IMG/VR virus record: IMGVR_UViG_648276659_000008
Reading direction: 5' to 3' (one strand)
From: a virus
Lineage: Duplodnaviria > Heunggongvirae > Uroviricota > Caudoviricetes
Length of the DNA stretch: 4,244 nt
Shown: one piece after another, positions 1-4,244 of the stretch
Layout: each line of letters begins with the position of its first letter
Numbering within the stretch: the first letter of the stretch is position 1
Made by a program: the position numbers and the translations under genes
Notes under the pieces: generated by a model
The model's database searches: none
What the model was told of the DNA's origin: nothing
What the model saw: the letters and a program-made list of their open reading frames with translations, nothing else

Positions 1-1741
1 CATCGAATGTTTCCTGGTATGTTGCGTCGCCCATTACCGCGCCACAATCAGGGCAGTTGCCGCCGCCGGTCTGACCGCAGGCGGTGCAGACTTTTTCCAC
101 TTCCTGTTGCGCCACTGGTTCAGGATGTTTCGTTTCTGGCTCGTTTTGTAACGCATTTGGGCTGTTTTGTTCCGCTTTCTGGCCGTTCTGTTCCGTTTCT
201 TGCTGGTTCTGATTCACTGAATCGCGGGTTTCAATCCCCTTCACCCATTTCGGATCATTCGGGTCGCTAATCCCTGCAACAAATTCACCACGTGATACAG
301 CAAGCAACTTATTGGCGTCAGGCTGGCTGATATTGGCTGCCTGCATAATTTTGTTTACTTCGTCAGCGGTAACTTTTACCGGCTCTGGTTGTGCGATCGT
401 GTCAGATGCACCAGTATTTTGTTGTGAACCTGAGTACGTGCCGTTTTTACGTGCGAAGTATTCCTCTTTTGTGATTTCCGTAGCTCCCAGGGCCAGTGCT
501 TTTTCCAGACCAGAAAGTTTGTTTGCGCGACCGTATTTTTCGCCGTCCTTATCGGTGAAAAGGAAGTAGAACGGTCCCTCACGCTCTACAGATGGTTCGT
601 CTTCCACTTCGCATTCGGTTTTTTCGTTGTCCGGCATTGCCGTTTCCACTGCATCAGTTTCTGGTACTGGTGACGGGAGAGTACCAGCTGTGCCCTGATT
701 TGTTCCTTCGTCATCTTCAAACACGCCCTTGGTAGTCAGGTATTCAGTGATGTATTTGTTCAGTGCTACGGGATCTTTGTGAATGTCGATCGGACGCTCA
801 CGGACAAGGCCAAAAATAGTCTGACGGTCGTAGCGAACGGCATCGGGTTGTTTGCGCATTGATGCGGAAATGCGCTTCCAGTCTTCGCGATCTTTGTCGA
901 TAACTTCATTTTTTGCCCGGCGATGGATGCTGCCGTCAATGTTTCCGGTATCAATATCGCCAGGCCAGAGAGCGTAGGCCAGTTCTTCATCCAGCGTTTT
1001 CCATGTCTGCTTGTATTCGCGACAAATGGCGGCAGTGACTGGGTTGATTTTTCCTGCTGAGTTTTCAGTGTGCTGTTGATTGACTCTGGCGCGGGCGAGA
1101 TCAACAACAGACGTGTATTTTCCAGTCTCTTTGCGCTCTGCGTCCTGCCGTTTTTTCCAGTTACGTAATTCAGCCTGAATTTCTGGCCATTTGGCACCCG
1201 GATTACATTTGTGTTTAACCCATCCGATAGCGAACAGTTTGCGTTCCGGATACATAGCGTTAATTTCAGGCGTTTTCATCAGTGCTTCAACGATATGCCC
1301 GTCAAAGGTAGCAACGTCTTCCTGCAGTAATTCCTGCGCGTCAATCGCCATATCAACGGTGATGTTTTCACATGTACCGAACTTAACCAGGACCGCGTTC
1401 TGTACTTCAAGGGACAGCTTGTCAAAATTGACGTTCATCGGATCGGATTCTGGTTCGACCGGAATAAAGGAAGCGGATTCCTCATCCCAGCGGTTTTCCT
1501 GCATATATTCAGCATCCCAGGAATCTAGGGCAGGGCGGGGTATACCGGGTTTATCCTCGCAGACAAGAAATTTATAAGCGCAGTCCTGAGCAGCCGGATA
1601 ATGTTCCAGGAATTGCCAGTGAAATTTTGCGCGGGCGCGACGTTCATCACCGGCTTCAATGGCAGTGGCTACAGCGACTGCACCTTCTTCCTTTATTGCC
1701 TGTTCGTCCGGAATGGCGGCGCAAATAAAGACTTTACTCAT
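1..1741 (-). CDS. ydfE: Large prophage early-operon protein, YdfE-like; partial, C-terminus runs off the window start (580 codons in window)
   Basis: Manual translation of the minus strand from ATG at 1741..1739 (MSKVFICAAIPDEQAIKEEG...) gives no in-frame stop down to position 2. SD-like GAGGT 8 nt upstream. The six-frame track omits it, presumably because it has no stop in window. Symbol is by synteny only (gene after ydfD); I do not recall the YdfE sequence. C-terminal region has CTAC-x7-CPDC (nt 44-88) and a Q/E/N-rich low-complexity linker. Confidence 0.7.
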   Translation of the reverse strand, partial: MSKVFICAAIPDEQAIKEEGAVAVATAIEAGDERRARAKFHWQFLEHYPAAQDCAYKFLVCEDKPGIPRPALDSWDAEYMQENRWDEESASFIPVEPESDPMNVNFDKLSLEVQNAVLVKFGTCENITVDMAIDAQELLQEDVATFDGHIVEALMKTPEINAMYPERKLFAIGWVKHKCNPGAKWPEIQAELRNWKKRQDAERKETGKYTSVVDLARARVNQQHTENSAGKINPVTAAICREYKQTWKTLDEELAYALWPGDIDTGNIDGSIHRRAKNEVIDKDREDWKRISASMRKQPDAVRYDRQTIFGLVRERPIDIHKDPVALNKYITEYLTTKGVFEDDEGTNQGTAGTLPSPVPETDAVETAMPDNEKTECEVEDEPSVEREGPFYFLFTDKDGEKYGRANKLSGLEKALALGATEITKEEYFARKNGTYSGSQQNTGASDTIAQPEPVKVTADEVNKIMQAANISQPDANKLLAVSRGEFVAGISDPNDPKWVKGIETRDSVNQNQQETEQNGQKAEQNSPNALQNEPETKHPEPVAQQEVEKVCTACGQTGGGNCPDCGAVMGDATYQETFD

Positions 1742-1833
1742 TTTGTTTTACCTCATTACAGATTTAAGGGTGAACAAATCCCTGCCATTGCTGGCATATA
1801 AGAATGAAACCGGATATTTATTACGGAACTGTT

Positions 1834-2025
1834 TTAAAGACCTGCCGGGATTTCGTTATTATCCTGGTGAATGACTTTATCGACCGGGTAACAGTTACCG
1901 GGAATTTTCTGTTCGGTTGCTGCAGTCACACACTCCTGCATTGTCCTGTGAACACTGACTGCAATATCAACTGGCTCTCCGGAAACAAGAAAAACTGTCA
2001 GAACAAGTGCAAATGCTGTATTCAT
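1834..2025 (-). CDS. ydfD: YdfD-like small prophage lysis protein (63 aa) with hydrophobic signal/TM-like N-terminus
   Basis: MNTAFALVLTVFLVSGEPVDIAVSVHRTMQECVTAATEQKIPGNCYPVDKVIHQDNNEIPAGL. Closely resembles my recollection of K-12 YdfD, and is 63 aa as in K-12. AAGGA SD 8 nt upstream of ATG at 2025. Its start overlaps the dicB stop as ATGA (translational coupling). The track ORF begins at an upstream in-frame ATG (2079) that lies inside dicB and is less likely. Confidence 0.8.
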   Translation of the reverse strand: MNTAFALVLTVFLVSGEPVDIAVSVHRTMQECVTAATEQKIPGNCYPVDKVIHQDNNEIPAGL

Positions 2026-2210
2026 TGTGCACATCCTTTTTGTATCGGACGTAAACGGGCCAGCATTGAAAGAATGCATATTTTATTTAATAACTCCCGT
2101 TCGTGTTTTCTCTTGTTAATGGCATCTTCAGTAAATACAGGGTTACTGATAGTGACACCAATTTCAAAACAACCTTCAGACGTATTAACGTTTGGTAATA
2201 ACGTTTCCAT
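2022..2210 (-). CDS. dicB: DicB cell-division inhibitor (62 aa)
   Basis: METLLPNVNTSEGCFEIGVTISNPVFTEDAINKRKHERELLNKICILSMLARLRPIQKGCAQ. Near-identical to my recollection of K-12 DicB over most of its length. GAGGA SD 7 nt upstream of ATG at 2210. Position (~180 nt downstream of dicF, immediately upstream of ydfD) matches the Qin dicB operon. Confidence 0.93.
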   Translation of the reverse strand: METLLPNVNTSEGCFEIGVTISNPVFTEDAINKRKHERELLNKICILSMLARLRPIQKGCAQ

Positions 2211-2227
2211 TATCGCGTCCTCAACAA

Positions 2228-2384
2228 TGAATTTTGTGATGCAGTGCCTGGTGCCTCCAGGTGACGTTAACCAGTTAACAATTAACGCCGGGTTAGTTGA
2301 TGCTCGTTACGCCCGTAAAATACCGCCTTACTGCTTTAACTGTTCCGCGTGCGCATAGCCGCATTCACCGCATCACAAAATTCA
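2228..2384 (-). repeat. 15-bp perfect inverted repeat pair bracketing the dicF-dicB spacer (arms 2228-2242 and 2370-2384)
   Basis: Plus strand 2228-2242 tgaattttgtgatgc is the exact reverse complement of 2370-2384 gcatcacaaaattca. In the minus-strand transcript one arm sits just 3' of the DicF terminator and the other 5 nt upstream of the dicB SD. Confidence 0.7.
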
Positions 2385-2388
2385 CTTT

Positions 2389-2446
2389 AAAAAGGGCGGC
2401 AGAGCAGTCACGGAGTAAAACTGATACCGCCAAATGTCACCAGAAA
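2389..2446 (-). ncRNA. dicF: DicF small regulatory RNA (53-nt body 2394-2446 plus U-tract to 2389)
   Basis: Minus-strand sequence UUUCUGGUGACAUUUGGCGGUAUCAGUUUUACUCCGUGACUGCUCUGCCGCCC followed by UUUUU matches the DicF sRNA as I recall it, with GGCGG...GCCGCC terminator-like pairing. Sits between ydfC-like and dicB as in Qin. Confidence 0.9.
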
Positions 2447-2781
2447 ATTGATAACAGAGGGCGTTGTAGCGGGGTTGTCACTTAAGCGTATGGTCAACCT
2501 GACAACCCGGTGCATTTTCTGGAGCAATGGAGGAAACCCCAGCCATACTTACCGCCGCGCCATTTCGCGGAGTGCCACAACCGGAAGCGCACGGTCGAAC
2601 TAAATTTAACGACACCGTACAGAGAGACCAATTTCGCCGTGCGCTTTCGCGTTATGCCCTGACTTTTCAGGGACATATCCTTTCAGTAAACTGTCAGTGC
2701 CGGATGCTCACCCGTGTCCGGCGCACGCACTCCACCTGACCAGTGGAGAACTCCTTAATTACCAACCCTCAGGAGGGTGAA

Positions 2782-3060
2782 ATGGATAAAAAGCAAATTG
2801 AGGCCCTGCAATCTATTATTGAAGAACAAGATGAAGCTATCAGGATTCTTTCATATCGCACTGATATGATACTAAATATGCTTTCTGCATTAACGGCTGC
2901 GCTTGGTGGTACAAAAACAAACGTATACCGCGAAGTTGTTATTCAACAGATAGATAAATTTGAAAAAACCATACCAGGTATTAATGCTCATCTTGCAGAA
3001 CAAGAGAAAGACCATGCTCTTATGGCAATTTCTTCAGTAGCTCTCCCGAAAGTTGAGTAG
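2782..3060 (+). CDS. Hypothetical acidic 92-aa protein, antisense to the operon; AT-rich moron-like gene
   Basis: ATG at 2782 preceded by perfect AGGAGG SD (2771-2776, 5-nt spacer). Open frame of 92 codons in AT-rich DNA (about 37% GC by manual count, against roughly 43-55% in sampled flanking segments). MDKKQIEALQSIIEEQDEAIRILSYRTDMILNMLSALTAALGG... is predicted helical with one short hydrophobic stretch. I recognise no family. Confidence 0.6.
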   Translation: MDKKQIEALQSIIEEQDEAIRILSYRTDMILNMLSALTAALGGTKTNVYREVVIQQIDKFEKTIPGINAHLAEQEKDHALMAISSVALPKVE

Positions 3061-3421
3061 TTTTAATTGTTGTTTTGAAATAATCACTGCTTTCACATTT
3101 GAGTGATTTCATGGCAATCCAAATGCGGGCCTCTGTGCCTGCATTTGGTTCCAGTTGCTGTAGACGTTTTGCGTCTTCCAAAAGTAAGGCGATAATGTGT
3201 TTCAGCTTCTCATCATTTGCTTGATTCTTGTTTTCAGGCGAATTCTGTCCGCCGAATAGGCGCTTCTCTTCATACAGACCTATAAAGGCACGACGCACGT
3301 TACCGGATATAGTATCGATGGTTTCCTTTTCTACAGTACTCAGGTCAAGAGTCGCCAGTTGAGAGCGAACCACATTCGCTGCCATTTCCTGGAATGGCAT
3401 TGGTAAATCTTTAAATTCCAT
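3020..3421 (-). CDS. Hypothetical 133-aa protein in operon orientation; its 3' end overlaps the convergent plus-strand gene by 41 bp
   Basis: ATG at 3421 with GAGG SD 7 nt upstream; 22 nt downstream of the ydfC-like stop. MEFKDLPMPFQEMAANVVRSQLATLDLSTVEKETIDTISGNVRRAF..., soluble and helical-looking, no family recognised. The last ~100 nt (3020-3120) are much more AT-rich than the rest of the gene. Confidence 0.7.
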   Translation of the reverse strand: MEFKDLPMPFQEMAANVVRSQLATLDLSTVEKETIDTISGNVRRAFIGLYEEKRLFGGQNSPENKNQANDEKLKHIIALLLEDAKRLQQLEPNAGTEARIWIAMKSLKCESSDYFKTTIKTTQLSGELLKKLP

Positions 3422-3443
3422 TATTAGCCTCGTTGGTTAGCTA

Positions 3444-3662
3444 TTAACGTGGGTATGTAACCATTCTGGCAATGCTTAATGCCGCTGCTTTTTCCAGCCT
3501 GGTGATATCCTGCTCCAGAGCGGACAGATTTTCAGCCTGCTTAGTCCTGGCTTCATTGGCCCATTTCAGATCCTGCACTGCATTAATTTTCTGGCGCATC
3601 CACTCATAAAGTTCATCATCGGTATAGTCTGGCGCGATGATGACGGGTTCTCGTTTCTGCAT
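3444..3662 (-). CDS. ydfC: YdfC-like prophage protein (72 aa)
   Basis: MQKREPVIIAPDYTDDELYEWMRQKINAVQDLKWANEARTKQAENLSALEQDITRLEKAAALSIARMVTYPR. GAGGA SD 8 nt upstream of ATG at 3662. Size and position (third gene of operon) match Qin ydfC; sequence identity is a vague recollection only. Confidence 0.8.
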   Translation of the reverse strand: MQKREPVIIAPDYTDDELYEWMRQKINAVQDLKWANEARTKQAENLSALEQDITRLEKAAALSIARMVTYPR

Positions 3663-3691
3663 ACTGATTCCTCGCGGTGCTGTTTCGCTTA

Positions 3692-3820
3692 TCAGCCGTT
3701 AGATTTTCCCGAACTGGAAAGCGCCTGTTTAAATTCACTGAAGCTGAGAGCTTCTTCGCCTTCGGCAAGACCATCGAAGTATTCTTCGTAAGCCTTTTCC
3801 ATGATTGTGTCGAAATCCAT
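3692..3820 (-). CDS. ydfB: YdfB-like small acidic prophage protein (42 aa)
   Basis: MDFDTIMEKAYEEYFDGLAEGEEALSFSEFKQALSSSGKSNG. ATG at 3820 lies 1 nt after the ydfA-like stop (TGAtATG), with GGTGAG SD inside the upstream gene. 42 aa as K-12 YdfB. Not in the ORF track (below its size cut-off). Confidence 0.75.
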   Translation of the reverse strand: MDFDTIMEKAYEEYFDGLAEGEEALSFSEFKQALSSSGKSNG

Positions 3821-3821
3821 A

Positions 3822-3977
3822 TCACTCACCTGAGTTTCTTTCCAGCCAGCGACGGGCACCATTTTCGGTTTTAAACGTTTTGCTTTTGGTATACGTCATC
3901 GCGGTGAATGTGCCGTCCTGGTTGGGAAACACGCCGTACACCAGAGATTCGTTGTTGCCAAGCTCGATAGTATCCAT
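3822..3977 (-). CDS. ydfA: YdfA-like small prophage protein (51 aa), first gene of the operon
   Basis: MDTIELGNNESLVYGVFPNQDGTFTAMTYTKSKTFKTENGARRWLERNSGE. GAGG SD ~8 nt upstream of ATG at 3977. 51 aa and first after the promoter, as Qin ydfA (Rac ydaF is a paralogue). Not in the ORF track (below its size cut-off). Confidence 0.8.
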   Translation of the reverse strand: MDTIELGNNESLVYGVFPNQDGTFTAMTYTKSKTFKTENGARRWLERNSGE

Positions 3978-4048
3978 GCTGACCTCATTTCCCCTTAACG
4001 CCGGGTGGCGGAACTAAAACCTACAGCGCCGTGCTGTTCTTGATAGAA

Positions 4049-4077
4049 ATATTAGTAACGCGGATATTTTAAGTCAA
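4049..4077 (-). promoter_or_regulatory. Sigma70 promoter of the dicB-type operon: -35 TTGACT (4077..4072), 17-bp spacer, -10 TAATAT (4054..4049)
   Basis: Minus-strand read cTGTTGACTtaaaatatccgcgttacTAATATttc; both hexamers 5/6 to consensus with optimal 17-bp spacing, ~70 nt upstream of the ydfA-like start. Inverted AAATAT/ATATTT arms (4047-4052, 4064-4069) overlap the -10 and spacer and could be an operator. Confidence 0.55.
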
Positions 4078-4174
4078 CAGTATGGCGTATGATATTTTTG
4101 ATTTGGTAACTATGTAAATGTTTTTTCAAGGGAAAAATATTAGTTATACAGCTGATTTGCAGAAGTTATGGCAC

Positions 4175-4210
4175 AAAAAAACCCGCCAAAAAGGCGGGTT
4201 TTTTTTTTTT
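4175..4210. terminator. Bidirectional rho-independent terminator (A7 - CCCGCC aaaaa GGCGGG - T12)
   Basis: Perfect 6-bp GC stem with 5-nt loop, flanked by an A-run on one side and a T-run on the other, so it works as an intrinsic terminator on either strand. On the minus strand it would end transcription coming from a gene beyond the window end (expected immunity repressor, dicA-like). Confidence 0.8.
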
Positions 4211-4244
4211 GGGTGGGGGGGGGGGGGGGGGGGGGGGGGGGGGG
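4211..4244. other. Terminal poly-G homopolymer (gggt then G30); probable sequencing or assembly artefact at a contig end
   Basis: Uninterrupted G run at the extreme 3' end of the window directly after a T12 homopolymer, typical of two-colour chemistry poly-G read tails or a homopolymer-induced contig break. Confidence 0.6.

Follow-up and report, generated by a model that had tools for sequence, protein, structure and literature searches.

The dicF–dicB locus

The stretch of DNA analysed here (4244 nt, referred to as the window) carries a dicF–dicB operon that is read from the minus strand. The 53-nt form of the DicF sRNA was placed at 2446–2394 by Rfam (RF00039) and by a check of the sequence; the RF00039 match itself covers 2445–2394 on the minus strand, scores 77 bits against a gathering score of 48 (E 1.9e-16) and includes the terminator, the stem of which lies at 2431–2395 and the U-tract at 2393–2389. 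Further downstream on the same strand, dicB (62 aa) is encoded at 2210–2022 with its AUG at 2210, and is preceded by a Shine–Dalgarno sequence, GAGGA, at 2222–2218, the feature as a whole occupying 2022–2222 when the latter is included. The region 2150–2460 is 100 % identical to a prophage adjoining ompW in Escherichia coli 118UI, for which the RefSeq annotation gives ydfA/B/C-like genes, dicB, a DUF1482 gene and an exonuclease. The sequence between dicF and dicB (2228–2384) has no ORF of 30 aa or longer on the minus strand, and no tRNA or tmRNA was detected in the window by ARAGORN.

Two further features of the window were noted in passing. An ORF of 92–105 aa lies on the opposite (plus) strand at 2743–3060, with the ydfC-like genes on one side and dicF on the other, and shares its sequence in part with the 3′ end of a 133-aa minus-strand ORF (3020–3421); both are annotated as hypothetical proteins by RefSeq in strain 118UI, and the plus-strand ORF has no counterpart at that position in the Qin prophage of K-12. 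At the far end of the window (4175–4244) a terminator is formed by a perfect 13-bp hairpin bordered by A- and T-runs; it looks bidirectional and is followed by a closing run of about 40 G residues, in all likelihood an artefact of sequencing or assembly.

A long-range helix between dicF and dicB

An earlier note on this DNA, made from the letters alone, had claimed that a perfect 15-bp duplex links the 3′ flank of DicF to the ribosome-binding region of dicB and closes a loop of about 127 nt. The duplex was confirmed, at 2228–2242 and 2370–2384 (TGAATTTTGTGATGC and GCATCACAAAATTCA, respectively), with exactly 127 nt separating the two perfect arms, and proved to be part of a longer structure. 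An inverted-repeat search returned arms of 19 nt (2228–2246 and 2366–2384; 95 % complementary, 119 nt apart), and in the minus-strand RNA the helix comprises 21 contiguous pairs, 2386–2366 with 2226–2246, two of which are G–U. We refer to this helix as P1; its 5′ arm (2366–2386, minus strand) contains the perfect arm 2370–2384 and its 3′ arm (2226–2246, minus strand) the perfect arm 2228–2242. The anatomy described in the note was likewise accurate, in that the first perfect arm lies directly 3′ of the DicF terminator, the U-tract of which ends at 2389, and the second lies 5 nt from the GAGGA of dicB.

The energy of the P1 duplex is −29.9 kcal/mol, and in a model read-through transcript of 266 nt each of the 21 pairs had a pairing probability of at least 0.91; the fold of the surrounding 256-nt region gave a z-score of −3.65. 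Among 200 dinucleotide shuffles, two gave a perfect inverted repeat of 15 bp when any spacing was allowed and one did so when the arms had to lie within 300 nt, so that the length of P1 taken alone is only moderately significant. The evidence from comparison of aligned homologues, which is given below, outweighs these shuffle statistics and is in our judgement decisive. Comparison with K-12 Qin, which the note had proposed as a check, showed the same helix to be kept there, a C-to-U change giving one extra U–G pair.

A folded RNA module enclosed by the helix

P1 is the basal stem of a conserved, pseudoknotted RNA of about 160 nt, which the earlier note had not recognised and which occupies the stretch separating the terminator of DicF from the ribosome-binding site of dicB. 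Reading along the minus strand, the 5′ arm of P1 is followed by P2 (2347–2362; GCGGCUAUGCGCACGC), a hairpin with a bulged A and a conserved loop, CUNNGCG, and then by the 5′ strand of the pseudoknot, CAGUUAA (2336–2342), which pairs with UUAACUG (2278–2272) in the loop of a second hairpin, P3 (2263–2289, with the 3′ strand of the pseudoknot at 2272–2278). Between these two parts lies a variable insert (2292–2335) flanked by two near-invariant blocks, UGCGGUGAAUGCGGCUAAGCGCACGCGGAACAGUUAAA and CCGGCGUUAAUUGUUAACUGGUUAACGUCACCUGGAGGCACCAGGCACCGCA. The last element is P4 (2247–2261; CCUGGAGGCACCAGG), which abuts the 3′ arm of P1 and carries a GGAGG motif. All of these elements are on the minus strand.

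Homologues were collected by scanning IMG/VR with a pattern derived from P4, TCACCNGGAGGCACNNGGC, which returned at least 120 stretches. Scripted sorting of these matches gave two types, namely type S, which is the STnc100 sRNA proper (see below), and type A, which is the kind found in the window. Among the matches listed there were 26 distinct type-A homologues, and in these 92.9 % of P1 cells were paired, with both-sided changes in 11 of the 21 pairs; whole-structure controls in which the partners had been slid gave 32–41 %. The inner pairs of P1 are near-invariant in the type-A matches listed, whereas the outer pairs change in sequence yet stay paired. When P1 was scored on the opposite (plus) strand the figure fell from 92.9 to 85.2 %, and because the difference lies in the G–U pairs, P1 is specific to the transcribed strand. 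The full proposed structure was paired in 96.2 % of cells (alignment A2, the same 26 homologues), as against 32–41 % for the slid controls, with 17 pairs changing on both sides among the matches listed.

The individual elements behave differently across these 26 homologues. P2 is invariant, as is the CAGUUAA/UUAACUG pseudoknot in the type-A matches listed; P3 shows both-sided changes in five of its eight stem pairs; and the insert at 2292–2335 differs among homologues in both sequence and length. P4 is kept in all relatives among the matches listed, a conservation that is partly by construction because the homologues were fetched with a pattern derived from P4. No convincing complementarity between the insert and the dicB ribosome-binding site was seen by eye. 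The GGAGG of P4 resembles a Shine–Dalgarno sequence and spans both stem and loop of the hairpin (2247–2261). A peptide translated from this motif was considered and rejected, as inspection showed that no start codon is conserved at a distance that would suit it.

Relation to STnc100/PasD

The minus strand of the window between 2396 and 2178 matches the Rfam family STnc100 (RF02076) with 31.1 bits (E 4.2e-4), which is below the gathering score of 47, and similar sub-threshold matches were obtained for all six of the type-A copies tested (28–43 bits; E 1.8e-6 to 0.012). The Rfam consensus for STnc100 closes with the same 5′/3′ helix, and P1, P2, P3, P4 and the junction-to-loop pseudoknot occur in the same order and at the same places. 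The resemblance to STnc100/PasD extends to particular motifs, including GUGAAU after P1, the CUNNGCG loop of P2 and, in P4, CCNGGAGGCACCNGG. The stem of P2 is a point of difference, since a reading of the two sequences shows it to be G/C-swapped, that of STnc100 being CCCC...GGGG. On this sequence comparison the module belongs with the prophage sRNAs of the STnc100/PasD family as a divergent relative. In their genomic setting the two kinds differ, however. A typical STnc100 is an independent gene with its own promoter, a 3′ linker and a rho-independent terminator, whereas the module of the window has neither promoter nor terminator of its own and lies inside an operon directly before an ORF, starting after the DicF terminator and running straight into the dicB ribosome-binding site.

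Type S copies scored 52–132 bits against STnc100 among the matches listed, and many of them have a promoter-like sequence that ends 4–5 nt before P1. A terminator was present within 100 nt downstream in 39 of the 59 stand-alone contexts among the matches listed, and a strict promoter match in 12 of the 59 stand-alone copies. RNAalifold, applied to a MAFFT alignment of the stand-alone copies, recovered only P1, P2 and P4, and P3 and the pseudoknot were examined across these copies by an anchored script. The pseudoknot positions of STnc100 relatives (loci L008–L127) hold at least 10 different pairs of complementary sequences, examples in type S being CCAGUC/GACUGG, AAUGAC/GUCAUU, GCCAGGUC/GACCUGGC and ACUGGAUA/UAUCCAGU, and the mean best complementary run among the matches listed was 5.36 within an element as compared with 3.46 between elements. 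The pseudoknot is absent from the Rfam structure line for STnc100, and none was found in the literature examined. In that literature an Hfq-associated, trans-acting sRNA is reported for PasD, EcOnc27 and STnc100 only.

Stand-alone STnc100 copies were also seen in tandem arrays, with a period of about 253 nt in L029, L049 and L102, and among the matches listed they often directly adjoin phage tRNA genes. The array and tRNA loci are L016:2265–3380, L029:342–1038, L102:4349–5513 and L004:1205–2116.

Distribution of the module and length of P1

BLAST against phage genomes showed that the module (window approximately 2399–2226) also occurs without DicF or dicB. It precedes kil in Shigella phage 75/02 Stx, kilR in Rac-SA53 and tciA/TerB in P7 and D6, where it lies inside the tRNA–ban operon, and in Klebsiella phages it lies before sequence that is without annotation. 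The genes that follow it, which are unrelated to one another, are dicB, kilR/kil, tciA/TerB, two other proteins and, in the Klebsiella phages, hydrophobic peptides of 36–67 aa, and their start codons fall 36–70 nt after the beginning of the 3′ arm of the module. The copies of P7 and D6 lie just after a tRNA-Ser/Sec-like gene in the tRNA–tciA–ban operon. Matches in these two phages had raised the suspicion of a C4/P4-CI antisense RNA, which was rejected, as these copies are not in an immI context and there was no match to the Rfam C4 family.

A close parallel to the dicF–dicB layout is the kilS–kilR 5′ UTR of the Rac prophage of K-12 (L128:2223–2503, minus strand), where a DicF-like, terminated sRNA, a module with a long P1 and the gene for a cell-division inhibitor follow one another in the same order, with kilR in place of dicB. 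The annotated KilS, which extends as far as its terminator, is DicF-like and scores 39 bits against the DicF model; kilR starts 41 nt after the beginning of the 3′ arm, and P4 of this copy has a G-to-A change. The publication on this region (PMC8175672) covers KilS only and does not mention the module.

P1 differs in length according to context. Among the matches listed it measures 4–12 bp in type S, most commonly 8, and 8–9 bp in the type-A copies of P7, D6 and one relative, whereas most type-A copies in lambdoid early operons have 14–30 bp, usually 18–30. The E. coli type-A copies have a 21-bp P1 with a weak extension, the copy of Stx 75/02 has 10 contiguous pairs as counted by script, and three Klebsiella copies have a perfect P1 of 20–22 bp with a different sequence, ACAGACCUUGCAAUGCAGUG. 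Of the module, some dicB loci (L081 and L126 from IMG/VR, and two further matches) retain just the 3′ arm and the second of the conserved blocks, with unrelated sequence joining inside the variable insert; these loci are natural variants without a 5′ arm.

RNase III cleavage between dicF and dicB

An RNase III site between dicF and dicB is already known in K-12. Balasubramanian et al. (2016) and a 2022 review (PMC5069750 and PMC9438474, citing Faubladier et al., 1990) report a 72-nt DicF with a 3′ end made by RNase III. Counted from the 5′ end of DicF at 2446, 72 nt leads to 2375, within the 5′ arm of P1 after pair 12 of 21; this placement is by arithmetic from a second-hand figure, and the precision of S1 mapping is about 1–2 nt. 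In Table S1 of Gordon et al. (2017), position 1649470 in the dicF–dicB intergenic region is entered as an RNase III site with 'Known? Yes', with 26 reads in the rnc mutant and none in the wild-type. This pattern may mean that the interior of the spacer is degraded after cleavage rather than accumulating, although expression was very low and the library may not have retained RNAs of such a size.

In its size and in the pairs around the putative cuts the helix resembles a double-cleavage substrate. RNase III accommodates about 22 bp, or approximately two helical turns, and in vivo the two positions lying between the staggered cuts are base-paired, as a rule with one G–C or more (PMC6212723); P1 with its 21 pairs is of this size, and with a 2-nt 3′ overhang the pairs between the putative cuts would be G2376–C2236 and U2375–A2237, in agreement with the rule to the extent that the second-hand 72-nt figure is exact. 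The suggestion in the earlier note that a long-range helix in the polycistronic RNA serves as an RNase III substrate is therefore supported by the published 72-nt end and by site 1649470; it is right, and its agreement with the published K-12 data makes it largely not new. The accompanying suggestion that this cleavage frees DicF holds for the reported 72-nt form, which owes its 3′ end to the enzyme, but not for the main 53-nt form, the 3′ end of which comes from termination.

A separate RNase III site upstream of DicF gives rise to the 5′ end of a 190-nt precursor (PMC10448788). By arithmetic this end would fall at approximately 2583, in the 3′ arm of a minus-strand hairpin at 2582–2649. The 13-bp stem of this hairpin contains a single mismatch (92 % complementary) and closes a loop of 42 nt; the fold z-score is −3.29, and the arms are conserved in K-12. 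With the upstream end carried by this hairpin, DicF would be flanked by two RNase III stems.

A proposed processing pathway and its alternatives

Our current working hypothesis, which we think probable, is that the duplex is the P1 of a folded, STnc100-like module and is cut by RNase III in transcripts that have read through the DicF terminator. In the early-left operons of lambdoid phages P1 would have been lengthened to about two helical turns, a size suited to RNase III. On read-through of the terminator the enzyme would cut P1, and cleavage of the 5′ arm after 2375 would yield the published 72-nt DicF. RNase III can nick one strand only; by the 2-nt 3′ overhang rule a matching cut in the 3′ arm would fall between 2236 and 2235. 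Were both cuts made, the dicB mRNA would be separated with a 25-nt leader, and an RNA of about 139 nt (2374–2236) would be released that retains a P1 of 9 bp (pairs 13–21) with a 2-nt overhang, which is the P1 length of stand-alone copies. Insofar as the second-hand 72-nt figure is exact, the cut after pair 12 coincides with the boundary between the nearly invariant inner part of P1 and its variable extension. This coincidence of the cut position, a 9-bp remainder of stand-alone length and the boundary of conservation is our chief reason for reading the extension as a processing signal.

A different emphasis, which we consider rather unlikely as the principal role of P1 although it overlaps with RNase III excision and the two are not mutually exclusive, is that P1 mainly controls dicB in cis. 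The stem, together with weak pairing between the U-tract and the Shine–Dalgarno sequence, would hide the ribosome-binding site, RNase III would set the translation or half-life of the message, and the enclosed RNA would be only a scaffold. In the thermodynamic model the Shine–Dalgarno sequence is indeed mostly paired (unpaired probability 0.04–0.10 for four of its five bases and 0.6 for the fifth), and the unpaired probability of the dicB AUG rises from 0.02 in the uncut RNA to 0.39–0.91 after the putative cut. The constant position of the module, always 36–70 nt before a gene start, and the fact that several of these genes (dicB, kil/kilR) encode cell-division inhibitors also fit such control, and there are precedents for RNase III cleavage in a 5′ UTR shifting expression in either direction (PMC5371410). 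However, the occlusion rests on U–G and U–A pairs with a probability of only 0.36–0.50, and it is not conserved, the Shine–Dalgarno sequence lying outside the helix in the kil/kilR copies. Moreover, a simple occluding stem leaves unexplained both the near-invariant core of about 100 nt with its covarying pseudoknot and the existence of stand-alone copies equipped with a promoter and a terminator.

It is also conceivable, but in our estimation improbable, that P1 is a mere closing stem of an STnc100-like RNA and that its cleavage by RNase III is incidental turnover. P1 is present in all family members among the matches listed, as expected of a closing stem, and the presence of spacer reads in the rnc mutant with none in the wild-type fits simple degradation. 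Against this stands the dichotomy in length, which makes incidental turnover less likely: a P1 of about two turns is found in most copies from lambdoid operons, in two unrelated sequence versions, whereas copies with their own promoter have 4–12 bp. The location of the cut where the invariant inner P1 gives way to the variable outer part, as far as it can be derived from the published length, argues in the same direction.

We regard as very improbable the idea that the module is a cis-acting antiterminator like put of HK022, allowing read-through into dicB and later genes. Modules are present in the leaders of both early and late phage operons, several type S copies follow promoter-like sequences that by eye resemble phage late promoters, and prophages of the Qin/Rac type need read-through for the expression of kil and dicB (PMC5793797). 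However, put RNA as described in PMC9378689 is about 70 nt long, with two stem–loops arranged in a V and no closing helix, and this architecture sets it apart from a module of four helices and a pseudoknot, so that an identity with put was rejected; in addition, the module lies after and not before the DicF terminator, and 39 of the 59 stand-alone copies among the matches listed have a terminator of their own within 100 nt downstream.

Finally, arms that are the terminal inverted repeats of a Correia/ERIC-like MITE inserted upstream of dicB would account for the size of about 160 bp, for the inverted repeats themselves and for the occurrence of the same module in many unrelated contexts, and transcribed Correia elements are RNase III substrates, but this origin is barely credible and was rejected because the arms covary, their pairing is restricted by G–U pairs to the transcribed strand, and both the orientation of the module and its distance from the start codon that follows are fixed. 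The arms are moreover the least conserved part around a near-invariant interior, the opposite of what is seen in a MITE; they measure only 4–9 bp in relatives, and no flanking target-site duplication was noticed in passing.

Returning to excision of the module by RNase III, we put forward a broader proposal much more tentatively. The dicBF operon may contain, in the dicF–dicB spacer, a third gene for an RNA. This RNA would be a divergent, pseudoknotted representative of a widespread phage superfamily, STnc100/PasD; in lambdoid early operons it would be excised by RNase III by means of a purpose-built extension of P1, and it would have its own role, tied to the kil, dicB or tciA genes that it precedes. 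The same would apply to the kilS–kilR spacer and to the Klebsiella prophages.

Comparison with known systems and significance

The RNase III site of dicBF in K-12 Qin is the nearest known system, as it concerns the same locus and helix and, by the published length, places the end of the 72-nt DicF in the 5′ arm. The window nevertheless comes from a different prophage, the one by ompW that is identical to that of 118UI, and has a different variable insert. A more distant precedent is provided by the operons for rRNA, in which long-range stems around 16S and 23S are cut on both strands by RNase III and the enclosed RNA is freed; there the enclosed RNA is 1.5–2.9 kb in length, as compared with about 140 nt in the window, where release would have to follow from the second, putative cut. 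In the early region of T7 and the N leader of lambda, RNase III stems create new mRNA ends and can alter downstream translation or stability. These sites, unlike P1, are formed by local, small-looped hairpins of about 20 bp and enclose no conserved pseudoknotted RNA.

Three points are new with respect to the literature searched: the helix represents an extended P1 belonging to a divergent, pseudoknotted RNA of the STnc100 type, this module lies upstream of dicB, kil/kilR, tciA and other genes, and the length of P1 differs systematically between embedded and stand-alone copies. Over 35 years of study of DicF and DicB the intervening sequence has been treated as a spacer. The known RNase III cut now gains a structural basis, a helix of two turns whose second arm lies 5 nt from the dicB Shine–Dalgarno sequence and which encloses a relative of an abundant, functionally uncharacterised family of prophage sRNAs. 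If excision takes place as proposed, a single RNase III event would set the fate of the 72-nt DicF, of the enclosed RNA and of the dicB mRNA; if it does not, the site would be an ordinary processing site that is already on record.

One further feature of the putative products was noted. After the putative double cut, the 19-nt 3′ tail of the 72-nt DicF (2375–2393) would retain its complementarity to the freshly generated start of the dicB leader (2218–2235), with a duplex energy of about −10 kcal/mol. The long form of DicF could stay annealed to the dicB mRNA through this complementarity, including weak pairing of the U-tract over the Shine–Dalgarno sequence.

Follow-up and report, generated by a model that had tools for sequence, protein, structure and literature searches.

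A DicF small RNA and its K-12-like leader in a probable lambdoid prophage operon that carries an additional two-gene cassette

The 4,244-nt stretch of DNA analysed here (the window; IMG/VR virus record IMGVR_UViG_648276659_000008) encodes on its minus strand a DicF small RNA. As judged from sequence comparison, it is very probably an ordinary member of its family, preceded by its native leader and located in a known type of operon. Upstream of DicF the sole structural difference from Escherichia coli K-12 is, in all likelihood, a 656-bp cassette of two genes lying outside the known precursor. The outcome corrects the original prediction in that the DicF leader, over at least 220 nt, is a constant module which travels with DicF across prophages, while strain differences sit further upstream, in the two-gene cassette and in the immunity region.

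The sRNA had been placed at positions 2389–2446, which proved exact. The Rfam family RF00039 (DicF) matches the minus strand at 2394–2445 with 77 bits (gathering score 48; E 1.9e-16; model positions 1–52 of 52), and DicF is the only above-threshold Rfam match in the window. Taking the length of 53 nt from the K-12 annotation, the equivalent in the window is 2394–2446. It is followed by the U-tail of the intrinsic terminator (UUUUU, 2389–2393), which was read off the sequence and is the same in all aligned loci. The terminator hairpin (about 2395–2431) and the U-tail are identical to those of K-12. In the alignment with K-12 dicF, 52 of 53 bases are equal and the sole change is G12A, so that the close match to the known sRNA expected for the DicF body is borne out.

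We are confident that the window represents the early-left, dicBF-type operon of a lambdoid prophage, read from the minus strand. The order of elements is promoter, ydfA, ydfB, ydfC, a 133-aa gene, a convergent 92-aa gene, a leader of 321 nt, DicF, dicB, a ydfD-like gene and the gene for exonuclease VIII. Positions 2150–3700 have an identical copy in E. coli strain 118UI, within an apparently complete prophage next to ompW that contains genes for integrase, excisionase and replication. The first gene of the operon, ydfA (DUF1391; 3822–3977, minus strand), was assigned as an ORF from K-12 homology and the 118UI annotation; ydfB (3692–3820, minus) from the RefSeq annotation of the identical copy and K-12 homology; and ydfC (3444–3662, minus), annotated as such in the identical 118UI copy, is 96% identical to its K-12 counterpart. 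These three genes lie upstream of DicF. On the same strand, 183 nt downstream of DicF, is dicB (2022–2210, minus; Pfam DicB, E 4e-38), followed by the ydfD-like gene (DUF1482; 1834–2025, minus; ORF and 118UI annotation) and by the N-terminal 580 codons of a RecE-like exodeoxyribonuclease VIII (1–1741, minus; NCBIfam NF007259, E 5e-65). This last gene runs off the window and its counterpart in strain 118UI is annotated as exonuclease.

Two sigma-70-like matches found by a consensus scan (4089–4118 and 4049–4077, minus strand) are candidates for the operon promoter. Homology to the K-12 Qin prophage begins only at 4015, 38 nt upstream of ydfA. The promoter region shows no homology to K-12 dicBp, the adjacent repressor in strain 118UI is not DicA, and the immunity type is unlike dicA/dicC. 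Because promoter and immunity region differ from K-12, the regulation established in studies on DicA is not transferable to the operon of the window.

Some further features of the window were seen at its upstream end and in the dicF–dicB spacer. A bidirectional terminator-like hairpin (CCCGCC...GGCGGG) with flanking A and T runs lies at 4175–4205, downstream of the neighbouring repressor gene, and accounts for weak Rfam matches to STnc370 and leader families at this place; the 118UI prophage has a different stem here (CCGAC...GTCGG), i.e. a compensatory replacement. A run of about 30 G at the very end (4215–4244) is missing from the otherwise 96% identical 118UI region and is most likely a sequencing or assembly artefact at the contig end (poly-G, two-colour chemistry). 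The dicF–dicB spacer (2178–2396, minus strand) gave a sub-threshold match to the Rfam family STnc100 (31 bits, gathering score 47; E 4e-4) that takes in a conserved hairpin, CACCUGGAGGCACCAGGCAC, immediately ahead of dicB; in Salmonella, STnc100 may represent the corresponding spacer of a prophage.

The extra DNA upstream of DicF was delimited by BLAST against K-12 Qin (L001), which returned two blocks: window 4015–3424 corresponds to L001 1970–2562 with 96% identity, and window 2767–975 to L001 2563–4345 with 89% identity. As the two blocks abut between the adjacent K-12 bases 2562 and 2563, the extra DNA is window 2768–3423. Extra DNA carrying a 92-aa ORF on the plus strand (2782–3060) had thus been recognised correctly, and it amounts to 656 bp. 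The cassette starts 20 nt after the ydfC stop codon and 321 nt upstream of the DicF 5′ end.

What had been concluded from this insertion, namely that it replaced the leader of the DicF precursor, is wrong. The ydfC–dicF spacer of K-12, which had been taken to be short, measures 340 nt, and 320 of these are kept directly 5′ of DicF (window 2447–2767). Identity to K-12 is 49/50 over the nearest 50 nt and 65/66 over the nearest 66 nt, with the single mismatch at 2467, and amounts to 84% over the nearest 137 nt and 85% over 321 nt. A 5′ flank that follows K-12 over more than 50 nt to this degree counts against a replaced leader. The structured region that had been regarded as new sequence is this same native leader. 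The inserted DNA, starting 321 nt upstream, is outside the leader of about 137 nt that belongs to the known precursor.

Differences from K-12 within the leader concentrate in two replaced patches, 2513–2542 and about 2598–2632. The proximal leader (2447–2512, minus strand), comprising the AU-rich RNase E junction (AUCAA/UUUCUGG) and a conserved 9-bp hairpin (2472–2508) that is present in both single-sequence and consensus folds, is almost invariant across 77 distinct leaders. It is followed in the upstream direction by the first of these patches (termed variable patch 2; 2513–2542, minus), where a small hairpin CUGGGG...CUCCAG stands in place of GGGG...CCCC in K-12. Further upstream are a long hairpin that is a probable RNase III substrate (2581–2651, minus; 5′ arm 2633–2651, 3′ arm 2581–2599, apical loop about 2600–2632) and the distal leader (2652–2767, minus), which according to BLAST is common to K-12 and which is also the upstream region of the 92-aa gene on the opposite strand. 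No further Rfam families were detected in the leader at E values up to 1.

A set of 124 DicF loci was gathered from viral contigs and reference genomes. In 124 of 124 loci the homology to the leader of the window covers no less than about 220 nt 5′ of DicF, up to window 2667, and beyond this it breaks recurrently at 2667, 2727, 2745, 2767 and 2781–2785. Since this stretch is kept in every locus, the leader is a constant companion of DicF and not a strain-specific feature.

In K-12, DicF has no internal promoter; a polycistronic RNA starting upstream of ydfA is cut by RNase III to a 190-nt and by RNase E to the 53-nt species, and the precursor needs only about 137 nt of leader (PMC10448788). 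Counting 190 nt back from the 3′ end of K-12 DicF leads to the step from ...CGACCGUGCG to CUUCCGG, a position in the 3′ arm of the long hairpin whose 5′ arm is CGCGAAAGCGCACGGCGA. Folding of the window, of K-12 and of the 77 distinct leaders as a consensus (RNAalifold) predicts this stem each time, and the window has kept both of its arms intact (2633–2651 and 2581–2599). Likewise retained as in K-12 are the junction for RNase E and the hairpin immediately upstream. The K-12 pathway is expected to apply by analogy, since all elements known to be needed for processing lie in the retained leader. By this homology, DicF would be excised from the polycistronic transcript of the operon, with RNase III cleaving in the long hairpin at 2581–2651 and leaving a precursor of about 190 nt, and with RNase E acting on the AU-rich junction at 2446/2447 and releasing the 53-nt, Hfq-dependent sRNA. 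The 3′ end would be formed by the intrinsic terminator of DicF itself. Processing, expression and target regulation are in this sense inferred from K-12; sequence identity, architecture, distribution and the coding status of the two cassette genes are shown by the analysis. The site of RNase III action is probably within the long hairpin, an assignment that derives from the length of the precursor rather than from primary gel data. Quantitatively, processing could differ, as the patches at 2513–2542 and about 2598–2632, inside or next to the 190-nt precursor, are not those of K-12.

The leader structure is one of conservation and energy models. Among the 77 distinct leaders 98.9% of cells were paired, which is no better than in shuffled controls, and just two double changes occurred; covariation support is absent because the leader sequences are too similar. 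A compensatory extension of the stem into the apical part of the RNase III hairpin was considered and rejected, given that 23 apical alleles did not stand out from apical-shuffle controls (z about −0.9 to +1.4). In these models the apical part has the character of a variable loop.

With regard to targets, the published DicF–ftsZ pairing involves the 3′ region of DicF and the ribosome-binding site of ftsZ. Nucleotides 13–53 of DicF, including the ftsZ-pairing part, are identical to K-12, and the predicted duplex with the translation-initiation region of K-12 ftsZ has −36.6 kcal/mol, as compared with −38.5 kcal/mol for the K-12 allele. The unchanged 3′ half would accordingly pair with the ftsZ ribosome-binding site, and retention of ftsZ regulation, as originally proposed, is plausible from the sequence. 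The proposal had extended to other targets. Here it is uncertain for xylR, G12A being in the middle of the 5′ seed.

We consider it possible, in a tentative way, that this DicF copy is a functional variant, in which G12A weakens the interaction with xylR, and slightly that with pykA, while keeping ftsZ, so that the target set would be narrowed or shifted. The validated xylR site falls in the first 10 codons and engages the 5′ end of DicF. Nucleotides 5–17 of K-12 DicF form 13 contiguous pairs with xylR +8 to +20, and G12 is opposite the central C. With A12 a central C·A mismatch arises and the best predicted xylR duplex reaches −15.0 kcal/mol instead of −20.4 kcal/mol; with pykA, a terminal pair is predicted to be lost as well. 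The xylR mismatch would hold in practically any host, given an identity of at least 99% for the xylR region in 5394 of 5408 E. coli genomes. Moreover, position 12 (window 2435) is the only polymorphic base in the 5′ seed of DicF and can be G, A or T, with A found in 11 of the 124 sampled loci. Against a change in function, the argument is one of energy predictions, single central mismatches are sometimes tolerated with Hfq, and the Rfam consensus of DicF itself has A at position 12, so that the A allele is a common one and may be equivalent in function.

A12 usually occurs together with the patch-2 allele of the leader. Conversely, the allele at 2513–2542 was always seen together with A12 and with the change from U·G to U-A at 2467, a position in a predicted leader stem. 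As a separate observation, DicF position 12 pairs in the consensus fold with a U upstream of the RNase E junction.

The cassette (2768–3423) consists of the 133-aa gene on the operon strand (3020–3421, minus; phrog_1363, E 3e-45) and the 92-aa gene antisense to the operon (2782–3060, plus; phrog_18692, E 8e-63), the latter with the ribosome-binding site AGGAGGG at 2770–2776. The two genes are convergent and their 3′ ends overlap by 41 nt. Judged from conservation, both ORFs are real genes, since Salmonella has the same convergent pair with the same overlap of 41 nt and since dN/dS (0.25 for the 92-aa and 0.20 for the 133-aa gene) indicates purifying selection. Orthologues of the 92-aa protein in Salmonella are 71–81% identical. 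In the 133-aa protein, the N-terminal segment of about 55 aa is common to the cassette alleles, and the C-terminal domain (aa 69–133), 60% identical to a free-standing 71-aa protein of Salmonella, is specific to the allele of the window.

Variation in the dicBF neighbourhood among prophages has been noted before (PMC5069750). Of 5426 complete E. coli genomes, 124 contain the exact cassette and 896 the first 162 nt of it, which encode the shared N-terminal domain. Among deposited phages in the phage database none had the exact cassette allele at a coverage of 80% or more. By sequence comparison the cassette is one allele of a polymorphic module that many E. coli and Salmonella prophages have at this site, with K-12 Qin as a cassette-less form. 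In one locus (E. coli 23CRST038) an IS3-family insertion truncates the cassette after 448 nt, with loss of the 92-aa gene and separation of ydfC and DicF.

The alleles further indicate, again from sequence, that C-terminal domain and antisense gene are swapped jointly at a recombination hotspot, which suggests that the two products work together. An autonomous two-protein module (toxin-antitoxin-like, superinfection-exclusion or anti-defence) that sits in a recombination hotspot and is unrelated to DicF biogenesis would explain this joint swapping, in which the O157 versions of the exchanged parts are unrelated and the N-terminal 50 aa are 78% identical. The occurrence of the C-terminal domain in Salmonella as a free-standing 71-aa protein paired with a 93-aa orthologue, as well as the purifying selection on both genes, point in the same direction. 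We nevertheless rate this explanation as rather unlikely. Profile searches with Pfam and NCBIfam yielded no match for either protein, PADLOC gave E 0.025 or worse for the 133-aa protein and no match for the 92-aa protein, and neither was found by these three resources to belong to a known defence or toxin-antitoxin family. PHROGs returned the families 1363 and 18692 alone, both of them without assigned function. The AlphaFold2 models are all-helical bundles of low confidence (pLDDT 59 for the 133-aa and 69.5 for the other protein), and a Foldseek search of the PDB with the 92-aa model gave no fold match (best E 0.44).

Whether the cassette might bear on DicF and DicB at a distance was also considered. 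An operon transcript started upstream of ydfA would include the 92-aa gene in antisense, as had been proposed; no terminator-like site was found on the operon strand scanned between ydfC and DicF. The cassette could then change DicF and DicB output indirectly, through interference by convergent transcription, RNase III cleavage of sense-antisense RNA or Rho-dependent polarity, which we regard as improbable. The convergent layout with its 41-nt overlap is conserved from E. coli to Salmonella, and the RNAs would share at least 41 nt, or more should the plus-strand transcript continue; the sole terminator-like site downstream of the 92-aa gene on its own strand is weak and lies within ydfC, at a distance of about 400 nt. 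Ahead of DicF the untranslated stretch measures 573 nt instead of the 340 nt of K-12, which could favour Rho-dependent polarity. On the other hand, the consensus scan of the plus strand upstream of 2782 found no promoter at threshold for the 92-aa gene, the best candidate picked by eye being TTTTCA-17-TAAACT at about 2664–2692. Nor was a Rho-loading signal detected in the inserted untranslated stretch, where the ratio of C to G is about 1 and the C-over-G bias typical of such sites is lacking. In sum, DicF dosage could change via the leader patches, via the longer untranslated stretch together with possible convergent transcription, or via the different immunity and promoter region.

Still more doubtful is the idea that the C-terminal domain of the 133-aa protein and the antisense-encoded protein form a co-evolving module and that antisense transcription gates read-through into DicF and dicB. 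If true, the cassette would act on the expression of the prophage cell-division inhibitors, as a switch not yet described or as a toxin-antitoxin-like or exclusion module. Finally, that the insertion replaced a short spacer and supplied a foreign leader (the 92-aa gene in antisense together with a new structured region) which alters DicF processing and dosage is hardly credible: an insertion relative to K-12 with a plus-strand 92-aa gene does exist, but 320 of the 340 nt of the K-12 spacer are kept, the structured region is the native leader, the known precursor needs about 137 nt of it, and all 124 loci keep at least 220 nt.

The preferred reading thus remains that of an ordinary DicF with its native leader. 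The discovery value of the region is small; an identical copy is already in RefSeq, and DicF, its processing from the dicBF operon and its varied prophage contexts have all been published. Two leads for specialists emerge, the natural variation among G, A and T at DicF position 12, where the xylR-pairing seed has its centre, and the convergent gene pair, which is exchanged as a unit and conserved in Salmonella.

Compared with K-12 Qin, the window is alike in 52 of 53 DicF bases, in the position of DicF between ydfC and dicB, in the terminator, the RNase E junction and the long hairpin at the end of the 190-nt species, in 320 nt of leader at 85% identity, and in the neighbours ydfA, ydfB, ydfC, dicB and ydfD. 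It differs by G12A, by the leader patches at 2513–2542 and about 2598–2632 and by the 656-bp cassette after ydfC. The promoter and immunity region is unrelated to dicA/dicC, and the prophage of the closest genome looks complete and adjoins ompW.

The dicF prophages of O157:H7 (CP-933/Sp type, PMC5069750; PPompW phages) have the same architecture, with a convergent two-gene cassette at the same site. The O157 allelic cassette has the same borders as that of the window, on the left the start of the MEFKDLP gene and on the right the ribosome-binding site of the antisense gene. In its operon-strand protein the N-terminal 50 aa are 78% identical, whereas the C-terminal half, like the entire antisense protein, bears no relation to the version in the window. 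The DicF copy of this prophage differs from that of the window in the sequence of the stem-loop. Counterparts of the cassette at window 2768–3423 are positions 1742–2360 in locus L003 and 3001–3457 in locus L130.

The latter is a Salmonella enterica prophage with the same convergent pair, also overlapping by 41 nt, in which the orthologue of the 92-aa protein has 93 aa and is 72% identical. The partner is a 71-aa protein that corresponds to residues 69–133 of the 133-aa protein; the N-terminal domain is absent. The leader from cassette to sRNA is much shorter than in the window. Downstream of the gene pair, at the same relative position in the early-left operon, lies an RNA (2734–2782, minus strand) that has the DicF terminator hairpin but a different 5′ seed and scores 36 bits, below the gathering score of 48, and is hence DicF-like.

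Follow-up and report, generated by a model that had tools for sequence, protein, structure and literature searches.

Classical morons have a promoter and a terminator of their own and are individually distinct. A position in opposite orientation among the genes of a lytic operon is characteristic of accessory loci (PMC7067206), moron loci embedded antisense to other genes have been described, and the sieB gene of P22 is controlled by an antisense RNA, sas, from the opposite strand (PMC12197685, PMC7067206). In Escherichia coli K-12, the whole dicBF operon is one minus-strand transcript, the untranslated spacer between ydfC and dicF is a known processing region, loss of RNase III makes the upstream ydfA RNA less stable, and the regulation of DicF and DicB is still under study (PMC10448788). 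The window (the whole stretch of 4,244 nt of tailed-phage DNA that was analyzed) represents the leftward early (dicBF) operon of a lambdoid prophage of the Qin/Rac type, transcribed on the minus strand. DicF was located at 2445-2394 on the minus strand by an Rfam covariance-model scan (77 bits), DicB was identified by a Pfam match, and phage records and E. coli VR50 have the same gene order. Lysogens with this exact element include E. coli VR50, 118UI and BEN2908.

A gene for a hypothetical protein of 92 aa (2782-3060, plus strand, phrog_18692) lies antisense to this operon, flanked by the minus-strand ydfC and 133-aa genes and, at its other end, by DicF/dicB. The leader that precedes it also precedes many unrelated small genes, likewise placed backwards in the early operon of lambda-like prophages of E. 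coli and Salmonella. It contains a module of two hairpins and a partly paired Shine-Dalgarno (SD) sequence, which is portable and is shared by these unrelated cargo genes. The preliminary description of this DNA had proposed a structured plus-strand leader for the 92-aa gene, which is supported; the setting of the gene, antisense within the dicBF operon beside DicF, and the portability of the two hairpins were both missed.

The 92-aa ORF is called by PGAP in identical genomes (WP_000358769.1) and is a genuine gene, as had been supposed: its dN/dS is 0.08-0.25 at a dS of 0.67-0.89 compared to the Salmonella homologs (71-82% identical), which were needed for this calculation because the one to three differences found within E. 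coli are uninformative. The protein belongs to a PHROG family of unknown function (match at 8e-63), had no match in Pfam or PADLOC and none when tblastn was run against the phage collection, and has an AF2 model of three helices (pLDDT 71, pTM 0.45) that is too weak for a fold search. Of ten cargo proteins submitted to Pfam and PADLOC (this one and nine others), only one gave a match, a borderline one to GhoS, and no homology to SieB or to known defence proteins was found among the ten. The convergent early-operon gene, which encodes 133 aa (3020-3421, minus strand, phrog_1363), overlaps the cargo gene by 41 nt at its 3' end. Its N-terminal MEFKDLP domain is common to the partners of many cargo genes, and its C-terminal domain exists in Salmonella as a separate protein, the 41-nt overlap being retained.

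Other functions considered for the spacer were rejected or found no support. A plus-strand ORF of 70 aa (2527-2739) was rejected as coding sequence because some loci have a deletion of about 70 nt (window 2570-2639) with a length that is not a multiple of three. A minus-strand ORF of 23 codons through hairpins 2 and 1 is unsupported, its variants differing only non-synonymously by eye. The hairpin region was also rejected as the RNase III site of the DicF precursor: the mapped cut that forms the 5' end of the 190-nt DicF species corresponds to approximately window 2587, inside a stem of 2582-2594 with 2637-2649, and is 50-120 nt away.

The three perfect 6-bp inverted repeats of the preliminary description are all present, but the first of them, GCCGGA/TCCGGC, is at 2699-2704/2717-2722 and not at 2700-2723, one base off; the others, CTCCAC/GTGGAG and ACCCTC/GAGGGT, are at 2730-2735/2743-2748 and 2765-2770/2773-2778. 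Dinucleotide-shuffled sequences of 83 nt contain a mean of 0.21 such repeats, with a probability of 0.011 for three or more, and 1.4% of the 83-nt segments across the 4.2-kb window contain three; a chance origin of the cluster was rejected on the basis of the shuffles together with conservation. Folding of 2690-2800 gave -39.0 kcal/mol (z = -3.5) on the plus strand versus z = -0.9 on the minus strand, and hairpins 1 and 2 kept pair probabilities of 0.94-1.0 in a longer context (2650-2830). Among 32 distinct leaders, the mean folding z was -2.86 on the plus strand compared to -0.82 on the minus strand. The covariation score of the whole structure was 0.103 versus 0.044 in shuffles, 0 of 500 of which reached 0.103; this covariation represents few independent events, since few leader forms lie behind it. 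No Rfam covariance model matched 2446-2790 in a permissive cmscan of the whole window (E up to 1). An intrinsic terminator was rejected: 2690-2790 contains no terminator-like site on either strand, and the hairpin flanks are without a T-run.

Hairpin 1 (GCCGGAUGC-UCACCC-GUGUCCGGC, 2699-2722, plus strand) has a stem that is extended on the plus strand by two G-U pairs to 9 bp, or to 11 bp with upstream bases, with a pair probability of 0.99-1.0. Its folding energy is -14.4 kcal/mol on the plus strand versus -10.1 kcal/mol on the minus strand, and it is stabler on the plus strand in all 44 variants. Its region shows only one to three differences per 29 nt, while the adjacent gene has a dS of 0.74-0.89. 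Conservation of the hairpin 1 loop exceeds what a purely structural role needs. Hairpin 2 (CUCCAC-CUGACCA-GUGGAG, 2730-2748, plus strand) has a pair probability of 0.94-0.98 in the window, and its place is taken in leaders of form B by a different hairpin, CCACACG/CGUGUGG or ACCACACG/CGUGUUGGU, with one A-U to U-A exchange in a single locus (L209b). The stems of hairpin 2 are kept and the loops vary, as judged by eye and from single-sequence folds, because a one-base register shift between forms A and B in the MAFFT alignment blurs column-wise covariation. One-sided stem substitutions that keep G-U pairing, counted manually from the alignments, number about five for the plus strand versus about three for the minus strand and are not decisive as strand evidence.

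The SD sequence AGGAGG (2771-2776, plus strand) is 5 nt upstream of the ATG (2782-2784) and is overlapped by the third repeat, as the preliminary description had it; its GGAG is the same in all 29 aligned leaders. The palindrome ACCCUCAGGAGGGU (2765-2778, plus strand), which joins a local anti-SD, CCCUC, to the SD, occurs in form A only. Since a 2-nt loop is impossible, it is limited to 5 bp with a 4-nt loop (-6.1 kcal/mol, occupancy approximately 0.6 in the ensemble). With a mean unpaired probability of approximately 0.5 for AGGAGG, the predicted masking is partial: the proposed sequestration of the SD by the palindrome is weak (pairing of about 50%), and the palindrome is neither the main nor the conserved feature of the leader. 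The pairing that covaries with the SD is instead that of a distal anti-SD, CUCCU (2751-2755, plus strand), directly 3' of hairpin 2, with AGGAG (2771-2775). Four pairs of this helix are invariant, and the fifth (2755/2771) is paired throughout, as U-A in 17 leaders and as A-U in 12; the distal pairing has a probability of only about 0.01 in the window's own ensemble and is the minimum-free-energy pairing in several other leaders. Covariation with the SD of a segment beside hairpin 2, together with fixed spacing from hairpin 2 through the SD to the ATG, is sensible only on the plus strand.

At least 12 small ORF families, distinct by BLASTP, begin at the same ATG behind the same leader. The module was found in 3106 of 5426 complete E. 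coli genomes, at one to five places per genome (median 1, usually a single copy per locus), and 4270 of its 4279 places are on chromosomes. It has no RNA or regulatory annotation, although it is present in over half of complete E. coli genomes. The hairpin 1 motif is matched by more than 120 viral contigs, and all of the loci examined are in prophage or phage contexts. Breakpoints of homology are at 2667/2672, 2727, 2745, 2767 and 2781/2784. In three Salmonella loci (L095-L097), the DNA is unrelated to the window up to hairpin 1, exactly where the homology sets in; the Stx-type phage phi367 has the same leader with a plus-strand gene of 73 aa; the Stx phage P13374 has hairpin 1 alone between two minus-strand genes; and the Qin prophage of K-12 has hairpins 1 and 2 in an "empty" locus, without a plus-strand ORF. 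In a sample of 87 loci anchored on DicB, and therefore unbiased for the hairpin, 32 have the leader with cargo, 23 are empty, eight have hairpin 1 with other downstream sequence, 17 are without the motif and seven are too short to call. Hairpins 1 and 2 can also be in a 3' or intercistronic position and not 5'-terminal, being located 46 nt past the stop codon of an upstream plus-strand gene in L020 and L105, where the -10 segment is replaced, and between two plus-strand genes in L095 and L096.

The candidate promoter consists of a -35-like hexamer, TTTTCA (four of six matches, 2664-2669, plus strand), and, 17 nt away, a -10-like hexamer, TAAACT (2687-2692, plus strand), 6 nt upstream of hairpin 1, which begins 7 nt after it. 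Together they match eight of 12 positions, under the scan threshold of nine, and had been reported as a weak candidate; they remain the best one, and the -10 is at a fixed distance of 6 nt from hairpin 1 in at least five different upstream contexts. TAAACT, TAAGCT, TAAAAT or TAAATT has this position in 75 of 81 distinct leaders, including those with unrelated upstream DNA. In L097, the promoter scan called TTAATA-17-TAAAAT, whose end lies 7 nt upstream of the first G in hairpin 1, and L107 has an extended -10 (TGgTAAACT). The -35-like TTTTCA is kept in dicF-spacer contexts and, with an 18-nt spacer, in L092 and L107, but not in others. The promoter is outside the conserved unit, since in some contexts homology begins at hairpin 1 itself. 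Plus-strand transcription from the spacer is supported indirectly by total RNA-seq of K-12, which has the hairpins at the matching place in its spacer, where antisense reads arise: with low read counts, antisense RPM values are 7.2 for ydfC, 0.34 for ydfB, 0.08 for dicF and 0.08 for dicB (PMC7373196 Table S1c). The published K-12 start-site data that were examined have no entry in the interval; the position of the -10-like hexamer makes approximately G2699 the candidate start, equivalent to about 1,649,130 on the K-12 minus strand (U00096.3). No intrinsic terminator follows the 92-aa ORF, the plus-strand scan yielding only a speculative site of a weak 5-bp stem and a T-run (3467-3494, plus strand), which is inside ydfC and antisense to it, about 400 nt downstream of the ORF, and at chance level in the scan; plus-strand transcripts might end there.

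The explanation that we prefer, and consider somewhat more probable than otherwise, is that 2687-2781 is the promoter-proximal 5' leader of a backward accessory gene of the moron type within the ydfABC - DicF - dicB - ydfD - exonuclease operon. The weak sigma-70 promoter TTTTCA-N17-TAAACT would start a plus-strand RNA at approximately G2699, so that the RNA would open directly with hairpin 1 (2699-2722) at its 5' end, followed by hairpin 2 (2730-2748), and the two hairpins may protect the mRNA from 5'-end-dependent decay. The two alternative 5-bp pairings, with CCCUC (2766-2770) or CUCCU (2751-2755), would partly mask the SD and thereby damp translation of the 92-aa protein without blocking it. 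Because no strong terminator follows the cargo gene, the transcript is proposed to read through, antisense, into the convergent 133-aa gene. Upon induction of the prophage, strong leftward transcription would occlude the cargo promoter and produce RNA that forms double strands with the cargo mRNA, so that the cargo may be switched off, as described for sieB of P22 and the antisense RNA sas. Exchange of cargo genes would occur by homologous recombination in two conserved segments, the module and the 5' portion of the convergent gene.

The principal competing explanation assigns hairpins 1 and 2 to the minus-strand RNA, where they would be an intercistronic block to 3'-to-5' exonucleases, similar to REP elements, and would protect the mRNA of ydfABC or the partner gene after a cut in the spacer by RNase III or RNase E releases DicF, the cargo gene having been inserted alongside. 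We regard this as unlikely, although minus-strand transcription of this region in K-12 is certain, RNase III loss destabilizes the ydfA RNA there (PMC10448788), and the RNase III site at approximately 2587 follows shortly after the hairpins when the minus strand is read. On that strand both hairpins can still form (hairpin 1 at -10.1 kcal/mol), and they occur without a plus-strand ORF in K-12 and many other loci, as does hairpin 1 between the minus-strand genes of P13374. The base of the hairpin 1 stem also resembles the ends of Y-type REP units, a lead only, counted here in favor of a minus-strand role; however, hairpin 1 is no canonical REP, and no match to the REP consensus was found within three mismatches. 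Moreover, the minus strand folds no better than shuffles (by the mean and window z values above), hairpin 1 loses 3 bp to A-C mismatches there in 44 of 44 variants, the module moves with plus-strand cargo into loci that have no DicF, and the fixed spacing of hairpin 2, SD and ATG and the covariation with the SD fit the plus strand alone. A different possibility, which we consider improbable as the main function, is that the conserved block is a DNA-level joint for recombination of lambdoid cassettes, its hairpins having no function as RNA. Breakpoints do cluster along the block, both internally and at its borders (2698, 2727, 2745, 2767 and 2781/2784), many unrelated cargo genes have it on one flank and, on the other, either ydfC or the conserved 5' portion of the MEFKDLP gene, and hairpin 1, including its loop, is far more conserved than the synonymous sites of the neighboring gene. 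A pure anchor needs no hairpin, however, and this explanation does not account for two different hairpin sequences at one position, for the covariation of anti-SD with SD, or for the -10-like hexamer at a fixed spacing in unrelated flanks. Since any conserved functional sequence doubles as an anchor, a recombination joint is compatible with the preferred 5' leader and does not replace it.

In empty loci, and possibly in the window too, the module might instead form the 5' portion of a gene for a small antisense RNA, the cargo genes being secondary insertions. This RNA would be directed against the 3' end of either ydfC or the partner gene, or would interfere with leftward transcription that leaks into dicF-dicB, which are toxic. 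Such loci are common (23 of 87), the antisense reads of K-12 are confined to ydfC, and a plus-strand terminator-like stem and T-run are located about 140 nt past hairpin 1 in empty loci (window 3467-3494). The loops of hairpin 2 in form A also open with Y-U-N-R, a motif typical of antisense recognition loops. We nevertheless judge this distinctly improbable: the terminator-like site is weak and no more than the scan would yield by chance, the read counts are low, no RNA of about 140 nt has been reported or annotated in K-12, and a strong SD and ATG at fixed spacing in 12 ORF families show that the leader serves translation where cargo is present. Very improbable indeed is the suggestion that a dimeric DNA-binding protein uses the 14-bp palindrome ACCCTCAGGAGGGT as its operator, or that the palindrome is a strict translational switch or an RNA thermometer for the 92-aa gene. 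The palindrome over the SD is perfect, and hairpins containing the SD recur before unrelated plus-strand genes in this slot; yet by chance alone 83 nt would contain about 0.2 short-loop repeats of 6 bp, and the structure has 5 bp at most. Its counterpart in form B is CCUC-AAUG-GAGG, and the Salmonella homolog of the same gene (L092) has only CCC/GGG (3 bp), which makes neither a strict translational switch nor a conserved operator likely. The mean unpaired probability of the SD in the model is flat, 0.51-0.52 at 25, 30, 37 and 42 C, so that no thermometer behavior is predicted. The palindrome for which the preliminary description had offered a role in protein binding or translational control is weak (about -6 kcal/mol) and is not conserved.

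A more far-reaching interpretation, of which we are doubtful, is that the locus is a slot for cassette exchange in prophages of the Rac/Qin type and some Stx prophages, in which one shared leader serves at least 12 swapped small genes that form antagonist pairs with their convergent partners. Each cargo gene would be swapped together with the C-terminal module of the overlapping convergent protein; the plus-strand gene would be an exclusion or host-manipulation factor expressed in the lysogen; the minus-strand protein would be the early-expressed escape factor of the phage, with mutual antisense transcription as the switch between them; and empty loci, such as that of Qin in K-12, would give an unannotated antisense RNA, about 140 nt in length, that limits leaky transcription of the toxic dicF-dicB genes. 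If the preferred model of a 5' leader holds, a pool of unknown small prophage proteins has a common expression platform in the slot of Rac sieB, which makes the cargo proteins good candidates for exclusion, defence or host control in the lysogen, and the leader offers a simple sequence handle for finding them. A convergent promoter beside the toxic DicF/DicB genes would also be implied, which could explain the antisense RNA over ydfC in K-12, as would a concrete conserved joint for gene exchange among lambdoid phages.

Compared to known systems, the module shares with the processing signals of DicF its location in the ydfC-dicF spacer, but it is also found in loci without DicF. REP/BIME elements are comparable in being GC-rich imperfect palindromes between genes that begin with GCCGGATG, end with TCCGGC and may have a role in mRNA stability. 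They differ in that hairpin 1 is 24 nt versus about 35 nt in length, is flanked by GCAC and has no terminal CTAC, and occurs at one to five places per genome, in prophage or phage contexts, and not at hundreds of places in clusters. In ROSE elements, fourU elements and the lambda cIII leader, as here, an anti-SD pairs with the SD; the SD has a choice of two partners here, its pairing is short and only half-occupied, no temperature response is predicted, and the local palindrome is not conserved. Hairpins at the 5' end shield mRNAs from 5'-end-dependent attack by RppH and RNase E, and the leader is similar to the 5' stem-loop of the ompA type in that a stable hairpin is predicted to begin no more than a base or two from the 5' end, with another hairpin and then the ribosome-binding site after it; the two have no sequence relationship, and in some loci the hairpins of the module are after or between plus-strand genes. 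Like morons, the cargo genes are small genes in opposite orientation among the genes of a lytic operon, with a putative promoter of their own, but at least 12 unrelated ORF families share a single conserved leader, and there is no clear terminator. In sieB of Rac, lambda and P22, too, a prophage accessory gene runs against the leftward early operon in which it lies. No similarity to SieB was seen in the 92-aa protein or the other cargo proteins (none by Pfam), and the leader of Rac sieB has neither hairpin 1 nor hairpin 2. The sieB gene of the K-12 Rac prophage occupies exactly the same slot, between ydaF/ydaG (which are ydfA-like) and KilS/kilR (a small RNA and an FtsZ inhibitor, the Rac parallel of DicF/dicB), and it is convergent with ydaF and overlaps it.

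The hairpin region upstream of the 92-aa plus-strand ORF (2782-3060) is a conserved, portable leader module for swappable prophage genes embedded antisense to their surroundings, and it carries no RNA or regulatory annotation. The window is the leftward early (dicBF) operon of a Qin/Rac-type lambdoid prophage, as identified by the DicF sRNA (2445-2394, minus strand; full-length Rfam match, 77 bits), by DicB (2210-2022, confirmed by Pfam), and by related phage records that have the same gene order and adjoin a CI/Cro-type immunity region. The chromosomes of E. coli VR50, 118UI, BEN2908 and others are 100% identical to window 2200-3450; their PGAP annotation places ydfA, ydfB, ydfC, the 133-aa hypothetical protein, dicB, ydfD and an exonuclease on the minus strand, and the only plus-strand gene annotated there is a hypothetical protein at 2782-3060. 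The hairpin region is located in the untranslated spacer upstream of DicF. The K-12 dicBF operon is a single transcript from dicBp with no internal sense promoter, and RNase III processing of its RNA yields a 190-nt DicF species, RNase E processing the 53-nt DicF (PMC10448788). In an alignment with K-12, the 5' end of the 190-nt precursor falls at about window 2587, not in the hairpin region, which was ruled out as the known processing site, but within a 13-nt inverted repeat (2582-2594/2637-2649, 92% complementary, 42 nt apart) that is probably the RNase III substrate stem. A further inverted repeat in the spacer (2472-2480/2500-2508, GGGTTGTCA/TGACAACCC; 9 bp, perfect) lies shortly before DicF on the minus-strand RNA, and the dicF-dicB spacer (2178-2396, minus strand) has a sub-threshold match to the Salmonella sRNA family STnc100 (31 bits; gathering score 47). 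The supplementary table of a 3'-end mapping study has an entry at K-12 U00096.3 1,648,855 (+), in ydfC on the sense strand (PMC7815308), which, if it is a Rho-dependent 3' end, would suggest that dicBF transcription ends prematurely, before DicF is reached. At 4175-4244, a strong bidirectional terminator hairpin (AAAAAAACCCGCC-AAAAA-GGCGGGTTTTTTT) differs from the VR50 copy in both arms with the stem kept; the poly-G run from 4213 to the window end is not present in VR50 and almost certainly arose as a contig-end artefact of sequencing or assembly.

The three perfect 6-bp inverted repeats of the preliminary description are all present, the first of them one base away from its reported position, at 2699-2704/2717-2722; three such repeats per 83 nt arise in 1.1% of dinucleotide shuffles (shuffle mean 0.21). 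RNA folding of 2690-2800 gives z = -3.5 for the plus strand and -0.9 for the minus strand, and the region broadly fits the earlier picture, a structured leader on the plus strand. Hairpin 1 (2699-2722; 9 bp, including two G-U) and hairpin 2 (2730-2748; 6 bp) form with pair probabilities of 0.94-1.0 in longer contexts. The stress formerly laid on a palindrome (2765-2778) that sequesters the Shine-Dalgarno sequence (SD; AGGAGG, 2771-2776) was misplaced. This third palindrome can have 5 bp at most (-6.1 kcal/mol), with about 60% predicted occupancy, and the SD is about half unpaired on average; the model predicts no temperature effect.

The spread of the leader was surveyed at 87 loci gathered via DicB alone, a sample that is therefore unbiased as to hairpins. 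The leader is followed by a plus-strand cargo ORF at 32 of these loci, 23 are empty (hairpins 1 and 2, then ydfC), 8 have hairpin 1 with other downstream sequence, 17 lack the hairpin 1 motif and 7 are too short to call. Many prophages, K-12 Qin included, have hairpins 1 and 2 with no plus-strand gene; the leader continues directly into the 3' end of ydfC at empty loci, and is kept as far as the ATG before a different ORF at others. Among the DicB-collected loci, homology with the window is interrupted at 2667/2672, 2727, 2745, 2767 and 2781/2784, which marks the interval from ydfC to the DicF spacer as a mosaic hot spot. A scan of viral contigs for the hairpin 1 motif yielded more than 120 matches, and sorting of the motif-bearing contigs by downstream sequence gave two leader forms: form A, that of the window, is CUCCAC-N7-GUGGAG followed by AACUCCUUAAUUACCAACCCUCAGGAGGGUGAA-AUG, and form B is CCACACG-N6-CGUGUGG or a bulged variant followed by CUCCAUU..AACC..AACCUCAAUGGAGGAUAAA-AUG. 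Eighteen different proteins of 57-100 aa (12 BLASTP-distinct families) begin at the identical ATG behind these forms, and the family of the 92-aa ORF is found behind both. At three Salmonella loci (L095-L097), unrelated DNA gives way to homology with the window precisely at hairpin 1's first base; Stx-type phage phi367 carries the leader with a 73-aa plus-strand gene in its exo-xis region, and P13374-like Stx phages carry hairpin 1 alone. Of 5426 complete E. coli genomes, 3106 have the 95-nt leader, which occurs at 4279 places in all; the features listed for these matches are "none" or "hypothetical protein". Loci with a homology break at 2667 (L011, L014, L053, L081, L084, L088, L020) hold other plus-strand genes with their own leaders in the same slot, with products of 106 aa (a predicted membrane protein), 66 aa and 143 aa; in two of those leaders, a hairpin again includes an SD-like sequence (UCCUUCUU-N13-AAGAAGGA; an 11-bp stem with UAAGGAU).

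The 92-aa ORF is a real gene: its product belongs to phrog_18692 (8e-63), Salmonella homologs with 71-82% identity lie in a similar place in lambdoid prophages, and comparison with them gives dN/dS of 0.08-0.25 at dS of 0.67-0.89. Pfam and PADLOC searches returned no match to the protein, and its AF2 model is three helices at low confidence. The gene converges on the 133-aa gene (3020-3421, minus strand) with a 41-nt 3' overlap (3020-3060) kept in both E. coli and Salmonella, a conservation suggesting that the two genes form a functional pair. The 133-aa protein has a modular build: residues 1 to ~63 (MEFKDLP...) are common to the partners of many different cargo genes, and residues 69-131 (ELKHIIALLLEDAKRLQQLEPNAGTEARIWIA...) are a stand-alone 71-75-aa protein in Salmonella. 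Minus-strand partners share the N-terminal MEFKDLP domain, and their variable C-terminal parts are exchanged along with the cargo. On one viral contig (L131), the 94-aa cargo protein (MAKFTVRIELRD...) behind a form B leader has a borderline Pfam match (21.2 bits; cut-off 21) to GhoS, the antitoxin endoribonuclease of a type V toxin-antitoxin system.

Over 32 distinct leaders, mean z is -2.86 on the plus strand versus -0.82 on the minus strand, with the better fold on the plus strand in 25. In all 44 variants, hairpin 1 taken alone has the more stable fold on the plus strand (means -12.8 versus -9.9 kcal/mol), its G-U pairs becoming A-C mismatches on the minus strand. Form B has unrelated sequence in place of hairpin 2 and again a hairpin at the same position, with one A-U to U-A pair change (locus L209b) and freely variable loops. 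The pentamer CUCCU (2751-2755), adjacent to hairpin 2 on its 3' side, is complementary to AGGAG (2771-2775); positions 2755 and 2771 form U-A in 17 leaders and A-U in 12, and no leader has them unpaired. The three-helix structure exceeds all 500 shuffles and all slid controls in covariation score and paired-cell percentage, in a sample whose sequences fall into few forms and so represent few independent events. The helix that involves the SD is relevant on the plus strand only; one-sided stem substitutions give neither strand a clear advantage. The main rival explanation, of low probability, is that hairpins 1 and 2 act on the minus strand, where they would be a REP-like element shielding the operon RNA upstream of the RNase III cut; the base of the hairpin 1 stem presumably resembles the ends of Y-type REP elements, but hairpin 1 does not match the REP consensus. 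Action of hairpins 1 and 2 on the plus strand is preferred as a lean, not a proof. A minus-strand ORF through hairpins 2 and 1 (2764-2694; TTG start, 23 codons; ATG start and 20 codons in form B) keeps the same TGA end across variants; a coding role is unsupported, the differences among variants being non-synonymous.

The promoter proposed earlier (TTTTCA-N17-TAAACT) is not called by the scan (8/12), but its -10-like hexamer holds a fixed position: 75 of 81 distinct leaders, some with unrelated flanks, have TAAACT, TAAGCT, TAAAAT or TAAATT at a distance of exactly 6 nt upstream of hairpin 1. For L097 the scan does report a promoter, TTAATA-17-TAAAAT, whose end is 7 nt short of hairpin 1's first G. 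If transcription starts at about G2699, the RNA would have hairpin 1 at its extreme 5' end. In K-12 total RNA-seq, antisense reads amount to 7.2 RPM for ydfC, 0.34 for ydfB, and 0.08 each for dicF and dicB (PMC7373196 Table S1c). These counts imply that an antisense transcript arises between dicF and ydfC, in the interval that carries the hairpins in K-12, and these data are independent experimental support for plus-strand transcription. A weak terminator-like stem and T-run inside ydfC, antisense to it (3467-3494, plus strand), does not rise above chance level in the scan; an RNA initiated at hairpin 1 in an empty locus, for example K-12 Qin, would be about 140 nt long if it stopped there.

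The most likely mechanism, proposed with moderate confidence, is one in which a weak constitutive promoter would drive cargo transcription, the 5' hairpins would stabilize the cargo mRNA, the SD would be damped and, on induction, convergent early transcription would shut the cargo off. Other placements complicate it: at loci L020 and L105, the spacer and hairpin 1 are separated by an inserted plus-strand gene (143 aa) that has an extended -10 promoter of its own, and the hairpins lie 46 nt past a stop codon; in L095 and L096 the hairpins are between two plus-strand genes, and in P13374 hairpin 1 is between two minus-strand genes. Thus, the hairpins are a cassette-boundary module that can be 5', internal or 3'.

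The K-12 Rac prophage (1,417,488-1,420,241; L220) parallels Qin in having an sRNA (KilS/DicF) and then an inhibitor of FtsZ-ring division (KilR/DicB), and the early-left operons of both have a slot for a backward-facing gene just upstream of the sRNA, occupied in Rac by sieB. The Rac order is racR - ydaG - ydaF - sieB - KilS sRNA - kilR - ydaE - racC - recE, with sieB on the plus strand, convergent on ydaF and overlapping it. Because this is the same architecture as the early-left operon of the window, the cargo slot is the sieB slot, although the Rac sieB leader differs from that of the window. The sieB gene of P22 is controlled by the antisense RNA sas (PMC12197685, PMC7067206), and loci antisense to lytic genes are considered typical accessory loci (PMC7067206).

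Follow-up and report, generated by a model that had tools for sequence, protein, structure and literature searches.

A Convergent Gene Pair in the dicBF Early-Left Operon as One Allele of an Optional, Swappable Prophage Slot

Introduction

Cell division, metabolism, virulence and phage resistance are already linked to cryptic prophages through DicF and DicB. In the 4,244-nucleotide stretch of prophage DNA analysed here (the window), two small genes of the dicBF early-left operon region, ORF92 on the plus strand and ORF133 on the minus strand, converge between ydfC and dicF and overlap at their 3′ ends. A first-pass annotation, made from the sequence itself, took them for an accessory block in a variable slot of the early operon and for a paired system that might serve in superinfection exclusion, toxin-antitoxin activity or anti-defence, with each transcript antisense to the other. 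The locus thus raises the question of whether these reading frames are genes, whether they belong together, and what a gene on the strand opposite an early operon would do in this position. A literature search on the two proteins (WP_000358769.1 and WP_000394529.1) found no paper.

Results

Boundaries of the Block and Reality of the Genes

By blastn, the window aligns with the Qin prophage of K-12 on either flank of a 656-bp indel (Table 1), and its boundaries are sharp. The placement of an accessory block in a variable early-operon slot is borne out. The spacing between ydfC and dicF is 998 nt in the window versus 340 nt in K-12; the first-pass figure of tens of nucleotides for K-12 was mistaken. 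Transposition was rejected as the origin of the indel because there are no flanking direct repeats and no target-site duplication. Downstream, dicF passes the Rfam model over its full length (positions 1–52; 77 bits against a 48-bit gathering threshold, E 1.9e-16).

Table 1. Coordinates of the features of the locus in the window.
Feature	Position	Strand	Description	Evidence
dicF sRNA	2394–2445	−	downstream, same operon	Rfam RF00039
DicF precursor leader	2446–2767	−	structured, conserved, non-coding; between slot and dicF	
Weak candidate ORF92 promoter	2664–2692	+	−35 TTTTCA, 17-nt spacer, −10 TAAACT; 8/12 matches	manual reading
Extra block relative to K-12 Qin	2768–3423		656 bp, exact indel	blastn breakpoints
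Conserved ribosome-binding site (AGGAGG) and ATG	2771–2784	+	antisense genes of types A, B and C	
ORF92	2782–3060	+	92 aa	ORF list; RefSeq CDS WP_000358769.1, "hypothetical protein"
Hypervariable core	2785–3261		swapped between types	DNA comparison with type B (L071, L077) and type C (L003)
ORF133	3020–3421	−	133 aa	ORF list; RefSeq CDS WP_000394529.1, "hypothetical protein"
Convergent 3′ overlap	3020–3060		41 bp, coding on both strands	
ORF133 C-terminal tail	3023–3097	−	residues 109–133 (...DYFKTTIKTTQLSGELLKKLP); travels with ORF92	
YmfJ-like motif of ORF133	3098–3217	−	residues 69–108 (LKHIIALLLEDAKRLQQLEPNAGTEARI...)	identity to e14 YmfJ
ORF133 N-domain	3257–3421	−	residues 1–55 (MEFKDLP...VRRAFIGLY)	alignment, tblastn, DNA breakpoints
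ydfC	3444–3662	−	operon gene upstream of ORF133	ORF list, RefSeq, PHROG 1744

The ORF list and the RefSeq coding sequences confirm the coordinates, strands, lengths and 41-bp overlap first read for the two genes. The good Shine-Dalgarno sequences ascribed to them are AGGAGG at 2771–2776, with the ATG 5 nt downstream, for ORF92, and GAGG, with the ATG 6 nt downstream, for ORF133, whose start codon lies 22 nt from the stop codon of ydfC. The description of ORF92 as AT-rich also holds (GC 0.37; flanks, 0.48–0.54). Both genes show conservation of the coding type and are under purifying selection (dN/dS about 0.2). Between ORF92 and its copy in a Salmonella cassette, pN is 0.17 and pS 0.51 outside the overlap, an omega of 0.23 that is the lowest among the six frames. 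ORF133 likewise evolves as coding sequence, its C-half having pN 0.24 and pS 0.87 against the Salmonella cassette copy and the gene having an omega of 0.20 against its 89%-identical A′ allele.

Cassette Types and Occupancy of the Slot

Occupancy of the slot was counted in 5,426 complete E. coli genomes. The empty slot is the majority state (2,718 genomes, about 50%), and about 1,000 genomes have one of the cassettes: type A, the allele of the window, occurs in 127, type B in 198, type C in 650, with O157:H7 among the carriers, and type A′, in which ORF133 is paired with an unrelated 61-aa ORF, in 48. The type-A copies are at least 99% identical in 121 of the 127 genomes; 118UI, VR50, BEN2908 and ML35 are examples of type-A lysogens. 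DNA comparison places the hypervariable core between the first codon after the ORF92 ATG and about codon 54 of ORF133. Ahead of the core, types A, B and C have almost the same sequence, GGAGAACTCCTTAATTACCAACCCTCAGGAGGGTGAA(A)TG, and they diverge directly 3′ of the ATG; at the other end, DNA breakpoints in the ORF133 N-domain region fall at window positions 3261/3262 and 3270/3271. The slot holds a fixed position between the ydfABC genes and the DicF leader, in lambdoid and other enterobacterial prophages, and these alignments identify the block as the type-A allele of an optional and swappable slot in the dicBF early-left operon.

ORF92 and Its Family

The ORF92 product is acidic (pI 5.1) and soluble, with no transmembrane segment (KD19 maximum 0.93), and its AF2 model is all-helical, with three helices (pLDDT 68). 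It belongs to PHROG 18692, a family of very few members of about 90 aa, all unannotated. Profile searches recovered 40 clusters among 5.8e9 proteins and 21 matches among 1.84e9 representatives; the relatives with a named source or context are enterobacterial, and even the remote members keep the length and motifs of the family. ORF92 is 45–81% identical to the Salmonella alleles and homologous to the type-B partner (28% identity, E 1e-5). Two other candidates for remote relatives were rejected, the 77-aa partner of type C as unrelated and YmfI of e14 on a BLASTP E of 1.3 and an hhalign probability of 0.1. Distant relatives adjoin a Cox/integrase module, a cI-S24 repressor or an integrase, some of them standing alone beside the integrase, and their orientation is always against the neighbouring early genes. 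ORF92 was not found among 50,697 deposited phage genomes. It is dispensable, because it is frameshifted in five of the 56 type-A IMG/VR loci (L046, L056–59), ORF133 being intact there, and because half of the genomes are cassette-free.

Searches of Pfam, NCBIfam, PADLOC, PDB sequence profiles and BFVD folds returned nothing informative for either gene, the Pfam scan assigning ORF92 to no family and the defence models of PADLOC-DB v2 giving matches at chance level (E 0.025–0.06, about 10 bits). The best toxin-antitoxin-like match of ORF92, RelB-like, is sub-threshold (NCBIfam E 0.014, 15.6 bits against a 50-bit cut-off). Neither ORF92 nor its allelic partners carry a membrane segment or resemble SieB or any entry of PADLOC, Pfam, NCBIfam, PDB or BFVD. 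Because the AF2 models of the two proteins reach only moderate confidence, no decision was expected of the fold search. The opinion that neither protein resembles a recognisable family holds in part: a segment of ORF133 is related to YmfJ of e14, and both proteins fall in PHROGs to which no function is assigned.

Modular Structure of ORF133

ORF133 (PHROG 1363) is a chimera of three modules, an N-domain, a YmfJ-like motif and a tail, and its N-half and C-half match separate PHROGs. Its AF2 model is all-helical (pLDDT 61; 76–85 in the N-domain). The N-domain is 78–96% conserved in types A, A′ and B and in the PPompW-type C cassette, and about 50% in the Evi type-C copy; its sole fold match is a stand-alone 52-aa protein of phage phi191. 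Over 40 aa, residues 69–108 are 75% identical to residues 2–41 of K-12 e14 YmfJ (E 3e-20), and no alignment extends between YmfJ residues 42–102 and the remainder of ORF133, which argues for a common module and not for full-length membership. The YmfJ-like motif also occurs by itself, in a 71-aa Salmonella gene (62% identity) and in a 67-aa ORF of another locus (L070).

The third module is bound up with ORF92: the last 13 codons of the tail are dual-coded with the ORF92 C-terminus. A tail of this kind terminates four otherwise unrelated upstream genes, which encode a 171/191-aa HTH_3 protein, a 140-aa protein, the 71-aa YmfJ-like protein and the type-B protein of 106–109 aa, and also one uncalled ORF. 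The homologues of ORF92, both the type-B partner and the Salmonella alleles, each converge with an upstream early gene whose 3′ end encodes the tail motif. BLASTP finds no alignment between the C-halves of ORF133 and the type-B protein, and on inspection the short tail motif alone is common to them. The 171-aa Salmonella partner was considered as an activator like CII of phage 186 and rejected, its only similarity being the generic HTH_3 resemblance to cI/DicA-type repressors.

The overlap is exactly 41 bp in allele A and in two further alleles (L088 and L085), across which the ORF92 homologues are 45–72% identical to ORF92, and a 35-nt stretch, 3034–3068, is still 89% identical in the locus (L103) of a remote family member (P0163). 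Since the 3′ end of ORF92 is dual-coded, the last ~20 residues (DYFKTTIKTTQLSGELL...) of the upstream early gene are read from the strand complementary to ORF92. The conserved unit, as judged by these alignments, is ORF92 together with the C-terminal tail of about 20 aa that its opposite strand gives to the upstream early gene. The notion of a paired system has to be revised to that extent: the pair does co-occur in E. coli (ORF92 in 127 genomes, the ORF133 C-half at at least 99% identity in 125), but what is conserved with ORF92 is the end of the upstream gene and not ORF133 as a whole.

The DicF Leader and the Candidate ORF92 Promoter

The plus strand of the DicF leader DNA would be the 5′ region of ORF92. 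The leader is conserved in Escherichia and Salmonella, and a 28-nt core of it occurs also in Citrobacter contigs, where different sRNAs adjoin. It contains hairpins at 2699–2722 and 2730–2748 and a long helix (2581–2598/2634–2650), and the second hairpin covaries (CTCCAC/GTGGAG, CCCGAC/GTCGGG and CCCAAC/GTTGGG). The 5′ end of the 190-nt DicF species is made by RNase III (PMC10448788) and maps to about 2584, within the long helix. RNAalifold energies for the two strands of the ~320-nt leader are close (−64.7 vs. −62.9). When G-U and A-C counts are compared, the excess of plus-strand G-U pairs comes mostly from two invariant pairs, and one variant of the second hairpin (L088) favours the minus strand. 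The hairpins upstream of ORF92 can be read at least as well as structures of minus-strand DicF processing.

A strict consensus scan found no plus-strand sigma-70 promoter upstream of ORF92 and no terminator, either for ORF92 or between ORF92 and ORF133. The weak candidate of Table 1, from which ORF92 might be transcribed, would have its start site at the first hairpin; at the aligned position, Salmonella copies have the −10-like sequences TGnTAAGCT and TGnTATGCC.

Discussion

A Proposed Role for the Cassette

Excludons are convergent or divergent genes with overlapping transcripts and mutually exclusive expression. The reading that we prefer, with rather less than even confidence, is that the type-A cassette is a lysogen-expressed accessory gene under antisense control of the excludon or sas kind, housed in an optional, polymorphic slot. 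ORF92 would be the core of the cassette, an autonomous small gene opposite the repressed early operon and a moron in the sieB position. In the lysogen, a DicA-type repressor would keep the early operon off, and a weak promoter of its own, within the conserved leader, would drive ORF92 to yield a soluble accessory factor. The most likely role of that factor would be in phage exclusion or defence, or in control of the tail-bearing early protein; it is position that points to exclusion or defence, because ORF92 has neither a membrane segment nor similarity to SieB or to database entries. Upon induction or infection, the strong early-left transcript would read through the whole of ORF92 and would therefore be a full-length antisense RNA; transcriptional interference and RNase III would then turn ORF92 off while ORF133 is made. 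Such a switch would follow the logic of the ymfI-ymfJ excludon of e14 and of the sieB/sas/Esc circuit of P22.

Two of the original proposals can be judged here. Antisense coupling is implied by the arrangement of the genes, for transcription of the operon must cross ORF92 to reach dicF and dicB. The suggestion of superinfection exclusion or anti-defence survives as a positional analogy to sieB, and no similarity of sequence, fold or membrane segments accompanies it.

Alternative Explanations

It is rather unlikely that both genes encode ordinary early-lytic proteins for host takeover or anti-defence, in the manner of Ral, Gam, Kil and cIII of the lambda pL region, with ORF92 transcribed in the lytic phase only, for example by read-through on its own strand, and the overlap a packing accident of no regulatory meaning. 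High expression of both strands together is improbable for a gene antisense within a long early operon; moreover, unrelated alleles keep the antisense orientation, ribosome-binding site and ATG, three divergent alleles keep the 41-bp overlap, and the same antisense position is held by sieB in Rac and lambda and by ymfI in e14. These points have to be set against the location among host-directed early genes (dicF, dicB, ydfD and an exonuclease), an allelic diversity that is typical of arms-race genes, and the want of a convincing ORF92 promoter.

A primarily cis-acting function is also improbable. Antisense transcription of the slot would in that case damp leaky read-through into dicF and dicB in the lysogen, or tune the processing of DicF by RNase III, and the peptides would be secondary. 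The cassette does lie directly upstream of the DicF leader, with the RNase III site at about 2584, the antisense position of the slot is filled by unrelated coding sequences (A/B, C and A′), and dicBF is toxic and under layered control (PMC10448788). Against this reading stand the clear purifying selection on the ORF92 protein (omega 0.23), the retention of length and motifs in its family, and the half of the genomes that run dicBF cassette-free.

The dual coding admits a bolder proposal, to which we give little credence, namely that ORF92 and the complementary-strand tail (DY-K--I-TT-LS-ELL) form an inseparable pair of binder and tag. ORF92 would then recognise the tail specifically: any early gene that gained the cassette would be fused to the ~20-aa C-terminal tail, and ORF92 expressed in the lysogen would sequester, stabilise or degrade the tagged protein. 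The outcome could be a portable post-translational switch or a device for self/non-self exclusion against related phages, and the divergent alleles (A, B and Salmonella) might represent different specificities.

A toxin-antitoxin module, in which one protein would be toxic and the other would neutralise it, with the overlap providing antisense (type I/III-like) or protein (type II-like) control, is very hard to sustain. Small, paired genes tightly linked in a mobile element, co-occurring in 127 and 125 E. coli genomes, with a weak RelB-like match for one of them, do invite the idea. They converge, however, and are not a co-transcribed, autoregulated bicistron, ORF133 lying within the repressed early operon; intact ORF133 is found beside frameshifted ORF92 (the five loci named above) and beside the unrelated ORF of type A′; homologues of ORF92 occur with entirely different upstream proteins, only the ~20-aa tail being common, or alone by an integrase; and neither Pfam, NCBIfam nor PADLOC gives a toxin or antitoxin match at threshold. 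Type II membership was rejected, as there is no co-directional operon, no recognised superfamily and no obligate co-occurrence. Partner swaps, frameshifts, convergence and the missing profile match together tell against this part of the first-pass annotation. Equally hard to sustain is a decaying relic, functionless mosaic debris in a recombination hot spot. Frameshifted ORF92 copies do exist, many of the host prophages are cryptic, ORF133 resembles a fusion of two once-separate small genes, and ORF92 is missing from deposited phage genomes. Against a relic, both genes have a dN/dS of about 0.2 in the comparison of E. coli with Salmonella, 121 of 127 copies are at least 99% identical and the overlap is conserved as dual-coding sequence.

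Implications

If the preferred reading of a lysogen-expressed accessory gene is right, the slot would be an alignable hot spot with fixed boundaries and a source of uncharacterised lysogen-side genes comparable to the sieB position, and the ORF92 family would add a soluble effector class of roughly 90 aa. The dual-coded tail would represent an unusual link between an antisense gene and the protein made from the other strand. Transcription antisense to the operon, beside the RNase III-processed DicF leader, could modulate DicF/DicB output, which would be relevant to work on these regulators in non-K-12 strains. Whatever the fate of these inferences, the toxin-antitoxin or defence annotation that the sequence context alone might invite is removed.

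Comparison with Known Prophage Systems

The closest positional counterpart is sieB of Rac, lambda and P22, which like ORF92 lies on the strand opposite the early-left operon and converges on the early gene just upstream. In Rac, sieB converges with a 4-bp overlap on ydaF, which encodes a DUF1391 protein like ydfA; in lambda, sieB abuts N. The order in Rac is ydaF (minus), sieB (plus), the sRNA kilS and kilR, and that in lambda N (minus), sieB (plus), to be compared with ydfA (DUF1391) to ORF133 (minus), ORF92 (plus), DicF and dicB in the window; in Rac and in the window alike, the plus-strand gene stands upstream of an sRNA and an FtsZ inhibitor (kilS/kilR and DicF/dicB). Of the family traits compared, ORF92 has the position of sieB and neither its homology nor its hydrophobic segments. 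No sequence or profile similarity connects the two, and whereas SieB is a basic membrane protein of 162–192 aa (KD19 2.19 in Rac), ORF92 is a 92-aa, acidic, soluble, helical one (KD19 0.93). The regions upstream of Rac sieB and of ORF92 show no homology except in the sRNA and terminator. The early-left transcript of P22 yields the sas antisense RNA that controls sieB/Esc (PMC12197685, PMC7067206). The dual-coded tail and the allelic series are features of ORF92 that have not been described for sieB.

The ymfI(+)/ymfJ(−) pair of e14 is likewise convergent, with a 63-bp 3′ overlap, in the early-left region downstream of the repressor. YmfJ has the ORF133 motif, and unlike ORF133 it has neither the N-domain nor the ORF92-linked tail; YmfI is unrelated to ORF92, and both e14 proteins are uncharacterised. 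A list based on RNA-seq includes the pair as a convergent excludon (PMC12288877), and ymfJ is induced late in the SOS response, with YmfJ protein detected (PMC11002266). The coding sequences of ORF92 and ORF133 converge and overlap by 41 bp, as those of a candidate excludon would, and RNase III is known to act on the dicBF operon (PMC10448788). Genes lying opposite a lytic operon count as typical accessory loci (PMC7067206), and ORF92, antisense to the lytic operon, resembles such prophage morons and antisense loci as STMMW_20121 of ST64B (PMC7067206).

Low GC is typical of morons, and the cassette agrees with them in being AT-rich, optional, allelic and bounded by sharp recombination junctions. 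It departs from the classical moron, which has its own promoter and terminator, in that neither is recognisable for ORF92, and also in that ORF92 has sequence in common with its opposite-strand neighbour.

Operon Context and Reality of the Two Genes

Read on the minus strand, the window corresponds to a dicBF-type early-left operon from a lambdoid prophage of E. coli. Its positions 2700–3500 match, at 100% identity, the prophage integrated at ompW in strain 118UI and 15 other complete genomes listed. The first-pass annotation singled out two convergent genes, ORF92 and ORF133; their coordinates, strands, lengths, 41-bp overlap and both ribosome-binding sites were all correct on re-check. The pair is not an unseen system: both genes are already catalogued, each under the RefSeq label hypothetical protein.

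Genes of the early-left operon in the window
Feature	Position	Strand	Remark
ydfA/DUF1391	3977-3822	-	
ydfB	3862-3692	-	
ydfC	3662-3444	-	
ORF133	3421-3020	-	133 aa
ORF92	2782-3060	+	92 aa
dicF	2445-2394	-	Rfam 77 bits vs 48-bit threshold
dicB	2210-2022	-	
ydfD/DUF1482		-	after dicB, before exonuclease
Large exonuclease, N-terminal part	1741-2	-	

Both genes evolve as proteins. Outside the overlap, comparison of ORF92 with the copy in a Salmonella prophage (L088) gives pN 0.17, pS 0.51 and omega 0.23, and its reading frame scores best among all six; the C-half of ORF133 gives pN 0.24 and pS 0.87 against the same locus. ORF133 gives omega 0.20 against an allele of 89% identity.

Upstream of ydfA, an A-tract, a GC stem and a T-tract are arranged symmetrically (AAAAAAACCCGCC-AAAAA-GGCGGGTTTTTTTTTTTT, 4176–4212); this element looks like a bidirectional intrinsic terminator between the repressor gene and the early-left operon, and accounts for sub-threshold Rfam matches there (STnc370 and others). 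The T run followed by ~35 G at the contig end (4200–4244) is typical of a non-biological poly-G artefact of sequencing or assembly in the last 45 bases. The dicF–dicB spacer (2178–2396, minus strand) matches Rfam STnc100 below threshold (31 vs 47 bits) and contains a conserved CACCNGGAGGCACCNGGCAC hairpin.

An Optional Slot with Fixed Boundaries

The distance from ydfC to dicF is 998 nt in the window vs 340 nt in K-12, a spacing that the first-pass annotation had put, inexactly, at tens of nucleotides. The proposed insertion was borne out by alignment to K-12 Qin, in which both flanks align around an exact 656-bp indel (2768–3423). Its edges lie 14 nt upstream of the ORF92 start codon and 2 nt upstream of that of ORF133, and it has no flanking repeats in this comparison. 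Related loci in IMG/VR, among GenBank phages and in complete genomes reveal a polymorphic slot, bounded by ydfC (or ydfA) and the DicF leader, of which this block is one allele. The slot is either empty or filled by one of several cassettes, every gene of which is annotated "hypothetical protein."

Slot contents in 5,426 complete E. coli genomes
Type	Sense gene	Antisense gene	Overlap	Genomes
Empty (K-12-type junction)				2,718
A (window)	ORF133	ORF92	41 bp	127
A'	ORF133 at ~89% identity	unrelated 61-aa ORF	non-overlapping	48
B	106-109 aa	91 aa	23-32 bp	198
C	135 aa, same N-domain	unrelated 77 aa	23 bp	650

The sequence upstream of the antisense start, GGAGAACTCCTTAATTACCAACCCTCAGGAGGGTGAA(A)TG, is nearly base-identical in types A, B, and C, which diverge from the first base past that ATG; on the far side, the sense genes become homologous again near codon 54. 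The type B sense protein shares its N-terminal 55 residues with ORF133 and differs in its C-half. Type C is carried by PPompW prophages, phage Evi and O157:H7. In five IMG/VR loci (L046, L056–L059), ydfB and ydfC are missing and ORF133 directly follows ydfA with an ATGA overlap and an alternative upstream start (MRLTMEF...); ORF92 is frameshifted after codon 23 in these loci.

ORF92 and the Tail Encoded Opposite It

By sequence search, the ORF92 family is very small: 40 clusters were found among 5.8 billion proteins, the named sources being E. coli or Salmonella, and its profile matched only 21 of 1.84 billion representatives. No relationships were found in Pfam, NCBIfam, PADLOC, PDB or BFVD, nor any copy by tblastn among 50,697 deposited phage genomes. 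Members are acidic proteins of ~90 aa with three predicted helices and no hydrophobic stretch of membrane-spanning length. The type B antisense protein, with 28% identity to ORF92 over 86 residues (E 1e-5), is on this evidence a true, distant homologue. The type C and A' partners and YmfI of e14 were also compared and are unrelated.

ORF92 and the tail encoded across from it make up the conserved unit. An ORF92 homologue converges on an upstream early gene in four more lineages, and the coding sequences overlap in three: by exactly 41 bp in Salmonella Rac/Gifsy-like prophages (L088-90) and in P2/186-like elements (L085-87), and by 44 bp in another P2/186-like element (L104); the fourth locus (L103) adjoins a cI-S24 repressor. 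The early genes on which they converge are otherwise of unrelated kinds (YmfJ-like, 71 aa; HTH_3, 171/191 aa; one for a protein of 140 aa; and an uncalled ORF), but all end in one C-terminal motif: DYFKTTIKTTQLSGELLKKLP in type A, ENYFATKSINSFDSKQEN in type B, NDYLKCEIKPSRISEELLIQCN in L085, NIYKSKIETTLLTHALLKGAQR in L104 and LDYLTGEIETTQISGELL in L103. This motif reaches ~8 codons past the dual-coded stretch, and the 35 nt around the ORF92 stop codon (3034–3068) keep 89% identity in L103, whose ORF92 homologue (P0163) is a remote member. In the L105/L106 lineage, an ORF92-like gene stands alone beside an integrase. Of the two-gene system first proposed, the reality of both genes stands, but with partners so varied or absent, ORF92 is better described as an autonomous antisense gene with its 3' end lying inside a neighboring early gene, to which that end contributes the C-terminus.

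ORF133 is a three-module chimera. Residues 1–55 form a domain also known as stand-alone small proteins (PHROG 9419; a 52-aa phi191 protein); residues 69–108 and the N-terminus of YmfJ (K-12 e14) share 75% identity, and this module is free-standing as a 71-aa gene in Salmonella and a 67-aa ORF in L070, a related locus; residues 109–133 are the tail that travels with ORF92. ORF133 appears to be a fusion of once-separate genes, an N-domain of ~52–64 aa and a ymfJ-like gene of ~70 aa, and its low-complexity linker (residues 56–68) would be the former intergenic region. The loci that bear on this fusion are window 3020–3421, L070 3043–3246 and L088 4242–4457.

The DicF Leader and Expression Signals

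Between dicF and the slot lie ~320 non-coding nt (2446–2767) that are conserved above the flanking genes and contain several helices, with compensatory changes in hairpin 2 (2730–2748; CTCCAC/GTGGAG, CCCGAC/GTCGGG, CCCAAC/GTTGGG); no Rfam family was found for this leader. Counterparts occur in L002 (4063–4382), L085–L088 and L092–L100. The 5' end of the 190-nt DicF species is made by RNase III (PMC10448788) and, by coordinate transfer, falls at about 2584, within a long helix (2581–2598/2634–2650); on the sense strand, the element is therefore at least the leader of the DicF precursor. Those hairpins may in addition form the 5' UTR of ORF92. The element has the look of a conserved leader for sRNA-precursor processing and could merit an RNA family of its own. 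Salmonella P2-like elements keep the leader beside a different sRNA with a terminator and another seed; the terminator-bearing ...ATTGCTGTGTGTAGTTGGTTATATTGGCGGGAATGGAATCCCGTACTTTTTC (operon strand) downstream of the leader at the dicF position (L085:3590-3700, also L086 and L087) may represent an sRNA in the place of DicF whose seed differs. Two contigs from MAGs of Negativicutes or Gram-positive assignment, Veillonella parvula (L096) and Collinsella (L099), hold the exact 28-nt core of the Escherichia leader, L099 also a near-full-length ~321-nt copy; both are most likely mis-binned enterobacterial prophage DNA.

Neither a consensus promoter nor a consensus terminator was found for ORF92. 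The best promoter candidate (TTTTCA-17-TAAACT, 2664–2692) would begin transcription at hairpin 1. A 70-aa ORF within the leader (2527–2739, plus strand, ORF92 frame) is probably non-coding, given that L070 has it fused to ORF92 and that L060 and L061 carry it frameshifted.

Possible Role of the Cassette

In a lysogen, where the early operon is repressed, a weak promoter of its own would drive ORF92, whose product would serve as a soluble accessory factor. Upon derepression, or infection by a related phage, a strong leftward transcript would have to cross ORF92 toward dicF/dicB; as a complete antisense RNA, it could act by transcriptional interference and RNase III, so that ORF92 would be shut down during production of the tail-bearing early protein. 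We hold this picture of a lysogen-expressed gene silenced by the early-left transcript only tentatively. The position of ORF92 and its allelic diversity lead us to favor phage exclusion, defense or control of the tail-bearing early protein as its role. A "binder and tag" device, with ORF92 recognizing the tail that its own complementary strand encodes, is quite improbable; exclusion or tail recognition, if true, would sharply raise the interest of the cassette.

A purely early-lytic host-takeover pair is unlikely, and the same small weight is given to an antisense arrangement serving mainly for cis-regulatory control of dicBF. That the cassette is a decaying relic seems very improbable. A toxin–antitoxin module, one of the options named in the first-pass annotation, is just as hard to credit: the genes are convergent, ORF133 lies within a repressor-controlled operon and is intact where ORF92 is frameshifted (5/56 type-A IMG/VR loci) or replaced (type A'), ORF92 homologues are paired with unrelated proteins or none, and no toxin–antitoxin profile matches. 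The novelty lies in the anatomy: an optional slot whose boundaries are fixed, interchangeable antisense genes with one common start site, a dual-coded tail linking an antisense gene to whichever early gene stands upstream, and a small new protein family.

Comparison with Known Systems

Rac carries, in order, racR, ydaG, ydaF (DUF1391, like ydfA), sieB on the opposite strand (overlapping ydaF by 4 bp), sRNA kilS and kilR; lambda has sieB (+) directly against the end of N (-). From these gene orders, ORF92 holds the sieB position, being antisense, facing an upstream early gene in convergent orientation, and placed upstream of both an sRNA and a division inhibitor. The annotated kilS of K-12 Rac (L101 3906–4003), between sieB and kilR, matches DicF in relative position, between the cassette slot and dicB, suggesting that the layout of antisense gene, sRNA and division inhibitor is conserved in early-left operons. 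In P22, the sas antisense RNA arises from the early-left transcript and redirects translation of sieB so that Esc, the inhibitor of SieB, is made in its place (PMC12197685, PMC7067206). However, ORF92 lacks the sequence and membrane-protein character of SieB. In e14, ymfI(+) and ymfJ(-) are likewise convergent, with a 63-bp overlap, and the pair is catalogued as a convergent excludon with RNA-seq support (PMC12288877). Late in the SOS response ymfJ is induced, and its protein has been detected (PMC11002266). YmfJ shares only a 40-residue module with ORF133. Both comparisons are thus best read as functional analogies, not memberships.

Follow-up and report, generated by a model that had tools for sequence, protein, structure and literature searches.

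A small plus-strand gene antisense within the dicBF operon of an ompW-integrated lambdoid prophage, and the mosaic gene whose 3' end it overlaps

Related systems and the dicBF locus

The sieB gene of lambda, P22 and the Rac prophage is a prophage-expressed superinfection exclusion gene that has its own promoter within the PL operon. In lambda, sieB (34482-35036, plus strand) lies on the strand opposite to the early-left (PL) operon, where it converges with and abuts the upstream operon gene (N, 35037-35438, minus strand). A related layout is that of the noncontiguous operon, in which a gene nested antisense within a phage operon is partnered by the operon gene beside it. Two defence/counter-defence pairs are encoded in this way, Tai/Ati (TaiEcA/AtiEcA) of phi80 (PMC11364771) and Tha/Ith of Staphylococcus aureus phage 80alpha (PMC11087260), and in both phages the layout leads to mutually exclusive expression in lysogeny and lysis (PMC11364771, PMC11087260). 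Morons, such as HK97 gp15 (PMC11364771), are extra genes of distinct composition that some phages carry between conserved genes, and the classical moron has its own promoter and terminator. In E. coli K-12, the dicBF genes form a polycistronic operon under repression by DicA/DicC, in which a long untranslated leader precedes DicF; both DicF and DicB inhibit division and are toxic, and the 3' end of the 53-nt DicF is made by a Rho-independent terminator that lies downstream of ydfC (PMC5069750).

We analyzed a stretch of 4,244 nucleotides (the window; IMG/VR record IMGVR_UViG_648276659_000008), which derives from an ompW-integrated lambdoid prophage and is 100% identical over positions 2400-3500 to E. 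coli VR50 and many other strains. The minus strand of the window is a dicBF operon with the order ydfA (3977-3822, minus strand; DUF1391), ydfB, ydfC (3662-3444, minus strand), gene A (3020-3421, minus strand), DicF, dicB (2022-2210, minus strand), ydfD and an exonuclease gene; in VR50 the order is ydfA, ydfB, ydfC, A, gene B, dicB, ydfD and exonuclease. The Pfam matches in the operon were DicB, DUF1391 and DUF1482, and the DicF sRNA (2394-2445, minus strand), which lies downstream of A and B in the same operon, was recognized by Rfam RF00039 (77 bits; gathering score, 48). The backbone resembles that of the dicBF operon of the K-12 Qin prophage in its gene order, its DicF sRNA and its long untranslated leader. 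In Qin, however, the site is empty, with 340 nt between ydfC and dicF and no annotated gene, whereas the window has an additional 656 bp (2770-3425) made up of the ribosome-binding site of B, B itself and A, a block that is absent from relatives with an empty site. B (2782-3060, plus strand, 92 aa) is the sole plus-strand gene at the locus, all other operon genes being on the minus strand, and it is nested between ydfC and A on one side and DicF and dicB on the other, as is the opposite-strand gene of a noncontiguous operon. It had been predicted that the plus-strand gene faces the early operon head-on, and as far as orientation goes this is what the annotated dicBF operon shows.

A and B resemble Tai/Ati and Tha/Ith in pairing an antisense gene inside a phage operon with its neighbour in that operon, but they lie in the early-left operon, whereas Tai/Ati lies in the Q-controlled late operon of phi80 and Tha/Ith in the cI lysogeny operon of 80alpha. 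Homology to the phi80 and 80alpha pairs was not detectable: tblastn with the 92-aa B gave no match in 50,697 phage records, and phi80 was not among the 16 records listed as matching the C-terminal part of A. B is placed like lambda sieB, on the strand opposite to the early-left operon and convergent with the upstream operon gene. The two proteins nevertheless share no sequence similarity and differ in length (SieB of lambda, 184 aa; B, 92 aa), and in Pfam neither A nor B matched the SieB family PF14163 at E values up to 0.01. In one related locus (L098), a gene with a SieB domain adjoins a B-type gene on the same strand.

The arrangement is of a familiar kind, and A and B are themselves an uncharacterised member of that kind. 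We consider the best explanation of the whole, with a probability of roughly 0.6, to be a small swappable accessory cassette that lies antisense in the dicBF operon and has a prophage-expressed accessory role. The two parts of this reading differ in strength: the anatomy and the evolutionary history of the cassette are very probably as described below, while the function proposed for B and A is tentative. Among prophage loci the dicBF operon is a textbook case, yet about 2% of complete E. coli genomes carry this uncharacterised two-gene insert just upstream of the DicF leader.

The AT-rich island, gene A and exchange at the site

An island of low GC content spanning the plus-strand gene and the 3' part of the 133-aa minus-strand gene was the starting point of the original prediction, which gave values of about 37%, 30% and 52% for three consecutive segments. 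Exact counts reproduced these values, with 37.3% GC for 2782-3060, 30.0% for 3061-3120 and 51.7% for 3121-3180, and with 36.0% for 2782-3120 as a whole (339 bp). The lowest-GC stretch of 339 bp in the window begins at 2780 (35.4%; window mean 46.5%, sd 3.8). A three-segment maximum-likelihood change-point fit over 2211-3700, which was compared with 200 shuffles, placed the island at 2780-3112, with 35.1% GC in the island, 51.5% to its left and 46.8% to its right. The gain in log-likelihood (11.6) was greater than in any of the 200 shuffles (maximum 10.8), and uniform composition, which would have spoken against an island, was thus not what exact computation gave. An interval of 2 log-likelihood units confines the left edge closely (2739-2817) and leaves the right edge loose (3075-3248); the fitted right edge, 3112/3113, agrees with the proposal that a compositional boundary falls within the 133-aa ORF (3421-3020, minus strand). 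A base composition unlike that of the flanks is shared by the island with morons, although dicB is similarly AT-rich (36.5% GC, GC3 0.29). Because dicB is nearly as AT-rich, composition alone is weak evidence of foreign origin.

Gene A (133 aa, WP_000394529) is a mosaic of three modules, and it matches phrog_1363, a family with no assigned function, over residues 1-131 (E 3.4e-45). The N-terminal module (3257-3421, minus strand; residues 1-55, beginning MEFKDLP) is common to alleles with unrelated C-termini: residues 1-50/63 are 78-90% identical in proteins of 104-166 aa that have different C-termini, and PHROG families 6937, 2151 and 9419 match residues 1-62 only. The core (3113-3208, minus strand; residues 72-103, KLKHIIALLLEDAKRLQQLEPNAGTEARIWIA) is near-invariant in an alignment across Enterobacterales prophages. 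The motif ELKH[IV]IALLLEDAKRLQQLEPNAGTEARIW, present in A at residues 72-103, corresponds to profile positions 2-45 of phrog_30817, 12693, 32391 and 2982. The core is usually the N-terminus of proteins of about 40-120 aa, which were found in E. coli, Salmonella, Citrobacter, Enterobacter, Cronobacter, Erwinia, Sodalis, Mixta, Hafnia and Serratia; A is unlike these other core proteins in having an extra 70-residue N-terminal part before the core. The third module is a variable tail (3023-3112, minus strand; residues 104-133), which is AT-rich and predicted to be disordered. In the AlphaFold2 model of A, which has a low pLDDT overall (60.8), values drop below 50 at residues 110-132, and dN/dS is 0.49 in the tail compared with 0.13 in residues 1-100. 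Among core proteins, the tails that follow ARIWIA are hypervariable.

The last nucleotide of the core is 3113, at the fitted compositional boundary (3112/3113). As judged from the alignments, the boundary inside A coincides with a real junction between core and tail modules. DNA homology with Salmonella spans B, is undetectable over 3061-3112 and picks up again at about 3113, with tail peptides that still align weakly; in E. coli, the segment 3061-3112 travels with A and not with B.

The 3' ends of the two genes overlap by 41 nt (3020-3060, both strands), a segment that encodes residues 80-92 and the stop of B on one strand and residues 121-133 and the stop of A on the other. The last 13 codons of A are the antisense of the conserved 3' end of B. 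The same 41-nt overlap was found in a Salmonella locus (L090) in which the neighbour is a 71-aa core-only gene, and in another locus (L191) in which the neighbour encodes an unrelated HTH protein of 214 aa. The resulting end-peptides are alike (LSGELLKKLP in E. coli, LSEALLKKCT in Salmonella and IPEELLIRCS in L191). Since the SVALP end of B is kept in its distant relatives, including those of L192 and L193, which have no overlapping neighbour gene, the 3' end of B is primary and the C-terminus of the neighbour its antisense shadow. The A/B overlap is a clear natural example of a C-terminus encoded by the antisense strand of a neighbouring gene.

The occupancy of the site varies widely. In phage Tritos the block is missing, and ydfC directly abuts the DicF leader in the alignment. 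Among 5426 complete E. coli genomes, the region was matched in 4336, and DNA of the 92-aa allele of B (B92) was found in only 127 of these; a tblastn search with B92 against 50,697 phage records gave no match. Like a moron, B occurs at the site in some related phages but not in others. Other genes take the place of B92 in PPompW, L075 and L099. In PPompW and the Stx phages, an A of 135 aa is accompanied by an unrelated plus-strand gene of 77 aa (B77), and only the first 50 residues of A and the Shine-Dalgarno sequence and ATG of B are conserved between PPompW-type loci and the window. Further states of the site are an A of 106 aa with a 91-aa allele (B91), an A of 124 aa without B, and an A of 133 aa with the same tail and a different plus-strand gene of 57 aa (B57). 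A was found without B92 in L081 and L099, and B without intact A in L093, L192, L193 and strain SE11. Because B is frameshifted or altered at its C-terminus in some genomes, and because SE11 has an intact B but only a pseudogene of A, the two genes are not strictly co-dependent.

In about 42 complete E. coli genomes and in the IMG/VR loci L060-L071, A has the same C-terminus through the stop codon but is not accompanied by B92. In these loci A is 87-91% identical to that of the window, homology breaks just past the stop codon, and an antisense remnant of the last codons of B92 (MAISSVAL) is still present. The loci look like secondary replacements of the B92 body by B57, and the tail can outlive B92.

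These data bear on the original prediction, here taken in its strict form: an AT-rich moron, acquired recently, inserted into an early gene that was already resident, of which it replaced or extended the last ~33 codons. Part of the prediction stands: B is accessory and comes and goes among related phages and loci, the compositional boundary coincides with the core/tail junction, and the last 13 codons of A are the antisense of the conserved 3' end of B, an overlap that recurs in three contexts. What does not stand is the residence of A and the recency of the event. A is itself missing from the empty-site relatives Tritos and K-12 Qin, and since it is part of the same 656-bp indel as B it is not a resident gene. 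The pair of A tail and B is common to E. coli and Salmonella at dS 0.7-1.6, so that the event is old, not recent. In addition, the segment 3061-3112 goes with A and not with B in E. coli, and the same tail occurs without B92 in the ~42 genomes and L060-L071. It is the last observation on which the prediction had staked itself, although the B92 remnant persists in these loci. We regard a recent moron insertion of this kind as improbable. The cassette also departs from the classical moron in overlapping its neighbour and supplying the end of the neighbour's reading frame, and neither a promoter nor a terminator could be demonstrated for B.

The island is better described as a swappable cassette, which appears to consist of B with its own ribosome-binding site, a conserved 5' leader and a short AT-rich 3' flank. 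On present evidence the locus reflects an ordinary kind of phage mosaicism. An invertible segment was also considered on account of P0107, a 139-aa protein in which the N-terminal part of A is joined to an opposite-strand translation of the DicF leader; P0107 is known only from one contig of 639 bp and most probably reflects a chimeric assembly, and the idea was dropped.

Gene B, its signals and its possible role

B (2782-3060, plus strand; WP_000358769), which PGAP annotates in VR50, matches phrog_18692 over its full length (residues 1-92, E 8e-63). No function is assigned to this family, and PHROG searches of A, B and the alternative convergent partners returned only families of that sort. 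The B family is tiny: a profile search of 1.8 billion representative proteins found 12 representatives of 90-93 aa, which have in common an N-terminal helix, the motif SAL(T/S)xALGG and a C-terminal SVALP motif. B is 71% identical in amino acid sequence to its Salmonella homologue, with a dN/dS of 0.245 at dS 0.74. In other E. coli prophages, B91 begins at the same site and shares 28% identity with B92 (E 1e-5), and distant relatives (28-40% identity) keep the length and the motifs. In the AlphaFold2 model of B, helices cover residues 3-42, 48-59 and 69-85 at a modest to low confidence (mean pLDDT 68.5); a transmembrane segment was not obvious by inspection.

Searches of Pfam, NCBIfam, PADLOC and PDB sequences, together with a fold search with the B model, gave no functional homologue of A or B. 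The best Foldseek match of the B model in PDB and BFVD had an E value of 0.38, and in PADLOC-DB 2.0 B had no match and A only chance-level matches (E 0.025-0.059, ~10 bits). Nothing usable came from the same sequence searches (Pfam, NCBIfam, PADLOC and PDB) with the alternative convergent partners. The RelB-like antitoxin model NF048017 matched B weakly (E 0.014, 15.6 bits), a result that raises the question of whether A and B might stabilise the prophage as a toxin-antitoxin or addiction pair. The small size of the two neighbouring genes, the overlap of their 3' ends and their shuffling as alleles would suit such a pair. The RelB score, however, is far under the 50-bit cut-off, toxin domains of PADLOC and Pfam are absent, and type II pairs are co-transcribed, whereas A and B are convergent. 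Each gene is also found without the other (A in L081 and L099; B in L093, L192, L193 and SE11), and we consider an addiction pair quite unlikely.

We favor the view that B is a lysogen-expressed factor because its layout matches that of noncontiguous operons and its position that of lambda sieB. According to this proposal, B would be transcribed from its own promoter in the lysogen, while the operon is repressed, and would be an accessory factor expressed by the prophage, most probably one that acts in exclusion or defence or modulates the host. As A and B are without functional homology, a role in defence or exclusion is argued from position only. When the operon fires, its transcript would have to cross the B cassette in antisense before reaching DicF and dicB, and convergent transcription together with antisense RNA would silence B. 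A, which would be made only on operon firing, may counteract or partner B by means of its tail. Any plus-strand transcription at B would in turn oppose the expression of two toxic division inhibitors.

This last consequence could itself be the purpose of the arrangement, with convergent transcription of B stopping transcripts that leak from ydfABC before they reach the toxic dicF and dicB, and with the B protein being secondary. In favour of this, B occupies precisely the interval that separates ydfC/A from the DicF leader, such that any operon transcript crosses it in antisense; DicF and DicB are toxic, and a terminator downstream of ydfC already makes the DicF 3' end (PMC5069750). Nevertheless, the B protein is under purifying selection, and relatives of B occur in prophages that lack DicF (L090 by Rfam; L191-L193 by their gene lists). 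Most dicBF operons, moreover, are without the cassette, B92 being found in 127 of the 4336 region-matching genomes. A cis-acting role therefore seems a poor candidate next to the accessory factor that we propose.

The signals around B are of unequal clarity. A Shine-Dalgarno sequence, AGGAGG (2771-2776, plus strand), lies 5 nt upstream of the ATG, and this sequence and the ATG are kept before four different alleles (B92, B91, B77 and Salmonella B93/B105). Directly upstream is a block of two hairpins (2700-2749, plus strand), CCGGA..TCCGG at 2700-2721 and CTCCAC..GTGGAG at 2731-2749, which also belongs to the minus-strand DicF leader. The block from -84 to -1 before B is kept in six loci, including a Salmonella locus (L093) in which the remaining upstream sequence is different; in L099 the second hairpin differs in sequence and the stem still forms. 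A relaxed scan yielded a speculative, weak sigma-70 promoter candidate for B (2664-2692, plus strand; TTTTCA-17 nt-TAAACT, 8 of 12 consensus matches). It is kept in the aligned E. coli loci, but the leader in which it lies is also present at loci that lack B, and with its 8/12 match it was not counted as evidence; a stricter scan of the window gave no plus-strand sigma-70 promoter. Unlike a classical moron, B is followed by no intrinsic terminator in the window, the hairpin at 3083-3109, 3' of B, being no stabler than shuffles (z -0.4). The B relative in L191 does have a terminator-like hairpin.

B is a genuine coding gene, and not a chance ORF, as shown by its dN/dS of 0.245, the retention of its Shine-Dalgarno sequence and ATG across alleles, its relatives at 28% identity and the presence of its family in the protein library. 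The alternative, in which the ORF arose by chance in an AT-rich spacer and the island has no gene, would suit the lack of a database function and of a clear promoter or terminator as well as the frameshifted copies, but is scarcely credible given a dN/dS of 0.245 over 92 codons at dS 0.74, a strong, correctly spaced Shine-Dalgarno sequence kept before different alleles, homologues that at 28-40% identity keep length and motifs, the PGAP call and the PHROG family.

Core genes and their convergent partners

The core was found at 222 loci in IMG/VR alone and the MEFKDLP module at 433 loci, and we surveyed 90 further core-carrying loci, which had 32 distinct tails. For 31 of the 32 tail classes, a convergent ORF of at least 60 aa ended between -110 and +150 nt from the stop codon, compared with a background of 0.435 under this lenient rule; because the background under the lenient rule is high (0.44-0.72), this figure is supportive only. 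Clustering of tails against partners gave a moderate adjusted Rand index of 0.42, but longest-ORF calls ran into shared leaders and merged partner families. As these over-long ORF calls confound the clustering, individual conserved pairs were relied on instead. In one such pair, a tail of the form LKLIxxELK and a partner of the form VRVELRNSE..LGLDKF, overlapping by 30 nt, recur in an Aeromonas phage, a Cronobacter phage and an E. coli prophage. Tail and partner are not always coupled, the tail of the window's A occurring with B92 and also with B57. More generally, core genes appear to have a small convergent gene downstream and tails that vary from locus to locus.

A core gene that does not vary, followed by a small convergent gene that can be swapped, suggests a hot spot of recombination at which new genes for exclusion or defence may be found along with their self-immunity partners. 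A bolder reading is that the core with its abutting convergent AT-rich genes is an undescribed, Enterobacterales-wide hot spot of the early-left operon, at which swappable lysogen-expressed effectors would each have a lytic-cycle partner whose specificity tail would arise from reading into the effector cassette. We think it doubtful that this reading holds as a whole. If true, it would define a new family of prophage modules for defence and self-immunity, and antisense overlap would be a mechanism that generates new protein C-termini. The convergent gene families named in connection with it are the B92-like helical family, the VRVELRNSE..LGLDKF family, a zinc-ribbon-like family and B57. The partner genes had GC contents of 35-43% in the nine convergent pairs that were examined.

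Conserved core of gene A and its convergent partners

The 133-aa minus-strand gene of the dicBF operon (gene A, 3020-3421) contains a 32-residue core (3113-3208, minus strand) that is nearly unchanged in at least ten enterobacterial genera (loci L101-L190). Synonymous sites are saturated, with a dS of 1.6 in the comparison with Salmonella, yet the core is almost invariant. In many prophages the core constitutes a stand-alone protein of 44-48 residues, which is encoded near the start of the leftward operon, downstream of the repressor.

The convergent partner that most frequently accompanies the core gene belongs to a family of about 95 residues, phrog_8894, bearing the N-terminal motif xVRVELRNSExADYxxLHEKM and the C-terminal motif LGLDKF. 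Members of this family are located at L005 (2741-3022), L006 (2735-3022, unannotated) and L098 (2256-2549), and are also found at L103 and L137; in Cronobacter phage phiES15 the gene lacks any annotation.

Alternative genes and leader hairpins at the gene B site

In E. coli CU37RT-2 (L099), the place of the 92-aa plus-strand gene (gene B or B92, 2782-3060 in the window) is occupied by a 57-aa gene (MQVDIISPV...; 2248-2421, plus strand) with a good GGAGG site. A GC-rich hairpin follows this alternative gene, ahead of the stop codon of gene A, and the equivalent frame at L066 is shortened to about 22 codons. At a Salmonella locus (L093), the leader has acquired an extra 119-aa gene (2361-2720, plus strand), which lies immediately before the hairpin block preceding gene B; the B product at this locus differs at its C-terminus, and gene A is missing from beside it.

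The leader of the DicF sRNA contains two hairpins at 2700-2749 of the window, directly upstream of gene B. The stem of the second hairpin is retained in L099 (2160-2215) despite a different sequence, which hints at conservation of an RNA structure.

Decay of the A/B pair and a probable assembly chimera

In several B92 copies the reading frame is shifted or the C-terminal third is altered (IMG/VR loci L047, L050 and L056-L059; proteins P0127, P0128 and P0137), and in E. coli SE11 (L100) gene B is intact and gene A is a pseudogene. The A/B pair is decaying in some lineages. One protein, P0107, encoded on a 639-bp ENA contig, joins the first ~90 residues of gene A to the DicF leader as translated from the opposite strand; the fusion is more likely an assembly chimera than the product of a small inversion.

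RNA-family matches and the window end

Two sub-threshold Rfam matches were obtained in the window, STnc100 between DicF and dicB (2178-2396, minus strand; 31 bits, where the gathering score is 47) and STnc370 at the terminator close to the end of the window (4135-4210, plus strand; 44 bits, where it is 54). Both probably reflect chance or generic terminator similarity. Genes for isrK and the C4 antisense RNA, which are absent from the window, score above the Rfam gathering thresholds in related prophages (L075, 3702-3890; L099, 1442-1630), where they adjoin a Rha-type regulator downstream of the A/B site.

Divergence of the window from the E. coli VR50 reference (4184-4244) starts within a terminator-like hairpin, which reads CCCGCCAAAAAGGCGGG in the window and CCGACTAAGACGTCGG in VR50. 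The window then closes with a run of T and, after it, about 40 G residues; this appears to be an artefact of the contig end or of poly-G sequencing and not a biological feature.

Follow-up and report, generated by a model that had tools for sequence, protein, structure and literature searches.

The window, by which is meant the whole stretch of 4,244 nt that was analyzed, is a piece of an Escherichia coli Rac/Qin-type lambdoid prophage and carries part of its early-left operon. The minus strand encodes ydfA, ydfB, ydfC, a 133-aa open reading frame (ORF), the DicF RNA, dicB, ydfD, and an exonuclease, and the plus strand has a 105-aa ORF (Table 1). Both dicB and DicF are intact. Many complete E. 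coli chromosomes match positions 3400 to 4210 at 99% identity, with coverage of at least 80% in 135 genomes. Read in the minus-strand sense, positions 3978 to 4210 are likely to form the left edge of the immunity region of this prophage, and their parts are best interpreted, with good but not full confidence, as a terminator closing the repressor transcript, an OL/PL-type operator-promoter, and a leader of about 65 nt before ydfA. An earlier note on this DNA, made from the letters of the sequence, had described a promoter, two inverted repeats, and a terminator here, and all of these are present in the window sequence at the positions that it gave.

Table 1. Genes, RNA, and regulatory features of the window
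Feature	Position	Strand	Remarks
dicB	2210-2022	minus	Pfam, 129 bits
ydfD		minus	Same series as dicB
Exonuclease gene		minus	Leaves the window at the left end
DicF RNA	2445-2394	minus	Rfam, 77 bits (gathering score, 48)
105-aa ORF	2743-3060	plus	
133-aa ORF	3421-3020	minus	
ydfB and ydfC (3662-3444)		minus	
ydfA	3977-3822	minus	Pfam DUF1391, 96 bits
Shine-Dalgarno sequence GAGG	3983-3986		After the leader box
Leader box GTTCCGCCACCCGGCGTTAAGGGGA	3990-4014	minus	Includes small hairpin CGCC-ACCC-GGCG (3999-4010)
Leader inverted repeat ACAGC-ACGGC-GCTGT	4023-4037	minus	Arms ACAGC (4023-4027) and GCTGT (4033-4037)
Candidate OL1 AAATATCCGCGTTACTAATATTT	4047-4069		AAATAT-N11-ATATTT; arms AAATAT (4047-4052) and ATATTT (4064-4069); covers spacer and -10
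Main early-left promoter	4049-4077	minus	-35 TTGACT (4077-4072), 17-nt spacer, -10 TAATAT (4054-4049)
OL2-like site, weak, AAATATCATACGCCATACTGTTG	4075-4097	minus	Dyad score 12/20, not above background
Upstream promoter-like site TTTACA-18-TATCAT	4089-4118	minus	10/12 consensus; 41 nt upstream of main promoter
Upstream regulatory block	4119-4174	minus	44/56 positions invariant among 33 variants
OL3-like site, weak	4135-4157		Inside upstream block; dyad score 13/20, not above background
Bidirectional intrinsic terminator	4175-4210		Stem 4175-4187/4193-4205, loop 4188-4192
Poly-G tail GGGTGGGG...	4211-4244		Sequencing/assembly artifact truncating the contig

The main early-left promoter lies 65 to 70 nt upstream of ydfA, has a spacing within the 16 to 18 nt of sigma-70 promoters, and is directed into the early-left operon. 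Promoter-like sites were enriched in a consensus scan (4 found versus 0.8 expected), in which this promoter matched 9 of 12 consensus positions (5/6 in the -35 and 4/6 in the -10 hexamer). In the K-12 dicA-ydfA intergenic region, dicBp (TTGACC-17-TAATCT) aligns exactly under the TTGACT-17-TAATAT of the window. Downstream of the promoter, the leader and ydfA are nearly identical in the window and K-12, whereas upstream of it the two sequences are unrelated, and on this alignment the switch from unrelated to near-identical sequence at the promoter reads as the classical mosaic edge of an immunity region. The sequences upstream of ydfA fall into 15 types among 80 viral contigs that carry the gene, and at least eight immunity types have one layout in common, consisting of a TTGAC-type -35, a 17-nt spacer, a -10, an ATCAA motif 5 to 8 nt farther on, and the common leader. 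Among 33 sequence variants, the hexamers of the main promoter are nearly invariant. The promoter dicBp of K-12 is located upstream of ydfA and is the sole promoter found for the operon, and deletion of dicA derepresses this promoter 22-fold (PMC10448788). On the strength of the K-12 alignment, the layout of at least eight immunity types, and the location of dicBp upstream of ydfA in K-12, positions 4077 to 4049 are taken by positional homology as the counterpart of dicBp and PL, the lambdoid early-left promoter. The claim of the earlier note that a near-consensus sigma-70 promoter drives the operon is therefore upheld as to the promoter, although "near-consensus" is a generous description of a 9/12 match. 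Transcription is predicted to start at about positions 4044 to 4040, within a conserved ATCAAG; no published transcription start for dicBp was found in the open-access literature.

The first inverted repeat, AAATAT-N11-ATATTT, was proposed in the earlier note to be a repressor operator. Perfect repeats with 6-nt arms and spacers of 0 to 15 nt are no more frequent than expected by chance (2 observed versus 1.1 expected in shuffles; P = 0.30), and the same holds for the class to which the second repeat belongs, with 5-nt arms and loops of 3 to 8 nt (4 observed versus 1.5 expected; P = 0.09). Because the repeats are statistically unremarkable, the case for function must rest on comparison with other sequences. 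In relatives of this module, the intergenic region between the repressor gene and a ydaS-like gene (positions 7294 to 7402 of the relative L001) contains a promoter, TTGATC-17-TAATAT, that is directed toward the ydaS-like gene, and the spacer and -10 of this rightward promoter are overlapped by a dyad, ATTAGC-GGG-GCTAAT. The 23-mer containing the OR dyad, TAAAATTAGCGGGGCTAATATTT (L001 positions 7351 to 7373, outside the window), was used to scan both strands of the window, and positions 4047 to 4069 were the unique best match, with agreement at 15 of 20 specified positions (P = 0.014 relative to shuffles of the promoter region itself). The symmetrized dyad matched the same site at 17 of 20 positions, a score reached by none of 500 shuffles. 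With the six shared -10 positions set aside, the match was 11/14 (P = 0.07). Comparison of shorter words (k-mers with k of 14 to 18) found none shared between the PL and OR sites, and only the 22- to 23-mer dyad comparison is informative.

The PL site and the OR dyad have further properties in common. The dyad center lies 4 nt before the -10 hexamer in both. The four half-sites of the PL and OR sites (AAATATCCGC, AAATATTAGT, TAAAATTAGC, and AAATATTAGC) suggest, by their sequences, a consensus of AAATATTAGC-N3-GCTAATATTT. With at most one mismatch, the OR half-site AAATATTAGC is found at two sites only in the window, 4047 to 4056 and 4135 to 4144. Across 33 variants of the module there is almost no change in the blocks TTGACTTAAAATAT and ACTAATAT but free variation in the central CCGCGTT, and the OR site likewise has conserved flanks around a variable center; the outermost TT of the right arm (4048-4047) is also variable among relatives. 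At the aligned position K-12 has ATGTTAGTCATGGCTAATCT, which matches the DicA operator Oc at 14 of 20 positions; Oc has been defined genetically as TTGTTAGTCATAACTAACAA (PMC3441716). The resemblance of OL to OR is moderately supported, and the shared -10 accounts for part of the match. As judged from these comparisons, positions 4047 to 4069 are a credible but unproven candidate for an OL1-type operator, and the reading of AAATAT-N11-ATATTT as an operator is plausible.

The sequence upstream of the main promoter contains additional sites that may contribute to regulation. A promoter-like site, TTTACA-18-TATCAT, scores higher in the consensus scan than the main promoter (10/12 versus 9/12) and may be a tandem secondary promoter. 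Its -35 hexamer is conserved in relatives, its -10 varies among TATCAT, TATTAT, TATAAT, and CATCAT, and the aligned position in K-12 reads TTACCA-18-TAGCAT. The conserved block farther upstream holds a second copy of ACTAATATTT at 4144 to 4135 (direct repeat D1). The candidate second and third operators, at 4075 to 4097 and 4135 to 4157, have dyad scores of 12 to 13 of 20, no better than background elsewhere in the window, and direct repeats D1 and D2 hint at such sites. D2 consists of the left half of the former site, AAAATATC, which repeats the left half of the proximal site 28 nt downstream. The site at 4075 to 4097 overlaps the -35 of the main promoter, and we infer only that it may be an OL2-like site.

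The second inverted repeat, ACAGC-N5-GCTGT, was said in the earlier note to overlap the -10 or the start site as expected for an operator. It overlaps neither, being located within the transcribed leader a short way past the predicted start, at about +5 to +20. The repeat is invariant at 13 of 15 positions among the 33 variants, and its local fold has a free energy of -6.1 kcal/mol (z = -2.05). Stems occur at the same place in four leader types, formed by ACAGC/GCTGT (window), ACACC/GGTGT, GCAC/GTGC, and CAACGA/TCGTTG. Six immunity types with differing operators (TGTTAG.., TGAGTTTTCTCA.., and CTTAGGTT..) carry one identical leader repeat, ACACCGCACGGTGT, which means that the repeat does not track repressor specificity, and the window's leader repeat does not resemble the OR half-site. 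This repeat most likely forms a stem-loop at the 5' end of the RNA instead of serving as an immunity operator, and the earlier assignment is not sustained. RNAalifold did not recover the 5' stem-loop from eight leader types, since the MAFFT alignment leaves the differing stems out of register. Folded as a whole, the leader shows no stability beyond that of shuffles (z = +0.97), so that thermodynamic support is limited to the local hairpin.

The remainder of the leader includes a box that is nearly invariant across all immunity types, stands before six different first genes, and recurs in K-12 Rac. Its small hairpin is closed by a C-G pair in the window, by T-A in K-12, and by T.G in most others. 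Searches of Rfam returned no family for the leader or promoter region, and an insert of about 130 nt that is present in other immunity types gave neither an Rfam match nor excess stability. It is conceivable, though doubtful, that the leader of about 65 nt serves Rac/Qin-type early-left operons as a cis-acting RNA element in its own right and is not a mere recombination linker. The parts of such an element could be the 5' stem-loop (4037-4023) and the box GTTCCGCYACCC(C)RGCGTTAAGGGGA (4014-3990); the leader is retained behind at least eight operator types, and its stems change in sequence but stay paired.

At the far end of the region, the intrinsic terminator has a GC core of CCCGCC/GGCGGG (4182-4187/4193-4198), flanked by a run of A on one side and a run of T extending to 4210 on the other, and a predicted free energy of -20.3 kcal/mol (z = -4.3 versus shuffles). 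On the minus strand, transcription of the repressor gene would stop here, upstream of the operator-promoter, as at t-imm in lambda. The stem at this place is CCGAC/GTCGG in every relative, from which the window allele differs. A BLAST search of 5,426 complete E. coli genomes found the window stem allele at this locus in none of them, and exact-pattern scans of species-representative, viral, and metagenome collections found no instance of it joined to this locus. The 24-nt core of the terminator is identical to that of the terminator adjoining ogr in P2-like prophages. The window stem may be a rare allele of natural origin, a small patch acquired by recombination, or the product of errors at the contig tip. 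An origin of the hairpin as a fold-back artifact was rejected on two grounds: the departure from the reference extends to the left arm, and the DNA past the loop is not a reverse-complement copy of what lies upstream. A match to the Rfam family STnc370 at 4135 to 4210 was likewise set aside, with 44 bits against a gathering score of 54; like other weak matches, it is driven by the terminator. The poly-G that follows the terminator is a sequencing or assembly artifact and is nonbiological. It occurs in no relative; all of them run GTTGTGGATGGGGTAGTGAGCGG... into the repressor gene.

The gene that lies beyond the terminator can be seen in the relatives. In E. coli NCCP15648 and 83972, a gene for a 153-aa helix-turn-helix (HTH) protein is located on the same strand as ydfA, with its stop codon about 24 to 25 nt past the terminator, and is followed by divergent ydaS-like and ydaT-like genes and then by replication genes. 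This synteny holds widely: in about 55 IMG/VR contigs with a repressor of 98 to 100% identity, the order is repressor, terminator, and this PL region in all cases, and the repressor and divergent genes are beyond the terminator in all relatives examined (L001, L002, Escherichia phage Rac-SA53, and the approximately 55 IMG/VR loci). The 153-aa protein has an HTH_3 domain as its only Pfam match, an N-terminal domain that matches that of lambda CI (E = 3e-4), and matches to PHROG transcriptional-repressor families. No peptidase (S24) domain was detected in it, and RecA-mediated cleavage is therefore not expected. RacR was rejected as the repressor, being unrelated to the 153-aa protein. Orthology to DicA was also rejected; BLASTP aligned only the C-terminal 42 residues (38% identity) and did not align the HTH domains. 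No DicA operator (Oc-like, with up to 3 mismatches) is present in the whole window, and the aligned K-12 operator site is replaced in the window by unrelated sequence. By these sequence criteria, the module of the relatives is an immunity type other than DicA (Qin). The earlier expectation of a dicA-like repressor just beyond the terminator is borne out in the relatives insofar as an HTH gene is located there, but this gene is dicA-like only in architecture. The dicA/dicC-like pair that the earlier note proposed to look for corresponds, in the relatives, to an HTH repressor that is not a DicA orthologue and to partners that are ydaS/ydaT-like and not dicC.

The module can be compared with four known systems. 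The dicBp promoter and the DicA/DicC switch of the K-12 Qin prophage were reportedly described by Bejar et al. in 1988. The window shares with Qin the operon ydfABC-dicF-dicB-ydfD, the aligned promoter hexamers upstream of ydfA, the leader box, an operator-like dyad over the spacer and -10, and, as far as the relatives indicate, a short repressor gene immediately upstream on the same strand whose product lacks a self-cleavage domain. In contrast to Qin, the window lacks the DicA operator TTGTTAG-N6-CTAACAA and has two extra ORFs between ydfC and dicF, and the module has a clear intrinsic terminator between repressor gene and promoter; where Qin has dicC, the relatives of the window have the divergent ydaS/ydaT-like genes. 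The lambda OL/PL region shares the order of repressor gene, terminator (t-imm), and operator-overlapped leftward promoter, an early-left operon ending in recombination, xis, and int genes, a CI-like N-terminal domain, and an operator sequence common to PL and PR. Unlike lambda, the window contains no N gene or recognizable nut site, the repressor of the module has 153 aa and no detected S24 domain, only one strong operator is evident, and the operators are about 23 bp in length, versus 17 bp in lambda, and of a different sequence.

The third system is prophage CP-933P of E. coli O157:H7, an experimental precedent for the operator reading, in which PL933P has the -35, -10, and operators of PR933P and is subject to repression by the CI-like and Cro-like proteins PaaR2 and YdaS (PMC8630535). 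CP-933P and the module have in common a CI-like HTH repressor with divergent ydaS and ydaT, PL hexamers equal to those of PR, and an OL that resembles OR. CP-933P differs in having paaA2-parE2 toxin-antitoxin genes after the repressor, different genes downstream of PL, and operators that are 18-bp palindromes with the consensus half-site GTTTAGTAA. The fourth system is a deposited complete phage genome, that of Escherichia phage Rac-SA53 (KU052037), to which the module belongs according to its match: the 153-aa repressor gene and the position of the terminator are the same, and the PL-operator region and leader are 91% identical. The immunity genes of Rac-SA53 are annotated as dicA/dicC, the first gene after its leader is rac11-like instead of ydfA, and its terminator stem is CCGAC/GTCGG.

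The region is thus probably an ordinary repressor-controlled early-left promoter of a lambda-like prophage that drives the dicB/DicF cell-division-inhibitor operon. Sigma-70 RNA polymerase would start at about 4044 to 4040 from TTGACT-17-TAATAT, and the transcript would cover ydfA-ydfB-ydfC, the two extra ORFs, DicF, dicB, ydfD, and the exonuclease gene. In the lysogen, a short repressor with a lambda-CI-like HTH N terminus and a DicA-like C terminus would keep the promoter off by binding the dyad at 4047 to 4069 over the spacer and -10, probably aided by the weaker upstream sites, and would exclude polymerase in the manner of K-12 dicBp and lambda PL. The repeat at 4023 to 4037, situated in the transcribed leader, would most likely form a 5' RNA stem-loop.

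Several alternatives to this arrangement were considered. The operon might be driven mainly or additionally from TTTACA-18-TATCAT (4118-4089), in which case the repeat at 4047 to 4069 would be a roadblock in the early-transcribed region or would have no function. This site has the top consensus score, an invariant -35, a TATAAT or TATTAT -10 in some relatives, and a promoter-like K-12 counterpart in the alignment, and lambda has a tandem promoter, pL2, about 42 bp upstream of pL1. Across types, however, it is the downstream TTGAC-17-(-10) promoter that keeps a fixed distance to ATCAA and the leader, and the upstream -10 is weakened to CATCAT or GCATCAT in several relatives, and this reading is considered unlikely. 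We also regard it as quite unlikely that AAATAT-N11-ATATTT is a chance by-product of an AT-rich promoter, which yields such a repeat because ATAT is self-complementary, and that the repressor binds elsewhere (for example, at 4119 to 4174) or reads direct repeats. Such a view would accommodate the lack of enrichment over shuffles, the variation of the outer two T residues of the right arm, the possible reading of the conserved TAAAATAT and ACTAATAT as direct repeats, and the better conservation of the upstream block than of the proximal site. It does not account for the selection by the OR dyad of exactly 4047 to 4069 in 4.2 kb with the same center relative to the -10, for the conservation of the first 8 nt of the spacer beyond the needs of a promoter at both PL and PR, or for the DicA-operator-like site that occupies the same place in K-12.

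A role for ACAGC-N5-GCTGT as an operator at which the repressor would block transcription initiation or early elongation appears extremely improbable; its proximity to the start site and its near invariance within the window's immunity type fit such a role, but the repeat is unlike the OR half-site, is not above chance, and folds as a small RNA hairpin, and its equivalent is a single sequence behind six types with differing operators. The earlier note had raised the further possibility that the repressor is truly absent. The window, however, stops in poly-G about 24 nt before the position of the gene end in relatives, so the absence of the repressor cannot be inferred from it, and this scenario finds no support. 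A version in which the repressor gene is missing or replaced in the source genome, with the odd terminator as a recombination junction left by cargo insertion or deletion and the operon deregulated, could draw on the absence of the CCCGCC/GGCGGG allele at this locus from the E. coli genomes and the other collections and on the hairpin core shared with the ogr-adjoining terminator of P2-like prophages. Against this version, the poly-G end carries no information on what follows it, and the operator-promoter region, from position 4174 inward, is identical to the most frequent variant, a variant that in every case occurs with the 153-aa repressor. In K-12, cells that lose DicA or are depleted of it induce dicB strongly and form filaments, and dicBF is toxic when derepressed (PMC10448788, PMC3441716). 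With dicB and DicF intact in the window, a repressor-less state would be counterselected, and we consider it very unlikely. The terminator allele of the window is nevertheless unlike that of every relative, and the gene beyond it in this genome is therefore probably, but not certainly, the same repressor gene.

The repressor-controlled early-left promoter described here belongs to a known kind of system, being the PL/dicBp-type promoter of an immunity type common among E. coli prophages, and is of little importance beyond annotation. That the repressor seems to be lacking is an artifact of the contig end and serves as a warning. The analysis locates the point at which a toxic operon of cell-division inhibitors (DicB, DicF, and YdfD) is controlled and offers a concrete 23-bp candidate site for testing in an immunity type with unmapped operators. 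If the leader is an RNA element, it may act in mRNA stabilization, translational control, or factor-dependent antitermination in phages without a recognizable N or nut, and its conservation may be of interest to those who study early transcription in prophages.

The short transcribed leader between the PL-like promoter and ydfA contains a box that is near-invariant over at least eight immunity types, as the ydfA-carrying prophages that differ in operator and upstream sequence are grouped here. This leader box precedes six different first genes, including ydaG in the Rac prophage of K-12, and contains a small hairpin, CGCY-ACCC(C)-RGCG, whose closing pair shifts among types from C-G to T.G to T-A. 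No Rfam family was found for the box. In other immunity types, a conserved segment of ~130 nt (CCCACAGAATGCAGGGCAATACTTCGAG...GGTTCAACTTTAATAACTATGCAGCAGG) separates the PL-like promoter from the common leader box; this segment is absent from the window, has no match in Rfam, and folds with no excess stability (z = +1.46).

The promoter region has a few multi-allelic hot spots, which are found even among repressor modules that are 98-100% identical, and the noncoding DNA surrounding them is near-invariant throughout. On the repressor side, the terminator stem CCCGCC-AAAAA-GGCGGG was found only in the window, whereas all relatives carry CCGAC-TAAGAC-GTCGG. The window stem may be an allele that is simply rare, a patch introduced by recombination, or the product of errors at the contig tip. 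The same 24-nt terminator core, with no differences, adjoins ogr in P2-like prophages (L152, positions 403-426). The window terminates in a poly-G run, a typical product of dark-cycle calls in two-color sequencing; the run is nonbiological sequence, and because of it the contig halts ~24 nt before the repressor gene.

Features of the promoter, leader, and downstream regions (window coordinates unless a locus is named)
Feature	Position	Strand	Remarks
Full-length DicF sRNA	2394-2445	-	77 bits
STnc100 match	2178-2396	-	31 bits, below gathering score of 47
105-aa ORF	2743-3060	+	between ydfC and DicF
133-aa ORF	3020-3421	-	between ydfC and DicF
Leader box	3990-4014	-	GTTCCGCCACCCGGCGTTAAGGGGA
Leader-box hairpin	3999-4010	-	within leader box
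Hot spot, promoter region	4045-4048	-	TTCT between -10 and start
Hot spot, promoter region	4057-4063	-	spacer center CCGCGTT
Hot spots, promoter region	4091, 4105	-	single positions
Terminator stem allele	4182-4198		CCCGCC-AAAAA-GGCGGG
Poly-G run	4211-4244		34 nt (GGGTGGGG...), terminal
~130-nt segment	L089, L092, L093, L107, L125, L132, L138		upstream of ydfA leader box
~130-nt segment	L004 (K-12 Rac)	-	upstream of ydaG

Two convergent, mutually overlapping open reading frames in the window, of 133 and 105 amino acids, are lacking in the Qin prophage of K-12. Neither had a match in Pfam; they match the PHROG families phrog_1363 and phrog_18692, which are annotated as being of unknown function. 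E. coli strains NCCP15648 and 83972 carry both of these reading frames, under hypothetical annotations. In NCCP15648, the interval between DicF and dicB is occupied by an insertion (L001, positions 3961-4928) comprising a gene for a Rha-family regulator and a truncated second copy of dicB, which both the window and strain 83972 lack. A match to STnc100, scoring below the gathering threshold, follows DicF in the window and spans the DicF-dicB spacer. The same pairing of DicF with an STnc100 match is found in K-12 Rac (L004, positions 1723-1966), where it adjoins kilR/kilS.
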